A stretch of DNA of 64,000 nucleotides from Candidatus Omnitrophota bacterium (lineage in GTDB: Bacteria > Omnitrophota > Gorgyraeia > Gygaellales > Profunditerraquicolaceae): NCBI GenBank assembly GCA_041650495.1, contig JBAZLB010000008.1, forward strand, positions 4,218 to 68,217. Direction: 5' to 3'. This document shows positions 1 through 64,000 of the stretch, in pieces. The notes beneath the pieces are model-generated. The model was not told where the DNA came from. It searched no databases and saw only the letters and a program-made list of their open reading frames with translations. The position numbers and the translations under genes were made by a program. How positions within the stretch are numbered: position 1 is the stretch's first letter; every line of letters starts with the position of its first letter.

Positions 1-75
1 CTGGAGGTAACTTTTCTTATCTGCCTGGGGGTTTTCTTTTATTCCTCCCGTTTTCATAAAACAGACAGCAGACTT

Positions 76-720
76 TTGGAAAGACCTGGCTTGATAAGCA
101 GCCAGCTGCGGCTGTTCGACCCGGAAATCGAAAGAGGGCTCATAGCCTATTTAATCAAGAGGCTCGATATACACGAAGGCATATTTGAGATCATAGATGT
201 GGTAAACATGGATACGCACGGGATATCGGGGGTTGACTATATATTAGTTACCCTCAAGGTGCCCGGAGGCAAGATCTGCCAGGTGACCATGTCAAAGAAA
301 TCTTCTCCTTGGGCAAGATGGGAGATAGACCAGTCAAGCTTCAGCGCTGTTGAACTTCCAAAACAAAATATTGTTTCTGCATCAGAAAAGGACAGTACAG
401 AATTGGTGTATGACATAGATGCCTCTCCCAAGCAATTACAGGAATATTACGCTACTCATCCTGATACGGTAGAAAAAGTAGGATTAGCCTTTTTTGACGA
501 AAAGACAGGTAAATACATCCTGTCTTTTGGCAGTGATGGGGCAGCGCCTAGAAGCGTAAACTTAAGCCTCGAACCCGGCAAAGGAAAGATAATCAAATTT
601 GTGCCCTATATGTCTTCTTCGACAGGGAGCGCTTCGTATTGGAAGGTGGATTATCCTTCTGAATATTCCGGGCCGGGTTACCGTTCTTATCTTTACCGCA
701 AGATAAAAGGCAGCGAATAG
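76..720 (+). CDS. Hypothetical protein, 214 aa in the ORF track from a TTG codon. The real start is uncertain and no recognisable domain is visible.
   Basis: The open frame runs uninterrupted with normal codon usage. It lies 25 nt upstream of the EF-G fusion gene and is co-oriented with it. Confidence 0.4.
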   Translation: MERPGLISSQLRLFDPEIERGLIAYLIKRLDIHEGIFEIIDVVNMDTHGISGVDYILVTLKVPGGKICQVTMSKKSSPWARWEIDQSSFSAVELPKQNIVSASEKDSTELVYDIDASPKQLQEYYATHPDTVEKVGLAFFDEKTGKYILSFGSDGAAPRSVNLSLEPGKGKIIKFVPYMSSSTGSASYWKVDYPSEYSGPGYRSYLYRKIKGSE

Positions 721-745
721 GAACAGATAAGCTATAGAGGATCAT

Positions 746-3700
746 ATGGAAATGTTATTTTGGGGGATCTTTGCCGGGGTAATAGGGCTGACTTTATACG
801 CCATTTCTATGTCAAAGGGCTCATCCGGCAGGCAGAAAAAGCCGAAGAAAGAATTTATTCCTCTCAAGGACCAGGCTGTTTCTTTTAAGGACCAGAAGAT
901 TCAGGATATGCATAAACAGATGGGTAGTTATCAGGAGGAGTTAAAAAGGATAAAAGCAGAATGCGCCGTCTTACAACAAGAGGCCCAGAGGTCCAAGAAA
1001 GAGGGCGCCTCCTTAAAAGAAGAGCTGGATAAGCGCCAGGAGTGGGTTGCTAAAAGCGATGAGGCCGTAAAGAGAATTAAAGAGCAGAACTTGGATTTCG
1101 AGAGGCGTTTGGCTAATAAAGAAAAAGAGATACAGCAGGAATTCTCTAAGAATGTAGATTTAAGCCGGCAGATAAGCGAATTAAACGACAAACTGCAGGG
1201 TATAGAGAATGAGGGTAAGCAGAAAACCGCGGATATTGAAATACTCAAACACCAGGTAGAGAGGAATTTAAAAGAAATCCAGGAGAAAACAAAAGAAGCA
1301 AATTCTTATGCCAAAGAAATTGCGGATATGAAACGAGAGCATGAGCAGAGCGAATGGGTCCCTAAGAAGGAATTTAATAAGCTCAATGAAGAATACAGTG
1401 AATTAGAGTCAGAATTAGAAGCAAGAGATGAGAAAATAAGGGTACTATTTGAAGAGTTGGCGCAGTTGCGCAGCCAACTTAAGCCTAAAGAAGCAGCGGG
1501 GCCTGAGAAGCCCGGGGAAGAGGCCCATCCCGTTGAGGAAATAAAGCAACCCGGTGATATGCAGCAGTCTCTTCCTGTGGAACCTGATAAGGCTATTGAG
1601 GAGCCAAAACCTATTGAGCAGGAAATCCATCCTGCGGAAATACAAGAGTCCCCTCCTACGGAAGCAGAGAAGCCTGTTTTAGAATCCCTTCCTTTAGAGG
1701 CGGAAACTCCTCCTGCCGATATCCGGCAGCTTCCTGTTGAAGAAAGCAAAGAGCCTGTTGAGGGACCTCATGATTCTCAAATAAAAGCACCTATGGCAGA
1801 AGAAGTCCCTGCTAGCCAGGTTAAAGACGAAGGCCAGATACAGGCCGAAGCGGCGGATAACAAGGTTTCAGAAGAAACAAAAGAACAGCAGGTCTCCGGG
1901 CAGCCGGTTGCCGATATCAACCTGGAAAAATCAAGGAATATCGGCATTATGGCGCATATTGATGCCGGAAAGACTACCACTACCGAAAGGATTCTTTTTT
2001 ATACCGGAAAGTCGCATAAGATAGGCGAGGTCCATGACGGCAAGGCCCAGATGGACTGGATGAAGCAGGAACAGGAAAGGGGCATTACTATTACCTCTGC
2101 GGCAACCACTTGTTATTGGAATGGGTATAAGATCAATATTATTGATACGCCTGGGCATGTGGATTTTACCGCAGAGGTAGAACGCAGCTTAAGGGTGCTC
2201 GATGGCGCAGTGGCTTTATTCTGTGCTGTAGGCGGGGTAGAACCTCAATCTGAAACGGTATGGCGCCAATCCAATAAATACAATGTCCCCAAGCTGGTCT
2301 TTGTTAATAAGATGGACCGTACAGGCGCGGATTTCTTTGCTGTAATAAAAGGCATACAGGAAGACCTGGAGGCAAATGTTATCCCCCTGGAAATCCCCAT
2401 TGGAAGCGAGGATAATTTTCGAGGGGTAATTGATCTTATTGAGATGAAGGCATATGTATACCTGGATGATACACAGGGCAAAGATTATAAGATAGAAGAT
2501 ATACCTGAGGAGCTCAAGAAAACATCCGAGGAATACCATCATATTATGGTTGAAAGGGCAGTAGCCTTTGATGATGAATTAATGAAAAAATACCTGGAAT
2601 CACCGGATTCTATTACAGTGGATGAATTAAAAGCGGTTATCCGCCGCGGTACCATCGCCAATAAAATGGTCCCTGTCTTATGCGGCGCTTCTTTTAAGAA
2701 TAAAGGCGTGCAGAAGCTATTGGATGCAATAATATTATATTTGCCTTCTCCTTTGGACCTTCCGCCTGTTGAGGGAAGCGATCCTGAGGATGCCGAAAAA
2801 ATTATACCCAGGAAAACCGATGCCAGCGAGCCGTTTTGCGGCCTGGCCTTTAAGGTCCAGAGTGACCCGCATATGGGAAAACTGGTGTATGTCAGGGTTT
2901 ATTCCGGAGTATTACAGACCGGGTCCTATGTGCTGAATACGCGTAAAAACAAGAAAGAAAGGATAGGAAGGATCCTGAGGATGCATGCCAACCAGAGGGA
3001 AAATATAGATAATGCCTTTGCCGGAGATATCGTGGCTTTAATAGGCATGAGCCATACTATTACCGGAGATACGCTTTGTGACCCTGAGCACCCGATATTG
3101 CTTGAGGCTATACAGTTTCCTACTCCGGTGGTTTCTTTAAGTGTGGCGCCTAAAAGCAGGGGGGATCAGGATAAGCTCGGCAAAGGTTTAGCCAAATTGG
3201 CAGAGGAGGACCCCACTTTCCTAGTGCAAACAGATGAGGAGACCAAGGAGACTATACTGACCGGGATGGGAGAGTTACACCTGGAAATCATCGTAGACAG
3301 GCTGAAGACGGAATTCGGGGTAGAGGCGATAGTGGGTAAGCCTAAGGTCGCTTATCGGGAGACTATAACGAAGTCGGCAAAGGCAGAAGGTAAATACATA
3401 AAGCAGTCAGGCGGCAGGGGCCAATATGGCCATGTAGTATTTGAGATCTCGCCGGCTGAGGCAGGCAAGGGCCTGGTATTTATAGACAGCATAAAAGGAG
3501 GGGCAATACCACGCTCCTTTATCCCCGCAGCAGAGAAGGGGGTCATTGAAGCAATGCAAAAGGGGGTTTATGCGGGTTATCCTATCGTAGACGTGCAGGT
3601 AGACCTCATAGACGGCTCTTATCATGAAGTTGATTCATCGGAATTGGCCTTTAAGATGGCTGCTATATTAGGTTTTAAAGATGGCTTCATGCAGGCAAAT

Positions 3701-3997
3701 CCCATACTCCTGGAGCCAACCATGTCTTTAGTGGCGATTACTCCCGAGGAATACGTAAACAGCGTTATCGGATATATCTGCTCCTGCCGGGGTAAGATTC
3801 TCAATATGGAGACGAAGGGAAAACAGAAGATAGTTTCTGCGGAAGCGCCTCTGGCTGAGATGTTTGGCTATGCTACAAATTTCCGTTCTTTAAGCAGCGG
3901 CAGGGCAAACGCCTCAATGGAATTCTCCAAATATACCCAGGTGCCTTCGGAGATCGTAGCAAAGGTTCAGGCGGAGAGAAGTCAGAAAGAAAGATAA
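746..3997 (+). CDS. Elongation factor G family translational GTPase with an N-terminal extension of about 390 aa. The extension carries a TM signal-anchor helix, a coiled coil and a Pro/Glu-rich linker.
   Basis: The EF-G part carries the G1 motif '[15 protein letters not shown]', G3 'DTPGHVDF' and G4 'NKMDR', plus domain IV '[10 protein letters not shown]'. Its C-terminus '[18 protein letters not shown]' is that of a complete EF-G spanning about aa 395-1083. The N-terminus reads '[22 protein letters not shown]' (hydrophobic helix), then about 200 aa of heptad-like E/K/Q-rich sequence, then a P/E-rich low-complexity stretch. There is no in-frame stop across the whole ORF and the SD 'AGAGGA' sits 6 nt before the ATG at 746. 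Confidence 0.8.
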
Positions 3998-4027
3998 CGC
4001 CTTATCCCTCAAGGCATCATCCTCGTT

Positions 4028-4315
4028 TTATTTCTTTTCTAATGTGGTAAAACGCCAGCCTAAAGAAAAATAACAGCAGAGTGTTGCCATAATGGTAAGG
4101 CTACCTATCAGGTTCGGCCGGAAATTGAAGTATTTTATCAGTATGATCCCACCGATAAATAACAATATAAAAAAGGAAAGGAACCACGCGTAGAAATCCC
4201 TGTCTTTGACCAGGAGTTTAGAATTGCATTGGGTGCATCTTATAAATGACCATCCGCCGTTACAGAAGAATTCGTAAGGTGAAATATCTTTCCTGCATTT
4301 AGGGCATTTAGCCAT
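4028..4315 (-). CDS. Small zinc-ribbon membrane protein (two CxxC pairs plus two predicted TM helices), hypothetical.
   Basis: The N-terminus 'CPKC...CTQC' is followed by hydrophobic segments 'FLSFFILLFIGGIILI' and 'LIGSLTIMATLCCYF'. It is convergent with the EF-G gene. Confidence 0.4.
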   Translation of the reverse strand: MAKCPKCRKDISPYEFFCNGGWSFIRCTQCNSKLLVKDRDFYAWFLSFFILLFIGGIILIKYFNFRPNLIGSLTIMATLCCYFSLGWRFTTLEKK

Positions 4316-4475
4316 GTATTCTCCTTATTTATGTTTTTTTTAATTGAGTGAAAGCATATCATATTATGGCTATTCCATCAAGAGAAAAATAAATAATTGA
4401 TGTTACTATTTTGAAATGTTAAGTTTTACGGCAGCTTCTTATAAGTAGGGATATACTTAGGCAGTAATATATGGC

Positions 4476-5558
4476 TTATATTTCCAGGAGCCTTGCGGAG
4501 TAGGCATTGAGCAGGTCTTTGTATTTTTTATTGATGCGGCAAGGAGCTAAAATAGCATATGATTTGCGCAACAATCTTTTTATCTCTGCCCGGGCATAAT
4601 CCAGCGCGCCGGAATCATCTACGATCTTACGCATCGCCAACAGGTCTTTTTTCTTGGTATCTTTCTTGGCAAATATTCTTTTTATTATTTTTCTGTCGCC
4701 AAGACAGGCTTTGCGGTAAGCCTGCCAAATCAGTATAGTCTTTTTGCCTTCTTTGAGGTCGGCGAGCATAGGTTTACCCGTTTCTTCTTCGTTGCTAAAC
4801 ATCCCTATGATATCGTCTTTTATCTGGAAGGCCCTGCCCAGGCACATGCCGTAGCGGGAAATCCTGTCTATATCTTCTCTGCCTGCCCCGGCAAGGATTG
4901 CTCCCGTGGCAAGGGGCGAGGCAAAGGTATAATGCGCTGTCTTAAGGTCATAGATTTTAACCAGGTCTTTTTTCTTTATATCTCTGATGTCTTTTGTGCT
5001 GTAAAGCAGGAGTTCAATGAATTCGCCGCTGCCCGTATAAACCGCCGCCCGGATAAAATTCTTCAAGGCCTCTTCTTTACGCTTTGCCTCTGTTTCTATT
5101 GATAAAAACGCTTCTATGGCCATAGCGTACATTACATCTCCGGCAGCGATAGCCAGGTCCTGGCCGTTAAATTTGATATTCTTATATCTTTTTAGGTAGT
5201 TATTAAGCATACGGTGCATCGACGGCTTGCCTCTCCTTAGTTCCGATTTATCTATAATGTCATCGTGGACGAGCATAAAATCATGCAGGAGCTCTAAGGA
5301 GATAGCGCTTTTAAATAAACCCCTGGCCGGATTCTTAGCAAAACCAAGGTATCCTATGATAAAAAGTATGGGCCTGACCCGCTTGCCTTTTCTAAGAATA
5401 AAATCTTTTATATGCAGGAACAGGACAGGGGATAGCCGGCTAAGGGAGTAGCTTTTATTGATATCGCCGACAAACTTGTGCAGTTCCTTATCCAGCTTAT
5501 TTTTGATTTTAGTAAACATAATTTTATGATAACATATAAAGAAGCCAAACACAAACAT
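4476..5558 (-). CDS. Polyprenyl diphosphate synthase (trans-isoprenyl diphosphate synthase family, ispB/hepT-like). The start may instead be the internal Met at 5519.
   Basis: The first aspartate-rich motif is 'LVHDDIIDKSELRRGKPS' and the second is 'FQIKDDIIG'. Confidence 0.8.
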   Translation of the reverse strand: MFVFGFFICYHKIMFTKIKNKLDKELHKFVGDINKSYSLSRLSPVLFLHIKDFILRKGKRVRPILFIIGYLGFAKNPARGLFKSAISLELLHDFMLVHDDIIDKSELRRGKPSMHRMLNNYLKRYKNIKFNGQDLAIAAGDVMYAMAIEAFLSIETEAKRKEEALKNFIRAAVYTGSGEFIELLLYSTKDIRDIKKKDLVKIYDLKTAHYTFASPLATGAILAGAGREDIDRISRYGMCLGRAFQIKDDIIGMFSNEEETGKPMLADLKEGKKTILIWQAYRKACLGDRKIIKRIFAKKDTKKKDLLAMRKIVDDSGALDYARAEIKRLLRKSYAILAPCRINKKYKDLLNAYSARLLEI

Positions 5559-5582
5559 AATAGAACTAAAGCAGGGGCAGTT

Positions 5583-6482
5583 ATGTTGTGTAAGAAAGGT
5601 TATCTTATCAGGGCATTAAGGCTGCCTTTTTTAAGTGTCAGCATCCTGCCTTTCATTTTTGGCTCTTTTCTGTGCGGGGATATTTTCCTTTTGCTGCCTT
5701 TTTTCTTAGGGATAATTTCCGTTATCTCGACACACCTGGCTGCTAACTTGTTGAACGATTACGCGGATTCTAAGAGCGGGGCAGACTGGCAGGACAATAA
5801 TTTCTATAGTTTCTTCGGCGGCTCGAAACTCATACAGGAAGGCGTATTCTCCGAGGGGTTCTATCTTAAGGCATCGCTTATTTTTTTTCTCATCGCTTTT
5901 TTATCGACCGTTTCCCTGGCAGCTGCCTTAGGCGAGCCTTCACTCCTGTTTTATTTCTCCGGCATAATCTTTCTGGGGTGGGCTTATTCTTGTTTGCCTT
6001 TTCGGCTATCCTACCGCCGGCTGGGTGAATTGGTAATCTTCTTGCTTTTTGGCCCGGCACTGGTTATGGGAGGGTATTTTATTCAAAACAAGATATTCCC
6101 GGATTTAAAGAGTTTTTTGCTTTCCCTGCCTTTCGGTTTCTTTACCACCGCCATATTATTTGCCAACGAAATCCCGGATTATCCCGATGATAGGAAAACA
6201 GGCAAGATGAACTGGGTCTCTGTTTTGGGGCCAAAGAATTCCTTTTTGCTGTATATAATCTTATTAGCCTTGGGGTATCTATCAATTATACTGGGGGTTG
6301 TTTTCGGGTACCTGGGTAACTTTGCACTTTTATCGCTGGTATTGGTTTTCCCGGGGATGAAGGCGGCGGGCATCCTCAGGGATCATGCAGGGGGTAAGAT
6401 CAGGTTCAGGGAATCCTCTAAACTTACTATATTGCTGCATACGATGGCGGGCATTATCTTAATCTTAAGCCTTTTTCTATGA
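5583..6482 (+). CDS. menA: UbiA-family prenyltransferase, MenA-like (1,4-dihydroxy-2-naphthoate polyprenyltransferase).
   Basis: The motif 'NLLNDYADSKSGADW' matches the UbiA/MenA NDxxDxxxD signature in a multi-TM protein. The track ORF at 5478 starts on GTG and overlaps the divergent gene, so the ATG at 5583 is preferred. Confidence 0.65.
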   Translation: MLCKKGYLIRALRLPFLSVSILPFIFGSFLCGDIFLLLPFFLGIISVISTHLAANLLNDYADSKSGADWQDNNFYSFFGGSKLIQEGVFSEGFYLKASLIFFLIAFLSTVSLAAALGEPSLLFYFSGIIFLGWAYSCLPFRLSYRRLGELVIFLLFGPALVMGGYFIQNKIFPDLKSFLLSLPFGFFTTAILFANEIPDYPDDRKTGKMNWVSVLGPKNSFLLYIILLALGYLSIILGVVFGYLGNFALLSLVLVFPGMKAAGILRDHAGGKIRFRESSKLTILLHTMAGIILILSLFL

Positions 6483-7609
6483 AAAAGATAATCATTATAG
6501 GCGCAGGTATAGCCGGTATTACTGCCCTGATGACACTGCGCAGGTTCCGCGGCGACTTAGACGTTACGTTAATAGATAGAAATACAGAATCCAGCTTTCT
6601 TCCTCTGCTTCCCGATGTTATCGGCAGGGGGATAAAGCCCTTATACCTTGATTGCGATTTTAGACAAATATGCCGGGAGGCGGGGTTTAAGTTCGTGCAT
6701 TCCGCCGTATCTTCGTTAAATTTAGATAAAAGAGAGGTCATTACCGATTCAGGTATTTTTACCTATGATTATGTTCTTATTGCCAGCGGCAGCGAAACTA
6801 ACTTTTACGGAAATGACCGGATAAAGGAGGCTTCTTTTAAGCTGGATGATAGTAGAGATGCCCGGGTAATATCTGAGGCCTTAGGGCGGGGGAATCTTGC
6901 TTGCTGTTTAGTTGTCGGGGGAGGATATACCGGCATTGAGACAGCTTCTAATCTTTACAGGTATTTTACGCGCAGGCAGGAAAAGATAAAGATATTTATT
7001 GTTGAGCGTGCCTCTTCTATTTTAGGGCCGCTGCCGGAATGGATGAAGGGTTATGTTTTGGCCAGCCTAAAAAATATGGGAATTGAGGTATTGACCGGGG
7101 CTACTATAGTAAAATTAGAGAAAGCAAGCGTATATCTTAGCAACGGCAGTATCTTTAGAAACGCTATGGTTATCTGGGCTGCGGGGGTAAAAACCTCCGG
7201 CTATCTTGACAGCTTAAAGGCGGAAAAGGGCCCCCAGGGCCGGATATTAGTGGATGAATACCTAAGGCTGGATCTCAGCTGTTTTGCCGCAGGGGATGCC
7301 GCTCTTTTTAAGTATAAAGACGGGTATCTGCGTATGGCTGTGCAGTTTGCTATTGCCCAGGGGTCCTCTGCCGCCTTAAACATTGTAAGAAGCATCCGTG
7401 GCAGGAGGATCATAAAATATAAGCCCAGGGATTTAGGGTATATCATTCCTATGGCCAATAACAGGGCTTGCGGCATAATTATGGGCATCGGAGTAAATGG
7501 GCGTTTTCCCCTTATATTACATTATGCTATGTGCCTTTACCGCTTGCGGGGCCTTTATAATAAATGGGGGGTCTTTAAGGACCTTATTTCAGGAGGTGTG
7601 CTATGTTGA
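6479..7609 (+). CDS. FAD/NAD(P)-binding pyridine-nucleotide-disulfide-family oxidoreductase, type II NADH:quinone oxidoreductase-like.
   Basis: Two Rossmann motifs are present, 'IIGAGIAGITA' and 'VVGGGYTGIE', and 'CFAAGDAA' resembles the NDH-2 signature. Its ATG overlaps the stop of the menA-like gene, consistent with translational coupling. Confidence 0.6.
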   Translation: MKKIIIIGAGIAGITALMTLRRFRGDLDVTLIDRNTESSFLPLLPDVIGRGIKPLYLDCDFRQICREAGFKFVHSAVSSLNLDKREVITDSGIFTYDYVLIASGSETNFYGNDRIKEASFKLDDSRDARVISEALGRGNLACCLVVGGGYTGIETASNLYRYFTRRQEKIKIFIVERASSILGPLPEWMKGYVLASLKNMGIEVLTGATIVKLEKASVYLSNGSIFRNAMVIWAAGVKTSGYLDSLKAEKGPQGRILVDEYLRLDLSCFAAGDAALFKYKDGYLRMAVQFAIAQGSSAALNIVRSIRGRRIIKYKPRDLGYIIPMANNRACGIIMGIGVNGRFPLILHYAMCLYRLRGLYNKWGVFKDLISGGVLC

Positions 7610-7998
7610 ATACTGGGCTTCTGGTTTTAAGGTTAGGGTTGGGGGCGATATTTATGGCCCACGGATTACAGAAAGCATTCGGAGTGTTTACCGGGACAGG
7701 CATAAGCGGTTTTTCCAAGATGCTTTCAGGGCTAGGCTTTTATCCTCCGGTGTTTTGGGCATATATCGCTGCTTATGTTGAATTATTAAGCGGTCTGTTT
7801 TTAATCTTTGGCATACTTACGCGCGTCTCCGCCTTTTTCCTGCTTGTACTTATGCTGGTAGCTACAATCAAGGTCCATCTTGCCAAGGGGTTCTTTTTGG
7901 CTAACGGAGGTTTTGAATATAACCTGCTTATTGCCTGCGCCTGCCTTGCCCTTTTGCTGATGGGCGGGGGTCAATTCAGCCTTTTTAAGAGTTTTTAA
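7603..7998 (+). CDS. DoxX-family membrane protein.
   Basis: The sequence 'LLVLRLGLGAIFMAHGLQKAFGVF' is a typical DoxX N-terminus, four TM segments are predicted, and the RBS is 'AGGAGGTG'. Confidence 0.7.
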   Translation: MLNTGLLVLRLGLGAIFMAHGLQKAFGVFTGTGISGFSKMLSGLGFYPPVFWAYIAAYVELLSGLFLIFGILTRVSAFFLLVLMLVATIKVHLAKGFFLANGGFEYNLLIACACLALLLMGGGQFSLFKSF

Positions 7999-10703
7999 TC
8001 CAGGGTAACCCGGATAAGGTTGTCTTTGGCGTTGGTGACAGAAAGGAGGTAACTGCGGGAGATGTGAAAGTTCTCTTTATGGATACCTTCGGCAACGGTT
8101 TTTCCGTTTATGGACACCTTGCATATCCGATACCTGCCGAAATCTTTTCTTCGGGGGTTGAAAAATTCTACCTTGATGGGCCTTTGGGCAAAAGATGCGG
8201 TTGTGGATAACCGATTACTGCTGTTTAATTGTTCAGCGGTGAGTTTAGGTTCGATTATCAAATCCCCGTATTCCCCCCTGATGCCGAATACCTGGGTAAG
8301 CAAGGTAAGCATAAACCAACTGGCGGAACCGGTCAGATAGCTATACATACCCTGTCCTTCGGCGTTGAAATATTCCGGCAGGCAGGGGTAGATCCTGCTT
8401 TTTTGCGTATCCAGCGCCATGCGGTATATAGACTTTATTACTGCGTATCCTTCTTTGACAAATCCTCTCAGGTAAAGGGCGTAGGCGAACATCACGCACA
8501 TATGATTAAAGAACGCGCCGTTTTCTTTGTTCCCGTAGGCGAAAGAAAATGCCCGGCCGAGGTTTAGCTGTTCTGCTTTAAAATCGGTATTCAGACGGAA
8601 GCCGCCTGTTTTCTTATCTTTCAGGTATTTTTGCGTGTTTAAAAATATGGTTTTAATCTGTTCAGTGGTTGCGATACCGCTCATGACAGGAAAGACTTGT
8701 CCTGCGAGGGTCATGCGCATTAAACCTCCGGTAGCGCCTTCAATCCGTTCCCCGTCATTATTATAATATCCGTTGAAAAATCCTTCCTTGAGCCATTCGG
8801 ATTTGCGTATATGCCCATACATCCAGTCTGCCTTTTCTTTGAGGGAAGAAATTAATTCTTCTTTAGGCAGGCTTATTCTTTTTTCAGTTACCCCATCTTC
8901 GGTTTCTCCCAGATACCTGTCTAATATTTCGCGTTTTAATTTTACATCCGAATAATTTGTATTTTCTCTGGTGGCAGAATTAAGAAGCGTAGTTAATTCC
9001 CGGAAGATGGGTATCTTTTCTGTATTAAGGCGCTCAAGCAGTCCGCAGATTGCTTTTAGGTTTTGCGCATACATTGCGCTGAAGGCAACGCTCTCTCCGC
9101 GCTGGGGAGCCATATCTAACCCGTCGTTCCAGTCTGAGCCTTCCAGGCGTATATGGTTATGGGGACCGACGTTAAAAAATTGCACCAGGTTTTCCACCAG
9201 TATATGCTCAAGCAGGCTTCCTTTATAAATCTTTCCTGACTTGGTTTGCAGGAAATTTCCTTCCTGCGGTTGCCATCGCGTATCTTTTTTCAGGCCCCTG
9301 TGCATCTGATAGTCGCGGAAGTAGGTGGTTTCTTCAAAGAGTATATCTATGTCGGAAGTCTGGTGAATATAAAACTGTATAGTGATTAACGGCCAGATGC
9401 CGTGGTCCATCCATACGCGGCTGATGTTGTTGCGGTCGGCGATAAATTCGCCTGTATTATTGCCGATAATGGTAGCATGGGAGCCGTCTATGCGCACGCC
9501 GGCAAGATTATTTACCAAAAGTGTCTTTACTTCTTTGGGGTTGTCCAATATAAGAGAAAGGCAGTCTTGCCATAGGTCGCGCCAGCCTCTGCCACCTTTG
9601 CCGTAGTCGAAGTCCGGAAGAAAAGAGCAGCCGAATATTCTTCTTAGAGCCGGCTGGATATTCACCCAGCGTATCCAGTTATCAAAAAGGGGATCATTCG
9701 TCTCAGCGGCAATCCGGGTGCTTTTTTCCTGCCAGTATCCCTGTGTATTTTTTAGGGAATCCCGGATTTTGGTTTCGGTATTAAAATTCTTTAGGATGGG
9801 GTTTATTTCTGATTTATCTTTTACAATACCCATGAGGATGATATAAGCGGTATTTTGTTTTTTCTTAAGCCGGATACTTTTAAATCTTAGCCCGGCCATA
9901 GCCTCTTTACCGTGGTTGTTTTTCTTCTTGGCAGGCGGATATCCGCGGAATATAGATTCCGGCGCTTCCAGGTCTGAGGCCTCGCCGGTAAATTGCTCCT
10001 GTGTCGGGTATATATATTGGGGTGAGCCGTTTTTTGTATCTATGCCTAAAACGAAATAAGAGGTAGTGTCTTTCTTGTGTCCTGCTTCGTCAAATAGCAA
10101 TGCGGGGGAGGTGATAACGCCGAATTTATTTTTATCTATGCGCTGCAGAAGCGAAGTTACCTGGCGGTGGTCATGCAGGTTATGAGCGGACCTGCCGAAG
10201 ATGGGGATAGCAGCTGTAGGGGTAAAATTAATAGTTTTAGAAGATACATTGGTAATACGTACAAACATTATTTCTACCGGCTCTCCTGAGGCCGGGACAA
10301 AAGAGGTAATTTCTGCCTTAAGGCCGATATTGCTGTTTTGACGGGTTAGCTTATGCCAGAGTAGTCCTGCCTGGAGATTAAATCTGTCTTTTTTAAGTTG
10401 CCTGGCATTTTTTGATACGCCCGTTGCCGACCATATTTTTTCAGGGGTCCTTTTTTGATTGCCGGTGTGCGTGTCTATCCAGAAATTACGGCTGGCCCTG
10501 GAATTGACAAGAGATTGGCGGGAAACAGGCTCTAATAAAAACGCATGAAAACCCGTTTTTATGTCTCCGTGTAAGTCAGGGGAAAGCGAGGACATCAGGG
10601 GATAAGAATTACAGATGGGGAAATAGAGCGTTTTTATCTTATCGGCTGTATCCGAGGAAAATGTGCCTTCTTTATCTATGAACTGCCAGAGCTTCTTTGC
10701 CAT
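7995..10703 (-). CDS. Large glycoside hydrolase/phosphorylase-like protein with an (alpha/alpha)6 barrel. It is GH94-like (cellobiose/chitobiose phosphorylase or cyclic glucan synthase family).
   Basis: The ORF is about 900 aa. 'EGSDWNDGLDM' resembles the GH94 catalytic Asp motif. The track ORF starts on TTG at 10775, so the ATG at 10703 ('MAKKLWQF') is preferred. Confidence 0.45.
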   Translation of the reverse strand: MAKKLWQFIDKEGTFSSDTADKIKTLYFPICNSYPLMSSLSPDLHGDIKTGFHAFLLEPVSRQSLVNSRASRNFWIDTHTGNQKRTPEKIWSATGVSKNARQLKKDRFNLQAGLLWHKLTRQNSNIGLKAEITSFVPASGEPVEIMFVRITNVSSKTINFTPTAAIPIFGRSAHNLHDHRQVTSLLQRIDKNKFGVITSPALLFDEAGHKKDTTSYFVLGIDTKNGSPQYIYPTQEQFTGEASDLEAPESIFRGYPPAKKKNNHGKEAMAGLRFKSIRLKKKQNTAYIILMGIVKDKSEINPILKNFNTETKIRDSLKNTQGYWQEKSTRIAAETNDPLFDNWIRWVNIQPALRRIFGCSFLPDFDYGKGGRGWRDLWQDCLSLILDNPKEVKTLLVNNLAGVRIDGSHATIIGNNTGEFIADRNNISRVWMDHGIWPLITIQFYIHQTSDIDILFEETTYFRDYQMHRGLKKDTRWQPQEGNFLQTKSGKIYKGSLLEHILVENLVQFFNVGPHNHIRLEGSDWNDGLDMAPQRGESVAFSAMYAQNLKAICGLLERLNTEKIPIFRELTTLLNSATRENTNYSDVKLKREILDRYLGETEDGVTEKRISLPKEELISSLKEKADWMYGHIRKSEWLKEGFFNGYYNNDGERIEGATGGLMRMTLAGQVFPVMSGIATTEQIKTIFLNTQKYLKDKKTGGFRLNTDFKAEQLNLGRAFSFAYGNKENGAFFNHMCVMFAYALYLRGFVKEGYAVIKSIYRMALDTQKSRIYPCLPEYFNAEGQGMYSYLTGSASWFMLTLLTQVFGIRGEYGDLIIEPKLTAEQLNSSNRLSTTASFAQRPIKVEFFNPRRKDFGRYRICKVSINGKTVAEGIHKENFHISRSYLLSVTNAKDNLIRVTLD

Positions 10704-11108
10704 GTTGACTGTCAATTTATCACAGCAAGTTTCTTTTTGCAATATCTTTCTCTCTTTTCTAATACCGTTTACCAATCCAAATATAATCTGTGGTAATCTT
10801 TCTCAAGAGCACAAGGGACAAGGTGATGGACGGAAACCGTCCCCTTTATTATGCGGGTCTGTCCCCGGCTGGGATTTACTTAGTTTTTTTGGGACTTTGC
10901 CCTCCGTAAGTTATGCGCTCATTAAGCTGTTTTTGTTGAAAAATCCTTAATAAGTGATAAAATATGAAGGCGTATCCGGAATGGGAAGATAAGGGCCCGC
11001 CTTAAGATTGAGCCGGGAAACAAGAAATGTCTGCCGCAGAGCATTTTTGTTATCTGCAGTATAAAATCTTTTTGAAATAATGAGTCCGATGAATAACAGG
11101 ATGGGTAT

Positions 11109-12137
11109 ATGCGCGTAGGCATGTATTATAACAATAATGATGTCCGGGTTGAGAAATTGCCCAGGCCTGCCGTGGGCAAGGGAGAAATCATTGTGCGCGT
11201 AGAGTCCGCGGGCATATGCGGCAGCGATGTAATGGAGTGGTATCGTATTAACCGCACGCCTTTGGTATTGGGCCATGAAATATCGGGTATTATTGAGGAG
11301 GTTGGCGAGGGGGTTGGAGATTTTCATCCGGGACAGAGGGTGGCTTGTGCACACCATGTCCCCTGCATGAGTTGCCGTTATTGCCTTGGGGGGCATGAAA
11401 CCGTCTGCGATACCTTGCGTCAAACTAACTTTTACCCCGGAGGATTCGCGGAATTTATCCGCCTTTCTACTATTAATGTAGAGAAGGGCGTCTATCTTCT
11501 GCCCGATTCCGTTTCTTTCGATGAAGCAACATTCGTAGAACCCCTGGCCTGCGTATTGCGCGGCCAGAGGCTTGCAGGTATAAAACCGGGGACGAATGTT
11601 TTGGTTTTAGGTAGCGGCATCGCCGGTCTAATGCATATTCAACTGGCAAAGATAAATAAGGCCGCTCGCGTGATTGCTACGGATTTATCGGATTACCGCT
11701 TATTGGCGGCAAAAAGGTTCGGGGCAGATATAGTAATAAATGCCAGGGAGTATTCGCTGGATTTGCTCAGGAGATTGAATGAAGGTCGCCTCGCGGACTT
11801 GGTCATAGTCTCAACCGGGGCAGTCCCCGCAATCTATCAGGCCATTGATTCTTTAGACAGGGGAGGGACGATCCTGTTTTTTGCTCCGGCAGAAAAAGGC
11901 GCTAAAATAATTTTTCCTTTCAATGAATTGTTCTGGCGTACGGAAAACAAGCTGGTCAGTTCTTATGCGGGCAGTCCTGCCGATTATCGGCAGGCCCTGG
12001 GCTTGATAGCCGGCGGGGAATTTAAAGTTAAGGATATGATAACCCATTGTTTCAAGTTAGAAGAGATCAAAAAGGGTTTCTATTTGGTTACGAAAGGCGC
12101 GAATTCAATTAAAATCATAATCCATCCGCAGGAATAG
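11109..12137 (+). CDS. Zinc-dependent medium-chain dehydrogenase/reductase (threonine/sorbitol dehydrogenase-like).
   Basis: The catalytic zinc motifs 'GICGSDVMEW' and 'GHEISGIIEEVGEGV' are present, the structural zinc site is 'CMSCRYCLGG', and the Rossmann motif is 'VLGSGIAGL'. Confidence 0.8.
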   Translation: MRVGMYYNNNDVRVEKLPRPAVGKGEIIVRVESAGICGSDVMEWYRINRTPLVLGHEISGIIEEVGEGVGDFHPGQRVACAHHVPCMSCRYCLGGHETVCDTLRQTNFYPGGFAEFIRLSTINVEKGVYLLPDSVSFDEATFVEPLACVLRGQRLAGIKPGTNVLVLGSGIAGLMHIQLAKINKAARVIATDLSDYRLLAAKRFGADIVINAREYSLDLLRRLNEGRLADLVIVSTGAVPAIYQAIDSLDRGGTILFFAPAEKGAKIIFPFNELFWRTENKLVSSYAGSPADYRQALGLIAGGEFKVKDMITHCFKLEEIKKGFYLVTKGANSIKIIIHPQE

Positions 12138-12147
12138 AGGAGGTAAT

Positions 12148-12942
12148 ATGGACTGGGGAATGAAAAACAGGATGCAGAGGATATTCAAAAAAGACGGTAA
12201 GGCGGTAATGTTGGCGGCAGATCATGGTTATTTCTTAGGTCCGGTAAGCAGGCTGGAAGAGCCGGCTGGTGTACTTGAGTCGCTTATTCCGTATACGGAC
12301 TCCCTAATGGTTACGCGCGGGCTTTTGCGTAATTGCATAAATCCGGGTTATGATGTTCCCGTTATATTAAGGGTTTCCGGAGGCAATAGCATATTGGAAG
12401 AGGATCTTTCTAATGAGGGGATTATTACCTCTATTCAGGATGCCATACGTTTAAATGCAGCATGTGTTGCTTTATCCATTTACGTAGGCTCACCACACCA
12501 GCATCAGACCCTCTTGAACCTGGCCAGGCTTATTAATGAAGGGCAGAATTGGGGTATGCCGGTTTTAGCGGTAACTGCGGTAGGCAAGGAACTAGAGAAG
12601 CGCGACGCCAAATATCTTGCCTTATCCTGCCGTATTGCCGCAGAGATAGGCGCACAGATAGTAAAAACATATTATTGCGAAGGGTTTGAAGAGGTGGTGC
12701 ATTCATGCCCTGTGCCGGTGGTAATCGCAGGCGGCCCTAAATTAAGAAATGAACAGGATGTCCTGGAGATGACTTACAATGCGATAAAAAAGGGGGCCAA
12801 AGGCGTAGATATGGGCAGAAATATCTGGCAGTCGCGCTGGCCAATAGCGATGATCTCGGCCATACGCAGTATTGTGCACGACAAGGCATCGGCTGAGCGG
12901 GCATTTGATTTATTCAATAAACTTAAGGAAGAAAAATCGTAA
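12148..12942 (+). CDS. DhnA-type class I aldolase (DeoC/LacD/FbaB family).
   Basis: The architecture resembles the PF01791 family and the motif 'QIVKTYY' carries the Schiff-base lysine. The RBS is 'GAGGAGG'. Confidence 0.6.
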   Translation: MDWGMKNRMQRIFKKDGKAVMLAADHGYFLGPVSRLEEPAGVLESLIPYTDSLMVTRGLLRNCINPGYDVPVILRVSGGNSILEEDLSNEGIITSIQDAIRLNAACVALSIYVGSPHQHQTLLNLARLINEGQNWGMPVLAVTAVGKELEKRDAKYLALSCRIAAEIGAQIVKTYYCEGFEEVVHSCPVPVVIAGGPKLRNEQDVLEMTYNAIKKGAKGVDMGRNIWQSRWPIAMISAIRSIVHDKASAERAFDLFNKLKEEKS

Positions 12943-12957
12943 CTTGCTAAGACGGGT

Positions 12958-14136
12958 ATGAAAAAGGCGGGGGTCTTAACCATTGTTTTTGTCTTTATTG
13001 CTTTCTGCTATGGTTTCAGTTATGGCCAGGAAGGCGAAAGCCCTGTGCAGGGACTTAAGGTTTTTTATTCCCAGAGCTGCCATAAATGCTTGAATATAAA
13101 CCATAAAATAATTCCGGCAATAGAAAGTGAATTTAAGGGCAGAATAACGGTTGACTACCTTGATATCTCGGATATCCAGAATTATAAGTTACTCCTTAGC
13201 CTTAAGGAGAAATACGGCATAAAACATGATACTCCCGTGCCGGTTTTGTATCTGCAGGGGCATTTTTTAAGCGGCGACATAAATAAGGAGGGCCTGAGAC
13301 AGTTTATTCTAAACGCCCTTAAGGGGCATGCGGATAGAAACGAAACTAAGGTTGCGCCGATAGACCCGGTAGCAAAATTCAGGAATATTGAAGCCATGGC
13401 TGTAGTCAGCGCAGGGCTGGTGGACGGGATAAATCCGTGCGCGTTTACGGTGATAGTATTTTTCGTTTCTTTCCTTGCCTTGCAGGGATACAGAAAGAGA
13501 GAGCTCCTTTTGATAGGGCTGTTGTTTATATTTGCGGTATTCTTGACATATATCCTTATCGGGGTAGGTATATTTGGGTTTCTTTACCGCTTGCGCTCTT
13601 TCTGGATGGTTTCGCGCGTAGTAAATATATCTGTAGGCGTCTTAAGTATAGCCTTAGGGTTTGCTGCACTCTACGATTATTTTAAATTCAAGAAAGACAA
13701 AAGCCCCGAAGGGTTGATTTTAAAGCTGCCTCAGGCGATAAAAAACAGGATACATACCTTAATCGGCAGCCATTACCGCAAGGGCCATAAAAATGAGGCA
13801 GGCAGAGAGAGGAAGGGCATCTTCGGGCTTATGATAGCCAGCCTTACAACAGGGTTTCTTGTTTCTTTGCTGGAATCGGTATGCACAGGGCAGGTGTATT
13901 TGCCGACGATAGTCTTTGTTTTAAAGGCCACCCCTTTAAAGATACAGGCCTTAGGCTATCTCTTGCTTTATAATCTCATGTTTATCGCACCCCTGGTTAT
14001 AATCTTTATCCTGGCCATGTTAGGAGTAACATCGCTTGAATTCTCAAGGCTCCTAAAAAGGCACCTTTCTAAGGTAAAGATAGCTATGGCATTTCTGTTT
14101 TTCGGCTTAGGGGTATTCTTATTATGGAAGACATGA
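12958..14136 (+). CDS. Fusion of a periplasmic thioredoxin/glutaredoxin-fold domain (CxxC) with a DsbD/CcdA-like transmembrane thiol-disulfide transporter domain.
   Basis: There is a signal peptide, and 'SCHKC' sits in an N-terminal domain of about 130 aa. The membrane domain carries the conserved Cys motifs 'GINPCAF' and 'SVCTGQ'. Confidence 0.5.
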   Translation: MKKAGVLTIVFVFIAFCYGFSYGQEGESPVQGLKVFYSQSCHKCLNINHKIIPAIESEFKGRITVDYLDISDIQNYKLLLSLKEKYGIKHDTPVPVLYLQGHFLSGDINKEGLRQFILNALKGHADRNETKVAPIDPVAKFRNIEAMAVVSAGLVDGINPCAFTVIVFFVSFLALQGYRKRELLLIGLLFIFAVFLTYILIGVGIFGFLYRLRSFWMVSRVVNISVGVLSIALGFAALYDYFKFKKDKSPEGLILKLPQAIKNRIHTLIGSHYRKGHKNEAGRERKGIFGLMIASLTTGFLVSLLESVCTGQVYLPTIVFVLKATPLKIQALGYLLLYNLMFIAPLVIIFILAMLGVTSLEFSRLLKRHLSKVKIAMAFLFFGLGVFLLWKT

Positions 14137-14528
14137 AGAAGCCTTTTTGTTGCATCTTTTTATTTTTTTTCCTGTTAACAGGCTGCCAGGCGCAAAATCC
14201 ATATCTGGATAAAACAAAGGAAGAAGCGGAGATATATTACTGGGACTTCGGGAAAGTAAAGACCGGGGTTATCCTGTCGCATGATTTCATCGTCAGGAAC
14301 AACTCGCAACACGTAATGCACATCAAGGAGATTACTACTTCCTGCGGTTGTGCTGTTCCTGAAATAGCCAAGAAGGTCCTTTCGCCAGGCGAAAGTACAT
14401 CTATGGCGGTGAATTTTAATACCGCAGGATATACCGGCGAGAGTAAACAGTACGTCTATGTGAACACCGACAGCCCGGATAATCCGATTTTACGTTTTAC
14501 AATCAGGGCAGAGATGTCGAAGGACTAA
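14133..14528 (+). CDS. DUF1573-family lipoprotein.
   Basis: The lipobox is 'LLTGC'. 'TSCGCAVPE' is the CGC motif typical of DUF1573. Its start overlaps the upstream gene. Confidence 0.6.
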   Translation: MKKPFCCIFLFFFLLTGCQAQNPYLDKTKEEAEIYYWDFGKVKTGVILSHDFIVRNNSQHVMHIKEITTSCGCAVPEIAKKVLSPGESTSMAVNFNTAGYTGESKQYVYVNTDSPDNPILRFTIRAEMSKD

Positions 14529-14544
14529 GGGCTAAGGGGACGTT

Positions 14545-14768
14545 CCCCGCGATTAGAACTCATTGTCAGAATTAAGTTTATGAGCGTGGCTTTATTTGTG
14601 TTCTTAGGGGCAAGTTTATCCCTCGCGTAAGCACTTGAAATTTCCTGGCGCAAGCGCCAGAAAATTTCTACGTACGCTTCAGGATAATTCGCAGACGCCC
14701 CTTTACAGGGGCTACAACTTACGTCGGAGATGGATAAAATAATCGCTCCGTAAGTTGTCTGCTCATTA
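14545..14768 (+). repeat. Structured intergenic repeat, copy A1. It is the longer, more diverged member of the five-copy dispersed family.
   Basis: It shares the 'CTTCAGGATAATTCGCAGACG' block and the hairpins 'GCCCCTTTACAGGGGC' and 'ACAACTTACGTCGGAG..CTCCGTAAGTTGT'. It has a 'CTGCTCATTA' end and an additional hairpin 'GAAATTTCCTGGCGCAAGCGCCAGAAAATTTC'. Confidence 0.7.
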
Positions 14769-14770
14769 AA

Positions 14771-14957
14771 TATACCCCGTTAGCTAAGCGCTGCGTGGAT
14801 CGTGTATCCCTTGCCTAAACGCTCGAAAATTACTTTCGCTATGCTCAGTAATTTTCTTCGCAGGCTTCGGGATAATTCGCAGACGCCCCTTTACAGGGGC
14901 TACAACTTACGTCGGAGATGGATAAAATAATCGCTCCGTAAGTTGTCTGCTCATTAC
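14771..14957 (+). repeat. Structured intergenic repeat, copy A2, lying in tandem with A1. It is the archetype of about 187 nt and ends 18 nt before the htpX ATG.
   Basis: Its last roughly 100 nt are identical to A1. It has three hairpins: 'GAAAATTACT..AGTAATTTTC', 'GCCCCTTTACAGGGGC' and 'ACAACTTACG..CGTAAGTTGT'. Confidence 0.8.
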
Positions 14958-14975
14958 ATTAAAGGAGGTAGAAGG

Positions 14976-15938
14976 ATGTTTTTTTTAAAACTGAGGATGT
15001 GGCTTTTGTTGGGGGCACTTTTTGGGATTATCTATGCCATAATGGTTATGGTCGGTTCTTACCTGGGGATTACGAATTTTTATTTCTACCTATTTTTATC
15101 TCTGGCCATGATTCTTGTCCAGTATCTTATCGGGCCTAAAATGGTAGAGTGGACCATGCGTGTCAGGTATGTGAGTAAACAGCAATACCCTCAACTGTTT
15201 AGCATGGTAGAAGAATTATCCGCTAAGGCAGGAATCCCTATGCCTAAAATAGGCATATCCGCTATTCAGTTGCCGAATGCCTTTGCTTTTGGCCGCACAC
15301 TTAAGGACGGACGGGTATGCGTTACCGAAGGGATACTGCGGTTATTAAACGAAGAAGAGCTAAGGGCGGTTTTGGGGCATGAGTTAAGCCATTTGAAGAA
15401 CCGGGATGTCCTGACTATAACCCTGCTTTCGGTCATACCCATGATTCTTTACCGCTTAGCCTGGCAGTTCTTATTTTACGGCCGCCGCAGGGATTCAGAA
15501 AGGGGAAATAATACCGCAATTATCGGCTTGCTGGCTTTTGTCTTCTATTTTATCACCAACCTGCTGGTCCTTTATGCCTCCCGGATACGGGAATATTTTG
15601 CCGATCGCGGCTCTGTACAGCTGGGGAATCATCCCTCCAGCCTTGCCTCCAGTTTATACAAACTGAGCCAGGCGTCAGCGCGGGTAACACCTGAGTCGTT
15701 AAAAGAGGTAGAGGGGGTAAAGGCGTTTTTTGTCAATAACCCTTCGCAGGCCCTGAATGAAATCAGGGAATTAAGGCAAATCGACCTGGATAAGAACGGC
15801 GTAATCGGAGCCTCGGAGTTGGAACGTCTAAAAAAAGGCAGGATAAAACTTAACTTAGGAGAAAGGTTGTTGGAACTTCTCAGCACTCATCCTAATATGC
15901 TTAAGCGCCTGATGCAGCTTTCCCAGTATCAAGACTGA
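14976..15938 (+). CDS. htpX: HtpX-type M48 zinc metalloprotease with a C-terminal EF-hand-like insertion.
   Basis: The active site is 'HELSHLKNRD' (HExxH), N-terminal TM helices are predicted, and the RBS is 'AAAGGAGGT'. The track ORF starts on TTG at 14943, inside the repeat. Confidence 0.8.
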   Translation: MFFLKLRMWLLLGALFGIIYAIMVMVGSYLGITNFYFYLFLSLAMILVQYLIGPKMVEWTMRVRYVSKQQYPQLFSMVEELSAKAGIPMPKIGISAIQLPNAFAFGRTLKDGRVCVTEGILRLLNEEELRAVLGHELSHLKNRDVLTITLLSVIPMILYRLAWQFLFYGRRRDSERGNNTAIIGLLAFVFYFITNLLVLYASRIREYFADRGSVQLGNHPSSLASSLYKLSQASARVTPESLKEVEGVKAFFVNNPSQALNEIRELRQIDLDKNGVIGASELERLKKGRIKLNLGERLLELLSTHPNMLKRLMQLSQYQD

Positions 15939-16059
15939 TAAAATCCCGCTTTCCTTGTTTAGTCTTTAATCTTATCTAGAGGATAGCCATTCTTTATATT
16001 TAAGTGTCTGTAAAAGCCAATTTATGCTCGCTTTCAGGCAGGATACAGGGCTGATTTTA

Positions 16060-16088
16060 TTGACAGGCGTCAAATTATACTATATAAT
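16060..16088 (+). promoter_or_regulatory. Consensus sigma70-type promoter of lysS (TTGACA-N17-TATAAT).
   Basis: The -35 'TTGACA' lies at 16060-16065 and the -10 'TATAAT' at 16083-16088, with an exact 17-nt spacer. The ATG at 16098 leaves a leader of only about 3 nt and no SD. Confidence 0.5.
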
Positions 16089-16097
16089 CATAAATCT

Positions 16098-17540
16098 ATG
16101 GAACTAAACGAGATTATCGCACAGAGAAGGGCGAAATTAGACGCCTTGAAAGCCAAGGGCATCCTTGTTTATCCCAAGGCCCTGGCCGGCCGTAAGGATA
16201 TAGGGCCTGCATTAAAGGACTTTCGGGAGGGGGAACGCTTTGTTTTTGCCGGCAGGATTATGGCCAGGCGTATGCACGGTAAGGTCGTCTTTATGGATTT
16301 ACGCGATGCCACCGGTAAGGTCCAGCTTTATATCAAAGAGGATATTGTCGGCAAGGATTATTTTTCCTTAATGGATAGCCTTGATATAGCTGATATTATT
16401 ACTGCGGAGGGCGAGCTTTTTAAGACGCATACAGGTGAGCCTTCGGTAAAAGTGGAAAAGATCACCCTTCTTTCTAAGGCGCTTCGGCCTTTGCCTGAGA
16501 AGTGGCACGGCCTTAAGGATGTAGAATTGCGTTACCGGCAGCGTTATCTGGATTTGCTGGCCAACGAAGAAGTCAGGCAGGTGTTTTTAGCGCGCTCCCG
16601 GGTTATCCGGGCAATCAGGAGTTTTCTTGAAGAAAGAGGGTTTCAGGAGGTGGAAACCCCGATGATGCATGACATTGCCGGAGGCGCCAGCGGCAGGCCT
16701 TTTTGCACCCATCATAATGAATATGATATGGGCCTGTATTTAAGGATTGCCCCCGAGCTTTATCTGAAACGCCTGCTCGTCGGCGGAATGGACAAGGTCT
16801 ATGAGATAAACCGCAGTTTCCGCAATGAAGGCGTATCCACCCGGCATAACCCGGAATTTACCATGCTGGAGGTGTACTCGGCTTATGCCGATTTTAAGGA
16901 TATGATGGAGTTGTGCCAGGATTTAATTATCTCGGTAAGCAGGGTAGTCAAGGGCGGGATGAACTTTTCTTATCAGGGCAAAGAAATAAACCTCAAGGCC
17001 CCCTGGCAGGTCTCTTCTTTTTCCGGTATGGTCAAGGAAAAGTTTGGCATTGAGCCGCAGGATGAGGTTGAAACAATGCTTAAGAAACTGCAGCATAAAG
17101 GTTACGCCCTGGATAAAAAAAGGCTAAGCCGCTCCCAGGTAAATAAGATCATAGAGGATGTGCTTGAGCAGGGTATGCAAATGGACCCGGTTTTTGTGGC
17201 TGATTATTTTACCAGCCTTTGCCCTTTGGCTAAAACCAGTCCTGATAATCCTTTGATCTCCGAACGTTTTGAACTGTATGTGGCAGGCCTGGAAGTAGGC
17301 AATGCCTACTCCGAGTTAAACGACCCCGCAGAACAGAGGCAGCGTTTTCAGGAGGAGATCAAGGAGCTGGATGCCGATGAAAAGAAGGCAGTCGATGAAG
17401 ATTATGTCCAGGCCCTGGAGCACGGGATGCCTCCGGCCGGGGGATTGGGTATAGGGATAGACAGGCTGGTGATGCTGCTTACAGACCAGCCTTCAATAAG
17501 GGATGTAATTCTTTTTCCGCTGCTTAGGCCGCAGAAATAA
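16098..17540 (+). CDS. lysS: Lysyl-tRNA synthetase (class II).
   Basis: A full-length class IIb aaRS, with the N-terminal OB fold and motifs 1-3 ('FRNEG', 'GGLGIGIDRLVMLL'). Confidence 0.95.
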   Translation: MELNEIIAQRRAKLDALKAKGILVYPKALAGRKDIGPALKDFREGERFVFAGRIMARRMHGKVVFMDLRDATGKVQLYIKEDIVGKDYFSLMDSLDIADIITAEGELFKTHTGEPSVKVEKITLLSKALRPLPEKWHGLKDVELRYRQRYLDLLANEEVRQVFLARSRVIRAIRSFLEERGFQEVETPMMHDIAGGASGRPFCTHHNEYDMGLYLRIAPELYLKRLLVGGMDKVYEINRSFRNEGVSTRHNPEFTMLEVYSAYADFKDMMELCQDLIISVSRVVKGGMNFSYQGKEINLKAPWQVSSFSGMVKEKFGIEPQDEVETMLKKLQHKGYALDKKRLSRSQVNKIIEDVLEQGMQMDPVFVADYFTSLCPLAKTSPDNPLISERFELYVAGLEVGNAYSELNDPAEQRQRFQEEIKELDADEKKAVDEDYVQALEHGMPPAGGLGIGIDRLVMLLTDQPSIRDVILFPLLRPQK

Positions 17541-18730
17541 TGGGTGTAGAGTTTTTTATCAGCCGGCGTTATTTATTCACCAAGAGGAAAGAAAAATTTA
17601 TTTCTCTTATTTCTGTTATTACCATCGCCGGGGTAGCTATAGGGGTGGCTGCCCTGATGGTAGTTATCGGCGTAATGAGCGGTTTTGATAAAGACCTGAA
17701 AGAAAAAATAGTAGGCAATTATTCCCATCTTACTGTTGCCAGCTATAAGGCTATAGAAGACAGCCGTTACCCTGAGCTGGCCGAGAAGATTTACGGCAAT
17801 AAACATGTGGTGGGGGTCAGTCCTTACCTGCAGGGCCAGGTGTTGGCAATGCAGGATAATAGATTTTTTGCCGTTTCCTTAAAAGGGATTTCCCCTAAGG
17901 AAGAGGTGCGGGTAAGCAAGATCAAGGAGTGCCTGACCAGGGGCAGTATTGAATCCCTGGATGCCTCAGCTATCATTATCGGCAAGGAATTAGCAGCGTA
18001 TCTGGGCCTTGATGTTGGTTCTTCCATGGCCGTATATTCGCCGCAGGGAAAACAGTTTGTTTTAAGGGTTGTCGGTATTTTTAACACCGGGATGTATGAA
18101 TATGATATGAACCTGGTATTTACCGGATTAAAGACCGCCCAGGATATCTTAGGCATGCCTGGACAAATAAGCTCTATAGGCATCAAACTGGATAATCTTG
18201 ATTCTGCGGACAGGGTAAGAGGGGAATTGGCTTCTGTCCTGGGAGTTGATTTTAGCCTGAAGACATGGTCAGAAATAAACCGGAATTTCTTTGCCGCATT
18301 GAAACTTGAAAAATTGACTATGTTTATTATCCTTACCCTGATTATACTGGTAGCTTCTTTTAATATTGCCAGCACCCTTATTGTTATGGTGGTAGAGAAG
18401 ACCAAGGATATAGGGATATTGAAGGCCATCGGCATGACTTGCGGGAGTATACGCCGTATTTTTATCTATGAAGGGCTGATTATAGGGGGGCTGGGGATCC
18501 TTCTTGGCGGCGCAGGCGGGGGACTGCTTTGTTTTCTGCTTAAGAAATACCAGTTTATAAAGCTGCCCCAGGATATATATTACATTGACCGTCTTCCCGT
18601 CTCCATTGTTTTATGGCCGGATATTGTTTTAATTCTTTTCTCTGCCCTTGTGGTTACCTTGATCTCAACCGTTTATCCTGCGATCAAGGCCGCCGGTTTA
18701 AAACCGGTAGAGGCGCTTAGGTATGAATAG
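17540..18730 (+). CDS. lolE: Lipoprotein-releasing ABC transporter permease (LolC/LolE, FtsX/MacB family).
   Basis: It has an N-terminal TM helix, a periplasmic domain and a C-terminal FtsX-like domain of three TM helices. It lies adjacent to the lolD ATPase. Confidence 0.75.
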   Translation: MGVEFFISRRYLFTKRKEKFISLISVITIAGVAIGVAALMVVIGVMSGFDKDLKEKIVGNYSHLTVASYKAIEDSRYPELAEKIYGNKHVVGVSPYLQGQVLAMQDNRFFAVSLKGISPKEEVRVSKIKECLTRGSIESLDASAIIIGKELAAYLGLDVGSSMAVYSPQGKQFVLRVVGIFNTGMYEYDMNLVFTGLKTAQDILGMPGQISSIGIKLDNLDSADRVRGELASVLGVDFSLKTWSEINRNFFAALKLEKLTMFIILTLIILVASFNIASTLIVMVVEKTKDIGILKAIGMTCGSIRRIFIYEGLIIGGLGILLGGAGGGLLCFLLKKYQFIKLPQDIYYIDRLPVSIVLWPDIVLILFSALVVTLISTVYPAIKAAGLKPVEALRYE

Positions 18731-18755
18731 CCTTGCTGTTAAATGAAAGTTGGGG

Positions 18756-19430
18756 ATGTTAGAAGCCCGGAATATACATAAGGTTTACTATAACGGCAAT
18801 AAGCAGCTTGAGGTATTAAAAGGTGTTAATTTAAAGATAGCCGAAGGAGAGCTTGTTGCGGTGGTAGGGCCTTCCGGAGCGGGTAAGTCCACGCTGCTGC
18901 ACATACTCGGCGGCCTGGATGAGCCGAGTGCAGGAGAGGTAGTCCTGGAAAGGGAAAATATTTATACCTTAAGCGATAACGGACTATCCGGGATACGTAG
19001 TAAAAAAGTCGGTTTTATTTTCCAGTCATATCATCTTTTAGCGGAATTTACCGTGCTTGAGAATGTAGTTATGCCTGCCCTGGTAAGATGCCCGGCAGCA
19101 GCTTCTTATTCTCAGATTGAAAAAGAGGGCAGGGGTCTTATTGCAAAGGTGGGGTTAACCGAGAGGATGGGGCATTTTCCTACGCAGCTTTCAGGGGGCG
19201 AGCAGCAGCGGGTGGCGATTGCGCGTGCCTTGATCAATAAGCCGAAGGTCCTTTTATGCGATGAGCCTACGGGTAACCTTGATTCTTACAACGGTAAAGA
19301 GGTGATTTCTCTGATTAAGAGGATAAGCTCAGAGAGCAATATGGCGGTGGTGCTGGTGACGCACAACCTGGAATTGGCTGGAGATTTCAAGCGTATATAT
19401 CATTTAAGCGACGGGGTATTTTGCTCCTAG
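18756..19430 (+). CDS. lolD: ABC transporter ATP-binding protein LolD.
   Basis: Walker A is 'GPSGAGKST', the signature is '[15 protein letters not shown]' and Walker B is '[11 protein letters not shown]'. Confidence 0.8.
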
Positions 19431-19478
19431 GATATCGGATAGTAAAAGGCATAATAATTATAAAATTTTAAGGAGGTC

Positions 19479-20357
19479 ATGATGAAAATATATATCAACG
19501 GTAAATTCTACGAAAAGGAAGAGGCTAAGATATCCGTTTTTGACCACGGACTTTTATACGGTGACGGGGTATTTGAGGGCATACGTTCTTATAGCTGCCT
19601 GGTTTTTAAACTCAAGGAGCATATTGAGCGTTTGTATGAATCCGCGCATTCGATCATGATAAATATCCCCTTGACCAAAGAGGAGATGACCAGGGCGGTC
19701 ATCCGCACGCTTAAAGAAAACAAGCTCAGGGACGCATATATCCGTTTAATAGTGACCCGCGGCGAGGGCGACCTGGGTCTTGACCCCCGTAGATGCGAAG
19801 GTAAGTCTACGGTTATTATCATCGCCGACCGCATATCACTTTATCCTGATAAATTCTACAAGAAAGGCCTTGAGATTATTACTGTGCCTACAGTCAGGAA
19901 TCTTCCTGAGGCGCTTAATCCTCAGATAAAGTCGTTGAACTACCTGAATAATATCCTGGCTAAGATTGAGGCGGTGAATTTAGGTTATGACGAGGCAATT
20001 ATGTTGGATTCCCTGGGTTATGTTGCGGAATGCACCGGGGACAATATTTTTATTGTCGAGCGCGCGGGGCTTTATACCCCTCCGCAGTGCATGGGGACAT
20101 TAAGGGGCATTACGCGCGATACGGTCCTTGAGATTGCGGCGAAAAACAAAATCGGTGTGCATGAGCATGTGCTTACCCGCCATGAACTTTACATTTCGGA
20201 TGAATGTTTTCTTACCGGGACAGCGGCAGAGATTATTCCTGTGGTGAAGGTTGACGGCAGGCTTATCGGCACAGGTAAACCCGGGAAGCTTACCCTTAGT
20301 TTGATGAAGAAATTTAAGGAACTCACCCGTAAAGAGGGCTCAAGGTATGCTTTGTAA
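19479..20357 (+). CDS. ilvE: Class IV aminotransferase (branched-chain amino acid / D-amino-acid aminotransferase family).
   Basis: A 292-aa fold-type IV PLP enzyme with 'FDHGLLYGDGVFEG'. The RBS is 'AAGGAGGT'. Confidence 0.7.
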   Translation: MMKIYINGKFYEKEEAKISVFDHGLLYGDGVFEGIRSYSCLVFKLKEHIERLYESAHSIMINIPLTKEEMTRAVIRTLKENKLRDAYIRLIVTRGEGDLGLDPRRCEGKSTVIIIADRISLYPDKFYKKGLEIITVPTVRNLPEALNPQIKSLNYLNNILAKIEAVNLGYDEAIMLDSLGYVAECTGDNIFIVERAGLYTPPQCMGTLRGITRDTVLEIAAKNKIGVHEHVLTRHELYISDECFLTGTAAEIIPVVKVDGRLIGTGKPGKLTLSLMKKFKELTRKEGSRYAL

Positions 20358-20895
20358 TATTTGCGGCAAAAAACCAGCGACAGTGCATCTTACTGAAATC
20401 GTGGATGACCAGATGACGGAATTGCACTTGTGCGAAGAGTGCGCGCATCAGAAGAGCGCTCAGATGGAGCAGCAGTTTGGGTTAAGCGACCTTTTGGCGG
20501 GTCTGGCTGAATTTGAAAAGCCCAAGAAAGAAGCGGAGTCTATCCTGCTTAAGTGCCCTAACTGCGGTTTTACCTATGCGGAATTCCAGAAGATAGGCAG
20601 GCTTGGCTGCAGCGAATGCTACGGGGCATTTAAAGGTTATCTCCTGCCGCTTTTAAAGCGTATCCACGGCTCGAATATGCATGTAGGTAAGATTCCGCTT
20701 TCATCCGGCAAGATGCCCAAGAGAGAAAAGGCCGCAGCCGTAACTTCCGATGAATTTGACCTGCAGGAAATGCGCCGCAGGCTTCAGGCGGCCATTAGTG
20801 CCGAGGCATTTGAGGAGGCGGCCAAGATACGCGACCAGATAAAAGAAATGGAAAAAGGGCAGACGCAAGGTAGAGATACCAAGGAGGGTAAATGA
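20347..20895 (+). CDS. mcsA: McsA-like protein arginine kinase activator (zinc fingers plus a UVR motif).
   Basis: It has CxxC pairs ('CNICGKK', 'CEEC', 'CPNCG', 'CSEC') and the UVR motif 'AISAEAFEEAAKIRDQIKEME'. It sits immediately upstream of mcsB-clpC. Confidence 0.7.
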   Translation: MLCNICGKKPATVHLTEIVDDQMTELHLCEECAHQKSAQMEQQFGLSDLLAGLAEFEKPKKEAESILLKCPNCGFTYAEFQKIGRLGCSECYGAFKGYLLPLLKRIHGSNMHVGKIPLSSGKMPKREKAAAVTSDEFDLQEMRRRLQAAISAEAFEEAAKIRDQIKEMEKGQTQGRDTKEGK

Positions 20896-21950
20896 AGCTA
20901 AACGACCTCCTGAAACATACAAGCGAATGGCTCAAAGGCACGGGCCCTAATTCCGATATCGTGATCTCCAGCCGCATCCGCCTGGCCAGGAATCTGGATA
21001 AGCTTCCCTTTCCGCACCTGGCTAATAAAAAGCAGGGTGAGAACGTATTGAATGCGGTATTGGAGGCGGCAGGTGGGGCGAGTTACTTAAAGAAGGCCAC
21101 GACCTTCAGGCTTATGGAATTGGACAATGTAGATAAGCAGTTTCTGGTCGAACGCCACCTGATGTCTTTAGAGCATGCCCAGCATCCGGAGAATAAGGCC
21201 TTGATCATCGATGACGAAGAGATCGTTTCCATTATGATCAATGAAGAGGACCATATACGCATGCAGGTAATGCAGTCGGGTTTTAACGTATTTGAGGCAT
21301 GGAATATCATTAATAATATAGACGATGCCCTGGCTAAAGAACTGCGTTTGGCCTTTCGTGCGGATTTAGGGTATCTTACCGCCTGTCCGACTAACGTAGG
21401 CACGGGCATGCGCGGTTCGGTGATGCTGCATCTTCCGGCACTGGTGATGGCCGGGCAGATTAACCGGGTATTGGCGGCAATCGCTAAATTGAGTTTTACT
21501 ACGCGCGGCCTCTGCGGTGAAGGAACACAGGCAAGCGGTAATTTCTTTCAGATATCCAACCAGGTTTCACTGGGAAACAGCGAGGAAGATATTATTGAAG
21601 GCATCAACGGCCTTATCCGGCAGATTATTGAACAGGAGAACCAGGCGCGCAAGGTACTTTTTTCTCAGAATAAGGCTATGCTGGAGGACAGGATTAACCG
21701 CAGTTTTGGCATCTTAAAGAGCGCGCGTATTATTTCCAGCCAAGAGACAATAGAGCTGTTATCTATGGTCAGGCTGGGGGTGGACCTGGGCGTGTTAAAT
21801 AACCTGGAGCGCAGCACCGTCAATGAACTCTTTATCATTACCCAGCCGGCCCATTTGCAGAAGATAAAGAAAGGCAGGCTCTCTTCTCAGGAAAGGGATA
21901 TTGAGAGGGCGCAGCTTATCAGGAATAAATTAATAAACAGTCAGAATTAA
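20892..21950 (+). CDS. mcsB: Protein arginine kinase McsB (ATP:guanido phosphotransferase family).
   Basis: It carries the phosphagen-kinase active-site motif '[18 protein letters not shown]'. Confidence 0.85.
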
Positions 21951-21964
21951 TTCAAGGAGGGACA

Positions 21965-24376
21965 ATGTTCAACCGGTTTACGGAGAGGGCAAGGAAGGTG
22001 ATTATACTGGCTAAAGAAGAGGCCAGGCGTTTTAATCATGATTATATTGGTACCGAACATATACTGCTGGGCTTAATCCGTGAAGGGGAAGGGGTGGCGG
22101 CTACTGTCTTGCAGAAGGTGGGGGTATCGTTAGAGAAGATACGCCTTGAGATCGAGAAATTAGTCCAGCCGGGACCGGCTACCCAGATTATCGGAGATAT
22201 ACCTTTTACCCCGCGGGCAAAAAAGGCCTTAGAGCTTGCTGCCGAAGAGGCCAGGTCTTTGGGTCATAACTACATCGGCACAGAGCACCTTTTATTGGGC
22301 CTTATCCGGGAAGGGGAAGGCATGGCTTCACAGGTCCTGTTGAATCTGGGGTTGGATTTGACTACGGTCAGGAATGAAGTGATGGAGTTGCTGGGTTCAG
22401 CACTTCCCGGATCAACCCAGTCTGTGGCAAAGACAAAGACCCCTGCGCTGGATGCCTTCGGCAGGGACCTGACTGCCTTAGCCAAGGAGAACAAACTTGA
22501 CCCGGTGATTAACCGGCGCAATGAGATTGACCGGGTGATACAGATATTAAGCCGCCGCACCAAAAATAACCCCGTTTTGCTGGGGGAGGCAGGCGTAGGA
22601 AAGACTGCTATAGTAGAAGGCCTGGCCCAGGCTATCGTAAACGGCAATGTCCCGGAAATACTGCGTAACCGCCGCATTATTGTTTTGGATTTAGCCTTGA
22701 TGGTTGCCGGCACAAAATACCGCGGTCAGTTTGAAGAGAGGATTAAGGCCATAATGGAGGAAATAAAGCGTTCGCAGGACGTCATTATTTTTATCGATGA
22801 ACTGCATACCCTGGTAGGGGCAGGCGCTGCAGAGGGGGCAATAGACGCCTCTAATATTTTAAAGCCCGCACTTTCCCGCGGTGAGATCCAGTGTATAGGC
22901 GCAACCACCCTGGATGAATACAGGAAACATGTTGAAAAGGACGCGGCCTTAGAACGCAGGTTCCAGACTATTATGGTCGAGCCACCTTCGGTGGAACAGG
23001 CAGTGGATATACTAAAAGGGCTGCGTGATAAATACGAGGCGCATCACCGCGTTACCTTTAAAGATGATGCCCTGCTCTCAGCGGTAAGATTATCAGACCG
23101 TTATATTTCAGGCAGATTCCTGCCGGATAAGGCCATTGACCTGATTGACGAGGCAGGCTCCCGCGCCAGGTTGAATGTGCTGGTAGTACCTGCGGATATA
23201 AAGAAACTGGAGGAGAAGGTAGAGTCTTTGAAGAAAGAGAAGGAGTCTTACATCAAAAGCCAGGATTTCGAGAAGGCGGCATCATTAAGGGACCAGGAGA
23301 GGCTGACCCGGCAGGAATTAGAGCGTTTAAATAAGGAATGGAGCCAGGCCAAGGATAAGATGCGGCCGGAGGTGGGCGAAGAAGAGATTGCCAATATAGT
23401 TTCGCAATGGACAGGTATACCTATTTTCAGGTTAGAGGAGAAGGAATCCGAAAAATTGATGAAGATAGAAGAAGAACTGCATAAGCGCGTGGTCGGCCAG
23501 GATGAGCCCATCTCTGCTATTGCCCATGCCGTCAGGCGTTCCCGCGCCGGCATTAAGGACCCGCGCCGGCCCATAGGTTCTTTTATTTTCTTAGGGCCTA
23601 CCGGCGTAGGTAAGACCCTGCTTGCCAGGGCGCTGGCAGAATTTATGTTCGGAGACGAAGATGCGCTTATACAGCTGGATATGTCGGAGTATATGGAGAA
23701 ATTCAATGTCTCCCGGCTTATCGGAGCTCCTCCCGGATACGTGGGTTATGAAGAGGGGGGCCAGCTTACCGAAAGAGTAAGGCGCAGGCCTTATGCGGTT
23801 ATACTCCTGGATGAAATAGAAAAGGCCCATCCTGATGTCTTTAATCTGCTCCTTCAGGTATTTGAAGAGGGGCACCTTACGGACAGTTTTGGCAGGAAAG
23901 TGGATTTCAGGAATACCGTGATGCTGATGACCTCTAATGTGGGGGCTGAGACTATCCGCAAGACCGGCTCCCTGGGTTTTAAAAGCGATAAGGAAGAGGT
24001 TACCTATCAGGGGATGAAAGAAAAACTCCTGGAGGAGGTAAAGCATACCTTTAAGCCCGAGTTTTTAAACCGCATAGACGATATTATTGTCTTCAGGTCA
24101 TTAAGCAGGGAAGACCTGCACCATATAATTGATATTGAGATAGGTTTTGTTGCTGCCAGGCTCAAAGAGCAGAATATAAGTCTTGAGGTAACCCCTGAGG
24201 CAAAAGAATTCCTGATTGAAAAGGGGTTTGACCCTGTCTTTGGCGCCAGGCCCTTAAAAAGGACCATACAGCGTTTTATGGAGGACCCTTTAGCCTCGAA
24301 TATTATCTCTAAAAAGTTTAAAGACGGTTCTGTTGTCAAGGTTGCCTGTAAAAATGCGGAACTGATTTTCGAATAA
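21965..24376 (+). CDS. clpC: ATP-dependent Clp protease ATP-binding subunit ClpC.
   Basis: It has duplicated Clp-N repeats and two AAA+ modules with Walker A motifs 'GEAGVGKT' and 'GPTGVGKT'. The middle domain holds the UVR motif. Confidence 0.9.
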
Positions 24377-25158
24377 TGGAAAAATTATTTATTATCTTAG
24401 GTAAAAAGGTAACATCCTTTCTGTATTTTTCCGGAGGCCTGGCTAACCTGGTCTCCCAGACTTTTTATTGGACGTTTACCGCGCCCATTAAAAAAGAGCG
24501 CGTTTTTATCCAGGCAAAGAAGGCAGGCGTGGATAGCCTGCCTATAGTCTCCCTGATTACCTTCTTTATCGGCGTAATCATGGCCTTTCAGACCGCCTAT
24601 CTGATGCAGCGTCTGGGTTCGGAGATGTATATCGCCAGTATTGTCGCTCTTTCCCTGGTCAGAGAATTAGGCCCGGTTATCACAGCCCTTGTAGTTGCCG
24701 GCCGTGTGGGCGCTGCTATTACCGCCGAAATAGGCTCTATGCAGGTTACCGAACAGGTAGATGCCCTGCAGACCCTGGCGACTAATCCCGTAAAATATTT
24801 AGTTGTCCCCAGGTTTATTGCCTTGAGCATAATGCTGCCCATTCTTACCCTCTACGGGGATATTATCGGTATATTCGGCGGATACCTTATATGCGTTTAT
24901 AAACTGGGCATTACCTCCAGTATGTACCTGCATATCGCCTTTGATGCCCTGTTATTCAAGGATGTATTTACCGGCCTGGCTAAGACCATATTCTTCGGGA
25001 TGATTATCTCTTTTGTGAGTTGTTATGAGGGTTTTAACGTAGAGGGCGGCGCAGAAGGTGTGGGTAAGGCTACTACCCGTTCTGTGGTGACCACCTTTAT
25101 CATGATCATCGCTGCAGACTGTTTCTTTACTGCCCTGTTTTATTTTATATTCCCTTAG
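24376..25158 (+). CDS. mlaE: Phospholipid ABC transporter permease MlaE.
   Basis: It belongs to the MlaE/TTG2B family and has five TM segments. Confidence 0.85.
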   Translation: MEKLFIILGKKVTSFLYFSGGLANLVSQTFYWTFTAPIKKERVFIQAKKAGVDSLPIVSLITFFIGVIMAFQTAYLMQRLGSEMYIASIVALSLVRELGPVITALVVAGRVGAAITAEIGSMQVTEQVDALQTLATNPVKYLVVPRFIALSIMLPILTLYGDIIGIFGGYLICVYKLGITSSMYLHIAFDALLFKDVFTGLAKTIFFGMIISFVSCYEGFNVEGGAEGVGKATTRSVVTTFIMIIAADCFFTALFYFIFP

Positions 25159-25186
25159 GGCTAAACGTATTTAAGATCCGGTCAAC

Positions 25187-25957
25187 ATGATAGAAATAAT
25201 AGGGTTAAATAAATCTTTTAACGAGAGAAAAGTCTTAAACAACCTCAGCCTGAAAGTCGATACAGGTTCGACCTGCGTCATTATCGGGCGTTCCGGATGC
25301 GGTAAAAGCGTTCTCTTAAAACATATCGTGGGTATATTAAGCCCGGATAGCGGCCAGGTTATCGTTGACGGCCAGGATGTCACGCAGTTAAAGGAAAGCG
25401 AAATGGATAAAGTAAGGATGAGGGTGGGTATGGTCTTTCAGGGCGGGGCCCTGTTTGATTCCATGAATGTCGGAGAGAATGTGGGTTTTGGCTTGATCGA
25501 GCATGACCATATAGAAAGGAAGCAATTACTGGAAAGGATAGAAGAGGCGCTTTGCATGGTAGGCCTTTGCGGGATAGAGAACCTTATGCCTTCGGAATTA
25601 AGCGGCGGCATGAAAAAACGCGTATCCCTTGCCAGAGCGATATGCATTAAGCCGGATATCATACTTTATGATGAGCCCACTACCGGAGTCGATCCCATTA
25701 CCGCAGACAGTATAAATGAACTTATCCGCAGCCTGCACGATAAAATAAAGGTCACCTCTATAGTAGTTACGCATGATATGAAGAGCGCTTATCGCGTGGC
25801 AGACCGGATTGCCATGCTTTACCAGGGCAGGATTATTGCAGAAGGCACAGCCGAGGAGATCCAGGCGACAGAGCATCCGGTGGTGCATCAGTTTATAAAC
25901 GGATTAGCCAAAGGTCCGATAACCGAAACAGTGGAACATCTGAAGAACAGGCAGTAG
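25187..25957 (+). CDS. mlaF: Phospholipid ABC transporter ATPase MlaF.
   Basis: Walker A is 'GRSGCGKS', the signature is 'LSGGMKKRVSLARA' and Walker B is 'ILYDEPTTGVD'. Confidence 0.85.
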   Translation: MIEIIGLNKSFNERKVLNNLSLKVDTGSTCVIIGRSGCGKSVLLKHIVGILSPDSGQVIVDGQDVTQLKESEMDKVRMRVGMVFQGGALFDSMNVGENVGFGLIEHDHIERKQLLERIEEALCMVGLCGIENLMPSELSGGMKKRVSLARAICIKPDIILYDEPTTGVDPITADSINELIRSLHDKIKVTSIVVTHDMKSAYRVADRIAMLYQGRIIAEGTAEEIQATEHPVVHQFINGLAKGPITETVEHLKNRQ

Positions 25958-25987
25958 TTGTTTACCTTCTAAATCAGGAGGCAGGAG

Positions 25988-26620
25988 ATGATATTCGGAA
26001 AATCAAGATTGGAATTCAAGGTGGGTATCTTTGTTTTTATCGGGTTGGTAATATTGATGACCTTTGTCCTGCTTATCGGAGATTTCAGGGTCTGGGCCTT
26101 AGGTTATCGGATGAATTTTTCATTTAATTTTGCCAACGGCGTCAAGGTAGGCGCTCCGGTAAGGTTTTGCGGGGTAGATGTGGGTGAAGTAAAAGGCATT
26201 GATTTTGTATATGTGCCGGAAGAATATAAGACCAAGGTTATTATAAGGGGATGGCTGAGAAAGGAAATAAAGATCCCCAGCGATTCCCGGATCTGGATAA
26301 ATACGCTGGGGCTTTTAGGTGAAAAATACGTAGAGATTATTCCCGGCAGCGATTACGCGCACTGCTTTGAGGCTAACCAGGTTATTGTCGGCAATGACCC
26401 GGTGGCCATGCATGAGGTTACCCGGCTGGCTAAAAATATTGCTGATAACCTTGACGCGATCATCACCAAAGTTAAAAATAAGGAAGGCACTATCGGTAAG
26501 CTTCTTTACGATGATGCGCTCTATAATGAATTGGAAGCATTTATTTCCGATATCAGGCGTAATCCATGGAAACTTTTCTTCAAGACCAAAGAGAAGAAGG
26601 CCCCTCCTAAGAAGCAATGA
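25988..26620 (+). CDS. mlaD: MCE-domain protein MlaD.
   Basis: It has an N-terminal TM anchor followed by an MCE domain, and it follows mlaEF. Confidence 0.8.
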   Translation: MIFGKSRLEFKVGIFVFIGLVILMTFVLLIGDFRVWALGYRMNFSFNFANGVKVGAPVRFCGVDVGEVKGIDFVYVPEEYKTKVIIRGWLRKEIKIPSDSRIWINTLGLLGEKYVEIIPGSDYAHCFEANQVIVGNDPVAMHEVTRLAKNIADNLDAIITKVKNKEGTIGKLLYDDALYNELEAFISDIRRNPWKLFFKTKEKKAPPKKQ

Positions 26621-28035
26621 AGACTAAGACAGTATTCAGCTGCCAGAATTGCGGGTACCAGTCTCCTAAGTGGCTGGGCAGATGCCCTGACTGCAACAGC
26701 TGGAATTCCTTTGTGGAAGAGGATTATGTAGCCCCTTCATCCAGGCCTAAAGAAAGGGCGGCCCTGTATAAAGAGGAGCCGGTCTTGCTCAGGGACGTAG
26801 CAGTAAAAGAAGACAGCCGGATTAAGACGCGCATCAAAGAATTAGACCGCGTCTTAGGCGGCGGCATAGTCAGGGGTTCAGTCGTCTTAATCGGAGGAGA
26901 CCCTGGGATAGGTAAATCTACCATATCGCTTCAGGTATCACATGAACTGACCCAGGCCGGCCACAGCGTCCTTTACGTAAGCGGAGAAGAGTCAGTGGCT
27001 CAGACAAAGCTTAGGGCCGCACGCCTTGAGGCAGGGAAAAAAGGCAATCTCTATATAGTTAATCAGACTGACCTTTCTCTTATAGCCGAATATATACGCA
27101 AACTTAAGCCGGAACTGGTCATTATTGATTCCATACAGGTCATCTTTGAGCCTTCTATCAGTTCTTCCCCCGGCAGCGTAAGCCAGGTGAGAGAGTGCGC
27201 AGGACTGCTGACACAGTTAGCCAAGACCAGCGGCACAGCCCTGTTTATCATCGGCCATGTCACCAAAGAAGGTTCATTAGCCGGGCCGCGGGTTTTAGAG
27301 CATATTGTTGATACTGTCCTTTATTTTGAAGGGGACAGGTTTTCATTATACCGGATACTGCGCGCCGTAAAGAACAGGTTTGGTTCTACCAACGAGATAG
27401 GCGTATTTGAGATGGGGACGGCGGGATTAAAAGAGGTGGCTAACCCCTCGGAAATATTCCTTTGCGAGAGGATGAAAGATATATCGGGTTCGGTGGTAGT
27501 TTCAGTGCTGGAAGGAAGCAGGCCCCTTCTGGTTGAAATCCAATCTTTGGTGAGCAGGGCAGGGTTTGGCTATGCGCGCCGACGGGCAGAGGGGTTTGAT
27601 TATAACCGCCTCAGTCTGTTAGTCGCGGTCCTTGAGAAAAGAATCGGCCTGCACCTTGAGGCGGAAGATATATTTGTCAATGTGGTCGGCGGTATAAAAG
27701 TGGAGGACCCGGCAGCTGATTTGGGGGTAGCCATCGCAGTTGCCTCGGCGTTCCGTGAACATAATGTCTCTTCGGACACGGCAATATTAGGAGAGGTGGG
27801 CCTGGGAGGGGAAATAAGAAGCATCTCGCAGGCGCTCATACGCATAAATGAAGCCGAGAGGCTGGGGTTTAAACGCTGTGTACTGCCCAGGAATAATTAC
27901 CGGAATTTAAACTATAAGAAAGGCGCGATAGAATTATTGCCGGTAGCCACATTAAAAGAGGCCATGGATATCCTGATGAGCGAACCGGTAAAGGCAGGGG
28001 TTACCAATAAGGCTTGTGCCGATACTAAGATTTAG
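26617..28035 (+). CDS. radA: DNA repair protein RadA/Sms.
   Basis: It has the zinc ribbon 'CQNCGYQSPKWLGRCPDCNSW', the RecA-like Walker A 'GGDPGIGKST', 'KNRFG', and a Lon-protease-like C-terminal domain. Confidence 0.95.
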   Translation: MKTKTVFSCQNCGYQSPKWLGRCPDCNSWNSFVEEDYVAPSSRPKERAALYKEEPVLLRDVAVKEDSRIKTRIKELDRVLGGGIVRGSVVLIGGDPGIGKSTISLQVSHELTQAGHSVLYVSGEESVAQTKLRAARLEAGKKGNLYIVNQTDLSLIAEYIRKLKPELVIIDSIQVIFEPSISSSPGSVSQVRECAGLLTQLAKTSGTALFIIGHVTKEGSLAGPRVLEHIVDTVLYFEGDRFSLYRILRAVKNRFGSTNEIGVFEMGTAGLKEVANPSEIFLCERMKDISGSVVVSVLEGSRPLLVEIQSLVSRAGFGYARRRAEGFDYNRLSLLVAVLEKRIGLHLEAEDIFVNVVGGIKVEDPAADLGVAIAVASAFREHNVSSDTAILGEVGLGGEIRSISQALIRINEAERLGFKRCVLPRNNYRNLNYKKGAIELLPVATLKEAMDILMSEPVKAGVTNKACADTKI

Positions 28036-28111
28036 TTAAGGTGCGTATTAAGTAGGGCCAGCTCAACCAGACCTGCATAATCGTCTTAATAGGAATGGAG
28101 GAAAGGGGAAA

Positions 28112-29089
28112 ATGAACTTATTATTATTACGTCTTCTTTTTGTATTGACCAGTTCCCTGATAGGCTATCAGGTAGCCAGCCAGCAGGGAGGGGGAATTTT
28201 AGGTATAATCATCGGTGCAGCGGGAGGCATTATTATCATTATTACCGAAGTCGCAATACGCCGGGTATCCATGCGCGGTCTTTCCAGTACCGTTTTTGGG
28301 CTCATCCTGGGGTTGATTATGGCTAAACTGGTCATTGATGCCTTTAGCCTTTTCCCGGTTGCGATAGTAAACATGCCGGTGATACGTTTTGCCTTGACCG
28401 TGCTTTTTTGTTATCTGGGGATGATTATGGCCCTGCGCGGAAAAGATGAATTCAACCTGATCATACCTTATGTCCGGCTGCGCAGGCAGGACCAGTCTGA
28501 GGTATTGACGCTTCTGGATACCAGCGTGATTATCGACGGCAGGATAGTGGATATATGTAAGACCCGCTTTGTTGAGAATAAGCTGGTTATCCCTAAATTT
28601 GTATTGCAGGAGCTGCAGCAGATCGCCGACTCAACCGATCCCATCAAGCGCCAGCGCGGCCGCAGGGGGCTTGAGATACTGCATACCCTGCAGAAGGATA
28701 TGGAGCAGAATATTATGCTTCATGAGGAGGAGCTTCCTGAGATAGCCGAGGTAGACGCTAAATTGGTAAAGCTGGCTAAGCTCCTGGAGGCTAAGATATT
28801 GACGGTAGATTTCAACCTTAACCGGGTGGCTACCCTGCAAGGCATCAAGGTCCTCAATATCAATGAACTGGCCAATGCCCTAAAGCCGGTGGTTTTCCCC
28901 GGAGAAGAGATGCAGATCAAATTGATCAAAGAGGGCAAAGAACATAACCAGGCGATAGGCTATCTTGATGACGGGACTATGGTGGTAGTGGAGGATGCGC
29001 GCAGGTCTATCGGCCATGAAGTCAGAGTGGTAGTGACGTCGGTCCTGCAGACCCAGGCCGGCAGGATGATCTTTACCAAGATTAAATAA
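28112..29089 (+). CDS. PIN/TRAM-domain membrane protein (YacL-like).
   Basis: It has N-terminal TM helices, a PIN domain and a C-terminal TRAM-like beta domain. Its position between radA and ispD matches the B. subtilis yacL synteny. Confidence 0.7.
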
Positions 29090-29100
29090 TCGCCGATACC

Positions 29101-29811
29101 ATGCCGCAGGTCTCCGTCTTAGTCCTTGCCGCAGGCAAGGGCCTAAGGTTAAAATCGAAGGTTTCCAAACCGCTCATCCGCTGCGGGGGGAGCCCTGTTT
29201 TGATATATTCTTTAAAGGTATTCGCAAGATACCCCAGGGTCAGGGAAATTGTGGTGGCGGTGAATAAAGGCAACGCAGAAGGTATCCGCAAGCTCATCAG
29301 GATATACCGGATAAAGAAGATTGCTGCCCTGGTTTTAGGAGGCAAGGAAAGGCAGGATTCGGTAGGCAACTGCCTTAAGGCCCTGGATAAAAGGGATGGC
29401 CTGGTTTTAATCCATGATGCGGCCCGGCCGTTTATAGATGAAGGGATAATTTCACGCGTAATAGCTGCGGCAGAGAAGTCCGGGGCGGCTGTGCCGGGTA
29501 TGCCGGTAAAGAATACTATTAAAGAGGTTTACCTCATCCCTAAGCACAATACCTTATCGGTAAAGAGGACGATCAAGAGAGACAACCTCTGGGAGATACA
29601 GACGCCGCAGGCATTCAGGCATGATTTAATCCGCAAGGCATACGCCAGGTTCGCTGACCTTGCCGTCACGGATGAGGCGATGCTTATCGAGCGGATGGGA
29701 AAAAAGGTGACGGTGGTTGAAGGGGGGGCCTATAATATAAAGATAACCACCCCGCAAGATTTGATTATCGCGCAGTCTTTATGCAGGCGTTTTGAAAGGC
29801 AGCCTATATAA
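29101..29811 (+). CDS. ispD: 2-C-methyl-D-erythritol 4-phosphate cytidylyltransferase.
   Basis: 'LAAGKGLR' is the nucleotide-binding motif of the IspD family. Confidence 0.9.
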   Translation: MPQVSVLVLAAGKGLRLKSKVSKPLIRCGGSPVLIYSLKVFARYPRVREIVVAVNKGNAEGIRKLIRIYRIKKIAALVLGGKERQDSVGNCLKALDKRDGLVLIHDAARPFIDEGIISRVIAAAEKSGAAVPGMPVKNTIKEVYLIPKHNTLSVKRTIKRDNLWEIQTPQAFRHDLIRKAYARFADLAVTDEAMLIERMGKKVTVVEGGAYNIKITTPQDLIIAQSLCRRFERQPI

Positions 29812-29829
29812 GACATATTAAATCAAAGC

Positions 29830-30312
29830 ATGAAATACAGGATAGGCATAGGTTATGATATACACCGTCTAGTTTCAGGCCGCAGGTTTTTATTAGGCGG
29901 GGTGGATATTCCTCATAGTAAGGGGCTGCTTGGCCATTCTGACGCAGATGCCCTGCTGCATGCCATATGTGACGCGTTATTGGGGGCGTTAGGTAAAGGC
30001 GATATAGGAGAATTATTCCCCGATACCGACCCGCGGTATAAAGACGCCTCAAGCAGTGGGTTGCTCAAAGAGGTAGCAGGGATCCTGCGCAGAAGAAACT
30101 TTGTCATTCGCAATATAGATACGGTGGTTATTGCCGAGGAGCCGAAGCTCACCCTGTATAAAGATAAGATAAGAAAGAATATCTGCGGTATTCTCAATAT
30201 AAAAGAGGGCTGCGTGAATATAAAGGCTAAAACCAATGAAGGGTTAGGTGAGGTAGGCAGGAAGAAGGCGGTTGCCTGCTGGGCAATTGCCGCTATCTCA
30301 ATCCGGCCTTGA
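29830..30312 (+). CDS. ispF: 2-C-methyl-D-erythritol 2,4-cyclodiphosphate synthase.
   Basis: The sequence begins 'RIGIGYDIHRL' and continues 'GHSDADALLHAICDALLGA'. Confidence 0.9.
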   Translation: MKYRIGIGYDIHRLVSGRRFLLGGVDIPHSKGLLGHSDADALLHAICDALLGALGKGDIGELFPDTDPRYKDASSSGLLKEVAGILRRRNFVIRNIDTVVIAEEPKLTLYKDKIRKNICGILNIKEGCVNIKAKTNEGLGEVGRKKAVACWAIAAISIRP

Positions 30313-30328
30313 GGAATAAGGAGAGAAA

Positions 30329-31015
30329 ATGGTGATTCTTTTAAAAGTGCTGGGCGTAATAATCGCCTTGTTTGTTTTAAAAATATCTTTAATTGCAGTC
30401 ATTTTCCGTAACGAGATAAATTCCGCGCGGGCTAAAGACCCGGCAGCCAAGAGTTTTCTGGAAGTGCTTTTACTTTACCAGGGGCTGCATGCGGTGATTA
30501 CCTACCGCATTGCGCATTCGCTATGCCGGATGCGTCTATTCTTTTTGGCAAGGATGCTCAGCCAGTTCTCCCGTTTTATCACCGGTATCGAGATACATCC
30601 AGGGGCAAAGATAGGAAAAGGCTTGTTTATTGACCACGGGATGGGGGTGGTGGTAGGTGAGACTGCTATTATCGGGGATAACGTGCTTTTGTATCAGGGG
30701 GTCACCCTCGGCGGGACCGGTATTGAAAAAGGCAAGCGGCATCCTACGATAGGCAATAACGTGGTTATCGGGGCAGGGGCCAAGGTCCTGGGGAATATTA
30801 CCGTCGGGGATAATTCCTATATCGGAGCAAACGCCGTGGTAGTTAAGGACGTGCCGCCTAATTCCACAGTGGTGGGGGTCCCGGGCAGGATCACTAAACA
30901 GGATGGCAGGAAGATCGACGTCAGCCTTGATCATATCCATATACTTGACCCCATCATGCAGAATATCGAGGAATTGGAAAAAAGGATAGAAAAGATAGAG
31001 AAGGATAAAGGCTAG
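30329..31015 (+). CDS. cysE: Serine O-acetyltransferase, with an unusually hydrophobic N-terminal 25 aa.
   Basis: It has '[29 protein letters not shown]' and hexapeptide repeats, and the RBS is 'AGGAGA'. The N-terminus '[24 protein letters not shown]' looks TM-like, so an alternative TTG start further in is possible. Confidence 0.85.
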
Positions 31016-31036
31016 AATCAAGGCCAGGTACATTTT

Positions 31037-32440
31037 ATGGCTATTTTTATATATAATTCCCTCACCAGGAAAAAAGAAGAACTCCTGCCCTTAAAGCCTT
31101 CGCAGGTCAATATGTATTCCTGCGGGGTGACCGTTTATGACGACTGCCATATAGGACATGCCCGCAGCCTTTATATCTTTGACGTCATCAAAAGGTACCT
31201 TAAATACCGCGGTTTTAAAGTAAATTTTGTGCGCAATATTACCGATATAGACGACAAGATTATAAACCGCGCCCGCGAGCTTAATATCAAGTGGGATGAC
31301 TTAGTAAAGATGTATATAGAAAAATATTATGAGGATATGGCCAGTTTGAATCTGGATAAGGCGGATAATGAGCCGCGGGCAACGGATAATATCCCGGATA
31401 TGATTTTTTATATACAGGGCCTTTTAGATAAAGGTTTTGCTTACCGCACGCAGAGCGGGGTGTATTTTAGCGTGCGTAAGTTCAGGGGTTACGGGCGATT
31501 ATCCGGCCAGGGCATAGACCGGATGGAAGAAGGCAGCCGCATTGAAGTCGATGAGAAGAAGCATGAGCAGCTGGATTTTGCTTTATGGAAGACCGCCAAA
31601 GAAGGCGAACCTTACTGGGAGAGCCCCTGGGGCAGAGGAAGGCCGGGCTGGCATATTGAATGTTCGGTAATGAGCACCAAATTCCTTAAGACGGATACCC
31701 TCGATATCCACGCCGGAGGCAGGGACCTTATCTTTCCTCATCATGAAAATGAGATCGCACAGAGTGAGTCTTTTACGGGCAAACCCTTTGCCAAATACTG
31801 GCTGCATCACGGCCTGCTTACCATTAACGGCCAGAAGATGTCCAAGTCCCTGGGTAATTTTGTGACCATCAAAGATTTTATGCTTAAGTACCGCAACGCG
31901 GATATACTGAAACTGTTCTTTTTATCCGCGCATTATTCGCATCCCATAGATTTTAACCTGGAAAGGATAGAAGAATCAAAAAGTGCGCTGGAGAGGATCT
32001 TGATCTTTCTGGATAAGGCAAGTAAAGAACCTCAAGGGATTGCGGCCAGAGAGGCTGAAAATAAGGATTATGCGCAGTTAGAAGAGGCCAGGAATAATTT
32101 TACTGCGGCGATGGATGACGATTTTAATATGCCCCAGGGCCTGGCGGTCCTGTTCGATCTGGTGAATATTGCCAATAAGAATATTAAGGACCATTCATTT
32201 ACCGTAAGCGCCAGGGGCCTGCTGCTTGAATTATCTTCTGTTTTTGGTTTAGGCTTAAAAGAAACAGGGGATTCTTTCGCTGGATTGTCCCCGCATATAC
32301 GGGAGCTGATAGATGCACGTAGCGCTGCCAAGAGAATAGGGGATTTTAAAGAGGCAGACAGGATAAGGAAAGAATTGGAAGGCCAGGGGGTAATCCTGGA
32401 GGATAGCAAAGAAGGCACCACCTGGCGCAGGAGATTATAA
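31037..32440 (+). CDS. cysS: Cysteinyl-tRNA synthetase.
   Basis: It carries the class I aaRS motifs 'HIGH' ('CHIGHARS') and 'KMSKS'. Confidence 0.95.
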   Translation: MAIFIYNSLTRKKEELLPLKPSQVNMYSCGVTVYDDCHIGHARSLYIFDVIKRYLKYRGFKVNFVRNITDIDDKIINRARELNIKWDDLVKMYIEKYYEDMASLNLDKADNEPRATDNIPDMIFYIQGLLDKGFAYRTQSGVYFSVRKFRGYGRLSGQGIDRMEEGSRIEVDEKKHEQLDFALWKTAKEGEPYWESPWGRGRPGWHIECSVMSTKFLKTDTLDIHAGGRDLIFPHHENEIAQSESFTGKPFAKYWLHHGLLTINGQKMSKSLGNFVTIKDFMLKYRNADILKLFFLSAHYSHPIDFNLERIEESKSALERILIFLDKASKEPQGIAAREAENKDYAQLEEARNNFTAAMDDDFNMPQGLAVLFDLVNIANKNIKDHSFTVSARGLLLELSSVFGLGLKETGDSFAGLSPHIRELIDARSAAKRIGDFKEADRIRKELEGQGVILEDSKEGTTWRRRL

Positions 32441-32441
32441 T

Positions 32442-33083
32442 ATGGCTCAGGAAGGGAGAACGCGGAAAGGAAAATTTATTACCTTTGAGGGCTCGGAAGG
32501 CTGCGGTAAGAGCACGCAGTCCCGGATGCTGTACCGATACCTGAAGAAAAAAGGGTATGACGTGGTATTTTTACGCGAGCCAGGAGGGGTAAAAATAAGC
32601 GAGAAGATCAGAGGTATCCTTTTAGATAACCGCAATAAGACCATGTCTTCCGCCTGCGAGACGCTTTTGTACATGGCTGCCCGGGCGGAGGTGGTGGAAA
32701 GACTTATCAGGCCTTCCCTGAAGGCAGGCAAGATTGTTGTCTGCGACAGGTTTATGGATTCTACCCTGGTATATCAGGGTTATGGCCTGGGTGTAAATAT
32801 GCATTATATCAAGGCTATAGGAGAATTTGTCAGCGCCGGGATAAAACCGGACTTGACTATACTGCTGGATTTAGCGGTAAAGAAAGGCTTAAAACACCGC
32901 CAGGCAGCAAAGGACCGCATAGAACAAAGGCCCCTGTCATACCATCTGTTGGTCAGAAGGGGTTATTTAAGCCTGGCGCGCCGGGAGCCTAAAAGGATAA
33001 AGACCGTGCGTGTACAGGAGCATAAGAGTTTGACTCAAGGAATAATAAGGGGATTAGTGGATAGCCTCTTAAGTATTACTTAA
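32442..33083 (+). CDS. tmk: Thymidylate kinase.
   Basis: It has the P-loop 'FEGSEGCGKST' and the DRF motif 'CDRF'. Confidence 0.9.
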   Translation: MAQEGRTRKGKFITFEGSEGCGKSTQSRMLYRYLKKKGYDVVFLREPGGVKISEKIRGILLDNRNKTMSSACETLLYMAARAEVVERLIRPSLKAGKIVVCDRFMDSTLVYQGYGLGVNMHYIKAIGEFVSAGIKPDLTILLDLAVKKGLKHRQAAKDRIEQRPLSYHLLVRRGYLSLARREPKRIKTVRVQEHKSLTQGIIRGLVDSLLSIT

Positions 33084-33118
33084 GCGCTAAACCGGTGTTT
33101 TTTTTAGAATAGGAAAAT

Positions 33119-34090
33119 ATGGCATTTAAAGATATAAAAGGACAGGATAGGCCTATTGATATACTCAAGGAGCAGTTTAAGAATGGCCGTATTGCCGGTG
33201 GGTATCTTTTTACCGGGCAAGAAGCTATAGGTAAGCGCATGGTGGCTACTGTTTTGGCTAAGGCTGTTAACTGTAGAGACCAAGGAGCAGGTTTTGATTC
33301 TTGCGATAAGTGCCCTGAGTGTATTAAGATTGCAGGTAATCAGCATCCTGACGTGCATATCCTGGATACGGCAGATTCCGGATCCATAAAAATAGAAGCC
33401 GTAAGGCAATTAAGAAAAGATGTATGCCTTAAGCCTTATGCAGGCAGGATGAAGTTTTTTATTATAAATAACGCCCATAATATGACTGATGATGCCTCTA
33501 ACGCGCTTTTAAAAATACTGGAAGAGCCGGCAGGGGAGACAGCTATCATTTTAATCAGCGCAAAGCCGCTTTTGCTGCTTCCTACTATTATCTCCCGCTG
33601 CAAGCGCCTGAAATTCTCCTCTTTGCCCAGGGAAGAACTCGCCTGCATCCTGCAAAAAGATTATCTCCTGGACAGCCAATATGCGCATTTCCTGGCTTAT
33701 TACGCAGAAGGCCGGATCGGTTATGCCTTAAGCCTGAAAGATTCCGAAATTCTTAAGGAGAAGAACCGGATTATTGACAGGTTTGTTTTTTCTTCCGATA
33801 CGAGCTTTGAAAACATCACCCTGCGGGAAAGAGGGGATATATCATCCAGCCTGAACATATTGGCCGGGTGGTTCAGGGATTTATACCTTTTAAAAGTAGG
33901 CGTACCTCATCACCAGCTCATTAATTATGACCGTAAGGAGGAATTATTGCGGATGATGGGCCGTTATACGCTGATGGATTTGGAAGGAGCGATATCCTCC
34001 GTTTCGGATGCCCTTTTCTACCTGGAGCACAACGTTAACATAAAATTGCTGCTGTCTAACCTTAAGGCCTGCATTAAGGTTGGCGGATAA
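33119..34090 (+). CDS. holB: DNA polymerase III delta-prime subunit.
   Basis: It is an AAA+ clamp-loader subunit with 'GQEAIGKRMVATVLAKAVNC' and a zinc module of Cys residues. Confidence 0.85.
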   Translation: MAFKDIKGQDRPIDILKEQFKNGRIAGGYLFTGQEAIGKRMVATVLAKAVNCRDQGAGFDSCDKCPECIKIAGNQHPDVHILDTADSGSIKIEAVRQLRKDVCLKPYAGRMKFFIINNAHNMTDDASNALLKILEEPAGETAIILISAKPLLLLPTIISRCKRLKFSSLPREELACILQKDYLLDSQYAHFLAYYAEGRIGYALSLKDSEILKEKNRIIDRFVFSSDTSFENITLRERGDISSSLNILAGWFRDLYLLKVGVPHHQLINYDRKEELLRMMGRYTLMDLEGAISSVSDALFYLEHNVNIKLLLSNLKACIKVGG

Positions 34091-34110
34091 GAATATATGG
34101 AGAAAAACTT

Positions 34111-34893
34111 ATGGATGGCATGGTTTTGATTCGACTGAGAGATTCCGGGCAGACATATTCCTATAAAATCGTTAACCTGGACGTCAAGGAAGGGGACTAC
34201 GTGATTATCGAGCATGACCGCGGGCTTGATTACGGCCAGATCATCCCTTCCCATGATGCGCTAGCGGACGCCAAATCCAAAGAGCAGTTGAAGCGGATAG
34301 TGCGGCTGGCTACGGAGGCGGACTTAAAGCAGGTTGAGGATAACAGGGCCCGGGCTAAGGAGGCATCTAGTACCTGCACGAAAAAGATAGCCGAGCATAA
34401 GCTGGATATGAAACTTGTGCAGGCAGAATATTCTTTTGACCGCAGCAAGATCGTATTCTATTTTACTGCGGGAGGCAGAGTGGATTTCCGTAACCTCGTC
34501 AAAGACCTGGCCAAGATATTCCGAGCCCGTATTGAATTGCGCCAGATAGGCGTCAGGGATGAAGCCAGGCTTTTCGGAGGGCTGGGTCACTGCGGCAGGG
34601 ACCTGTGCTGCTGTAAGTTCCTCAAAGACTTTGAGCCGGTTACCATCAAAATGGCCAAAGAAGAGGGCCTGCCTTTAAATCCGCCTAAAATATCCGGCCT
34701 TTGCGGAAGGCTGATGTGCTGCCTTTATTTTGAATACGAGAACTATAAGATTATGTCTAAGGGCCTGCCCAAGGAGGGTGAGAACGTGCATACCCAGGAA
34801 GGTAAGGGAAAGGTCATAAGCGTGAATGTATTCCGGCGCAAAGCCACAATCCTGCTTGAAGACGGAAAACAGATAGAGATAAAATACCCCTGA
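34111..34893 (+). CDS. ricT: PSP1/YaaT (RicT) family protein.
   Basis: It has a PSP1 C-terminal domain with a Cys cluster ('GHCGRDLCCCKF', 'CGRLMCCL'), and it follows holB as in Firmicutes. Confidence 0.8.
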   Translation: MDGMVLIRLRDSGQTYSYKIVNLDVKEGDYVIIEHDRGLDYGQIIPSHDALADAKSKEQLKRIVRLATEADLKQVEDNRARAKEASSTCTKKIAEHKLDMKLVQAEYSFDRSKIVFYFTAGGRVDFRNLVKDLAKIFRARIELRQIGVRDEARLFGGLGHCGRDLCCCKFLKDFEPVTIKMAKEEGLPLNPPKISGLCGRLMCCLYFEYENYKIMSKGLPKEGENVHTQEGKGKVISVNVFRRKATILLEDGKQIEIKYP

Positions 34894-34896
34894 ACA

Positions 34897-36447
34897 ATGG
34901 AAGAGAAATTCTATATCACAACACCTCTTTATTATGTAAATGCCTCTCCCCATATCGGGCATTCTTATACTAATATCGCCGCAGACTGCCTGGCGAGGTA
35001 TATGCGAAGGCGGATCGGCTACGATAAGGTATGGCTCCTGACCGGTACGGATGAGCACGGGCAGAAGATACAGAAGGCAGCCGCTGATTTGAAATTAAGA
35101 CCTGAGGAATTCGTGGATAAGATGGTCATACAATTTCAGGGGCTATGGAAGTCGCTGGGTATTACCCATAACGATTTTATCCGCACTAGCGAAAAAAGGC
35201 ATATTGAGACGGTAAACAGGGTTTTAGAGATACTGCATAAGAAGGGGGATATCTATGAGGACCGCTATGAGGGGCTTTATTGCACCCCCTGCGAGACCTT
35301 CTGGCTGGATTCCCAGGTGGACACAGGCAGTCTCTGCTCTGATTGTGCCAGGCCCCTTGAAAGGATATCCGAGGTCAATTATTTCTTCCGTCTTTCCAGG
35401 TATCAGGATTGGCTTATTGCCTATATCCAGGAACATCCCCTGTTTATCGGGCCAAAGATAAGGCGCAATGAAGTTTTAAGTTTTCTGACCATGAATAAAT
35501 TAAGCGACCTTTGTATTTCCCGGCCTAAAGAGAGGCTGGGCTGGGGTATCCCTCTTCCTTTTAGCCCAGACCATGTCACCTATGTCTGGTTTGATGCCTT
35601 GATAAATTATATCAGCGCCGTAGGTTCATTTGATAAAGAGGGCAGGTATAATTCTCCCTGGTGGCCCGCGGATTTGCATCTTATGGCCAAGGACATATTA
35701 AGGCAGCATGCGGTTTACTGGCCGATCATGCTTTATGCATTAGGTATACCTCTTCCGCGTACTATATTTGCCCATGGCTGGTGGATGATAGGGGAAAGCA
35801 AGATGTCTAAGTCGCGGGGGAATGTGGTTTCTCCTCTTGATATGATCAAGCGTTTCGGCATAGATACTTACCGTTATTTCCTTTTACGGGATATCTCTTT
35901 TGGCGCAGACGGTAATTTCTCGGAGGAGGCGATAGTCAAAAGATTTAACAGCGACCTGGCCAATGACCTGGGTAATCTTGTTTATCGCACCTTTACGATG
36001 GTAGAGAAATATTTTCAAGGGGATATACCCGTTAAGAAGGAGAGGGGTATTCTAGGAGACAACCAGGCAGAGGCGATAAAAGAAAAGATGGAGGCCTTAT
36101 CTTCTCAGATAGAAAGATATATGCGTCCAGAGGAAGATTTTAACTTTAGCCTGGCATTAGGAGAGATATGGTCGTTGATAGGCATGGCCAATAAATATAT
36201 CGAGGATATGAAGCCGTGGAATCTGTTAAAGGAGAATAAAATCAAGGAGCTTGAGGCTTTTATTCTTCTTTTGGTGGATGTGATCAGGAAGGTGGCGGAT
36301 GAGGCCTCCCCTTTTCTTCCGGAAACCTCGGTTTTGATACAACAACAGATAGGCGAAGGCAAGATCAACAAAGGCCGCCCTTTATTTCCCCGTATAGAGA
36401 CTGCTAAACCAGAAGGCAGACACCCGAAGGATAAAACCCGTAAATAA
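34897..36447 (+). CDS. metG: Methionyl-tRNA synthetase (short form without the C-terminal tRNA-binding domain).
   Basis: It has the HIGH motif 'PHIGHSYT', the zinc knuckle 'CTPCETF...CSDC' and 'KMSKS'. Confidence 0.95.
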   Translation: MEEKFYITTPLYYVNASPHIGHSYTNIAADCLARYMRRRIGYDKVWLLTGTDEHGQKIQKAAADLKLRPEEFVDKMVIQFQGLWKSLGITHNDFIRTSEKRHIETVNRVLEILHKKGDIYEDRYEGLYCTPCETFWLDSQVDTGSLCSDCARPLERISEVNYFFRLSRYQDWLIAYIQEHPLFIGPKIRRNEVLSFLTMNKLSDLCISRPKERLGWGIPLPFSPDHVTYVWFDALINYISAVGSFDKEGRYNSPWWPADLHLMAKDILRQHAVYWPIMLYALGIPLPRTIFAHGWWMIGESKMSKSRGNVVSPLDMIKRFGIDTYRYFLLRDISFGADGNFSEEAIVKRFNSDLANDLGNLVYRTFTMVEKYFQGDIPVKKERGILGDNQAEAIKEKMEALSSQIERYMRPEEDFNFSLALGEIWSLIGMANKYIEDMKPWNLLKENKIKELEAFILLLVDVIRKVADEASPFLPETSVLIQQQIGEGKINKGRPLFPRIETAKPEGRHPKDKTRK

Positions 36448-36451
36448 ACCT

Positions 36452-37243
36452 ATGTTTATCGATACCCATTGCCACCTGGACTTTCCGGATTTTGATCCGG
36501 ACAGAGAAGAGGTTATCAGGAAATCCCGGGCAGAAGGCATAGGTTATATCATTAACGTCAGTTCCAGTATTAAAGGCGCAAAGGATTCTTTAGAACTGTC
36601 TCATCGCCATGATTTTATCTATGCAGCAGTGGGGATACATCCTCATGAGGCAGACGCATGCTTACATCCTGACATAAGAGGAGAGATCAAAAAACTAGCC
36701 GGGAATAAAAAGGTAGTGGCTATCGGAGAAATAGGGCTGGATTATTACCGGCATTATTCTCTTCCTAAAAATCAGAAGGACCTGTTTGTTTCGTTATTGG
36801 CTCTGGCTTCTGAATTAAAGTTACCGGCGATTATACACAGCCGTCAGGCACAGGAAGATACCTTAAGGATATTAAAGGAAAACCCCGTAGAAAGAATAGT
36901 GCTGCATTGTTTTTCCGGGGATGAGGCCTTCCTGGCAGAGTGTTTAAGCCGCGGTTATTACCTTTCTTTTACCTGCAATATTACTTACAAGAAATCCGGT
37001 GATTTGCGCCGTATTGTCCTTAAGGCTCCGCTGGAGAGGATCTTTCTTGAGACGGATGCGCCTTTCTTACCTCCTGAGGGCGCAAGAGGAAAAAGAAATG
37101 ACCCTTGGCAGGTGAAGGCAGTGGCAGAAGAGATTGCCCGGTTAAAAGGATTAAGCACGGAGGAAGTTGCCAGGGTAACCACTGAGAATGCCTTAGCATT
37201 CTTTAGCCTGGAGGCAATAAAACCCCGGGTAGACCAAGGTTAA
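36452..37243 (+). CDS. tatD: TatD-family metal-dependent hydrolase.
   Basis: It begins 'FIDTHCHLDF' and has a TIM-barrel metal-binding His/Glu pattern. Confidence 0.9.
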   Translation: MFIDTHCHLDFPDFDPDREEVIRKSRAEGIGYIINVSSSIKGAKDSLELSHRHDFIYAAVGIHPHEADACLHPDIRGEIKKLAGNKKVVAIGEIGLDYYRHYSLPKNQKDLFVSLLALASELKLPAIIHSRQAQEDTLRILKENPVERIVLHCFSGDEAFLAECLSRGYYLSFTCNITYKKSGDLRRIVLKAPLERIFLETDAPFLPPEGARGKRNDPWQVKAVAEEIARLKGLSTEEVARVTTENALAFFSLEAIKPRVDQG

Positions 37244-37245
37244 TT

Positions 37246-38364
37246 ATGCCGGCAAAGGTTTCTTTATTAAAATGCGCAAGCTATGATCCGCAGGCAGTTT
37301 TTGATGCGGTTAAAAAGGCCGTAGGGCTCTTAGGCGGCATCTCTGCTTTTATAAAGCCGAAATCAAAAGTCCTGGTTAAGCCTAATCTTTTAATGGCCAA
37401 GGGCCCTGAGTCAGGCATAGTCACTCATCCTGAAGTAGTGCGGGCAGTGGTCAGGCTATTGAAGGAAAACGAATGCCGTATTTATTTGGGGGATGGACCC
37501 TGTGCTTCGGTGGAAGGGGCAGGAAAGGTCCAGGATGCATATTTAAATTCCGGGATGGCAGCAGTAGCCGGGGAAGAAGGGGTAGAATTGGTTTATTTTA
37601 ATAAAAGGCGTTGGCGGGGTAAGTTTCCCCTTACTACCTGGCTTGATGATTGTGATTATCTGGTCTCCGTGCCTAAATTTAAAACGCACGGGATGACCCT
37701 TTTGACCGGGGCAATTAAGAATTCTTACGGTTTGGTATCCGGCAGTTATAAGGCAGAATTGCATAAAAGATATTACCGCCTTCTGGATTTTGCTAAGATC
37801 GTTACGGATATTTATGCCGAAGTAAGGCCTAGCCTTACGGTTATAGACGGGATTGTAGCCATGGAAGGAGACGGACCGGCAACCAGCGGGAGCCTGCGCA
37901 ATACAGGTATATTGCTTGCCGGTTCAGATTGTGTGGCCTTGGATAGCGTATTGGCGAAGATTATGGGGATTGAGCCCGAAGACGTATTTACTACAAGGGA
38001 AGCGGCAAGAAGGGGCCTGGGTACTTCGGATATTCAGGCCATAGAGGTATGCGGGGAGAGGCTGGAGGACGTGCGGGGTGAACCTTTTAAATTACCCGCT
38101 ACTTCTTTGACTTATAAATTACCGGCACCTATAGTGGCATTTGCCTGGGGCTTGCTTAAACTTTACCCCCAACTGATACCCGAGAATTGCCTGCGCTGCG
38201 GGGACTGCGTCATCGCCTGCCCTAATAAGGTTATCTCTATGGGAGATAGAGGTATTGTCATTGATTACCGCGGCTGTATCTCCTGTTTTTGCTGTCAGGA
38301 GTCTTGTCCTGCTTCTGCCATAAGGGTGAAAAAAAGCATACTGGCAAAGGTTATGGGCCTGTAG
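37246..38364 (+). CDS. DUF362-domain protein with a C-terminal 2x[4Fe-4S] ferredoxin module.
   Basis: The N-terminus is DUF362-like, and it carries 'CLRCGDCVIACP' and 'CISCFCCQESCP'. Confidence 0.6.
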   Translation: MPAKVSLLKCASYDPQAVFDAVKKAVGLLGGISAFIKPKSKVLVKPNLLMAKGPESGIVTHPEVVRAVVRLLKENECRIYLGDGPCASVEGAGKVQDAYLNSGMAAVAGEEGVELVYFNKRRWRGKFPLTTWLDDCDYLVSVPKFKTHGMTLLTGAIKNSYGLVSGSYKAELHKRYYRLLDFAKIVTDIYAEVRPSLTVIDGIVAMEGDGPATSGSLRNTGILLAGSDCVALDSVLAKIMGIEPEDVFTTREAARRGLGTSDIQAIEVCGERLEDVRGEPFKLPATSLTYKLPAPIVAFAWGLLKLYPQLIPENCLRCGDCVIACPNKVISMGDRGIVIDYRGCISCFCCQESCPASAIRVKKSILAKVMGL

Positions 38365-38431
38365 TCCCTTGCGCATAAATTCCTGGCCTTTTAGGCTGCG
38401 GGGATTATTTTCCAGGGAGGATTGACTAGTA

Positions 38432-39043
38432 ATGGGTGACAGCGGGCTTCTTGGGTTAAGGCTTAAATTGGATGATGCAATTACCTATGGCACTTACCGG
38501 GAGTCTTTAGAGATTGCCCTGCAAGGCCTTAAGGAAGCCGAGGAGAAAGGCTATCCGGGAGAAGTAGAATATTTCAAAGGGCAACTGGATATCCTGCATG
38601 AAAAATATAACAGCGCCATTGAGCATTTTGATGCCGCCATAAAATATAACCCCGCAGACGGCGCCTCTTATAATGACCGGGCCTTGTGCATGATAGAATT
38701 AGGGATTATTGATAAGGCATTTTATTATTTTGATAAAGGCATTGAAGTAGAGCCTGATTATGCTACTATTTACCATAATAAAGGATGGCTCCTGAATAAT
38801 ATCGGCAGATATGAAGAGGCAATAGAATGTTTCCGCAAGGCCCTGGGCCTGCAGCCGATGAGGCCGGTAACGTATGACAATCTGGGGGATGCCTTGTTTA
38901 ATCTCGCGGATTATCAGGGTGCGCTGGCGGCTTATAAAAAGGTCCTGGAGTTATTAAAGCCGGATACCTGCCTTGAGATAAGAGAACAGGTGAAGGAAAG
39001 AATCAAGGAGATTAAAGAACAAAAAGGGGACGGTTCTATTTAA
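38432..39043 (+). CDS. Tetratricopeptide-repeat protein.
   Basis: It has multiple TPR units of 34 aa (W/LG/Y-A-F-A-P pattern). Confidence 0.6.
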   Translation: MGDSGLLGLRLKLDDAITYGTYRESLEIALQGLKEAEEKGYPGEVEYFKGQLDILHEKYNSAIEHFDAAIKYNPADGASYNDRALCMIELGIIDKAFYYFDKGIEVEPDYATIYHNKGWLLNNIGRYEEAIECFRKALGLQPMRPVTYDNLGDALFNLADYQGALAAYKKVLELLKPDTCLEIREQVKERIKEIKEQKGDGSI

Positions 39044-39190
39044 TCTATCCCCGTTAGCTAAGCGCTGCGTGGATCGTGTATCCCTTGTCTAAGCGCCTGG
39101 AGATTTCTTCGAAATCTTCATCGCAGGCTTCGGGATAATTCGCCCAGACAACTTATGTTCACTACCGTTCCATAAGTTGTGGGCTCGTTA
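39044..39190 (+). repeat. Structured intergenic repeat, copy C. It ends 12 nt before the mtnA ATG.
   Basis: It shares the 'CCCCGTTAGCTAAGCGCTGCGTGGATCGTGTATCCCTT' block (one mismatch to copy A2), the 'CGCAGGCTTCGGGATAATTCGC' core and a hairpin 'ACAACTTATG..CATAAGTTGT' with a compensatory change. Confidence 0.8.
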
Positions 39191-39202
39191 AAAGGAGCAA
39201 GG

Positions 39203-40252
39203 ATGAAAGAGATTACGACTATAAAATGGCAGAATAATGCTATCAGAATTATCGATCAGACAAAATTACCGGGTGAATTGCGTTATTTGTATATCAATAA
39301 CCTTAAAGACCTGTGGCAAGCGGTAAAGATAATGCAGGTAAGAGGTGCTCCGGCGTTAGGGGCTGCCGCAGCCTTGGGGGTATACTTAGGTATCAGGGGC
39401 TCGCGGGCAAATAACTTTCTCCAATTTAAGAGAGAGTTGGATAAGGTGATTAAGTATTTAGCCTCCAGTCGGCCCACGGCCAGAAATCTGTTTTGGGGCC
39501 TGGAGAGGATGAGGCGTTTGGCTGAAGAAAATAAGGCAAAACCGGTTGTGAAAATAAAAAAGGCTTTATGGCAGGAGGCAAATAATATAATTGAGGAAGA
39601 CAGGACTGTCTGCCGCAGGATCGGGTACTTCGGTGCAAAATTAATCCGGGACAATGATACGATATTGACTGTTTGTAATGCCGGGATACTAGCTACTATT
39701 GATTACGGTACTGCTTTAGGGGTGATTTATAAAGCAAAGCAGGAAGGTAAGCGTATAAAAGTATTTGCCTGCGAAACCAGGCCGATGCTGCAGGGCGCGC
39801 GTCTTACTTCCTGGGAGTTGCAGAAGAAAGGCATTGATGTTACTCTTATCTGCGATAATATGGCTGCCTGTTTGATGAAGCAGGGAAGGATTGATAAGGT
39901 CATTACCGGTGCTGACAGGATCGCCTTAAACGGCGATACTGCCAATAAGATCGGTACGTATAACCTAGCGGTATTAAGCCATTACCACAATATCCCCTTT
40001 TATATTGCAGCCCCCGTTTCTACCTTTGATTTTAGATTGGCTTGCGGCACTCATATTCCCATTGAAGAGCGCCCGGCAGAGGAACTTACCAGTTTATTTT
40101 TTCGCAAGCCTATCGCGGCTTCGGGGGTCAAGGTTTTTAACCCCTGTTTTGATGTTACTCCTTCTAAACTGATAAGTGCGATCATTACCGATAAGGGCAT
40201 TATCCGTCCGCCATACCGGAAAAATATCCTGAAATTAAAAAAAGCTCCATAA
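39203..40252 (+). CDS. mtnA: S-methyl-5-thioribose-1-phosphate isomerase (eIF-2B alpha/beta/delta family).
   Basis: It has 'IIDQTKLP', 'GAPALGAAAALG' and 'GADRIALNGDTANKIGTY'. The track ORF starts on GTG inside the repeat, so the ATG at 39203 with RBS 'AAGGAG' is preferred. Confidence 0.85.
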   Translation: MKEITTIKWQNNAIRIIDQTKLPGELRYLYINNLKDLWQAVKIMQVRGAPALGAAAALGVYLGIRGSRANNFLQFKRELDKVIKYLASSRPTARNLFWGLERMRRLAEENKAKPVVKIKKALWQEANNIIEEDRTVCRRIGYFGAKLIRDNDTILTVCNAGILATIDYGTALGVIYKAKQEGKRIKVFACETRPMLQGARLTSWELQKKGIDVTLICDNMAACLMKQGRIDKVITGADRIALNGDTANKIGTYNLAVLSHYHNIPFYIAAPVSTFDFRLACGTHIPIEERPAEELTSLFFRKPIAASGVKVFNPCFDVTPSKLISAIITDKGIIRPPYRKNILKLKKAP

Positions 40253-40267
40253 AATAGATAAGCGCAA

Positions 40268-41164
40268 ATGAAGATTACTGAATTAGGGGAATTCGGCCTG
40301 ATTGAACGGATAAAAAAATCCTTTAAGACAGGCAAGACAGTAGTGAAGGGGGTCGGAGATGACTGTGCGGTCCTGGAATTCGATAAGTCCAGGTATCAGC
40401 TTTTTACCTGCGATATGCTGGTGGAAGGGGTAGATTTTACCGCGCGGCAAAAGCCTTATTTGATAGGCAGGAAATCTCTGGCAGTATCCCTTAGCGATAT
40501 CGCCGCCTGTGCGGGGATTCCGCGTTATGCGGTTATCTCTTTGGGTATACCTGAGAAAACCACCGTGTCCTATCTTGATAAATTTATACAGGGGTTAAAA
40601 GATATTGCCCGGGAATTCAAGGTGGACATAGTAGGGGGGGATATAAGCCGCTCAGGCCGCCTTACTGTCGACCTTAGCCTCCTGGGCCTGGTAGAAAAGA
40701 AACGTCTGGTTTTACGCTGCGGGGCAAAGCCTGGGGATATAATCTTTGTCAGCGGCACGCTTGGCGGTTCTATAAATGGGAGGCATCTTAAATTCAGGCC
40801 GCGCATAAACGAGGCGCGGTATCTAGCGGAAAATTTCAAAATAAATTCTATGATAGATATCTCCGACGGTCTCGCCCAGGATTTAGGGCATATTCTCAAA
40901 GAAAGCCGGGCAGGGGCAGTAGTTTATAGCCGTCTGATACCGCAGGATAAATCCTGCCGGGGCATAGAGGATGCGCTTTATAGCGGGGAGGATTTTGAGC
41001 TGCTCTTTAGCCTTTCACCTAAGGAAGCAGGCAGGCTGCTTAATAAAAAGAGCCGCATTTTTTCCCCTATAGGATATATAACTGCTCAGTCTGAGAAGCT
41101 GGTGTTAGTTTGTAGAGGCGGCAGGGAGGAAGTTATAAAGCCGCATGGGTATTGTCATTTCTAA
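40268..41164 (+). CDS. thiL: Thiamine-monophosphate kinase.
   Basis: It has AIR-synthase-related folds and begins 'LGEFGLIERI...GDDCAV'. Confidence 0.8.
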   Translation: MKITELGEFGLIERIKKSFKTGKTVVKGVGDDCAVLEFDKSRYQLFTCDMLVEGVDFTARQKPYLIGRKSLAVSLSDIAACAGIPRYAVISLGIPEKTTVSYLDKFIQGLKDIAREFKVDIVGGDISRSGRLTVDLSLLGLVEKKRLVLRCGAKPGDIIFVSGTLGGSINGRHLKFRPRINEARYLAENFKINSMIDISDGLAQDLGHILKESRAGAVVYSRLIPQDKSCRGIEDALYSGEDFELLFSLSPKEAGRLLNKKSRIFSPIGYITAQSEKLVLVCRGGREEVIKPHGYCHF

Positions 41165-41636
41165 TATGCGCATACTTTCTAATTCAGTTGACCATACCAT
41201 AAAGATAGGCAGGCGATTAGCCGCGAGGTTAAAGAAGGGGGATATTGTTTGTCTTACCGGCCCGTTAGGTTCCGGCAAGACTGTCTTGGCTAAAGGTATT
41301 GCCGGGAGCCTGGGCATAAAACAAGGAGCAGTTATCAGCCCGACATTCGTTTTGATCAGGGAATATAAAGGCCGTAACATCCCCCTTTATCATTTTGACC
41401 TCTATCGCCTGGACTCTCCCCAAGATATACTCGCATTAGGCTACGAAGAGTATCTTTATGACGAAGGGATAACGGTCATTGAATGGCCGGAAAGATTAAG
41501 TTATCTTATGCCGGAGGAGTATCTTATGGTAAAATTAAGTATGCCATCCTTAAACCGGCGTTATCTTCAATTCAGCGCACAGGGTAACCGCTATAAAGGA
41601 CTCTTGAGGCAGATATATGAAGATATTCGGAATTGA
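41145..41636 (+). CDS. tsaE: tRNA threonylcarbamoyladenosine biosynthesis protein TsaE.
   Basis: It has the P-loop 'LTGPLGSGKT' and 'HFDLYRL'. Confidence 0.85.
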   Translation: MGIVISNMRILSNSVDHTIKIGRRLAARLKKGDIVCLTGPLGSGKTVLAKGIAGSLGIKQGAVISPTFVLIREYKGRNIPLYHFDLYRLDSPQDILALGYEEYLYDEGITVIEWPERLSYLMPEEYLMVKLSMPSLNRRYLQFSAQGNRYKGLLRQIYEDIRN

Positions 41637-42312
41637 TACTACCAGCAAATTTCTATGCGTGGGGGCTTATGATAACGGCAGGATTTATGATTATAACCTG
41701 CAGGCAGGGGTCCGGCATTCGTCTTTACTTGTACCGGCAATAAAAAGGATCACCGGGGCACTCGGCTGGGACCTGGATGATATTGATTATTTTGCCTGCG
41801 GAATCGGACCGGGTTCATTTACGGGGATACGCGTGGGCATGGCTACTATTAAGGCCTTGGCCTGGTCATTAAGAAAACCGCTGGTAGGCGTATCCAGCCT
41901 TGAGATAATAGCAAGGAATTTTAAGATTAAAGAAGGCACTATTATTCCCGTTATTGACGCTAAAAGAAACCTTGTTTACGCCAGCGCCTTCAGGATTAGG
42001 GGTGAGAGTTTGAGCAGGGTAATGCCTTATATGCTTTTGGGTGTCGGGGAATTATGTAAGAAATTTAAAGGCAATGTATTTGTCCTTGGTGATGCCTTAA
42101 CTAAATACCGGATGCAGATTACCCGGGATATGCCCAAGGCTGTTATATTAGATGCAGATTATTGGTATCCTCAAGGGCATAATATTATCCGCTCTGCGCT
42201 GAATAATATTAAGGATAGGAAGATAGATACTGCCTACAGTATAAAGCCCGTATATCTTTATCCGAAAGAATGCCAGATCAGAGAAAATATAAAGCCGAGG
42301 AGAAAGAGATGA
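41617..42312 (+). CDS. tsaB: tRNA threonylcarbamoyladenosine biosynthesis protein TsaB.
   Basis: It begins 'ILGIDTT' with a YeaZ-like ASKHA fold, and it follows tsaE. Confidence 0.85.
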   Translation: MKIFGIDTTSKFLCVGAYDNGRIYDYNLQAGVRHSSLLVPAIKRITGALGWDLDDIDYFACGIGPGSFTGIRVGMATIKALAWSLRKPLVGVSSLEIIARNFKIKEGTIIPVIDAKRNLVYASAFRIRGESLSRVMPYMLLGVGELCKKFKGNVFVLGDALTKYRMQITRDMPKAVILDADYWYPQGHNIIRSALNNIKDRKIDTAYSIKPVYLYPKECQIRENIKPRRKR

Positions 42313-43436
42313 AAGAAATATCCAAGGCTATTGGTTATCGTCCTACATGGGCGCAGGTGAATCTGGACAATATCGCCTATAACTTTGCACAGATAAGGAA
42401 TAAATTCTCACCCGGGCTTAAGATTATGTCCACGGTAAAAGCGGATGCCTATGGCCACGGGCTCATGCCGGTAGCTAAAAGGCTGGCAGCCTGCGGCACT
42501 GATTATTTCGGGGTGGCTTCCATCGATGAAGGTATCCAGTTAAGGAGAATAGGGATTAAAATCCCGATTTTGGTCCTGGGGTTGATACTAAAAGGTGATA
42601 TCGCCCCGCTTTTTAAGTATAACCTTATTCCTACCGTTTGCACGAAGGAGTTGGCCTCTGTTATAAATAAAATGGCTGCTCAGAAGGGCAGGCCTTTTAA
42701 GATCCATGTCAAGGTGGATACGGGCATGGGCAGGATAGGCGTATTGCAGGAAGATGCGGATAAACTTATTGAGGGTATACACCGTATGAAGTTTATAAAC
42801 ATAGAAGGCCTGTTTACGCATTTTGCCTTTGCGGACATGAATAAGAAGTTTACGCTCTATCAGATAGGGTTATTCAATAGATTGATAGCTAAGCTCAAGA
42901 AAAAAGGAATTCATATCCGGCTTATCCACGCCGCAAACAGCATGGGCATCCTGGGCTATAAAGAAAGCCATTTTAATATGGTCAGGCCCGGTCTGATTCT
43001 TTACGGCCTTTATCCGCGTCCGGGGCTGGGCGTTAAGTTAAGGCCGGCCTTAAGCCTGAAAAGCAGGGTGGTTTATTTAAAGAGGACGCCTAAAGGCTGC
43101 GGCATAAGTTACGGCCATATCTATATCACCAAGAAAGAAACTACCGTTGTGACCATCCCTATTGGTTACGGAGACGGTTATCCGCGTAATCTTTCTAATA
43201 AAGCCCCTGTCCTTATCCGCGGCAGGTCCTTTAATATAAGCGGGAGAATATGCATGGACCAGATAATGGTTGATGTGGGGAATATGCCTGTGAAATTAGG
43301 GGATGAGGTTGTGCTTATCGGGACTCAAAAGAAGAGAAGTGTCAGTGTAGAAAGATTAGCTTTTTTGTCCGGGACTATCCCCTATGAAATAGTCTGCGGC
43401 CTGGGAAGCCGTGTACCCCGTATCTACGAAGGCTGA
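42309..43436 (+). CDS. alr: Alanine racemase.
   Basis: The PLP-lysine motif is 'VKADAYGHG'. The track start at 42270 overlaps tsaB, so the ATG at 42309 is preferred. Confidence 0.9.
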   Translation: MKEISKAIGYRPTWAQVNLDNIAYNFAQIRNKFSPGLKIMSTVKADAYGHGLMPVAKRLAACGTDYFGVASIDEGIQLRRIGIKIPILVLGLILKGDIAPLFKYNLIPTVCTKELASVINKMAAQKGRPFKIHVKVDTGMGRIGVLQEDADKLIEGIHRMKFINIEGLFTHFAFADMNKKFTLYQIGLFNRLIAKLKKKGIHIRLIHAANSMGILGYKESHFNMVRPGLILYGLYPRPGLGVKLRPALSLKSRVVYLKRTPKGCGISYGHIYITKKETTVVTIPIGYGDGYPRNLSNKAPVLIRGRSFNISGRICMDQIMVDVGNMPVKLGDEVVLIGTQKKRSVSVERLAFLSGTIPYEIVCGLGSRVPRIYEG

Positions 43437-43444
43437 TAGAAACT

Positions 43445-44545
43445 CTACGGCAAGGTACGGATAAGATATAAGGCTGCAGTAAGGGCAATGCAGTGGCTCA
43501 GGGATGCGGCAAGAACAGGTGGCAGCAGGCCTGCTTTGCCCAAGGCAATACCAACCGCGTTTAATACATAATAGAGAAAACCCACCATAATCGATAACCC
43601 TACCGAAGAAAGCCCGGTGGCCCGTTTTTTCATCCGCAGGGAAAATGGTATCGCCAGCATCATCATCACCGCGCTGGTCAGGGGAAAAGTAAATCTTTGA
43701 TACAGGTCGACTTTTAAGTTGCGGATTACGGTAGTAGCCCCGCTTTTAGAAAGCCGCCACATATATTCGTCAATCTGGGCTATGTCCATTAAATCAGGGC
43801 GCAGCCTCTGATTCAGGAAGTCGGCAGGGGTTTCCGGGATGGTCATGGTTTCTTCTTCAAAATAGGTAGGTTCTTCTTTGATCTGGACATTCTCGTCAAA
43901 GTTATAAGTGATGCACTGATAGAATTTCCATACCCCTTCGTTGTGTACCCCTTTATTTGCCACTATCTTCCTGGTAATATTCTGTTGCTCATCGTGTTCC
44001 AGTATGGTTATGCCCTCCATGGTATTGGTATCGGGGTAAAACCTGTTGATGAAGAAAAGCCGGTTTTTTATTCCATAGATGGAAAGATTGGTGATGACCT
44101 GCCGTTCTTTTTTATGCGTCTTTTTGCTCTGGGTCTCCATCTGTTCCTTGAATTTCTGGTTGATGGCCATGGAACCGGGGACAAATTTATCATTTACCCA
44201 GAATACCAGCGAACTGACGATAATCCCGAATATGATTACGGATTTGGATATGTCGTATATGCTTAAGCCGGATGAGCGCATGGCGATGATTTCGTTGTTG
44301 CGGTTGAGCGCGCCGAAGGTATAGAGGGTGGCGATCAGGCAGGCGACAGGAGAGACCTGCACGAAGATAATCGGCATGTAAGATAAGTAATATTTCCCTA
44401 AAATATTCCAGTTGCTCAGTTGTTTTAATATGTCTTCTAAGTGGGAAAAGATGTCAATGATGACATAAAGGAAAAGGAAGGTCGTGAGACAGCCGAAAAA
44501 GACAGAAAATACCGATTTGGTGATATAGCGGTCTAGGATGCGCAT
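43445..44545 (-). CDS. lptG: LPS export ABC transporter permease LptG.
   Basis: It belongs to the YjgP/YjgQ family with six TM helices and a periplasmic beta-jellyroll. It is the second gene of the pair. Confidence 0.8.
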   Translation of the reverse strand: MRILDRYITKSVFSVFFGCLTTFLFLYVIIDIFSHLEDILKQLSNWNILGKYYLSYMPIIFVQVSPVACLIATLYTFGALNRNNEIIAMRSSGLSIYDISKSVIIFGIIVSSLVFWVNDKFVPGSMAINQKFKEQMETQSKKTHKKERQVITNLSIYGIKNRLFFINRFYPDTNTMEGITILEHDEQQNITRKIVANKGVHNEGVWKFYQCITYNFDENVQIKEEPTYFEEETMTIPETPADFLNQRLRPDLMDIAQIDEYMWRLSKSGATTVIRNLKVDLYQRFTFPLTSAVMMMLAIPFSLRMKKRATGLSSVGLSIMVGFLYYVLNAVGIALGKAGLLPPVLAASLSHCIALTAALYLIRTLP

Positions 44546-45630
44546 AGTCTATAGGTGAGGAATGAGCCGATGATCCCTAAGATGATATTGGGCAGCCACA
44601 TTGCGATAATCGGCTTAAGATAGCCCTGCAGGCTCAGGGCCTCTGAACCGATAAGCAGCAGGTAATATACGCCTACTATAAGGAAGGCTATCCCGAAATT
44701 AATGGATTTTTCGCGCCTTCGGGTGATTATAGCCATGGGCGCTCCCAGGAGTATAAAGACTACGCAGGAAAAAGCCAGTGATATCTTGGCGTGGATTTCT
44801 GTGATCATCGGGGTGGGGTCGATATTTTCTTTTTTGAGTTTGGCTATTTCTTTTTGCAGTTCCGCTATACTCATATCTTTGGGTTTCTTTTCTATCTTTC
44901 CCTTGTCCTGGTTCTGGTTCGGGTTAAGGGTCATGAAATAAGTCTTAAAGTTAAGTTTATAGAAATTAGAAGGATTCTGTGGGTCCGGTTCATCCGATGT
45001 GCCGTCCATAAGCTTGAGTTTTATCATATTTGTCCCGGGGACGGAAATGAATTCTCCTTTTCTGGCGATTATCGTGCGCGTGGGTTTATCTTCTCCCTGC
45101 GGTTCATATATGCGCACATTGATAAGTTTATTCTGTTCTATACGGTAGATAAACAAAACGTATTTTTCGAAAGAATTGATGAATACCCCCGGCTCAAGCA
45201 TGGCAGTAGGGTTTTTTATGCCTACCTCGATCAGGGTCTTTCTCGAGGCATAATGCGCGTAGGGTATGAATTTATCGTTGAATATTACAAGCAGCAGGCT
45301 GATGATTATGCCTACTATAAGCAGGGGCGCTACCAGGCTGAAGATATTTATACCGCTTGCCCTTATAGCCACGATTTCATTATCTCCGGAAAGCCTGCCC
45401 AGGGATAACAGGACCCCGGTAAGCGCTGCGATAGGCAGGGTATAGGTAAGAAGGTAGGGCACCATAAAGAGAAAGAGCTTTGATACGTTGATGAAATCTA
45501 CCCCTTTATTGATCACCAGGTCTGCGATTTTAATCAGGTTTCCTAAAAGCATGACAAAGGTCAATACCCCTAAGGCCAGGAAGAGCGGTCCGATGAATTC
45601 TTTCAGGAAATAAGTCCTTAGTATTCTCAT
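44533..45630 (-). CDS. lptF: LPS export ABC transporter permease LptF.
   Basis: It belongs to the YjgP/YjgQ family and is the first gene of the pair. Confidence 0.8.
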   Translation of the reverse strand: MRILRTYFLKEFIGPLFLALGVLTFVMLLGNLIKIADLVINKGVDFINVSKLFLFMVPYLLTYTLPIAALTGVLLSLGRLSGDNEIVAIRASGINIFSLVAPLLIVGIIISLLLVIFNDKFIPYAHYASRKTLIEVGIKNPTAMLEPGVFINSFEKYVLFIYRIEQNKLINVRIYEPQGEDKPTRTIIARKGEFISVPGTNMIKLKLMDGTSDEPDPQNPSNFYKLNFKTYFMTLNPNQNQDKGKIEKKPKDMSIAELQKEIAKLKKENIDPTPMITEIHAKISLAFSCVVFILLGAPMAIITRRREKSINFGIAFLIVGVYYLLLIGSEALSLQGYLKPIIAMWLPNIILGIIGSFLTYRLCAS

Positions 45631-45723
45631 TTTAGGCTTTTTGCGGCAGGGATTATACGCAAATGGCCTGCATGTTCTTGCTGCAGGCCAAAAGGTTATG
45701 CCGCATATTTTTGTTTTTTATGT

Positions 45724-46542
45724 TTAGTTAGCCAGGGTCAGGACAAAGACTATATTAGCTCCGGCATTCTTCAAGGCGTAAGCGGCCTCAGAAGAGGTGG
45801 CCCCTGTAGTTAGCACGTCATCAACCAGCAGTATGTTTCTGTGGCGTATTCCATCTTCATCTGTCACCGAGAAGCTGTCTTTGACGTTCATAAAGCGCTC
45901 CTGAGTTTCCAGCTCTGTCTGTGTCCTGGTGTAACGCGTGCGCACTAAGATATTATCCAGCACCTCTTTGTTGAATTCCCCGGCAATATGTTCGCTTAAT
46001 ACCTGGGCCTGATTGAATTCCCTTTCCCGCATCCTGGATCTATAGAGCGGCATAGGGATGATATAATCAAGGGGGTCCAGGGGTAAGTTATATTCTTTGA
46101 TGAATTCAATCATCAGTCTGCTCAAGGTCTGGCCGAGGTAATCTTTATTTTTATATTTAAAATCATGGATTAGGTCTTTGAGGACCCCATCGTATGCGCA
46201 AGGGCTGAAGGCGCGGTCGAAATACAAAGGCTGCCTGAGGCAGGTGAGGCATATATTTTTTATAAAATTATTCCTTTCCAGATGCCTGCCGCAGGAGTGG
46301 CAGAAGGGAGGTATGTTTTTCTTTATCTGTCCCCAGCACTGCGCACAGATAACTTCATCAAGAGATGCCGTATCCTTGAGGCTTTTTTTGCATATCGTGC
46401 AGATTCTGGGATAGACTATATCCTTGAGGCCGCTGAGGAGGTTATTAAAGATACCTTTTTGTCCCGGATTGATTCTATTATGGCCGGGGGCATTGACCCC
46501 CCCTGGAATCACTAAATTGTCCTTTTGGTCAAATTTAGCCAT
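45724..46542 (-). CDS. comF: ComF-family protein (double zinc ribbon plus phosphoribosyltransferase domain).
   Basis: It has N-terminal CxxC pairs and the C-terminal PRTase motif 'ILLVDDVLTTGAT'. Confidence 0.75.
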   Translation of the reverse strand: MAKFDQKDNLVIPGGVNAPGHNRINPGQKGIFNNLLSGLKDIVYPRICTICKKSLKDTASLDEVICAQCWGQIKKNIPPFCHSCGRHLERNNFIKNICLTCLRQPLYFDRAFSPCAYDGVLKDLIHDFKYKNKDYLGQTLSRLMIEFIKEYNLPLDPLDYIIPMPLYRSRMREREFNQAQVLSEHIAGEFNKEVLDNILVRTRYTRTQTELETQERFMNVKDSFSVTDEDGIRHRNILLVDDVLTTGATSSEAAYALKNAGANIVFVLTLAN

Positions 46543-46681
46543 TTTATCCTCCTTCGGGGGACTGCCTCTTCATTGAGGCCCCTCTGTTCTTAGAATAGAA
46601 GTTATCTTATCCTTACTCTTCATATCATAACAGTGAAATTATATTTTGTCAAATTATTACAATATATCATCTTGTTACTTT

Positions 46682-46728
46682 GTGTGTCTTGTGTCCTTGT
46701 GACCTTGTGTCCTGGTGACCTTACGTGG
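46682..46728 (+). repeat. Five to six tandem degenerate 8-bp units (CTTGTGNC) immediately upstream of the pyrE -35 element.
   Basis: The units are 'TGTGTCT TGTGTCC TTGTGACC TTGTGTCC TGGTGACC TTACGTGG'. Confidence 0.6.
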
Positions 46729-46737
46729 CGAATGTAT

Positions 46738-46766
46738 TTGACAGGTATATGCCAAGATAGTAAAAT
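46738..46766 (+). promoter_or_regulatory. Sigma70-type promoter of pyrE (TTGACA-N17-TAAAAT).
   Basis: The -35 'TTGACA' lies at 46738-46743 and the -10 'TAAAAT' at 46761-46766, with a 17-nt spacer. The ATG at 46776 makes the mRNA near-leaderless. Confidence 0.5.
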
Positions 46767-46775
46767 AATCATACT

Positions 46776-47336
46776 ATGCCAAAAGAAGAATTGAAGGAAC
46801 TGAAAATAAAGTTACTCGCCCTTTTAAAGAAAGATGCCCTGAAAAAAGGGGCATTCTTGTTATCTTCAGGAAAGATGAGCAATTACTATCTTGACGGCAG
46901 GATAATCACCCTTACCCCCGAGGGGGCATATCTAGTGGCCAGTATTATTCTGGAACTGGTTAAAGACGAGAAAATAGAGGCTATCGGGGGCCCTACCCTG
47001 GGCGCAGACCCTATAGTCGGTTCAGTCGCCGTATTAAGCCATATTAAGAATATTCCCCTTAAGACTTTCATCGTCCGTAAGGACGCCAAGGGGCATGGCA
47101 CTAAACAGCAGATTGAAGGCCCGCCTTTAGCCAGGGGCAGCAGGGTTTTCCTGGTGGATGATGTGGCTACTACCGGCAAGGCCCTGTTGGAGGCAAAGCA
47201 GGCATTAGATAATGCCGGTATAGCCGTAGAGAGGGCCATAGTGATTGTGGACAGAAAAGAAGGGGCAAGGGAAAATCTGTCTGCGGCAGGGCTTAGGCTG
47301 GAATCAATATTTGAAATAGAGGAACTGGGGGTTTAA
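46776..47336 (+). CDS. pyrE: Orotate phosphoribosyltransferase.
   Basis: It has the PRPP-binding motif 'VFLVDDVATTGKA'. Confidence 0.9.
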   Translation: MPKEELKELKIKLLALLKKDALKKGAFLLSSGKMSNYYLDGRIITLTPEGAYLVASIILELVKDEKIEAIGGPTLGADPIVGSVAVLSHIKNIPLKTFIVRKDAKGHGTKQQIEGPPLARGSRVFLVDDVATTGKALLEAKQALDNAGIAVERAIVIVDRKEGARENLSAAGLRLESIFEIEELGV

Positions 47337-47360
47337 AAAATAGAAAGGAAGGAACGGTTT

Positions 47361-47882
47361 ATGAGAAAGGTCATTCTCGCCTATGTTTTTCTGTTTTTGT
47401 GCGTATCGATAGCCGCGGCATCTACGGATGAGACCCGCAAGAAAATCGTTGAGCTAAAAAATCAGATCATTGATTTACAAAACCAGGGGGAATTAGGCAT
47501 TACAGACTTAGTAGCTTGTTCCAAGGTTTTGAATTTAGGCACCTATGTGCCTTTACCGGAAGCAAAGGTAAAAAAAGGGGGCACCTTCTATACCTATTTT
47601 GAGCCGCTTAATTTTTTCACTAATAAAAGAGAAGGGATGTATGAAATATGGCTTTCCGCGGATATGTTTATTTTGAACGAGGCCCAAGAGGTGCTCATGT
47701 CCAAGGAAAACGCCACAGATATGCACCTGAATACCTATTCTCCTGTTTTTGACCTTTATTTTAAATATACCCTGGATATGACGGATGCGCCTGTCGGTAA
47801 ATATGTATTAAAGGTGGTGATAAACGATAAGCTAAGAGAGACAAGCGCTGAGAAGACCCTTCCTTTTGAAGTTGTCGAATAA
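47361..47882 (+). CDS. Secreted hypothetical protein with a signal peptide.
   Basis: It begins 'MRKVILAYVFLFLCVSIAAAS' and the RBS is 'GGAAGGAA'. Confidence 0.5.
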   Translation: MRKVILAYVFLFLCVSIAAASTDETRKKIVELKNQIIDLQNQGELGITDLVACSKVLNLGTYVPLPEAKVKKGGTFYTYFEPLNFFTNKREGMYEIWLSADMFILNEAQEVLMSKENATDMHLNTYSPVFDLYFKYTLDMTDAPVGKYVLKVVINDKLRETSAEKTLPFEVVE

Positions 47883-47919
47883 AGGGCAGCTTGTTATAAA
47901 CATAACCTTCCGGGATTAA

Positions 47920-49164
47920 GTGGATATAAAAAAGATAGTAGTGGTGGGTGCCGGTCCTGCCGGGATGATGGCGGCCATCCGCTCGGGGGTCCTTGGACAG
48001 GAGGTAACCCTTATAGAGAAAAACAACCACCCCGGCCTTAAGCTTCTTTTAAGCGGGAAGGGCCGCTGCAATCTTACCAATGCCTGCGATTTAAACTCAT
48101 TCCTTTCGCATTTCGCCCATAACGGCCAATTCCTGCGCGATGCATTTAAAAAGTTCTTTAATTCCCAAATGATGCATTTTTTCCAGGAAAGGGGTCTGAA
48201 GCTGGAGGTGGAAAGGCAGATGAGGGTTTTCCCCTGCAGCAATAAGTCAGCCAGTATCCTGAAAATATTAGAAAATGAACTTAGGAAAAATAAGGTCAGG
48301 GTTCTTTACGGTATGCCCTTGGATAAAGTCTTGGCTCAGGAGGATAAAATAAAGGCGGTGCTGTCTAAGGGCGCGAAGGTGATTCCTGCTGATAGGGTTA
48401 TTTTGGCAACAGGAGGGCTGTCTTATCCTTCGACCGGCTCAACCGGGGAAGGGATCACTATAGCCGGAAAATTAGGCCATCGTATCGTCCCTTTGCTCCC
48501 CGGGCTTATCCCCCTGGTAACAAAGCAGAAATACGGCAGGATATTAAAAGGCCTGGTGTTAAAGAATATACGCCTTAATTTTTCGGATGGAGAGAGACGG
48601 ATAACTTCGGATGTAGGGGAGTTGTTATTTACGGATTTTGGTATTTCCGGCCCCCTGGTATTGTCTTTAAGCGCAAGGGTAGTGGATTGGCTAAAAGAGG
48701 GAAAGAGCGTTTACGCAGAGATAGACCTGAAGCCGGGTTTATCATTAGGGCAGCTGGAGGCCAGGATATTACGGGAGTTCAAGGAGAACCCGAAAAAGAA
48801 CTTAAAAAACACCCTAAAGAGTCTTCTGCCTTTAAGCATGGCGGGTGTCTTTTTGGAAGCAGCCGGAATCAATCCCTTTAAAAAGGTAAGCCATGTGGTT
48901 AAAGGAGAACGGCAGCGGATAGTCTGCTTATTGAAAAGGATGCGTTTGGATATAGAGGGCAGCCGTCCTATTGAGGAGGCTATGGTAAGCCGGGGCGGGG
49001 TTTCCTTGAAGGATATAAACCCGCGCACCATGGAGTCCCGTTTGATCAGGGGTCTGTATTTTGCCGGAGAGATGATAGATGTAGACGCGGATACCGGAGG
49101 TTTTAATCTCCAGGCGGCATTCTCTACCGGATATCTGGCAGGGGAAAGTGCTGCCTTAAGTTAA
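47920..49164 (+). CDS. HI0933/YhiN-family FAD-dependent flavoprotein (BaiN-like).
   Basis: It has 'IVVVGAGPAGMMAAI' and the HI0933 family architecture. It starts on GTG. Confidence 0.8.
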   Translation: MDIKKIVVVGAGPAGMMAAIRSGVLGQEVTLIEKNNHPGLKLLLSGKGRCNLTNACDLNSFLSHFAHNGQFLRDAFKKFFNSQMMHFFQERGLKLEVERQMRVFPCSNKSASILKILENELRKNKVRVLYGMPLDKVLAQEDKIKAVLSKGAKVIPADRVILATGGLSYPSTGSTGEGITIAGKLGHRIVPLLPGLIPLVTKQKYGRILKGLVLKNIRLNFSDGERRITSDVGELLFTDFGISGPLVLSLSARVVDWLKEGKSVYAEIDLKPGLSLGQLEARILREFKENPKKNLKNTLKSLLPLSMAGVFLEAAGINPFKKVSHVVKGERQRIVCLLKRMRLDIEGSRPIEEAMVSRGGVSLKDINPRTMESRLIRGLYFAGEMIDVDADTGGFNLQAAFSTGYLAGESAALS

Positions 49165-49183
49165 AAAACAACGGATCAGCAAA

Positions 49184-50533
49184 ATGAAGAAGGCAAAGAT
49201 ATATTTGGCGTCTTATTCTAAAGCGCGCAGGAAACTATTCAGCATCTTTGGCCTTAAATTCATAGTCCTGCCCAGCCGGATCCCTGAATTAGATAAGCCG
49301 ATCCAGCGGTCTTTTCCTGCGTTAGTCAAGGCAAATGCCCTGGCTAAGGCCAGGTGTGTTTCTGAGAGAGTAAAGGACGGGATAATCATTGCCGCGGATA
49401 CTATTACTGTGCAGGATAATAAGGTGTTCGGAAAGCCCGCTGATTTAAAGGAGGCTCACCGTATGCTTAAGGCCCTTTCGCGTAAACCTCAATGGCTCTA
49501 TACGGGTATAGCGGTTATCGATAAAAACAAAGGCAAAATAAAAGTCGGATTTGAGAAGACCAGGGTTTACATGGACAGGTTGACGGATAAGGAGATCAGG
49601 CAATACTTCTTGCGGGTTTCTCCGCTGGATAAGGCAGGGGGTTTTGATATCCAGGGCAAAGGCGCGTTCTTTATCCGCAGGGTCGAGGGGTGTTTTTATA
49701 ATGTCGTGGGTTTACCTTTAAGGAGGCTATATCGCATGCTTAAGGTATTAGGGGTTGAGGTCTTTGGCCTTGTTTTGTGTTTTTTTCTTGCGGGCTGCTC
49801 GACGGAATATAATCTGGCTACTAAGCAGGAGGAGGTATTTTATTATAATTACAGCACGGAAAAAGAAGTGCAGATGGGGCTTTCTATAGCCCGGCAGGTA
49901 GAAAAACAGTATAAACTGGTCAGTGACCCGCTTATCCAAAAACGCGTAGAAGATATAGGGGAAAAGATAGTAGCGGTATGCGACCGTAAAGATATAGATT
50001 ATTCCTTCAGGGTCCTGGATGACGATGAAGTAAATGCCGCGTCCCTGCCCGGAGGGATCATCTATGTTAATAAGGGGCTGATCGATAAAGTCGATAATGA
50101 TGATGAGCTGGCAGGGGTCTTAGCCCATGAAGTAGGGCATATAGTGGCGCGGCACAGTATAAAGAAGCTGCAGGCGGTTTCCGGCTACTCTATTCTCAGG
50201 ATACTGGTGGCCGCCGCTCCCCAGTCAGGGGAAGCAGGCGCTGCGGCAGACGCAGCCTTTACTGAAATAATCTTAGGTTATTCCCGCGAAGATGAGTTAC
50301 TGGCTGATCAGCTTTCTGCCAGGTATGCTAAGGCAGCCGGCTATAACCCCCAGGCCATGCTTACCTTTCTTAAAAAACTCCAGGATATTAACCGCCGTAA
50401 ACCCCTTGCCCCTAAATCCTATTACAAGACGCACCCCTATGTACCGGATAGGGTAAGGGTAGTAAAGCAGGAGTTGGGTCAAAAGATAGATTTTGACGAT
50501 TATATCAACACCCAGGATAAACCTCATGAATAA
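49184..50533 (+). CDS. maf: Maf nucleotide pyrophosphatase domain (aa 1 to about 190) fused in-frame to a lipobox-bearing M48 zinc metallopeptidase domain.
   Basis: The Maf part has 'IYLASYSKARRKLF', 'IIIAADTI' and 'NVVGLPL'. It continues without a stop into 'MLKVLGVEVFGLVLCFFLAGCS' (signal peptide with lipobox) and the M48 domain with 'LAHEVGHIVARH'. Confidence 0.6.
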   Translation: MKKAKIYLASYSKARRKLFSIFGLKFIVLPSRIPELDKPIQRSFPALVKANALAKARCVSERVKDGIIIAADTITVQDNKVFGKPADLKEAHRMLKALSRKPQWLYTGIAVIDKNKGKIKVGFEKTRVYMDRLTDKEIRQYFLRVSPLDKAGGFDIQGKGAFFIRRVEGCFYNVVGLPLRRLYRMLKVLGVEVFGLVLCFFLAGCSTEYNLATKQEEVFYYNYSTEKEVQMGLSIARQVEKQYKLVSDPLIQKRVEDIGEKIVAVCDRKDIDYSFRVLDDDEVNAASLPGGIIYVNKGLIDKVDNDDELAGVLAHEVGHIVARHSIKKLQAVSGYSILRILVAAAPQSGEAGAAADAAFTEIILGYSREDELLADQLSARYAKAAGYNPQAMLTFLKKLQDINRRKPLAPKSYYKTHPYVPDRVRVVKQELGQKIDFDDYINTQDKPHE

Positions 50534-51620
50534 AAGGCTGTATCTGTCGGCTGTTTTCATCCTGACAGGGCTTATTTATTCAACGGTATCAGCCGGTAAT
50601 GTTCTCACTGCAAATAAACAGATGAAGAAAGAGATGCCCGGACTTGAAGATAAAACTCAGAGCCGCTTTGGGGTCCTGGAATTCCTGCATTGGAACCATC
50701 CCTGGAATAATTATAAATACCCTTCCGAAGAATCCCTTGTTAAGGCCGTCACCTTAATGAAAGAGGCAGGGGTAGGCTGGGTGAGGATGGATTTTCTCTG
50801 GCAGGATATTGAGCCGGAAAAAGGAAAGTTCGTTTTTGACAGATACGATAAAATAGTGGATTTATTAAGCCGTTATAATATAAAGATACTCGGGTTGCTT
50901 AATTACAGCACGGATTGGGCAGCTTCAGATGGCAAATGGAATTCACCGCCCGAAGACAACAGCCTTTTTGTTAATTATGCCTCTTTAGTGATCAGCCGTT
51001 ATAAAGATAAGGTGAAATACTGGGAAGTGTGGAATGAACCGGATTCCGCCGTATATTGGGTGAGGCAGGATGGGCTTAAGAGCTATTGTGTCTTACTTAA
51101 AGAGGTGTATATTGCCGCTAAAAGAATAGACCCGGATTGTGCGGTCCTAAACGGAGGCCTGGCTAACGGTATTGCCAGCGTAAATAAACTTTATGATAAC
51201 GGTGCGCAGGAATATTTTGATATTCTAAATATCCACATATTTGAATCTCCGTTATCGCCCGGGGCGTTGGCGAGAGTGAAGGCTTATGCTAGACTTACCC
51301 GTAAAGTGATGTCGCGCAATAAAGATACTGACAAGAAGGTATGGATAACCGAGATAGGATGCCCGGGGATAAAGAAAGGCCTTTCGGCCAAGAACTGGTG
51401 GCTGGGAGATAATCCCGACGAAGAACAGCAGGCAAGATGGCTGGAGGAAGTATTCAAGGCATTATTAAAAGATAATGCAGCGGAGAAAGTCTTTTGGGCA
51501 TTTTTCAGGGATTGCCGGGGGCACTGGGATAACGGCATAGATTATTTCGGCCTGGTGCGCTGGGATTTCTCCAGGAAGCCGTCTTTTTTCACCTACCAAA
51601 CCTCCTCCCGTACTGAGTAA
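50526..51620 (+). CDS. Secreted clan GH-A glycoside hydrolase (GH5/GH39-like).
   Basis: It has a signal peptide. 'VWNEPD' supplies the acid/base Glu and 'WITEIG' the nucleophile Glu. Its start overlaps the previous stop as 'ATGAATAA'. Confidence 0.55.
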   Translation: MNKRLYLSAVFILTGLIYSTVSAGNVLTANKQMKKEMPGLEDKTQSRFGVLEFLHWNHPWNNYKYPSEESLVKAVTLMKEAGVGWVRMDFLWQDIEPEKGKFVFDRYDKIVDLLSRYNIKILGLLNYSTDWAASDGKWNSPPEDNSLFVNYASLVISRYKDKVKYWEVWNEPDSAVYWVRQDGLKSYCVLLKEVYIAAKRIDPDCAVLNGGLANGIASVNKLYDNGAQEYFDILNIHIFESPLSPGALARVKAYARLTRKVMSRNKDTDKKVWITEIGCPGIKKGLSAKNWWLGDNPDEEQQARWLEEVFKALLKDNAAEKVFWAFFRDCRGHWDNGIDYFGLVRWDFSRKPSFFTYQTSSRTE

Positions 51621-51669
51621 CATTTCTGACGGGAGGGTCGGGGTGGATAATATCCGTCAGTTTAAGAAG

Positions 51670-52677
51670 GAGGAAGCTATGCCTGAATTAAGGTATAACA
51701 TCATTGGCCGGGATTGGGTAATTGTTGCTACGGAGAGGGCAAAGCGCCCCAGGGATTTTATAAAGAAAAAGAAGGAAGAAGCAGTAGTGCCTGAATATAA
51801 AGACAACTGTCCCTTTTGTCCCGGAAATGAGAGTCAGACTCCGCAGGAGACATTCCGCTTGGGTGATAAGAATATATGGAAGGTGCGTTCAGTTTATAAT
51901 CTTTACGGGGCGCTTTCCGCGAATGAAAAGATGGCCCGGGATAACAATGGGATGTATATATCAATGAACGGATTCGGAAACCATGAGGTGATTATCGAGC
52001 ATCCCCGGCACAACATTTCCATAGCCTTGATGAGCGAAGAAGAAGTGGAAAATATTATAAGGGCATACAGGGATCGTTATCTGTCGATTCAGGATATTCA
52101 GGGAATTGAAGCTATTGTGATTTTTAAAAATCACGGCCCCAGCGCAGGCACTTCGCTGGAGCATCCTCATTCACAGCTTATTGCTACCCCTATCGTTCCT
52201 CCGCAGATAAGAGGCCGCATAGAACAGGCGGCAGGTTATTTTGACCTTACCGGCAACTGTGTCTTCTGTCAGACACTCAAGGAAGAACTTAAGGCAAAAC
52301 AGCGGATTGTCTTTGAAACGGATAAATTTGTTTCCTTTGTGCCTTACGCAGGGGTAGCTCCTTTTGTTACCTGGATTTTTCCCCGCAGGCATATGGCTTC
52401 TTTCGCCGAGATTAGCGACGGAGAAATAGGCGATTTAGCGGGCAACTTAAGGCGCACTCTTCAGAAATTATATTACGGCCTCCAAAACCCGGATTTTAAT
52501 TATACCATCCGTTCTATCCCGGTAAAAGAGAACGGCGCAGAGTATTTCCATTGGTACATAGGTATTATCCCGCGCTTAAGCCAGCCTGCCGGATTTGAAT
52601 TGGGCAGCGGGATGTTTATTAATACCTCTTTGGCTGAGGAGGCGGCAGAGTTTTTACGCCAGGTCCGGTGCCCGTAG
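51670..52677 (+). CDS. galT: Galactose-1-phosphate uridylyltransferase (HIT family).
   Basis: It has the zinc site 'CPFCPGNE' and the active site 'HPHSQ'. The RBS is 'AAGGAGGA'. Confidence 0.8.
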   Translation, partial: EEAMPELRYNIIGRDWVIVATERAKRPRDFIKKKKEEAVVPEYKDNCPFCPGNESQTPQETFRLGDKNIWKVRSVYNLYGALSANEKMARDNNGMYISMNGFGNHEVIIEHPRHNISIALMSEEEVENIIRAYRDRYLSIQDIQGIEAIVIFKNHGPSAGTSLEHPHSQLIATPIVPPQIRGRIEQAAGYFDLTGNCVFCQTLKEELKAKQRIVFETDKFVSFVPYAGVAPFVTWIFPRRHMASFAEISDGEIGDLAGNLRRTLQKLYYGLQNPDFNYTIRSIPVKENGAEYFHWYIGIIPRLSQPAGFELGSGMFINTSLAEEAAEFLRQVRCP

Positions 52678-52754
52678 GTATATAAGCGGGCGGCAGGTTA
52701 ATTATAGTTGCAAAAAATACCTCAGGTGCTATTATTTAGAAAAGGAGAAAGGGC

Positions 52755-53744
52755 ATGTCCATAAAAGAAGCTGAGAGATCAAGGTTATTACCCGCGTTAT
52801 TTTTATCTATCTTTTTGTCCCCCTTTGTTTTATCCAATGCCTATGCTGATGAGGCAAGGGCAGAGGCGCAGGAACAGGCGATTAAAGAGGCGGAGGAATC
52901 ATCAATTCCTACCGCAGAAGACTTCCGTCAGAGGTTAAGACGGACGGTAGTTATACAGGAAGAAGAGTTTGCTCAAGGGATAGATTCTTTTGTGCAGTAT
53001 ATGCCTTCCCGGGGAGTGGATGCGCAGTCAGGAAAGGTCGGGGTAATTCATTCAGCTGTTGAATACAGCTATCAAACCAAGGCCTTTGGTAAATTGCCGG
53101 TAGAATTTGCGGTAGGGGCTGATTATTTGGGAATAGATAATACTACTGTCGTAAAACTTCCGGCGCATTTGACCGGAGTAGCTTTCGGCGCGGAAACCAC
53201 ATTCCCTCTTTTTAATATTGATAAGACTTATTTGACTATAGGGCTTGCCCCGTCTTTATTGGGTGATGATTGGAATTTTGATTCCTCGCATTTTCGTATG
53301 CTGCAGCGTTATTTCCTAATCCATCAGCCGAATGAACAATGGACGTTTATTGCTGGCGTTGCAGTATTTCCGGACTATGATGACGATATTGTTCCAATTT
53401 TAGGTTTTATCTACAGGCCCAATGACCGGTTGACTTTTAATATCATTCCCAAGAGGCCGGAGATTTCCTATGCCTTAGATGATAAATTTACGGTCTTTGC
53501 TGAAGCAGATATGTCCTCAAGTGAGTTTGAGGTGGATAAAGACACGTTTAAGGATGTAATAATTGAGTATAATGAAATGCACGCAGGTCTGGGCCTCAAA
53601 TATAAACCGAATAAATATATTAATAGTTCTGTTTCTGTCGGAGGTATGTTTAATCGTTCCATAAAGTACCGCGACGACAACCTGGGTAAAGTTACGATTA
53701 AAGACGGCCTATATACCGAATTCCGGCTGGAATTGAGTTTCTGA
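52755..53744 (+). CDS. Predicted outer-membrane beta-barrel protein.
   Basis: It has a signal peptide, alternating-hydrophobic beta strands and a C-terminal Phe ('LELSF'). Confidence 0.5.
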   Translation: MSIKEAERSRLLPALFLSIFLSPFVLSNAYADEARAEAQEQAIKEAEESSIPTAEDFRQRLRRTVVIQEEEFAQGIDSFVQYMPSRGVDAQSGKVGVIHSAVEYSYQTKAFGKLPVEFAVGADYLGIDNTTVVKLPAHLTGVAFGAETTFPLFNIDKTYLTIGLAPSLLGDDWNFDSSHFRMLQRYFLIHQPNEQWTFIAGVAVFPDYDDDIVPILGFIYRPNDRLTFNIIPKRPEISYALDDKFTVFAEADMSSSEFEVDKDTFKDVIIEYNEMHAGLGLKYKPNKYINSSVSVGGMFNRSIKYRDDNLGKVTIKDGLYTEFRLELSF

Positions 53745-53885
53745 TTAATGACGACACAACTTACGGAGCGAAGCGAGCGTAAGTTGTTGTCGGAATTAAT
53801 CCCCGCTGCTACGAGTAGATTTCGAAGAAATCTACGACGTGCTTAGCTGCGGGGCTAGATGCTAGTTATTTGCGCGAATTATCCC
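53745..53885 (-). repeat. Structured intergenic repeat, copy D. It is in inverted orientation, lies between convergent genes and overlaps the stop codon of the OMP gene.
   Basis: Its reverse complement contains 'GGGATAATTCGCG', the hairpin 'GTAGATTTCTTCGAAATCTAC', 'ACAACTTACG..CGTAAGTTGT' and the end 'GTCGTCATTAA'. Confidence 0.75.
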
Positions 53886-53897
53886 TAAGCGTACGCA

Positions 53898-54410
53898 TTA
53901 CCTTTTCTCCGGATGAAAACCTATTGGGATTTTTTCTTTAACGGGAAGTGGTTCTAAAAGCTGTTTAATTGTTTTAAATACTATAGCAAACTGCTTATCG
54001 TATTTTCTCTCCATTTCTTCAATCTTACGTTTGAGATCTCTGTTAGTTAAAAGCATTCGTCTTAATTGGGCAAAAGCACGCATAATCTGAATATTTACCA
54101 TAATCGCCCGCTCACTGTTCAAGACACTTGAGAGCATAGCTACGCCTTCTTGCGTAAAAACATACGGCAGATATCTCCGACCGCCTCGGTTTGAGGTCGC
54201 AAAATGCGACCTCAAAAAATCACATTCTTCCTCGGTGAGTTGAAACATAAAATCTTCAGGGAATCTCTTTCTGTTTCTTGCCACTTGCTCATTGAGTCGT
54301 TTTGTCTTTACCTCATAGAGTATAGCTAAGTCGCTATCCAACAAAACCCTTTTACCTCGAACGATTAAAATTTTTGTGGCTATTGTTGCCGCAGGAATCA
54401 AATCAGACAT
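53898..54410 (-). CDS. ORF6N (KilA-N-like) DNA-binding domain protein, typical of phage/island remnants.
   Basis: The ORF6N-family N-terminal domain has 'LDSDLAILYEV', and it continues 'RFPEDFMFQLTEEE'. Confidence 0.7.
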   Translation of the reverse strand: MSDLIPAATIATKILIVRGKRVLLDSDLAILYEVKTKRLNEQVARNRKRFPEDFMFQLTEEECDFLRSHFATSNRGGRRYLPYVFTQEGVAMLSSVLNSERAIMVNIQIMRAFAQLRRMLLTNRDLKRKIEEMERKYDKQFAIVFKTIKQLLEPLPVKEKIPIGFHPEKR

Positions 54411-54513
54411 TTTGCCCCCCTCTTACTATTAATAGACGCAAAAGAAGGGAAAATCTAACATAATTTTTTGCTGGTTTTCTAGTCTTATTGGATTGGCAAA
54501 CAGTGCTGATTAA

Positions 54514-54594
54514 TGCGGGAGGAGGGAGTTGAACCCTCATGCCTTGCGGCACTGGCTTCTGAGACCAGCGCGTCTGCCATTCCGCCACCCCCGC
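54514..54594 (-). tRNA. tRNA-Leu(CAG).
   Basis: The 81-nt cloverleaf has the acceptor GCGGGGG/CTCCCGC, a 3-bp D stem and the anticodon loop CTCAGAA. The variable arm is 13 nt (TGCC-GCAA-GGCA). The T arm is GAGGG-TTCAACT-CCCTC. Discriminator is A and CCA is not encoded. Confidence 0.85.
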
Positions 54595-54606
54595 GAGATA
54601 ACCCTA

Positions 54607-54635
54607 AGTATAACTTAGAGTTTTTATTCTGTCAA
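54607..54635 (-). promoter_or_regulatory. Sigma70-type promoter of tRNA-Leu (TTGACA-N17-TATACT on the - strand).
   Basis: The reverse complement of 54607-54635 reads 'TTGACAGAATAAAAACTCTAAGTTATACT', which ends about 12 nt before the tRNA 5' end. Confidence 0.5.
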
Positions 54636-54675
54636 TTCTTCTATAAAGCCTGGCCGATGCCCATCAGATAAAGAA

Positions 54676-54704
54676 TTGCGGTTGTTTTTATTTGCTGTTA
54701 TAAT
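54676..54704 (+). promoter_or_regulatory. Sigma70-type promoter of the AEC transporter gene (TTGCGG-N17-TATAAT).
   Basis: The -35 lies at 54676-54681 and the -10 'TATAAT' at 54699-54704. The SD 'TAGGAGGAGG' and the ATG at 54730 follow. Confidence 0.45.
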
Positions 54705-54729
54705 ATAACACCTCTAGGAGGAGGCCTTT

Positions 54730-55686
54730 ATGTTTCTGGAATATTTTAAGACCGCAGGCCTTGCGGTTGTGCAGATTTTTGTGCTGGGCGCATTAGGATA
54801 TATATTAATGCGCAAGAATATCTTAGGCGAGGCAGGGCTGGATATTTTAAGCCGCCTGGTGGTTGAGGTTACCCTGCCGGTGATGATATTCTGCCAGTTG
54901 ATCAGGGATTTCCGTTTTAATATTTATCCACAGTGGTGGATTTTTCCTCTCATAAGCCTGGTTGTGACTGTTCTCGGCCTGGCTGTGGGTTATATCTTAT
55001 CCGTCTTTATTAAAGGGGGCGAACACAAAGCGCAGTTTCTGAGCTTAGTCACTTTCCAGAATTCCGGTTATCTGCCCCTGGCCTTGATTGCGGCATTATT
55101 GCCCGGGAGTCAGAAGGATACCATGTTTATTTATATATTCTTGTTTCTTCTGGGGTTTAACCTGGTCATGTGGTCTTTTGGCGTCTATATGCTTTCATTC
55201 CATAAGAGCAGGAAATTTGAGTTAGGCAGCCTTTTTAGCCCTGCGGTTATCGCTATTATCTTAAGCCTGGTGATTGTTTTCTTGGGCCTGAACAGTTTCA
55301 TACCGTCGGCACTTCTTAAGCCCATGAGCATGGTAGGGGATTGCACCCTGCCTTTGGCTATGATGGTGGTAGGAGGCAGCCTCTCGTTGTTACGCATCAG
55401 GCATACAGATAATAAGGCGATGCTGTTACTGGTCCTGGCAAAACTTCTTATACTGCCGGCTTTAGGCCTGTGGTTTTTATCCCGGGTAAGCCTGCCGCCG
55501 TTGATAGGCCTGTTGATTATCATGCAGCTGGCAGTGCCTCCGGCGACATCGCTTTCTGTGATTGTCCGCCACTATAAGAAAGAAGACCTGCTTATCAGCC
55601 AGGGCATATTCTTCGGCCATATTATAGGGTTAGTCAGCCTGCCATTATTTTTGAGTTTGTATTTTATGCTGGCCGTGATAAAATAA
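54730..55686 (+). CDS. AEC-family (auxin efflux carrier / malate permease-like) transporter.
   Basis: It has ten TM helices and the typical AEC N-terminus 'AGLAVVQIFVLGALGYIL'. Confidence 0.8.
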   Translation: MFLEYFKTAGLAVVQIFVLGALGYILMRKNILGEAGLDILSRLVVEVTLPVMIFCQLIRDFRFNIYPQWWIFPLISLVVTVLGLAVGYILSVFIKGGEHKAQFLSLVTFQNSGYLPLALIAALLPGSQKDTMFIYIFLFLLGFNLVMWSFGVYMLSFHKSRKFELGSLFSPAVIAIILSLVIVFLGLNSFIPSALLKPMSMVGDCTLPLAMMVVGGSLSLLRIRHTDNKAMLLLVLAKLLILPALGLWFLSRVSLPPLIGLLIIMQLAVPPATSLSVIVRHYKKEDLLISQGIFFGHIIGLVSLPLFLSLYFMLAVIK

Positions 55687-55778
55687 ATGCGGCATGAGTT
55701 GTGGTAGTTGTTCCGCCTCATAAACCACGCTAAGATTCTGTTTCCCGGGAAATGCGAAGCATTTCCGGGATTAAATCC

Positions 55779-55912
55779 CCGAAATCGCCTAGCGATTTCA
55801 GGGGACCATAATTTTAGCGTATTCGGCGGGATAATTCGCAGACGGCCTTACGGCCTACGACTTATGTCGTAGTGGATATAAAACTGATACTCCATAAGTC
55901 GTCTGCTCATTA
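55779..55912 (+). repeat. Structured intergenic repeat, copy E. It ends 16 nt before the smpB ATG.
   Basis: It has 'GAAATCGCCTAGCGATTTC', 'GGCGGGATAATTCGCAGACGGCCTTACGGCC', 'ACGACTTATG..CATAAGTCGT' and 'CTGCTCATTA'. Confidence 0.8.
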
Positions 55913-55928
55913 AAGTTGCGTGCTCATT

Positions 55929-56390
55929 ATGAGTAAGATTATCGCTACCAACCATAAGGCCTTAAGGGATTATGCGGTTATAGAGGCAATTGAGTGCGGC
56001 ATAGAATTAAAGGGCAGTGAAGTTAAATCCTTGCGTGAAGGCCAGGTCAATCTGAATGAAAGTTTTGCCCGGATAGAGGACGGAGAAATAATATTATATA
56101 ATGCCCACATCAGCCCTTATGCGCAGGCAAGCTATCTTAATGTTGATCCGGTCAGAGAGAGGAGGCTGCTTTTACATAAGAAGCAGATAAACAGGCTCGC
56201 TGCTCAGATAGCCCAGAAAGGTTTTGCCCTGATTCCGCTTAAGGCCTATTTTAACGAGCGGGGTTTTGCAAAAATAGAACTTGCCATGTCCAGAGGCAAG
56301 AAGTCATACGATAAAAGAGAAGATATTAAACGCCGCGAGAGCGATCTGACCATGCGCCGTATTCTTAAGGCCAGGGCCAGGAATAAGTAA
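55929..56390 (+). CDS. smpB: SsrA-binding protein SmpB.
   Basis: It has 'GIELKGSEVKSLREGQVNL' and 'LLLHKKQI', and it is followed by tmRNA. The track ORF starts on GTG inside the repeat. Confidence 0.95.
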   Translation: MSKIIATNHKALRDYAVIEAIECGIELKGSEVKSLREGQVNLNESFARIEDGEIILYNAHISPYAQASYLNVDPVRERRLLLHKKQINRLAAQIAQKGFALIPLKAYFNERGFAKIELAMSRGKKSYDKREDIKRRESDLTMRRILKARARNK

Positions 56391-56408
56391 GATAAGATAC
56401 AGGATTTA

Positions 56409-56815
56409 GGGGGTGAAAGGGCTCGACTTGGGTAAGCCGGGTAAGAGCAGCATGCCGCGGATGCGAGGTGAGCCGCGTTAACAATCCTTGCAAAATACAA
56501 ATGCCAACTACGAAACAGTAGGGCTGAGACCGGTGTCGACAGTAATGCCGACATTTGTCCCGGCTGGCGTGCAAGTCCCAGTCCTTAATTAAGGGTTGGG
56601 CCTCTCTTAACCCTTGCCTGGGGGTTAGGTAGGGCGATTTCTAGGCTGGTTGCGCGTTTTGCCTTTGGGCGCGTGACGAGAGCGGTTTTAAGGCTGCGTC
56701 TTTTCCGGATCCCGCCTGACGGAGCCGGATGAGACAAAGAATAAAAGACAGGCTAAGCATGTAGCGGCTTTTATTTGGTTACTTAAGGACGGCGGTTCAA
56801 TTCCGCCCACCTCCA
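56409..56815 (+). ncRNA. ssrA: Transfer-messenger RNA (ssrA/tmRNA).
   Basis: The 5' end 'GGGGGTG' pairs with the 3' 'CACCTCC' and has a G3-U wobble like tRNA-Ala. The T arm is 'GGCGGTTCAATTCCGCC' and the discriminator is A. The internal tag ORF begins 'GCCAACTACGAA' (ANYE...) and ends at a TAA followed by the helix 'AGGGTT..AACCCT'. The gene is about 407 nt and lies directly downstream of smpB. Confidence 0.85.
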
Positions 56816-57041
56816 CTTTCTAAGGTAAGACTAAAAAAGGGGGAAAATCATTAGTTTAATACAAAGGAAGGAAGAAAAAAGGCAGCCTGGCACTCCAGGG
56901 CCGGGTAATCTTATTAAGGGGATTATCCTGGGGGTATGTCTCCTGGTTTTAGCCGGCTGCGCTACCGTTTCAGTCCGCGATAACTTCCCCACTTACAATA
57001 TAGGCGGCCTCACTTATATACCCGCGGTATCTCTTTGCCGT

Positions 57042-57971
57042 TTGCGTTCAGTAGATTGGGATTACGACAGCTTTACGCGTAAACTTACGCTCACTAAAGA
57101 TGCGCACAAAGTAATCCTGATGGCAGGGGAAAAGATGGTAATGGCTGATAACCGTTCTTATTATCTGAAACACCCGGTAGTTATCCATCAAGGCGCGATA
57201 GCTGTCCCTTATAAATTCAAAGAGCAGATATTTGATGTTATTTTTAAAGCGCCTTCTCCTGCCGCTGCCAGGGCGCCTGTTATCCCGGCGTGGATAAAAA
57301 CAGTGGTTATTGACCCCGGCCACGGCGGGAATGACCCGGGGGCCATAGGCAAGAGAGCCCTGAAGGAAAAAGATATTAATCTGGATATCGCCAAGAGGGT
57401 GGCGACTCTTTTACGTGCTTCCGGGGTGAGCGTTATCATGACCCGCTCAAGCGATAATTTTGTTTCTCTTTCCCGGAGAGTGGCCATATCCAACAGGGCG
57501 CATCCTGATCTTTTTGTCAGTATCCATTCCAATGCCAACCGTGTGCGCAGCCTCAACGGCCTTGAGGTGTATTATATATCTCCTAAGGTCAACGACAGCA
57601 AGCGGGCGGCATCTGCTGCCCAGAACGGTATGCCGGATGTAGGCGTTTGTTCCGTAATAAGCAACCCCTCTTATAATTTAAAGGCCATACTCTGGGATAT
57701 GGTTTATACCGCAAACCGCGCCGAGTCCATAAGATTGGCGCGCGCTATTTGCCGCAGCACAGGCCGGAACATGGATACAAGGATCATAGGGGTAAAGGGA
57801 GCGCCTTTTTACGTATTAAAGGGAGTTTCCGCCCCGGCTATTTTAATAGAGACGGGGTTTGTATCCAATCCCGCAGAGGAGAAACTGCTTAGAAACAGTT
57901 ATTACCGTCAGCAGATAGCCGAGTCAATAGTAGAAGGCATAAGAGATTACGGCAACGATTCCTTATCTTAA
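57042..57971 (+). CDS. amiC: N-acetylmuramoyl-L-alanine amidase (Amidase_3, AmiC-like). The true start is probably upstream, near 56913.
   Basis: It has 'VVIDPGHGGNDPGAIG' and 'HSNA', with an upstream AMIN-like segment. The in-frame region 56835-57041 encodes 'KGIILGVCLLVLAGCATVS', a lipoprotein signal peptide, yet contains no ATG, GTG or TTG codon. Confidence 0.8.
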   Translation: MRSVDWDYDSFTRKLTLTKDAHKVILMAGEKMVMADNRSYYLKHPVVIHQGAIAVPYKFKEQIFDVIFKAPSPAAARAPVIPAWIKTVVIDPGHGGNDPGAIGKRALKEKDINLDIAKRVATLLRASGVSVIMTRSSDNFVSLSRRVAISNRAHPDLFVSIHSNANRVRSLNGLEVYYISPKVNDSKRAASAAQNGMPDVGVCSVISNPSYNLKAILWDMVYTANRAESIRLARAICRSTGRNMDTRIIGVKGAPFYVLKGVSAPAILIETGFVSNPAEEKLLRNSYYRQQIAESIVEGIRDYGNDSLS

Positions 57972-57986
57972 GGAGGTTATTTAATA

Positions 57987-58778
57987 ATGAGGCCTATAGG
58001 CGTATTTGATTCGGGGGTAGGCGGGCTTACCGTGGTCAAGGAGCTTGCGCGTCAGCTGCCCAAAGAAGATATTGTTTATTTCGGAGATACCGCGCGCGTG
58101 CCGTACGGCATAAAATCACGCGAGACAGTGATACGTTTTTCCATTGAAAATATATTATTCCTTTTAAAGCACCGTGTTAAGCTTATCTGTGTCGCCTGTA
58201 ATACCGTATCCAGCGTTGCCCTTCCGGTCATCAAGAGCCACTTTCGGGTACCCATAGTCGGCGTCATCGGCCCGGGGGCAAGAGAGGCGGTTTACGCTAC
58301 TCAAAACAAGCGCATAGGCGTCATCGGCACCAGCGGCACCATAAAAAGCAGGGCCTACGAACAGGAGATAAAACAGCTGGCCCCTGATGCCCGGGTTTTA
58401 TCCAGGGCCTGCCCTTTATTTGTGCCGTTCGTAGAAGAGGGCTGGCTGTCCACAGACGTGGTCTTAAAAGTAGCAAAAGAATATCTTAAGCCTTTTAAGC
58501 AGGCAGGGGTGGATACGCTTATCTTAGGCTGTACTCATTATCCATTGCTTAAACCGGTGATAAAAGAGGTCATGGGCAATAAGGTTAATTTGATAGATTC
58601 TGCCAAGCAGGTAGCCATAGAGGTAAAGAAGATATTGGCGCAGGAGGGCTCACTCAGTAATGGCCGTAAAGGAAGGCATGCCTTTTATGTCAGCGATAAC
58701 CCAGAATGGTTCCGTGGGCTGGCTAAGAGTTTTCTGGGTAATCCCGTGCTAAATGTCAGGAAGGCAGGGGCAGTTTAA
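57987..58778 (+). CDS. murI: Glutamate racemase.
   Basis: It has 'IGVFDSGVGGLTV', 'CNT' and 'GCTHYP'. Confidence 0.9.
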   Translation: MRPIGVFDSGVGGLTVVKELARQLPKEDIVYFGDTARVPYGIKSRETVIRFSIENILFLLKHRVKLICVACNTVSSVALPVIKSHFRVPIVGVIGPGAREAVYATQNKRIGVIGTSGTIKSRAYEQEIKQLAPDARVLSRACPLFVPFVEEGWLSTDVVLKVAKEYLKPFKQAGVDTLILGCTHYPLLKPVIKEVMGNKVNLIDSAKQVAIEVKKILAQEGSLSNGRKGRHAFYVSDNPEWFRGLAKSFLGNPVLNVRKAGAV

Positions 58779-58816
58779 AGGCATTGATCAAACCGCGGTA
58801 TTTCCGGGGGTGAAGG

Positions 58817-59173
58817 ATGTATACCATAAAGATCGAGGCAGTTTTTAGTTCCGCGCATAACCTCAGGGGTTATAAAGGTAAATGCGAAGAGTTGCACGGC
58901 CATAACTGGAAGGTAGAGGCATCGCTTTGCGCAGAGAGATTAGATAAGAACGGCCTGCTCATGGATTTTAAGGAATTGAAGGATAAGCTTAATGAGGTCC
59001 TTGAGAGATTAGACCACAAATACCTCAACGATATCCCGTATTTTAAAAAAGTTAATCCTACCTCGGAGAATATCGCCAGGTATATATATGAGGCCTTAAA
59101 GGCAAGCACGCCTGATCTTAACTCTATTACGGTCTGGGAAAACTCTGCCAGCGCCGCTACCTATCAGGAATGA
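58817..59173 (+). CDS. queD: 6-carboxy-5,6,7,8-tetrahydropterin synthase.
   Basis: It has the PTPS zinc ligands 'CEELHGHNW'. Confidence 0.85.
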   Translation: MYTIKIEAVFSSAHNLRGYKGKCEELHGHNWKVEASLCAERLDKNGLLMDFKELKDKLNEVLERLDHKYLNDIPYFKKVNPTSENIARYIYEALKASTPDLNSITVWENSASAATYQE

Positions 59174-59829
59174 AAAAGGCGATAGTACTTTTATCCGGAG
59201 GCCTGGATTCAGCCGCGGTTTTATACCTGGCTAAAAAGGAAGGCTTTAGTTGTTCCTGTCTTATCTTTGATTATGGCCAGCGGCACAAGAGAGAGATCGA
59301 GTCAGCCAGACGCATAGCCGCCTCAGCCGGCTGCCGTGCAAAGGTGCTGAAAATACCCTTTCCCCGGGAAGGCTCAAGCCTCCTGGGTAAGCAGCGAGAG
59401 GTGCCTTTAACCAGGAAAGGCAAGGGGGATATTCCCTCGACGTATGTGCCGGCAAGGAATATTATATTTTTAAGTCTTGCCTTGTCCTATGCCGAGGCAA
59501 GCGGCGCAGGCACAATATTTATCGGAGCGCATAGCCAGGATTACAGCGGTTACCCTGATTGCCGGCCGCAGTTTTACCGTATTTTTCAGCGTTTAGCTGC
59601 CTGCGGGACAAAATCCGGAGTAGAAGGCAGGGGCGTCAAAATCAGGGCCCCCTTCTTGAATAGAGGTAAAGCCTCGATTATTCGTACAGGTATCAGCTTA
59701 GGCGTTCCTTTTCACCTGAGCTGGTCATGCTATAAGGGAGGGCTGAGGCCTTGCGGTAAATGTGAGAGCTGCTATTTCCGGGCCAAGGGTTTTAAGGAAG
59801 CAGGGGTAAAAGACCCTTTAGATCTGTAG
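59170..59829 (+). CDS. queC: 7-cyano-7-deazaguanine synthase.
   Basis: It has the PP-loop 'LLSGGLDSA' and the C-terminal zinc Cys cluster 'CGKCESC'. Confidence 0.9.
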   Translation: MKKAIVLLSGGLDSAAVLYLAKKEGFSCSCLIFDYGQRHKREIESARRIAASAGCRAKVLKIPFPREGSSLLGKQREVPLTRKGKGDIPSTYVPARNIIFLSLALSYAEASGAGTIFIGAHSQDYSGYPDCRPQFYRIFQRLAACGTKSGVEGRGVKIRAPFLNRGKASIIRTGISLGVPFHLSWSCYKGGLRPCGKCESCYFRAKGFKEAGVKDPLDL

Positions 59830-59838
59830 GTAAAAAAT

Positions 59839-60510
59839 ATGATTAAAGGAAGGATAAACGAAATATTCGAGAGCCTGCAGGGAGAAGGCATTTACCTGGG
59901 GGAAAAACAGATCTTTGTGCGTTTCTTCGGGTGCAACTTAGGCTGTAAATTTTGCGATACGCGCCTGAGTTCTTTCAAGGAAATGACTCCTAAAGAATTA
60001 ATCTTTGAGATAAAGAAATACAGCGGGCCGCATCATTCCATTTCTTTTACCGGAGGAGAGCCGCTCCTGCAGAAGGATTTTCTAAAAGAGGTCCTGCCCT
60101 TGACTTATAAGGAGGGGTATAAAAATTACCTTGAGACTAACGGCACCCTGCCTGATGAGCTGGCTGAGGTCATTGATTACATAGATATCGTGGCTATGGA
60201 TTTAAAATTACCTTCCTCGACCGGTTTATACGGTTTCTGGAAACAGCACCGCAAGTTCCTTGAAATCGCCTCCCGTAAAGAAGTTTTTTTAAAGGCAGTC
60301 ATCTGTCATGATACCTGCAGCATAGATCTAGTGGAAGGCCTGAAGTTGATCAAAGAGGTAAACGAGTATGCGCTCTTAGTCCTTCAGCCGGATAGCGAAG
60401 AAGATGAGGCCCTTAAGCAGAAGCTGGAATATTGTAAGGAGATTTGCGATAAGCACGGGATAACCGCCTGCATCATACCGCAGATCCATAGAAAGGTAGG
60501 GATTAAATAG
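59839..60510 (+). CDS. queE: 7-carboxy-7-deazaguanine synthase (radical SAM).
   Basis: It has the atypical radical-SAM motif 'CNLGCKFCDT'. Confidence 0.9.
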   Translation: MIKGRINEIFESLQGEGIYLGEKQIFVRFFGCNLGCKFCDTRLSSFKEMTPKELIFEIKKYSGPHHSISFTGGEPLLQKDFLKEVLPLTYKEGYKNYLETNGTLPDELAEVIDYIDIVAMDLKLPSSTGLYGFWKQHRKFLEIASRKEVFLKAVICHDTCSIDLVEGLKLIKEVNEYALLVLQPDSEEDEALKQKLEYCKEICDKHGITACIIPQIHRKVGIK

Positions 60511-60912
60511 ATGCCGGTTGAAAAAAGTAATTATGAAGGCCGCCAGGGGCACATACGCAGATTGCGCCTGCCGAAGATAGAATCCTGGAAGAATCAGTAC
60601 CCGGATAAAAGGTACACTATTTCTCTTGAAGTCCCGGAGTTTACCTGCCTCTGCCCCAAGACCGGGCTTGCGGACTTTGCGCTTATTAAGATTGAATATT
60701 CACCGGATAAATACTGCATTGAACTTAAGTCATTTAAACTCTACATCATTGCCTACCGTAACGTCGGAATATTCCATGAGCACGCGGTAAACAGGATCCT
60801 GGATGATTTCATCTCAGCCTGCAAGCCGCGCTGGGCTAAGGTAATGGGTGAATTTAATCCCCGCGGCGGTATAAAGACCACGGTAACCAGGGAATTCAAA
60901 AGGGGTAAATAA
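60511..60912 (+). CDS. queF: NADPH-dependent 7-cyano-7-deazaguanine reductase (type I).
   Basis: It has 'EFTCLCPKTGLADFA' with the catalytic Cys, and the QueF motif 'IELKSFKLYI'. Confidence 0.85.
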   Translation: MPVEKSNYEGRQGHIRRLRLPKIESWKNQYPDKRYTISLEVPEFTCLCPKTGLADFALIKIEYSPDKYCIELKSFKLYIIAYRNVGIFHEHAVNRILDDFISACKPRWAKVMGEFNPRGGIKTTVTREFKRGK

Positions 60913-60926
60913 AAGTCAGGGTAGAA

Positions 60927-61769
60927 ATGAGAAGATTAGAGGCAAAAACAATCAGGCAGGCGGTTGAGGATTTATGCATAAAGGCTAATACCATCTTAAG
61001 GAAGGATGTTTTAAAAGCCCTTAAGTTATCTTTAAAAAAAGAAAGCAGCGCAGGGGCCAGGAATATTTTAGAGGCGATTATTCAGAACGCCTCCATAGCC
61101 AAAAAAGAAAAACTGGCGATTTGTCAGGATACCGGTATGCCGATAGTCTTCCTGGAGGTCGGCCAGCAGGTAAATATCAGGGGAGATGTCAATCAGGCAG
61201 TAACTAAAGGTATAGAAGACGGCTATAAAAAAGGGTATTTCCGGCCTTCCGTCATCAGGGACCCTTTATCAAGGGGCAGGCCGCAGTATTCACCCGTGCT
61301 TATCCACGCGGATATTGTCCGGGGAGATAAAATGAAGATTACCGTTTTGCCTAAGGGCTTTGGCTGCGAAAATAAATCCAGGCTGTGTATGTTTAAGCCG
61401 ACCGCAGGTTTTCTTGAAATAAAGAGATTTATTCTTGAGACGGTAAAAGATGCGGGCCCGGATGCCTGTCCTCCCTATGTGGTGGGGGTGGGTATAGGCG
61501 GCAGCGCAGAATACGCTTCTCTGCTGGCTAAAAAGGCCCTGCTTAAAGATATTACCTGTGGCAAGACGAAGAATTCCGGCCGGAACGCAAAGTTAGAGGA
61601 TGAATTATTGAAGGAGATAAACAGCTTAGGTATCGGGCCGATGGGCTTAGGCGGTAAGACCACGGCATTAGGCGTAAAGATACTGACTTATCCTACCCAT
61701 ATTGCCGGGCTGCCGGTAGCGGTAAATATCAGCTGTCACGCCCTGCGCAGTGCCGGCACAATATTGTAA
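60927..61769 (+). CDS. fumA: Class I (Fe-S) fumarate hydratase, alpha subunit (N-terminal domain).
   Basis: It has 'ICQDTGMPIVFLEVGQ'. Confidence 0.85.
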   Translation: MRRLEAKTIRQAVEDLCIKANTILRKDVLKALKLSLKKESSAGARNILEAIIQNASIAKKEKLAICQDTGMPIVFLEVGQQVNIRGDVNQAVTKGIEDGYKKGYFRPSVIRDPLSRGRPQYSPVLIHADIVRGDKMKITVLPKGFGCENKSRLCMFKPTAGFLEIKRFILETVKDAGPDACPPYVVGVGIGGSAEYASLLAKKALLKDITCGKTKNSGRNAKLEDELLKEINSLGIGPMGLGGKTTALGVKILTYPTHIAGLPVAVNISCHALRSAGTIL

Positions 61770-61771
61770 GA

Positions 61772-62299
61772 ATGAAAAGATTAGTTACCCCCCTAAAGAA
61801 AAGAGATGTATCCTCTTTAAAGGCAGGAGAGGCGGTTTTATTAAGCGGGACTATTTATACCGCGCGCGACCAGGCGCATAAGCGCCTTTTTGAGGCCATT
61901 CTTAAAAAGCAGAGGCTTCCCTTTAACCTGCGTAATGAGATTATTTATTACTGCGGCCCCGCGAAAACGCCCAGAGGCAAAGTCATCGGTTCCTGCGGCC
62001 CGACTACCAGCTCCCGTATGGATAAATTTACCCCTTTATTATTGAAGAAAGGGCTTTTGGCTATGATCGGCAAAGGCAGGCGTTCTCAGGAGGTAATTAA
62101 GGCAACAGGAAAGCATAAGGCAGTATATTTTCTTACTTATGCCGGATGCGCAGCGCTTCTGGCTAAACAGGTAAAAAAGGCAGGTGTCTTTGCCTTCGCG
62201 GATTTAGGGCCGGAGGCAATTTATAAGTTAGAGGTAAAGGATTTTCCTTTGATTGTCGGCATAGACACAAAAGGCAGGAATATTTATCAGGCGGTATAA
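61772..62299 (+). CDS. fumB: Class I fumarate hydratase, beta subunit (C-terminal domain).
   Basis: It has '[14 protein letters not shown]' and '[10 protein letters not shown]'. Confidence 0.85.
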
Positions 62300-62322
62300 C
62301 CTTAAAGAAAGCGAGGCATGGT

Positions 62323-63036
62323 ATGCAGCGTTTGGATGGCAGGGGTTCAGATAAAATAAGAAGGGTAGGGATTACCCGGGGTTATATAATCCATGCCGAA
62401 GGCTCCTGTCTGATTGAGCTGGGTAATACCCGTATTGTCTGCACTGCCTCGGTAGAGGAATCCGTCCCGCCTTTCTTGAAAGGAAGCGGCAGCGGCTGGA
62501 TAACCGCCGAATACGGCATGCTTCCCCGTTCCTGCTTGAGCCGTATCCCGCGGGGGAAGGATTCCGGCCGCACCTATGAGATACAGCGTCTCATCGGCAG
62601 GTCCCTTAGGGCGGTAGTAAATATGAAGAAAATGGGGGAACGCACTATTTGGATGGACTGCGATGTCATTCAGGCAGACGGAGGCACGCGCACTGCCTCC
62701 ATAACCGCCAGCTTCATCGCCCTGGTTGATGCCTTTCATAAACTAAAAAAAGACGGCCTGATTTCAGCAATCCCCATAAAAGACTTTGTGGCTGCCACCA
62801 GCGTCGGGGTGCTTGGAGGCCAGCTGCTTCTGGATCTAAGTTACGCCGAAGACTCCCGGGTAGAAGTGGATATGAATGTGGTTATGACCGGGGCAGGGAG
62901 GTTTATTGAGATACAGGGGACAGGGGAGCGCGATACTTTTGATAACAGCCAGATGGATAAGATGCTCACCCTGGCTAAAAAAGGCATCGGAGAATTGATC
63001 GATATCCAGCGGAATATTTTTAAAGGTGTTTTATAA
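62323..63036 (+). CDS. rph: Ribonuclease PH.
   Basis: It begins '[13 protein letters not shown]' and continues '[16 protein letters not shown]'. Confidence 0.95.
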
Positions 63037-63047
63037 AATCCTGATAG

Positions 63048-63647
63048 ATGAAACAAGAGTTGGTCGTAGCCACAAAGAATCAAAAGAAACTTAAAGAGAT
63101 AAAAGACCTTCTGGCCGGGATGGATTTTAAGGTCACTTCTCTGGATGATTATCCCCGCGCGCCGAAGATAATAGAGAATGGAAGGACCTTTGCTGAGAAT
63201 GCCGCAAAAAAGGCGCGGGTTATTGCCGGCTATACCGGGAAACTTACCCTGGGAGAAGACTCCGGTCTTTGCGTGCGTGCCTTAGGAGGCAGGCCGGGGG
63301 TTTATTCCTCGCGTTTTTCAGGCAAAGATAAAGATGACTTAAAGAATAACCTGAAGCTTTTAAAGGTACTTAAGGGGTTGCCGCTTTCCGGGCGCAAGGC
63401 TTATTATGTCTGTGCCATAGCTATGGCGGATAAGGATGGTTCCTTGAGGCAGGTTGAGGGCAGGTGCCCGGGGGTTATCGGCTTTGCTATGCGCGGAAAA
63501 TCCGGATTCGGCTATGACCCGTTGTTTATTATCCCGCGTTACAAAAAGACCTTTGCCCAGCTTGGCCTTAAGTTAAAACACAAGATGAGCCACCGCTTCC
63601 GCGCCCTGGAGAAAGCAAAGAAGGTCCTGGCTACTTACTTGAAATAA
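63048..63647 (+). CDS. rdgB: Non-canonical purine NTP pyrophosphatase (RdgB/Ham1).
   Basis: It has 'VVATKNQKKLKEI', 'GFGYDPLF' and 'SHR', and it follows rph. Confidence 0.9.
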   Translation: MKQELVVATKNQKKLKEIKDLLAGMDFKVTSLDDYPRAPKIIENGRTFAENAAKKARVIAGYTGKLTLGEDSGLCVRALGGRPGVYSSRFSGKDKDDLKNNLKLLKVLKGLPLSGRKAYYVCAIAMADKDGSLRQVEGRCPGVIGFAMRGKSGFGYDPLFIIPRYKKTFAQLGLKLKHKMSHRFRALEKAKKVLATYLK

Positions 63648-64000
63648 AATCCTTTATACTTTTGATGATGTCCATTGCTACCGGTATGACCTTGTAGCTG
63701 GGTTTCTGGATTGTCCCGGTAATACGTATGGTGAGGGCGCTGCCTAATTGGCCTAATACTGCGGTGGCAAATTTTCTCATATCGGATGAATCGCGGATCA
63801 ATTCTTTATTCACCTGGGTATAAACCGTAAAGTCCAGCTCGCCATTAAACCCCAATTTACCCTTACAGTCTAAGGCCATCATGTCGCTGGTTAACTTCAG
63901 GTTATCCGTTTGAATAAAGTTGTCCTGAATATCAAAATCTGCCGTTGCCTGGCTGAAGACGATCTTTTCGTATACCGGAAGGAATAATAATTCGCCTATG
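63631..64000 (-). CDS. C-terminal part of an AsmA-family outer-membrane assembly protein. The gene continues beyond the window end.
   Basis: The - strand frame stays open to position 64000. The C-terminus 'TIRITGTIQKPSYKV' is AsmA-like. It overlaps the end of rdgB convergently. Confidence 0.45.
   Translation of the reverse strand, partial: IGELLFLPVYEKIVFSQATADFDIQDNFIQTDNLKLTSDMMALDCKGKLGFNGELDFTVYTQVNKELIRDSSDMRKFATAVLGQLGSALTIRITGTIQKPSYKVIPVAMDIIKSIKDFISSK

Follow-up and report, generated by a model that had tools for sequence, protein, structure and literature searches.

The window, by which we mean the whole 64-kb stretch of DNA analysed here, carries on its plus strand a gene for a complete elongation factor G (EF-G) that is preceded, in the same frame, by a long N-terminal extension (Table 1). 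According to the ORF list, the frame at 746-3997 starts with ATG and runs through 1083 codons without an internal stop, and a Shine-Dalgarno-like AGAGGA stands before the ATG; the preliminary description, which had reported this unbroken 3252-nt frame and its ribosome-binding site, was accurate on both points. By our estimate, the chance of about 390 stop-free codons upstream of EF-G is about 0.95^390, or about 2e-9, and the GC content is even over the extension and the EF-G part (0.43-0.48). Neither ATG, GTG nor TTG is present in the window within 6-30 codons before the G1 motif, which bears out the earlier claim that no start with a Shine-Dalgarno sequence lies where a canonical EF-G would begin. 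Of 61 fused loci, three have an ATG at this boundary and four have a start codon with a Shine-Dalgarno sequence; by these counts, a start codon at the EF-G boundary is not conserved across the family.

Table 1. Positions of the long EF-G gene and its predicted features in the window.
Feature	Position (nt)	Strand	Basis
Long (membrane-tethered) EF-G gene, 1083 aa + stop codon	746..3997	+	ORF list; ~120 full-length homologous clusters
Shine-Dalgarno-like AGAGGA, 4 nt 5' of ATG	736..741	+	Direct sequence reading
N-terminal transmembrane helix, aa 2-22, predicted N-out/C-in	749..811	+	Kyte-Doolittle maximum; AF2 helix; family charge pattern
Basic juxtamembrane segment, aa 23-42, disordered	812..871	+	pLDDT below 50; K/R cluster
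Coiled-coil helix 1, aa 43-203, ~24 nm if straight	872..1354	+	AF2 single helix, pLDDT 93-98; heptad periodicity
Conserved motif RQEWVAKS, invariant W100	1034..1057	+	Family conservation
24-residue signature motif, invariant W204 and L213	1349..1420	+	At least 90% conserved in family; retained in stand-alone proteins
Coiled-coil helix 2, aa 207-250	1364..1495	+	AF2; heptad register
Acidic Pro/Glu-rich disordered spacer, aa 251-390	1496..1915	+	Composition; pLDDT 30-40
ATC codon (Ile391), start of GenBank/PGAP 693-aa call	1916..1918	+	P0001 opens 'MNLEK'; window reads 'D-I-N-L-E-K'
EF-G core, aa 391-1083	1916..3994	+	Pfam, NCBIfam; AF2 pLDDT ~85-95
EF-G domain G	1928-2749	+	Pfam/NCBIfam
EF-G domain II	2831-3082	+	Pfam/NCBIfam
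EF-G domain III	3116-3340	+	Pfam/NCBIfam
EF-G domain IV	3341-3700	+	Pfam/NCBIfam
EF-G domain V	3707-3961	+	Pfam/NCBIfam
G1 AHIDAGKTT	1952-1978	+	Motif position
G3 DTPGH	2144-2158	+	Motif position
G4 NKMD	2306-2317	+	Motif position
Domain IV tip SGGRGQYGH	3407-3433	+	Motif position

The C-terminal part had been described as a full five-domain EF-G, and the profile searches agree. All five EF-G domains scored above cutoff (PF00009, PF22042/PF03144, PF14492, PF03764, and PF00679), and the NCBIfam EF-G equivalog TIGR00484 reached 1045.4 bits (cutoff 659.4), aligning aa 391-1078 with model positions 5-689 of 691. The scores were below cutoff for EF-G2/EFG II (NF009377, 503.7 versus 890; NF058620, 482.9 versus 1000) and for Tet(M)/Tet(O)-type ribosomal protection proteins (NF012153, 388.4 versus 775). 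The G1-G5 motifs and the tips of the domain IV loops (including GSYHEVDSS) are present in this protein; across its family, no variation is seen in G1, G3, G4, or either domain IV loop, and the catalytic His of DTPGH and the P-loop are likewise fixed. Column conservation of the core is 0.83 in the clade of this protein and 0.84 in a sister clade of shorter EF-Gs (see below). Judged from its sequence, the EF-G moiety is apparently active.

The extension begins with a hydrophobic helix, where Kyte-Doolittle hydropathy peaks at 1.86 in a 19-residue window from aa 3-4; together with the AF2 helix at aa 2-22, this supports the signal-anchor-like helix proposed earlier. In 115 of 121 family members the transmembrane helix is found at residues 1-8, preceded by no net positive charge and followed within 20 residues by 4-6 K/R, and the positive-inside rule would put the EF-G part in the cytoplasm. 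A periplasmic (TolA/TonB-like) orientation was considered and rejected: positive charge is missing from the N-terminus and comes with the K/R cluster behind the helix, and EF-G requires GTP and ribosomes.

Residues 26-250 are rich in Glu, Lys, and Gln (E17/K16/Q9). In the family alignment their hydrophobic positions recur every 3.5 residues (z = 23, a value reached by 0 of 2000 shuffles), and one heptad register is maintained for about 16 heptads. In the AF2 model, one long helix (aa 43-203) is broken at W204-V-P206 (residues 204-206). The following residues 251-390 are rich in Glu, Pro, and Ala (E20/P15/A10) and modelled at pLDDT 30-40; across the family this spacer spans 44-156 aa, with a median net charge of -12 and 15% Pro, and it is poorly conserved, with no conserved cleavage motif seen in the family alignment. 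The heptad-patterned K/E/Q-rich stretch of about 200 aa and the disordered P/E-rich stretch of about 140 aa, both noted in the preliminary description, are thus recovered. W100, W204, and L213 are invariant in the family; the upstream frame is under amino-acid-level selection. The AF2 model is that of a monomer, and oligomeric state and binding partner lie outside its scope.

The same in-frame fusion was found in about 120 protein clusters and in 56 of 80 GTDB species genomes scanned, in both cases nearly all labelled Omnitrophota. The genome-scan pattern was built from a 6-sequence subset of a 29-sequence alignment, the whole of which was too variable. Between 250 and 490 aa precede G1 in all 119 non-self top clusters, and the fusion is in frame at every one of the 61 loci where both parts are visible. 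Orthologues keep the extension, and the gene is a real fusion with neither a frameshift nor a missing stop, as had been supposed; an assembly artefact was also ruled out by this family-wide in-frame conservation together with the uniform GC content. We coin the name "long EF-G" for proteins with a transmembrane helix, the R-x-EWV and W204 motifs, an acidic linker, and an in-frame EF-G with a long-clade core, all of which are found in the window protein. On the sequences compared, long EF-G is a family that extends over the whole nanobacterial phylum Omnitrophota. In one lineage the gene is split at an A8/A7 run into separate ORFs for the module and EF-G, and 22 of the 80 genomes hold the module without EF-G, so the covalent fusion is not indispensable.

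In these 22 genomes, the module is encoded as a stand-alone protein at a pheS-pheT-rarA slot that is also used by the fused gene. Coiled-coil words swamped a word-indexed profile search for the extension, which gave only 4 matches and missed the known fusions; an exhaustive HMMER search used in its place yielded 231 cluster representatives at E <= 1e-10. The stand-alone Omnitrophota proteins (e.g., P0244, L059:9998-10891) share the module, the invariant motifs, and the genomic slot with long EF-G, but end at the acidic tail and lack EF-G. They matched no Pfam or PDB family. The extension itself gave only sub-threshold coiled-coil noise against Pfam; Foldseek returned zero matches for the module model against the PDB, and the PDB sequence profile search found only marginal Sec2 coiled-coil matches (E ~1e-3), which we took as generic. 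Given its conserved residues and its occurrence apart from EF-G, the extension is a conserved, autonomous, and uncharacterised module with invariant Trp motifs, not a generic coiled coil. The analysis thereby exposes a new and widespread membrane-anchored coiled-coil module, which occurs both alone and fused to EF-G. Related repeats were also observed fused to MshEN-PilZ.

The sister clade of long EF-G consists of a short, free-standing EF-G of about 698 aa with about 69% identity. In the NJ tree, which was built without bootstrap and with one outgroup and has short internal branches (0.013 and 0.021), the long and short forms are reciprocally monophyletic, and the window protein lies inside the long clade. 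The long form is derived at six of eight clade-discriminating sites, and five of the eight sites are located in domain V or the C-terminus. Short and long genes follow one another in that order on the same strand of four contigs (L003, L004, which is a complete genome, L101, and L121). This linkage is the exception, because none of 80 long or module loci had a short EF-G within 10 kb. The sister clade and the co-occurrence on four contigs support the earlier view of this gene as an EF-G paralogue.

Genes for S7, S12, EF-Tu, or a second EF-G are absent from the 64-kb window, which confirms the earlier placement of the locus outside the str operon, and S7, S12, and EF-Tu are also absent from 2.2 Mb of related-locus DNA. 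Long EF-G does not occupy the canonical rpsL-rpsG-fusA-tuf position, which is typical of fusA and not defining, and the short paralogue, too, was away from the str operon in all the contexts sampled. No divergent third EF-G was found in the Omnitrophota locus DNA, and viral contigs also gave no match. EF-G genes within a str operon have been reported from Omnitrophota in a preprint, a point to be set against the explanation favoured below. A scan for promoters and terminators was uninformative, finding no more of them than expected from shuffled sequence.

As the preliminary description had suspected, no EF-G family with such an architecture was found in the literature search, and the tethered design appears undescribed in the literature searched; a survey of translational GTPases makes no mention of membrane, transmembrane, or coiled coil (PMC4342817). 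Long EF-G shares with canonical EF-G (EFG I, E. coli fusA) the five domains, the GTPase motifs, and the domain IV tip, and the cores are 56% identical. It differs in its 390-aa extension of transmembrane helix, coiled coil, and acidic linker, in its location outside a str operon, and in eight substitutions specific to its clade, most of which lie in domain V or the C-terminus. As with EF-G2/EFG II, spirochaete spdEFG1/2, and mitochondrial mtEF-G1/2, a duplicated EF-G persists next to a further copy, hinting at divided labour. In the known pairs, functions are split between the copies (see also PMC8203779). These paralogues are soluble with diverged cores, whereas long EF-G has kept an EFG-I-like core and added a membrane tether.

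In architecture, long EF-G resembles ZipA of E. coli and RNase Y of B. subtilis, in which an N-terminal N-out/C-in transmembrane helix and a charged or coiled-coil region hold a globular cytoplasmic domain near the membrane; ZipA also has a long, flexible Pro-rich linker. The likeness is architectural only, since the extension has no Pfam match to either protein, and the cargo of long EF-G is a translational GTPase. YqjD/ElaB/YgaM of E. coli likewise link translation machinery to the inner membrane, as we propose for long EF-G, but they are small, C-tail anchored, and without a GTPase. The extension showed no homology to the Pfam domains of ZipA, RNase Y, or YqjD-ElaB (DUF883 type), and no PDB sequence or fold match.

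Taken as a whole, the explanation that we favour, and regard as reasonably probable, is that long EF-G is a duplicated fusA fused to a membrane stalk and works as an active factor at the membrane; beyond the anatomy, this is what we infer. According to the tree and synteny, a free-standing fusA of EFG-I type may have duplicated once, with tandem copies persisting in some lineages, and one copy would then have gained at its N-terminus a pre-existing, autonomous membrane-anchored coiled-coil module. The predicted product is anchored by a single N-out/C-in transmembrane helix, which a short basic stretch joins to a heptad coiled-coil stalk, about 24-30 nm long and bearing the invariant Trp motifs; a flexible, Pro-rich acidic spacer of 45-155 aa then leads to EF-G. 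The tethered EF-G would act in translocation and/or recycling on membrane-near ribosomes; the stalk probably oligomerises, and its invariant motifs probably bind a conserved partner. Cells of about 0.2 um in diameter have been reported (PMC10066038), and by a geometry estimate the leash would sweep about 70-85% of the cytoplasm of such a cell. A strict "local translation" reading is thereby weakened, and the probable role of the tether is to organise the factor or the ribosomes at the envelope, or to retain them there, and not to keep EF-G out of bulk translation. The translation field would not expect an integral-membrane EF-G that purifying selection keeps phylum-wide beside a soluble sister, and long EF-G may offer a handle on how protein synthesis relates to the envelope in ultra-small, possibly host-dependent bacteria.

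More tentatively, the module could be an envelope docking platform for cytoplasmic machines, and its fusion to an active EF-G could physically tie elongation or recycling to the envelope, and the ribosomes with it. If this rather speculative proposal is true, long EF-G would be the first integral-membrane translational GTPase, translation would be spatially organised in cells of about 0.2 um, the Trp motifs of the stalk would bind a conserved partner, and the stand-alone module might recruit factors in trans.

An active factor is to be weighed against ribosome parking, in which the EF-G moiety would mainly dock idle or hibernating ribosomes at the membrane, like YqjD/ElaB/YgaM, and not be a working translocase. 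We consider this unlikely, yet it is the best of the alternatives. The long-specific substitutions cluster on the side of EF-G turned towards the 50S subunit, in domain V and the C-terminus. Bulk translation could be left to the soluble sister EF-G, membrane-bound ribosome-associated proteins are known (PMC10502375), and free-living V. archaeovorus cells are low in ribosomes, with a switchable lifestyle (PMC10066038). However, a passive handle would be expected to show relaxed constraint at the catalytic His of DTPGH, the P-loop, and the domain IV tip. None of the three varies in the family, and overall the long clade is as constrained as the short one.

It is improbable that the tether is a storage form, from which regulated proteolysis in the acidic linker would free soluble EF-G. 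Its length, disorder, and poor conservation would leave the linker open to proteases, and in the split lineage module and EF-G are already separate ORFs. Cleavage there would make the tether, described earlier as permanent, a temporary one. LepA/EF4, reportedly stored at the membrane, would be a parallel. Against such a reservoir speak the linker without a conserved cleavage motif, the soluble paralogue that exists already, and the in-frame fusion at 61 of 61 loci.

Slightly less credible still is that long EF-G is the only EF-G of this genome and performs all translocation, as its fully canonical core and the absence of a second EF-G from the window might suggest. The phylum has broadly kept both clades, and the long and short forms co-occur wherever linkage is visible, including the complete genome; the short copy lies elsewhere at 56 fused and 46 long metagenome loci, so that its absence from 64 kb says little.

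The idea that the true product is an EF-G of about 693 aa from near Ile391, with the upstream 390 codons untranslated or a separate gene, is very hard to credit: the GenBank lengths favour it, but it requires an ATC start at a boundary with no canonical start in the window and no conserved start in the family, no stop separates extension from EF-G, the upstream W100, W204, and L213 are invariant, and the JGI, ENA, and Logan gene calls are full-length. In the two annotations examined, the GenBank calls trim the extension, giving 693 aa instead of 1083 aa for this gene (P0001) and 797 aa instead of 1051 aa for the orthologue in CP070797.1. Homology-guided start choice thus forms an annotation blind spot, by which the tethered architecture becomes invisible in standard annotation.

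The long EF-G gene is a single open reading frame of 1083 aa that begins with ATG, with AGAGGA 4 nt 5' of it. The preliminary description had read the locus as an uninterrupted fusion from the ATG at 746, made up of a membrane helix, a K/E/Q stretch, a P/E stretch, and a full five-domain EF-G, and all of these parts were recovered. The complete EF-G corresponds to aa 391-1083, five of five EF-G domains were matched in Pfam and NCBIfam, and the protein scored 1045 bits with TIGR00484 (cutoff 659), a profile match that assigns the core to EF-G sensu TIGR00484. EF-G2 and Tet(M)-type identities were rejected because both scores fell under their cutoffs. For aa 1-390, Pfam and NCBIfam returned coiled-coil noise below threshold and nothing else. 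GC content remains 0.43-0.48 across the junction between extension and EF-G, with no step, and the 6-30 codons ahead of the G1 motif (AHIDAGKTT) contain no ATG, GTG, or TTG; for starts with an SD this had also been claimed.

About 120 clusters (985-1172 aa) matched the full protein at ~100% query coverage and ~60% identity, and the named ones belong to Candidatus Omnitrophota or Omnitrophica. Whether homologues keep the extension had been put forward as a check; they do, with 250-490 residues (median 339) ahead of G1 in 119/119 non-self matches. When each GTDB species was represented by one genome and scanned with sequence patterns, the extension was detected in 103 genomes, almost all labeled Omnitrophota; this is a lower bound because the scan patterns were strict. 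Both parts are fused in frame in 61/61 loci where they are visible, while a boundary ATG occurs in three of these loci and a start codon with SD in four. Taken across these homologues, the long EF-G is no artefact and is phylum-wide in Omnitrophota. Several genomes bearing the module (the extension, aa 1-390) are labeled 'uncultured Planctomycetales bacterium' and one 'Candidatus Margulisiibacteriota', which probably reflects coarse or wrong taxonomy, not true occurrence outside the phylum.

Features of the long EF-G, its surroundings, and related loci (L numbers, related loci or contigs; L004, complete chromosome CP070797.1)
Feature	Location	Strand	Remark
Long EF-G gene	window 746-3997	+	
Hydrophobic helix	aa 2-22		Kyte-Doolittle 1.86
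E/K/Q-rich stretch	to aa ~250		composition
E/P/A-rich stretch	to aa 390		composition
Isoprenoid/quinone-type cluster	window 4476-7998		
Polyprenyl synthetase	window 4476-5558	-	mechanically called ORF
UbiA prenyltransferase	window 5478-6482	+	mechanically called ORF
NDH-2-like pyridine-nucleotide oxidoreductase, DoxX	within window 4476-7998		cluster members
Orthologue in CP070797.1	L004:13692-16847		
Split long EF-G	L008:6001-9037		identical in L009
Short EF-G loci examined	L003:2600-4693, L004:10001-12097, L090-L099, 24 among L100-L179		
Stand-alone module loci	L050-L052, L054, L058-L060, L062, L066, L069, L076, L077, L080, L081, L084, L085, others		
Stand-alone example	L059:9998-10891		
Genomes with non-Omnitrophota labels	L011, L016, L022, L029, L047, L052, L054, L056, L060, L078, L089, L057		

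In 115 of 121 family members, the TM helix begins within residues 1-8; ahead of it there is no net positive charge, and the next 20 residues hold 4-6 K/R, so that the positive-inside rule predicts an N-out/C-in topology, which would place EF-G in the cytoplasm. The family alignment shows a hydrophobic periodicity of 3.5 residues (z = 23, residues 43-239), with one heptad register kept over about 16 heptads. AF2 was run on an 81-sequence full-length and a 29-sequence module-only alignment, and the models agree: helix 2-22, disorder at 23-42, one continuous helix 43-203 (pLDDT 93-98 in the module-only model), a three-residue break at W204-V-P206, helix 207-250, and disorder to residue ~392, followed by a well-folded EF-G. 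W100, W204, and L213 are invariant in the coiled coil of the family, and R-x-EWV-x-KS, KEKELQEEF-x-KNV, IEI-x-KHQ-I/V-E, and a motif starting SEWVPK are at least 90% conserved; judged by its sequence, the coiled coil is more than generic. The spacer varies from 44 to 156 aa in the family and is acidic throughout (median net charge -12), with 15% Pro and few hydrophobic residues. ZipA and RNase Y have a similar tether layout, but homology to the extension is absent, and the module had no match among Pfam, PDB sequences, or PDB folds. No membrane-anchored EF-G was found in the literature searched, which agrees with the earlier remark that no described EF-G family of this architecture was known; the terms membrane, transmembrane, and coiled coil do not occur in the trGTPase survey, nor does EF-G in the main Omnitrophota paper (PMC10066038). 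The new part is an undescribed membrane-stalk module joined to an EF-G of a known kind, with a putative role.

Helix 1 of the stalk is estimated at about 24 nm and helix 2 at 6.5 nm, and the 140-aa spacer would measure ~53 nm in contour, with ~9 nm expected between its ends, so that the usual reach comes to about 33-39 nm (geometric estimate). With a cell width of about 0.2 um in Omnitrophota (PMC10066038), the leash is computed to sweep about 70-85% of the cytoplasm. Topology, stalk, spacer, and intact EF-G are each demonstrated or predicted, and on these grounds, together with the estimated reach, we favor an active EF-G retained and organised at the envelope. The tethered EF-G would act on ribosomes close to the membrane, the stalk would probably oligomerise, and a conserved partner would be bound by the stalk via the Trp motifs. 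A ribosome-parking handle like YqjD/ElaB is an unlikely alternative, as the catalytic residues show no relaxation, and a cleavable reservoir is less likely still.

Contig L003 carries a 697-aa EF-G and, 5 kb downstream of it, a 1172-aa long form; the two cores share 75% identity, and each passes TIGR00484. With this short protein as query, about 115 clusters (689-704 aa) were matched, many of which bear an Omnitrophota name. A neighbor-joining tree was built from 242 cores with E. coli EF-G as single outgroup and root; it has short branches and no bootstrap. In it, 118/118 short forms fell in one clade and 122/122 long forms in a second, where P0001, the trimmed GenBank call of the window gene, was the sole 'short' sequence. 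Core identity is 76% among long forms, 77% among short forms, and 69% between them, and 56% (long) and 59% (short) to E. coli. Eight sites discriminate the clades (>=90% in each), of which domain V and the C-terminal tail together hold five, and no clade-specific indels separate the cores. The short form retains the E. coli residue at six of the eight, and column conservation is 0.83 (long) versus 0.84 (short), which makes the long form the derived copy, under the same constraint. The order short then long on one strand recurs on four contigs, namely L003, the complete 1.52-Mb chromosome L004, L101 (spacer genes same as L004), and L121 (direct tandem, 140-nt gap); the two forms thus co-occur, and tandem duplication is suggested as their origin. 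The long EF-G is real, and its earlier reading as a tethered paralogue holds. The 64-kb window contains no second EF-G, and that the long form is the sole EF-G of its genome is very improbable.

The locus was correctly described as lying outside the str operon, S7, S12, and EF-Tu being absent from the window. The short EF-G was in a str operon in 0/8 sampled contexts, and no S7, S12, or EF-Tu occurred in the flanks (up to 4 kb) of 24 further short-form metagenome loci. According to a 2026 preprint describing complete genomes of Omnitrophota (10.64898/2026.06.07.730766), several chromosomes carry S12-S7-EF-G-EF-Tu-S10 operons; EF-G appears in that preprint solely as operon or cargo content. As the short clade lies outside the str operon in all sampled contexts, an operonic fusA, if general, may represent a third EF-G lineage.

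The sole 100%-identical database entry is P0001, of 693 aa; it begins 'MNLEK', and its start is therefore the ATC codon of Ile391 (window 1916-1918). The orthologue in CP070797.1 is annotated as 797 aa versus a 1051-aa open frame with TM helix, and the 1 kb upstream of the call carries no annotation. Thus, annotation hides the architecture in these two GenBank records at least, and the idea that the trimmed product is the true one is close to refuted. One lineage has the long EF-G as two ORFs, a module of 314 aa and an EF-G of 711 aa, separated by a +1 change of frame within A8/A7 runs of the linker ('gcaaaaaaaagaggcgaagaaaaaaatt'); this split is identical across three independent assemblies and could reflect a genuine indel, a slippage site, or an error common to them. 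MAG JAZDPH01 (isolate MEGAHIT-group-0.826) has two different fused loci, L028 and L072, with modules only 46% identical, meaning that the bin is mixed or that there are two long paralogues.

The module is also autonomous. Among 80 genome loci, 56 were fused, 2 ended by a contig edge, and 22 encoded a stand-alone protein of 236-412 aa (TM, coiled coil, and acidic tail, then a stop codon) with no EF-G within 10 kb. Fused and stand-alone forms share the slot pheS-pheT-rarA-[module]-...-DUF5981-NifU, with rarA upstream in 44/61 fused and 12/22 stand-alone loci and its stop codon often overlapping the module start codon; a cyclophilin and a UvrD-type helicase occupy the place EF-G would take in stand-alone loci. 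Stand-alone copies form several groups nested among fused copies in a weak tree, suggesting secondary loss of EF-G. The module was used in an exhaustive HMMER search that gave 231 cluster representatives at E <= 1e-10, including stand-alone forms and a more distant TM/coiled-coil family of ~230 aa in which both Trp motifs are retained. Members of this family (P0342, P0355, P0362, P0372) carry 'EKEWLxK' and 'QWVAKxEYExL' and no acidic tail. Matches of 600-720 aa (P0329, P0366, P0375) contain repeats of the module's N-terminal part, then MshEN and PilZ, so a similar stalk seems to tether a c-di-GMP-related module; each has an N-terminal TM helix and two or three repeats like the module's first half.

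Unlike many relatives, the window gene does not occupy the rarA slot, and its neighbors are isoprenoid/quinone and carbohydrate genes, with a small isoprenoid/quinone-type cluster directly 3'. The polyprenyl synthetase and UbiA ORFs, on opposite strands, share 81 nt at their 5' ends, so one of the two listed starts probably lies too far upstream.

Follow-up and report, generated by a model that had tools for sequence, protein, structure and literature searches.

Mosaic palindromic repeats, probably nonautonomous mobile DNA, in small intergenic gaps of Candidatus Omnitrophota

RESULTS AND DISCUSSION

The 64-kb window of a Candidatus Omnitrophota contig (the whole stretch of DNA analyzed here) harbors five copies of a dispersed family of structured, ORF-less intergenic repeats, which a first-pass annotation had likened to REP/BIME or MITE elements; our analysis supports that description. 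The family, which occurs chiefly in Candidatus Omnitrophota, probably consists of nonautonomous mosaic palindromic repeats, i.e., selfish or semidomesticated mobile DNA of the REP/BIME/REPIN/MITE type. The elements would be copied into tiny intergenic gaps by an enzyme whose gene lies at another place in the genome. Insertions may survive in these gaps because the element brings its own TAA on the left and ends shortly ahead of the following start codon. Cotranscription of the element would then come at little or no cost to both neighbors. Pairing between the arms would be kept at the DNA level, by recognition of a hairpin or cruciform or by correction between arms, rather than by selection on an RNA fold.

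Copies of the element in the window

With a covariance model derived from 66 foreign copies, exactly five significant matches were obtained in the window, at the places and on the strands where the five copies had been annotated, with some coordinates now refined (Table 1). Motif counts agree: the window contains 6 occurrences of the 3′ motif RTAAGTYGTNNNNTCRTTA, where 0.57 would be expected, and 4 of a two-block pattern, where the expectation is 0. The near-identical blocks said to be common to the copies are present as quoted, and all three hairpins attributed to them are real, the RNA-fold z-scores of the five copies ranging from −2.9 to −6.9 (−6.9 in copy D). From 5′ to 3′, each window copy consists of a variable hairpin (P1), a conserved linker, GGGAT(T)AATTCGC, and a long rod hairpin that runs to CTCATTA. 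Hairpin 1 of the first-pass annotation corresponds to the inner stem of P1, hairpin 2 to an optional hairpin that turns the rod bulge into a three-way junction, and hairpin 3 to the distal 10-bp stem of the rod.

TABLE 1 Coordinates of repeat copies, modules, and relics in the window
Feature	Position	Strand	Evidence or remark
5′-truncated relic, rod 3′ arm and terminus only (GTAAGTTATGCGCTCATTA)	10906–10924	+	
Copy A1, 5′ extension, degenerate remnant of inverted left arm (TTAAGTTTATGAGC ... GGGGCAAGTTTAT)	14536–14619	+	Paralogue alignment; motif comparison with full-length copies
Copy A1, P1 hairpin (CCCTCGCGTAAGCAC ... inner hairpin GAAATTTCCTGGCGC/GCGCCAGAAAATTTC ... CGTACGCTTCAGG)	14620–14683	+	
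Copy A1, linker and rod	14684–14768	+	Covariance-model match 14680–14770; fold
Copy A2, duplicated 5′ strand module (CCCCGTTAGCTAAGCGCTGCGTGGATCGTGTAT)	14775–14807	+	Repeat family D3
Copy A2, P1 hairpin	14808–14871	+	
Copy A2, linker and rod	14872–14956	+	Covariance-model match 14868–14958
Copy C, duplicated 5′ strand module	39049–39081	+	
Copy C, P1 hairpin	39082–39134	+	
Copy C, linker and simple rod	39135–39190	+	Covariance-model match 39131–39192, 76.4 bits
Copy D, P1 (53854–53801) and CCGACA-type rod (53800–53746)	53746–53854	−	Covariance-model match 53744–53803, 73.7 bits
Partial copy upstream of D (GCGTACGCTTAGGGATAATTCGCGCAAATAACT)	53864–53896	−	
Miniature partial copy upstream of E (CCCGGGAAATGCGAAGCATTTCCGGG + ATTAAATCC)	55744–55778	+	Motif comparison
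Copy E	55777–55912	+	Covariance-model match 55827–55914
Second terminal motif (TGCTCATTA)	55921–55929	+	Overlaps smpB start codon

The left limit of copy A1 was moved to about position 14536, where the alignment with a paralogue on another contig (L024) begins at GGGGACG. The 5′ extension of this copy begins 8 nt past the stop codon (14526–14528) of a DUF1573 gene, and the left-arm remnant within it shows no canonical rod fold. The A1 rod is a three-way junction with an inserted hairpin (GCCCCTTTACAGGGGC) and ends in CTCATTA; positions 14682–14768 are identical to 14870–14956 of A2 over 87 matched bases. The 5′ blocks of copies A2 and C (CCCCGTTAGCTAAGCGC...) are tandem duplications of the element's own 5′ strand, and the duplicated module of A2 recurs in copy C and at locus L017. 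Copy A2 is followed by a Shine-Dalgarno sequence (AAAGGAGG) and the ATG of an htpX-like (peptidase M48) gene at 14976. The module of copy C begins 5 nt past the TAA stop (39041–39043) of a TPR gene; its rod comprises an outer stem (GCCCA/TGGGC), a 2-nt bulge, and ACAACTTATG/CATAAGTTGT, ends in CTCGTTA, and is followed by a Shine-Dalgarno sequence and the mtnA ATG at 39203. Copy D ends 2 nt from the TGA stop of a convergent DUF6268 gene, and the partial copy upstream of it begins 2 nt past the stop of an ORF6N gene and has the same truncation point as L017. Copy E is made up of a hairpin (55777–55804), a rearranged P1 3′ strand, the linker, and a three-way-junction rod (55831–55912) with ACGACTTATG/CATAAGTCGT. 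The smpB start codon takes its A from the last A of the second terminal motif, which is probably what is left of the end of an older copy. The 5′-truncated relic gave no significant covariance-model match.

Architecture of the full-length element

The full element measures about 135 to 310 bp and consists of three adjacent hairpins: a left rod (TAAGT-GA-NNNN...NNNN-GA-ACTTA), a highly variable central P1 hairpin (CCC...GGG), and a right rod (TTAAT-TC-GNNN-[2-nt bulge or inserted hairpin]-ACRACTTAYG-loop-CRTAAGTYGT-NNNC-TC-ATTA). At the left end, TAAGTGAG-NNNN-... corresponds to TAATGAG-NNNN-..., the right end read as its reverse complement, and the rod model detects left rods on the opposite strand with 50 to 68 bits. 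The two rods are thus homologous and inverted, giving the element imperfect terminal inverted repeats (TAAGTGAG... and ...CTCATTA). The first-pass annotation had reported none; for the family this is wrong, since about one third of the copies (39 to 40 of 119) are full-length, with a second, inverted rod and an TAAGTGAG-type end. Most copies, including those in the window, retain only P1 and the right rod. One full copy folds as three hairpins with z-scores of −10.5 as RNA and −9.4 as DNA. Modules are reshuffled at the conserved linker, where one P1 is found joined to differing rods, and small palindromes (CCTTGACAT...ATGTCAAGG or ATCCGCCA...TGGCGGAT) turn up in several different slots.

Placement between genes and the case for a cis-acting RNA

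The family sits tightly between genes. The downstream ORF is codirectional in 97 cases and not so in 20 (83% co-oriented), and in 56 of the 97 codirectional cases the start codon lies no more than 16 nt from the element end. Among 29 full-length type-a copies, the first TAA of the element is the stop codon of the upstream ORF in 18, and 15 of these 18 have an ATG at +1 to +5. About 30 copies have the ATG at +1 to +4, which leaves no space for a Shine-Dalgarno sequence. Neither a sigma-70-type promoter nor an intrinsic terminator was found inside the window copies; the linker GATAAT/TTAATT as a −10 box and the TTGACA of some P1 hairpins were considered and rejected, as they make up no promoter-like site in these copies.

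Such orientation bias and tight abutment of start codons could reflect a function at the RNA level and not mere tolerance, and they count against the mobile-repeat reading. The element might primarily be a functional cis-acting RNA, i.e., a cotranscribed intercistronic or 5′-UTR structure whose spread is secondary. It could stabilize the adjacent mRNA segment, provide an RNase processing site next to CUCAUUA, or join the upstream stop and the downstream start in a compact fold that keeps translational coupling without a Shine-Dalgarno sequence. A cis-acting RNA is favored by the copies that leave no Shine-Dalgarno room and by the fold of the full copy, which has no single-stranded linkers and places the 5′ and 3′ ends near each other. 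Conservation of linker and loop nucleotides beyond the needs of pairing also speaks for this explanation. Nevertheless, we hold it to be unlikely. The downstream genes are unrelated housekeeping genes with no common function (an htpX-like peptidase gene, mtnA, smpB, ilvB, dnaK, ftsA, ribH, ppdK, and trxA), and the genes of close syntenic relatives work without the family. Some copies, moreover, lie at 3′ ends, between convergent genes, or past genes for tRNA and 5S rRNA, and others form tandem or truncated arrays. The pairing pattern of the stems, to which we turn below, likewise argues against it.

Stem pairing and its origin

The first-pass annotation had claimed that the stems covary and that this implies selection on an RNA or cruciform structure. 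The covariation is strong: 99.5% of the cells in the rod stems are paired, compared with 91% in shuffled alignments, and none of 500 shuffles reached 99.5%. For an RNA fold, selection does not follow from it, because the stems are almost purely Watson-Crick and G·T is no commoner than A·C. P1 has 838 Watson-Crick pairs with 5 G·T against 9 A·C mismatches, and the rod has 6 G·T against 2 A·C mismatches. An apparent G·U excess in P1 (23 versus 6), counted on energy-model folds, proved to be an artifact that the unbiased recount given above removed. The absence of G·U enrichment over A·C in these 838+ pairs counts against a cis-acting RNA; the data support pairing but no selection specific to RNA. 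Near-pure Watson-Crick stems are expected of DNA palindromes or of young copies, and the pairing pattern points to DNA palindromes over a selected RNA fold. The orthologous copies L111 and L120 carry compensatory changes in both arms. These suggest that pairing has been maintained in place, which fits a cis-acting RNA and counts against mobile repeats; gene conversion is an alternative cause.

Distribution of the family

Many further copies were found outside the window: the family is present in 10 species-representative metagenome-assembled genomes (MAGs), most of which belong to Omnitrophota. At least 120 metagenome contigs carry it as well, and 505 kb of matching loci contain 167 rods. By contrast, four syntenic Omnitrophota relatives have no copy in 79.6 kb, and their gap upstream of mtnA is empty; this absence from 80 kb indicates that the family is patchy and not universal. 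Searches of viral contigs, plasmids, and phages were negative. The core sequences are strikingly conserved between MAGs labeled as different phyla, which counts against the mobile-repeat reading. The patchy spread provides a marker of recent expansion within a lineage and perhaps of horizontal transfer across MAGs whose phylum labels differ.

Mobility and flanking repeats

Nine copy pairs show 90% or higher identity across 120 nt and have unrelated flanks, a sign of dispersal. No precise empty site was recovered: exact-protein look-ups returned the same contig only, and relatives of 73% identity that lack the element also lack the neighboring TPR gene. Transposition is, for that reason, something that we infer. 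The junctions showed no enrichment of short fixed target duplications (TA, TAA, or 2 to 6 bp) relative to permuted flanks, and the left flanks of 38 full-length copies share no conserved target. Within 3.5 kb of the copies there is no recurrent transposase, RAYT, reverse transcriptase, or integrase, nor, around 139 copies, any Y1-transposase-like cluster. No autonomous element sharing these ends was found either, whether in some 700 kb of loci or in plasmids, phages, and viral contigs; left-end matches far from right ends turned out to be reverse complements of right ends or variant rods. This lack of a nearby mobile enzyme, an autonomous partner, an empty site, and a fixed duplication counts against the mobile-repeat reading.

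Imperfect direct repeats of 8 to 55 bp flank about 10 to 12 of 124 copies (about 9%). They begin 0 to 2 nt past CTCATTA and are often the 3′ ends of tRNA or 5S rRNA genes: at least six cover a tRNA gene from its T-loop to its 3′ terminus, and another is a 5S rRNA 3′ end. Repeats of a tRNA 3′ end are present at L014, L040, L086, and L101 and have diverged at L031 and L042. At these two loci the downstream tRNA fragment resembles the tRNA of another lineage and not the adjacent one, and the downstream fragments of L031, L042, and L101 are more alike than each is to the adjacent tRNA in L031 and L042. Variable and imperfect repeats of this kind fit no fixed-stagger transposase.

The repeat-flanked copies might instead be small integrative units, or their scars, at tRNA or 5S rRNA 3′ ends, inserted either through a tyrosine recombinase or when a small circle with a short stretch of homology to the target recombines by a single crossover (Campbell type), so that this stretch is present on both sides afterward. 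The location of the repeats agrees with this, imperfect repeats of variable length would be expected if one copy came from the donor and the other from the recipient, and the shared downstream fragments of L031, L042, and L101 can be read in the same way. We nonetheless consider such an origin quite unlikely. It concerns only the small repeat-flanked fraction and leaves copies that lack repeats, among them the five of the window, unexplained; no integrase gene lies within 3.5 kb, and the inserted unit is only 120 to 250 bp. Homologies of 8 to 24 bp are, moreover, short for RecA-dependent recombination.

A different route would be SINE-like retroposition, in which an RNA ending in ...CUCAUUA is reverse transcribed at a nicked target by an enzyme encoded elsewhere. 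The repeat-flanked copies have a constant 3′ junction (CTCATTA plus 0 to 2 extra nt) and a variable 5′ junction, and the putative target duplications are long and variable. Forms without the 5′ part are common (P1 with the right rod, the rod alone, or the 3′ arm alone), whereas no left-rod-only form was seen in searches that were anchored on the right rod; this anchoring builds in part of the asymmetry. P1 is always complete, so the 5′ ends are not random truncations, no reverse transcriptase lies within 3.5 kb of any copy, and retroposons of this sort are not known from bacteria. A number of flanking repeats have diverged too far for fresh duplications, as at L031 and L042 with their other-lineage tRNA fragments. 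Retroposition seems most improbable. The version in which the element is a SINE-like retroposon, spread by target-primed reverse transcription, and its three-hairpin fold is also "translationally transparent" is likewise highly improbable. If it were true, coupled translation would survive an insertion of 150 to 300 nt, because the fold brings stop and start codons together. The constant 3′ and variable 5′ junctions, the 8- to 55-bp duplications, and the stop-to-start placement are compatible with this version and do not demonstrate it.

Identity searches and relation to known elements

The Rfam 15 search that the first-pass annotation had proposed found no family over the element: at the gathering score, it matched only tmRNA, tRNA, and rRNA, and up to an E-value of 10 the element itself drew only two chance-level matches (E-values of 4.5 and 7.2). 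Literature searches by phylum, keyword, and exact sequence strings found no description of the family or of Omnitrophota repeat content. A riboswitch, leader, or attenuator that controls a defined regulon, or else a small RNA or ribozyme already known, would agree with a complex conserved structure just upstream of start codons, but is barely conceivable given the Rfam result, five copies within 64 kb, and the occurrence of copies in tandem, truncated, or at 3′ ends, and is effectively refuted by gene contexts that are functionally unrelated. Group II intron domains, integron attC sites, CRISPR repeats, retrons, and omega-RNA scaffolds were rejected on the absence of their defining sequence and structure features and of a partner protein nearby.

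Returning to mobile palindromic repeats, the closest parallels are the REP/BIME elements of Enterobacteria and the REPINs of Pseudomonas, which are mobilized by RAYTs, i.e., IS200/IS605-like Y1 transposases. Like these, the family consists of extragenic, ORF-less, high-copy imperfect palindromes in transcribed gaps of codirectional genes, arranged as singlets, inverted doublets, and mosaic arrays with conserved linkers; most copies have no adjacent transposase, and pairing is near-perfectly Watson-Crick. Unlike REPs (20 to 40 nt), the rods span 55 to 90 nt and contain an internal loop, either a bulge or a three-way junction, and a conserved distal stem of 10 bp, and the GTAG tetranucleotide is absent, the conserved ends being TAAGTGAG and CTCATTA. 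The variable central P1 between inverted units, the 8- to 55-bp flanking direct repeats at some copies, and the different host phylum also set the family apart from REPs and REPINs.

Correia elements/NEMIS (MITEs of Neisseria), ERIC, RUP, and Nezha are similarly 100- to 300-bp noncoding elements with terminal inverted repeats, and Correia elements and other MITEs resemble the family in being inserted beside genes, cotranscribed, and commonly found as internally deleted or half forms. Folded transcripts of Correia elements can be RNase III substrates or alter the expression of neighboring genes. The present family has no sequence similarity to Correia elements and other MITEs, shows no short target duplication of fixed length (TA in Correia elements), and has no promoter-like site in the window copies; each of its arms is itself a hairpin, which sets it apart from a simple inverted repeat. 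It shares structured hairpin ends, the lack of an ORF, and orientation bias with the IS200/IS605-derived PATEs. However, PATEs insert 3′ of a fixed tetra- or pentanucleotide without duplication, whereas here the left flank is unconserved, a subset has flanking repeats, and one end is the inverted repeat of the other. The subset located after tRNA or 5S rRNA genes with imperfect direct repeats recalls tRNA-targeting integrative elements (att sites of tyrosine recombinases), from which it departs in its unit of only 120 to 250 bp, the lack of a nearby integrase, and the absence of such repeats from most copies.

Exact stop-to-start placement together with long, variable flanking repeats of tRNA or 5S rRNA sequence is unusual among REP- and MITE-like elements. 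It offers a handle on the mechanism of mobilization and on the tolerance of compact genomes to structured insertions that separate coupled genes. Nearly all knowledge of Omnitrophota comes from MAGs, and a family as dense as five copies in 64 kb can fragment assemblies and pass for regulatory RNAs in comparative screens. It can also confuse gene calling, as ORFs are extended or ended by the TAA, TTG, and GTG codons that it contains.

A palindromic element built from hairpin modules

The five structured intergenic repeats described in the first-pass annotation (A1 and A2 in tandem, C, D, and E) are present in the sequence, and each comprises a variable hairpin (P1), a conserved linker, (G)GGAT(T)AATTCGC, and a long hairpin, the rod, ending with the element's 3′ terminus, CTCATTA. 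P1 is irregular, closed by CCC...GGG, and very variable in sequence. The rod consists of a basal TAAT/ATTA helix, a 2x2 internal loop (TC/TC), a covarying 4- to 5-bp stem, a middle section that is a 2-nt bulge in some copies and, in others, an inserted hairpin creating a three-way junction, and a distal 10-bp stem (ACRACTTAYG/CRTAAGTYGT) capped by a loop of 13 to 27 nt. RNAalifold prediction on 66 simple-rod copies yielded exactly this order of helix, TC/TC loop, stem, bulge, and 10-bp stem. The three hairpins recognized earlier correspond to the inner stem of P1 (hairpin 1), the hairpin inserted in the rod (hairpin 2), and the 10-bp rod stem (hairpin 3).

Exact-seed repeat finding recovered the tandem pair at 14.6-14.96 kb together with blocks common to 39.05, 53.87, and 55.81 kb. 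The window contains the 3′ motif RTAAGTYGTNNNNTCRTTA 6 times (0.57 expected) and the combined pattern GGATAATTCGC-N27-57-RTAAGTYGTNNNNTCRTTA 4 times (0 expected). A covariance model trained only on copies from other organisms returned exactly five significant matches in the window. The RNA-fold z-scores of the five copies range from -2.9 to -6.9; no Rfam 15 family covers these copies at the gathering score or at E-values up to 10. All five are of the common one-rod form. A2 and C contain a tandem duplicate of the P1 5′ strand (CCCCGTTAGCTAAGCGC...), partial copies precede D and E, and A1 retains a degenerate left arm reaching to about 14536.

Element copies and a relic in the window, and direct repeats flanking copies at other loci (L numbers; positions of A1 to E are those of the covariance-model matches, positions at other loci those of each locus)
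Feature	Position	Strand	Flanking repeat	Neighboring genes or duplicated sequence
A1	14680-14770	+		genes for DUF1573 protein and M48 (HtpX-like) peptidase
A2	14868-14958	+		same genes as A1
C	39131-39192	+		genes for TPR protein and MtnA
D	53744-53803	-		genes for ORF6N protein and DUF6268 protein
E	55827-55914	+		genes for Mem_trans protein and SmpB
Rod relic	10906-10924
L111			10 bp, perfect	start of tgt
L029			10 bp
L063			8 bp	Shine-Dalgarno sequence
L007			24 bp	ORF's last codons
L023			55 bp
L040	1106-1350		32 bp	tRNA 3′ end from T-loop
L101	6210-6424	-	23 bp	tRNA 3′ end from T-loop
L086			22 bp	tRNA 3′ end from T-loop
L014			16-17 bp	tRNA 3′ end from T-loop
L053	about 4470-4780	-	20 bp	3′ end of 5S rRNA
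L031				diverged version of tRNA repeat
L042	4429-4640			diverged version of tRNA repeat

Reading farther upstream in foreign loci revealed a second, inverted rod in 39 to 40 of 119 copies. This left rod begins TAAGTGAG (or AAATGAAG), joins P1 through GAACTTATCC or CTGAATTTGACC, and is picked up on the opposite strand by the rod model with 50 to 68 bits. The left and right ends are reverse complements of each other, though imperfectly (TAAGTGAG-NNNN... versus TAATGAG-NNNN...), and a full copy folds into three back-to-back hairpins (z-scores of -10.5 as RNA and -9.4 as DNA). For the family, then, the earlier statement that terminal inverted repeats are absent does not hold.

The element's modules reassort: the P1 of A1 recurs with the same rod at locus L024, while that of A2 recurs with a different rod at L017. 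Small palindromes (CCTTGACAT...ATGTCAAGG, ATCCGCCA...TGGCGGAT, CCCCCCTTCTTGC...) are found in the rod junction slot, in the P1 slot, or replacing the left rod, and behave as if they were independent insertable modules. This second layer also includes CCCGCCCTTTTGG...; the loci concerned are L018, L019, and L095 (junction), L021, L049, L051, L114, and L127 (P1), and L035, L069, L073, L102, and L132 (left rod). The CCTTGACAT...ATGTCAAGG palindrome carries TTGACA on both strands. Left ends of the AAATGAAG type (L047, L022, L129, L026, L075, and L097) are preceded by GGAGGTC, which reads as a Shine-Dalgarno sequence followed by ATG AAG, and open a mini-ORF of 7 to 15 codons running into the left rod (e.g., MKTQLSER*), which could be a coincidence or a leader peptide.

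Stem pairing and its character

The pattern used for the metagenome search admitted all R/Y combinations at two rod pairs, thus allowing an unbiased pairing test there. Among 123 distinct copies, the first pair was A-T in 95, G-C in 27, A.C in 1, and G.T in none, and the second was C-G in 71, T-A in 48, C.A in 2, and T.G in 2. The outer rod stem, unconstrained by the pattern, exists in at least 12 complementary variants. In the 66-sequence alignment, paired cells (99.5% versus 91.3% in shuffles), cells changed on both sides (91 versus 25 expected), and the covariation score (0.217 versus 0.069) all reached values attained by 0 of 500 shuffles, and sliding the partner column by 1 to 3 positions abolished the signal. 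The stem pairing is thus real, as the first reading of covarying stems had it.

That reading attributed covariation to selection on RNA or cruciform structure; the pairing stands, but it does not look RNA-specific. With G.T scored like any other mismatch (a folding energy model biases counts toward G.U), the P1 outer helices contain 838 Watson-Crick pairs, 5 G.T, and 9 A.C, and rod mismatches amount to 6 G.U and 2 A.C. Such a pattern, in which stems are almost entirely Watson-Crick and mismatches symmetric, is expected of DNA palindromes, of correction between arms, or of young copies. Comparison of the orthologous copies L111 and L120, whose flanks are about 88% identical, counts against pure youth as the cause, since their left rods differ by two compensatory changes (ACAATTTACG/CGTAAATTGT versus ATAATTTATG/CATAAATTAT) and P1 has been remodeled.

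Genomic context and interpretation

Where a downstream ORF could be called, it was co-directional in 97 cases and convergent in 20; upstream genes were co-directional in 90 cases versus 24. Of the 97 co-directional ORFs, 56 begin no more than 16 nt from CTCATTA: about 30 of them lack a Shine-Dalgarno sequence and have their ATG at +1 to +4, and about 25 possess one and have their ATG at +10 to +16. Nine of the convergent ORFs terminate within 10 nt. In 18 of 29 full-length type-a copies, an upstream open frame of at least 50 codons stops on the TAA with which the element begins; in 15 of these 18, the next ATG lies 1 to 5 nt past the element, so that the whole intergenic gap can be the element alone. 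Neighboring genes are ordinary and mutually unrelated, including ilvB, dnaK, ftsA, ribH, nusB, ppdK, trxA, and ribosomal protein genes at other loci. No recurring transposase, reverse transcriptase, or integrase family was found within 3.5 kb of copies, and no sigma-70-type promoter or intrinsic terminator in the window copies.

Given dispersed near-identical copies, mosaic modules, and terminal inverted repeats, the best-supported reading, and probably the correct one, is much as first proposed: a repeat family of the REP/BIME/REPIN/MITE kind, palindromic, mosaic, and non-autonomous. An enzyme acting in trans would mobilize the element, which would be co-transcribed with its neighbors. Compact operons would tolerate it in their tiny gaps, since it brings its own stop codon and finishes right before the next start. 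Judging by the orientation bias, a copy may be harmless or useful at the RNA level in one orientation only. A primary RNA function as stabilizer, processing site, or translational-coupling bridge, with which mobility is compatible, is unlikely: the stems have no G.U signature, and the family's absence from close relatives is hard to square with it. Riboswitch and known-RNA readings are effectively excluded by the gene contexts and the lack of an Rfam match.

At E, TGCTCATTA occurs twice (55904-55931, 8 nt apart), the second overlapping the smpB start codon and giving the A of its ATG; smpB has no Shine-Dalgarno sequence ahead. A tmRNA gene lies downstream (56409-56818), and a tRNA gene is nearby (54514-54594, -). 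At C, the TPR gene ends in codons (GGG GAC GGT TCT ATT TAA, 39026-39043) that contain GGGGACGGTTCT, common to the left extension of A1 (14536-14547) and the L024 paralog, so the C terminus of this ORF may be repeat-derived. A separate family of 30-nt direct repeats, CATTAAGGTTGGCGGATAAGAATATATGGA (70 to 83% identical; 34072-34101, 51851-51880, and 60949-60978), is unrelated to the palindromic element; its first copy covers one listed ORF's stop codon and the gap to the next ORF.

Indications of mobility

Among copies whose flanks are unrelated, nine pairs match at 90% identity or more over 120 nt. Direct repeats flank about 10 to 12 of 124 copies, starting 0 to 2 nt past CTCATTA and ending at the element's 5′ boundary. 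These repeats are imperfect, and most of the differences are transitions; the junction is constant on the right and variable on the left, and short fixed-length duplications at the junctions were not enriched. These properties match neither insertion by a fixed-stagger DDE transposase nor IS200/IS605-type insertion. They are compatible with single crossover of a small circle via short homology, a recombinase, or reverse-transcription-type insertion. For the spread of the repeat-flanked subset, an integrative-element origin is given only a slim chance, and SINE-like retroposition a slimmer one still.

Several copies lie directly downstream of a tRNA gene (for Leu, Gln, or others) or of a 5S rRNA gene, in L053 part of a complete rRNA operon, and on their other side stands an imperfect duplicate of the RNA gene's last 16 to 32 nt. 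The tRNA fragment downstream of the copies in L031 and L042 is closer to the L101 tRNA-Gln, from another lineage, than to the adjacent tRNA, which suggests that it arrived together with the element. In L111 and L120, the tgt ATG takes its A from the final base of the inverted left end of the element, and the flank duplicated on the opposite side points to TTG as the start codon before insertion.

Relation to known repeats and distribution

The module reshuffling resembles that of BIMEs. The element lacks the GTAG that is among the defining sequence features of REP, and its unit is much longer; unlike classical MITEs, it has neither a fixed duplication nor a known parent IS. No description of the family was found in Rfam, the searchable literature (keywords and exact sequence), or annotated plasmids and phages. 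We therefore file it as a palindromic intergenic repeat in general kind, outside all named families. It is a real, abundant, and undescribed element; its general nature is familiar, but some of its traits are unusual, and its phylum is poorly known.

Scanning one genome per species, we found the two-block pattern in 10 MAGs, labeled as deposited (labels and binning) as Omnitrophota (six), Planctomycetia/Planctomycetales (two), Nitrospirota (one), and unclassified (one). The rod and terminus pattern occurs in at least 120 metagenome contigs, which, from their names, we take to be mostly from sediment and groundwater; the viral contigs, plasmids, and phages scanned gave no match. Four syntenic relatives (about 20 kb each) had no copy in 79.6 kb; the family is thus widespread but patchy. 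The window belongs to a Candidatus Omnitrophota MAG; the nearest homologs of its mtnA, those of the four relatives among them, are only 73 to 74% identical. In three of the four relatives, mtnA directly follows the DUF362 gene (gap of -4 to 65 nt), whereas in the window the TPR gene and copy C intervene. The TPR gene is missing from three relatives (L134 to L136). In one syntenic relative, L137, a 331-aa ORF weakly matching LAGLIDADG_3 splits the methionyl-tRNA synthetase gene (4132-6720) and looks like an intein or homing endonuclease insertion.

Follow-up and report, generated by a model that had tools for sequence, protein, structure and literature searches.

A stop- and start-codon-flush hairpin repeat of Candidatus Omnitrophota, probably a small mobile element

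The sequence directly upstream of mtnA in this 64,000-nt stretch of DNA (the window) recurs ahead of other start codons of the same stretch, and the question it raises is why one repeat should lie against the starts of functionally unrelated genes. An earlier note on this DNA had described copies in front of htpX, mtnA and smpB, ending 8-25 nt before the ATG, and had proposed that they form the 5' leaders of these genes, with a structure and possibly a promoter of their own. The copies were found where it had placed them, their TCATTA ends lying 19 nt (htpX-like gene), 12 nt (mtnA) and 16 nt (smpB) before the start codon. By Pfam, the downstream genes are Peptidase_M48 (htpX-like), IF-2B/MtnA and SmpB, and those upstream encode a DUF1573 protein, a TPR protein and a Mem_trans permease. 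Five copies of the repeat, 150-190 nt in length, and one fragment are present in the window; the 3' motif TCCRTAAGTYGTNNNNTCRTTA, with up to two mismatches allowed, occurs six times as compared to 0.01 expected by chance, five times exactly and once, in the fragment at 10903, with one mismatch.

The copy in front of mtnA (c3, 39040-39191, plus strand) occupies the whole gap from the stop codon of the TPR gene (TAA, 39041-39043) to the Shine-Dalgarno (SD) sequence of mtnA, and is bordered on each side by TTAA (39040-39043 and 39188-39191). Its right end, CTCGTTAA (39184-39191, plus strand), is directly followed by the SD AAGGAG (39192-39197), which together with the ATG (39203-39205) belongs to a spacer (39192-39205, plus strand) that lies outside the element and is older than it. 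Within c3, a 5' arm CCCCGTTAGCTAAGCGCTGCGTGGATCGTGT (39049-39079, plus strand), common to c2 and 89% identical to 14775-14835, resembles the 5' half of a central hairpin belonging to a different subfamily (see c5 below). It is followed by the copy's own central hairpin B, of a form designated type II (39080-39136, plus strand; ATCCC..GTCT-AA-GCG..(GGAGATTTC-TTCG-GAAATCTTC)..CGC-AGGC..GGGAT), and by a right module, M3 (39135-39191, plus strand; ATAAT-TC-GCCC-AG-ACAACTTATG-loop-CATAAGTTGT-GGGC-TC-GTTAA). This copy folds well on both strands, with z = -3.2 on the plus and -2.6 on the minus strand.

Two further copies stand in tandem before the M48-peptidase gene, both on the plus strand. The first (c1, 14618-14769) comprises a B hairpin (14618-14685), the junction AATTC (14686-14690) and a module ending in TCATTAA (14763-14769); in the second (c2, 14775-14962) TCATTA (14951-14956) is followed by CATTAA, the SD AAGGAGG and the ATG at 14976. 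The M3 half of c2 (about 109 nt, 14851-14959) is identical to that of c1 except for one base. The copy before smpB (c4, 55687-55928, plus strand) is a 242-nt composite between the Mem_trans stop codon (TAA, 55684-55686) and the smpB ATG (55929), made up of a degenerate module (55687-55725), hairpins, an M3 with GGGAT at 55828-55832 and TCATTAA at 55907-55913, and a leftover right end, AGTTGCGTGCTCATT (55914-55928, plus strand). The doubling of TGCTCATTA at this locus, which had been remarked on before, was seen at 55904-55912 and 55920-55928; the second occurrence touches the smpB ATG, which is directly preceded by the second TGCTCATT. The fifth copy (c5, 53745-53897, minus strand) lies upstream of no gene: it fills the gap between the convergent DUF6268 (stop TGA, 53742-53744) and ORF6N (stop 53898-53900) genes, with its M3 at 53745-53805 and a second, truncated junction GGGATAATTCGCGC at 53872-53885. 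A degenerate fragment (about 10840-10926, plus strand; nhmmer E=4e-4) in a divergent intergenic region has kept the right end CTCCGTAAGTTATGCGCTCATTAA. Apart from c1 and c2 the copies have diverged from one another (60-70%), and given this divergence the window gives no apparent sign of a recent burst.

The core module M3 is about 65 nt long and reads TTAAT-TC-GNNC-NN-ACAACTTAYG-T(T)C-2-bp stem and loop-TC-CRTAAGTTGT-GNNC-TC-ATTAA. An AT closing helix (TTAAT/ATTAA) and a TC x TC internal loop enclose a variable helix of 4 bp (GNNC/GNNC) and a conserved helix of 10 bp (ACAACTTAYG/CRTAAGTTGT). In an alignment of 45 copies 95.7% of the cells were paired, and pairing fell to 30-41% in a control in which the partner was slid by 1-3 columns. 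The search pattern fixes the 3' strand except at its N and R/Y sites, so that it is the covariation at these sites which is informative: the Y/R pair (29-49) and the three P1 pairs that vary swap between GC, CG, AU and UA, and the resulting covariation score was reached by none of 500 column shuffles. The structured leader that had been proposed is thereby borne out, by covariation as well as by folding. A covariance model of M3, termed R1, was searched over 621 kb of fetched loci and the window. It yielded 196 matches with E<0.01 in the 621 kb; in the window it matched c3 (76.7 bits, E=1e-16) and c5 (75.9 bits) strongly and c1, c2 and c4 weakly, because these three carry an additional small hairpin (in c1 at 14697-14712).

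Many of the R1 matches are paired back-to-back on opposite strands, 15-250 nt apart, so that the full element consists of an inverted M3 on the left, the central hairpin B and an M3 on the right. On the sense strand the left module reads TTAA-R-TGARG-GNNC-hairpin-GNNC-GAAYTT; it matches the right-module model on the opposite strand, and full elements carry terminal inverted repeats, with end profiles of ...CCTCA-TTAA-(A/G) on the right and TTAA-R-TGARG... on the left. Elements are 150-260 nt long and their coding capacity is restricted to very short left-end ORFs, about 2-8 codons in most copies read (MKTQLSEC* at locus L060, for example; one copy at L013 is open for at least 20 codons). Hairpin B comes either as a long perfect GC-rich stem, such as CCCCCACACCAATTG.../...CAATTGGTGTGGGGG, or, in the window, as type II (ATCCC..GCNT-AAGCRC..apical hairpin..CGYAGGC..GGGAT), in which 10 of the 12 predicted pairs show compensatory changes. 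The window copies lack the left module and are made of B and the right one; in c2, c3 and c5 these follow a fragment of a further B. Tandem arrays occur both here (c1-c2) and at L006, which has three units. In the predicted folds the hairpins are self-contained and the SD is left unpaired. We also weighed a four-way junction or tRNA-like cloverleaf, but each module is closed by its own ends (TTAAT/ATTAA, TTAAAT/ATTTGA), and pairing between the two ends of the element is not preserved, hairpin A being flipped relative to hairpin C in some copies (L019); three separate hairpins were therefore preferred.

The Omnitrophota, bacteria without cultured members, have streamlined genomes and cells that are often ultra-small. 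An exact-pattern scan of species-representative genomes listed at least 119 loci. Among the matches listed, true copies were present at no fewer than about 94 loci from at least about 71 assemblies, nearly all of them Candidatus Omnitrophota or metagenome-assembled genomes labelled PVC or Planctomycetia/Planctomycetales, from groundwater, lakes, marine sediment, peat and deep mines; the family is thus found almost entirely in genomes labelled Candidatus Omnitrophota. Its core sequence is conserved across about 71 species, and subfamilies with identical variable helices stand side by side in many genomes. When the window was searched against Rfam 15 at the gathering threshold only tmRNA and tRNA were returned, c1-c2 gave nothing credible at E<=10, nor did four full elements of L060 at E<=1; among viral contigs, 17 pattern matches included no credible element. 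Full-text searches for Omnitrophota/Omnitrophica repeats, structured RNA or palindromes returned nothing relevant, nor did a search for bacterial TTAA-target MITEs, and this hairpin repeat family of Omnitrophota is apparently new to the literature. The genes downstream of it (a peptidase, MtnA, SmpB, ribosomal proteins, RnfE/RnfB, PurN) are unrelated, which led us to reject a riboswitch or leader specific for one pathway. Omega-RNA, bridge-RNA and retron readings were also rejected, there being no associated protein gene and no Rfam match, as was, judging by its motif alone, an integron attC site: the GTTRRRY/RYYYAAC core sites appear to be missing, and the neighboring genes belong to core housekeeping, unlike cassettes.

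The position of the element relative to genes was then compared with chance. A start codon (of ORFs of at least 60 aa) lay between -3 and +40 nt from the right end in 57% of 140 module matches, compared to 17% for random intergenic positions of the same loci (p ~1e-26), and the bias toward start codons suspected from the window copies is therefore real. Across the phylum, as in the window, the element adjoins the SD or the ATG and forms the immediate 5' leader of functionally unrelated genes. The distance from right end to ATG is bimodal, with one class at 0-5 nt that has no SD and another at 10-17 nt in which AGGAGG comes right after TCATTAA; the remaining right flanks are terminators of converging genes, promoters and tRNA ends. 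For genes that converge on the TCATTAA end, 41 in all, the terminal TTAA/TGA shares bases with the stop codon in 24, and no stop-to-end distance falls between +4 and +57. The left end carries stop codons in two frames, and at rnfG|rnfE it restores the original ...AAA TGA. Judged by eye, the two distance classes resemble the stop-to-start spacings of element-free junctions in these loci, which are about 88% coding. At three element-bearing junctions (those before smpB, rplR and rnfE) the downstream gene has no SD of its own. The adjacency to start codons, real as it is, is largely a geometric by-product of the insertion site, because the element lands just past the upstream stop codon in tightly packed operons.

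That the element is an insertion at these junctions is seen from relatives. In four of them, with SmpB proteins 71-74% identical (L120-L123), the order Mem_trans, smpB, ..., queC/E/F, fumarase, RNase PH is kept, and Mem_trans and smpB meet in an ATGA overlap or a TAAATG abutment as opposed to the 242 nt of the window. Relatives of mtnA at 72% identity (L124-L126) likewise have the TPR gene upstream and a short junction from which the element is absent; in L124, the only one read cleanly, it consists of TAA, 13 nt and ATG. None of 53 mtnA loci carried the element. In one spc-type ribosomal-protein operon it occupies four different junctions in four species, namely rpsN|rpsH (L081), rpsH|rplF (L107), rplF|rplR (L006) and the position after rpsE (L114), each of which measures 0-16 nt or is an overlap in the remaining species. 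Gene order kept without the element, together with these four ribosomal-protein junctions, identifies it as an insertion. In a rnf-purN stretch (L060), four full elements take up four gaps between cistrons exactly. Lineages vary in density by a factor of about 5 or more: a single match was obtained in 81 kb of smpB relatives and 5-6 in the 64 kb of the window. An orthologous site beside a gene which we take to be rnpB from its sequence alone is occupied in three species (62-69% identity in the neighboring protein) by elements of different subfamilies, suggesting a hotspot or conversion between copies. TTAA or TAA stands at both borders in the end profiles, in c3 and at L107, although TTAA is also part of the closing helix, and the L081 insertion lies neither at TTAA nor at a stop codon. 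An extended target duplication spanning SD and ATG, suggested by L055, L075 and the rnfG|rnfE junction of L060, was not reproduced at L006 and L107 and was set aside.

Taken together, we regard the repeat as probably a member of a MITE/REP-like family of small non-coding mobile hairpins. Copies would be gained at TTAA/TAA sites, which in very many cases are stop codons, and in genomes as compact as these (about 88% coding) insertion at a stop codon means that one element fills the entire gap between two cistrons. Its left border would then overlap the upstream stop codon, and what lies past the right border would be the old post-stop sequence, be it an SD with an ATG 10-17 nt away, an ATG within 0-5 nt, a terminator or a promoter; this would be why three of the window copies look like dedicated 5' leaders. 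The element would be transcribed within the operon mRNA and the transcript would fold into its self-contained hairpins, with the SD and the A-rich tail remaining free, so that it may be close to neutral and tolerated even in ribosomal-protein and rnf operons. Mobilization would be by an enzyme acting in trans, either of the DDE type with a TAA/TTAA target or of a hairpin-recognizing HUH type. About 0.7 Mb of element-bearing loci yielded no autonomous copy, no left-end...ORF...right-end layout, no candidate transposase and no over-represented neighboring gene family. We file the element as a non-autonomous palindromic intergenic repeat with most of the features of a MITE: it is short and non-coding, has many dispersed copies and terminal inverted repeats, and is variably present at orthologous sites, whereas a cognate autonomous IS with the same ends did not appear in the sample of about 0.7 Mb. 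Its distinctive traits are the phylum-wide core, the modular build of three hairpins, the borders flush with stop and start codons, and a polarity relative to gene direction.

A different explanation for the position of the repeat, raised in the earlier note, is that it contributes an outward sigma-70 promoter, with GGGATAAT as its -10 box, which drives htpX, mtnA and smpB. The GATAAT found in c2, c3 and c4 indeed matches TATAAT at five of six positions, and smpB, cut off by the insertion from its former upstream partner, must still be expressed. Nevertheless, consensus scans found no plus-strand -35/-10 pair, nor any sigma-70-like site, at any copy in the window, and the supposedly conserved box does not hold across the family: GGGATAAT is confined to the window copies and a minority of other loci, the hexamer usually having the form TTAATT or ATTAAT within a family junction GGG(R)T-TAATTC. 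The GGGAT of the motif is the paired 3' strand of hairpin B, which varies together with its partner; in 68 of 108 copies, compared to 2 of 108 in the control, the hexamer that precedes the AATTC junction is perfectly complementary to a sequence within 135 nt upstream, and at least 32 different 6-mers occur at this place. Recognizable TTGACA-17-TATAAT-like promoters at other loci (L111, L034, L094 and L017) sit upstream of the whole element, and the junctions were operon-internal before insertion. We therefore consider a donated promoter very unlikely, and the interpretation offered in the earlier note is, overall, partly supported. A scan for intrinsic terminators likewise found none on the plus strand of any window copy.

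The right end may also be compared to a boxA-like Nus-factor site (GCTCATTAA versus boxA GCUCUUUAACAA) placed after a boxB-like hairpin, so that the element would promote processive antitermination. The motif does stand after a hairpin and before genes, and the resemblance is one of sequence only. Against it, the GC part of the motif is a strand of the variable helix, TCATTAA is predicted to be paired with TTAAT, a mirrored version at the left end faces stop codons, and the motif is absent from the orthologous junctions of relatives; of all the explanations weighed here this one appears the least credible, to a degree bordering on the negligible.

The ends of the element are not oriented at random. 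In co-directional contexts right-type ends were sense to the flanking genes in 45 cases and antisense in 19 (about 30%), while left-type ends were antisense in 30 and sense in 6 (Fisher p=2.7e-7); the counts are based on crude longest-ORF gene calls, and individual ones therefore carry error. This polarity could reflect selection on the transcript, replication-coupled strand-specific insertion, or survivorship, in which only those orientations persist that restore a stop codon and leave an open, A-rich start region. A phylum-wide core, co-existing subfamilies and end polarity are not obviously to be expected of purely selfish DNA; they suggest that selection acts on the transcript or that the mechanism is strand-specific. 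Of the stem pairs 96% are Watson-Crick, and the mismatches comprise 42 G-U and 36 A-C, in either orientation to genes; as a test for selection on RNA this asymmetry gave no signal, and the symmetry fits a DNA-level or strand-symmetric constraint better than an RNA-only one. For the common post-transcriptional role which the earlier note had put forward as an alternative, the polarity thus speaks in favor and the mismatch counts do not.

One scenario in which the transcript is what matters, and which is compatible with mobility, is that of a domesticated intercistronic RNA module, a transcribed 'punctuation' or insulator whose mobility is secondary. Here the upstream cistron would receive a 3' cap from the left hairpin and the downstream cistron a 5' cap from the right one, while the center would act as a processing site, or its fold would keep the stop codon near the next start so that downstream translation survives uncoupling. 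The facing of right-type ends toward downstream starts and of left-type ends toward preceding stops is as such a module would have it, as are the compensatory changes in the conserved core, the self-contained hairpins with their unpaired SD, the retention of the element in essential operons (including ahead of the SD-less smpB, rplR and rnfE) and the occupation of the rnpB-adjacent site in three species. On the other hand, close relatives lack the element at the same junctions and its density varies among lineages as described above, G-U pairs are no commoner than A-C, and nearly a third of the right-type ends are antisense to the flanking genes. We consider this scenario unlikely, and assign a similarly low probability to the broader notion of a polar, phylum-wide 'cistron boundary' module, be it a stop-codon-homing hairpin transposition system or a domesticated RNA device. 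Were the latter true, Omnitrophota could use the RNA device to part translationally coupled genes (Mem_trans|smpB or rplF|rplR, for example) and still express the SD-less one downstream.

Within the preferred reading of a mobile hairpin repeat, the mode of transposition may be questioned. As an alternative to a DDE MITE, the element could be a single-strand hairpin transposon of the IS200/IS605-PATE or REP/REPIN-RAYT type, mobilized by a tyrosine HUH enzyme that recognizes the hairpins and cuts at TTAA, with the orientation bias arising from coupling to replication. The identical stem sequence at both ends and a variable helix that keeps its pairing rather than its sequence agree with such a mode, as do the inverted doublets and singlets found side by side as in REPs, the extragenic location downstream of ORFs, the TTAA at the left flank and right terminus, and the orientation bias itself. 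Less easily accommodated are modules of about 65 nt instead of 20-40 and devoid of a GTAG/CGTC tag (PMC3733652), ends that are inverted repeats as opposed to the asymmetric ends of IS200/IS605, and the orientation of c5, which tracks local gene direction and not a window-wide strand. Moreover, phmmer and jackhmmer detected no Y1 transposase among 4451 local ORF fragments, in a weak test with an approximate IS200 TnpA query. A single-strand mode is thus possible but rather doubtful.

Several known repeats share part of this description. In its behavior the element is akin to the intergenic palindromes of the Correia, ERIC or REP type, being gained and lost at gene borders and evidently tolerated inside transcription units. 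The Correia (NEMIS) elements of Neisseria have ends with documented promoters, IHF sites and RNase III sites, and TA flanks. They resemble the present element in being non-coding and about 100-250 nt long, with inverted ends, very many gene-adjacent copies, co-transcription, long hairpins and an A/T-rich target. By description they are set apart: there is no evident sequence relation, no promoter is supported in the Omnitrophota element, and the latter has three separate hairpins, a 65-nt module, TTAA/TAA flanks and a phylum, not a genus, as its range. The MIRUs of Mycobacterium are tandem units of 46-101 bp with small ORFs that keep translational coupling. They too fill the intercistronic gaps of operons with borders coinciding with the upstream stop and downstream start; the Omnitrophota element differs in being a hairpin palindrome with a very short left-end ORF, dispersed and not a tandem VNTR. 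ERIC/IRU sequences of Enterobacteriaceae and Vibrio are transcribed intergenic palindromes of many species, often within operons, with an orientation-dependent relation to neighboring genes and no known transposase. They differ in sequence and modular build, and neither flushness with stop and start codons nor end polarity is a defining ERIC feature. With IS200/IS605 PATEs the element shares subterminal hairpins at both ends, a fixed short insertion-site sequence and an orientation bias, but its ends are inverted copies of one module and no TnpA/TnpB partner was seen. A REP unit is a palindrome of 20-40 bp with an unpaired GTAG or CGTC tag (PMC3733652). REP, BIME and REPIN sequences are similar in being extragenic hairpins, occurring as singlets and as inverted doublets around a linker, with stem pairing kept, mostly after ORFs and between unidirectional or convergent genes (PMC3733652). 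The Omnitrophota module, in contrast, is about 65 nt long and has no such tag, its foot is flanked by TTAAT-TC and TC-ATTAA, and no RAYT match was found in the 4451 local ORF fragments with an approximate query.

A repeat that colonizes the few bases between cistrons, including those of essential ribosomal-protein and rnf operons, is a useful marker of genome dynamics and offers a natural experiment on the amount of structured RNA that a junction within an operon can take up. If its polarity stems from selection at the RNA level, the family would be an insulator or processing element of wide natural occurrence, from which parts for operon engineering could be drawn; if the polarity stems from the insertion mechanism, the family points to an enzyme directed to TTAA at stop codons. 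With the covariance model and the end signatures, a genome-wide census is straightforward. The repeat also lies behind assembly breaks, short-read contigs being interrupted within c2 and c3, and behind possible mis-calls of start codons. The extension of ORFs into the repeat on TTG/GTG codons, which the earlier note had pointed out, is seen in a mechanical ORF list (14943, 39179 and 55920), and naive ORF extension can be misled by the repeat; on the public contig, the ATGs are the starts chosen in the gene calls.

Three tandem units of the element with a 92-nt period, each consisting of a short central hairpin (B) and the ~65-nt right hairpin module (M3), were found in L006 (4528-4775; positions in the fetched loci, denoted by L, are those of each locus), flanked on one side by a ribosomal-protein gene and on the other by a gene of 448 aa which, judging by its length and position, we take to be secY. 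This array indicates that the element undergoes local amplification besides dispersal. In Omnitrophota MAGs, the operon to which this ribosomal-protein gene belongs also has junctions filled by palindromic or tandem insertions that are not related to the element, located at ~990-1116, 1730-1830, 3913-4006 and 4321-4383 in L114, at ~1000-1157 and 4350-4755 in L107, and at 5000-5063 in L081; among them are mirrored repeats of the form GGTTACATAAGG... and repeats of the CGAATTTAC type. The insertion of hairpins between cistrons appears to be a general trait of the phylum.

Two element-tRNA fusions were identified: on the minus strand of L029 (~3430-3560), the 5' half of a tRNA (acceptor and D arm) continues directly into hairpin B, and on the plus strand of L097 (2080-2218) the right module starts 3 nt past the tRNA 3' end. 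In L037 and L038, tRNA 3' ends are separated from the right end of the element by 1-3 nt. A further site, shared by three species (L023, ~700-1300; L039, ~330-1000; L080, ~6900-7600), lies between the terminator of an opposite-strand gene, identified by eye and presumed to be rnpB, and the start of a divergent gene. The elements at this site belong to different subfamilies, differing both in the variable helix and in the central hairpin.

Within the window, the minus-strand copy c5 is situated at the end of a small minus-strand island (53898-54594) in an otherwise plus-strand region. The island carries an ORF6N-domain (antirepressor-like) gene and a tRNA-Leu(CAG), is preceded by a strong minus-strand promoter (TTGACA-17-TATACT, 54635-54607), and may be the remnant of an integrated element. 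Directly downstream of smpB, a tmRNA gene was located on the plus strand (56409-56818). The tag predicted by ARAGORN, ANYETVGLRPVSTVMPTFVPAGVQVPVLN*, is unusually long and lacks the usual ...LAA ending; in the Rfam alignment, an insertion of ~50 nt is located within the tag region.

Full elements display at their left ends (e.g., L060 5410-5436, L101, L067 and L035) a stop codon followed by ATG/GTG and AAG/AGG, which opens a mini-ORF of usually ~2-8 codons (e.g., MKTQLSEC* and MKTQFTER*). The likeness of these mini-ORFs among copies may merely result from nucleotide conservation, but it is also conceivable that a ribosome terminating at this position re-initiates. A separate 30-nt direct-repeat family, CATTAAGGTTGGCGGATAAGAATATATGGA (34072-34101, 51851-51880 and 60949-60978 of the window; 70-83% identity), is positioned at, or shortly after, three gene starts, and may represent only a common SD/start context.

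Two independent short-read Logan contigs of SRR8542065 (L195 and L197) encode MtnA and M48-peptidase proteins identical to those of the window. They start inside copies c3 and c2, at 90 and 49 nt ahead of the respective ATG, indicating that the repeat breaks assemblies.
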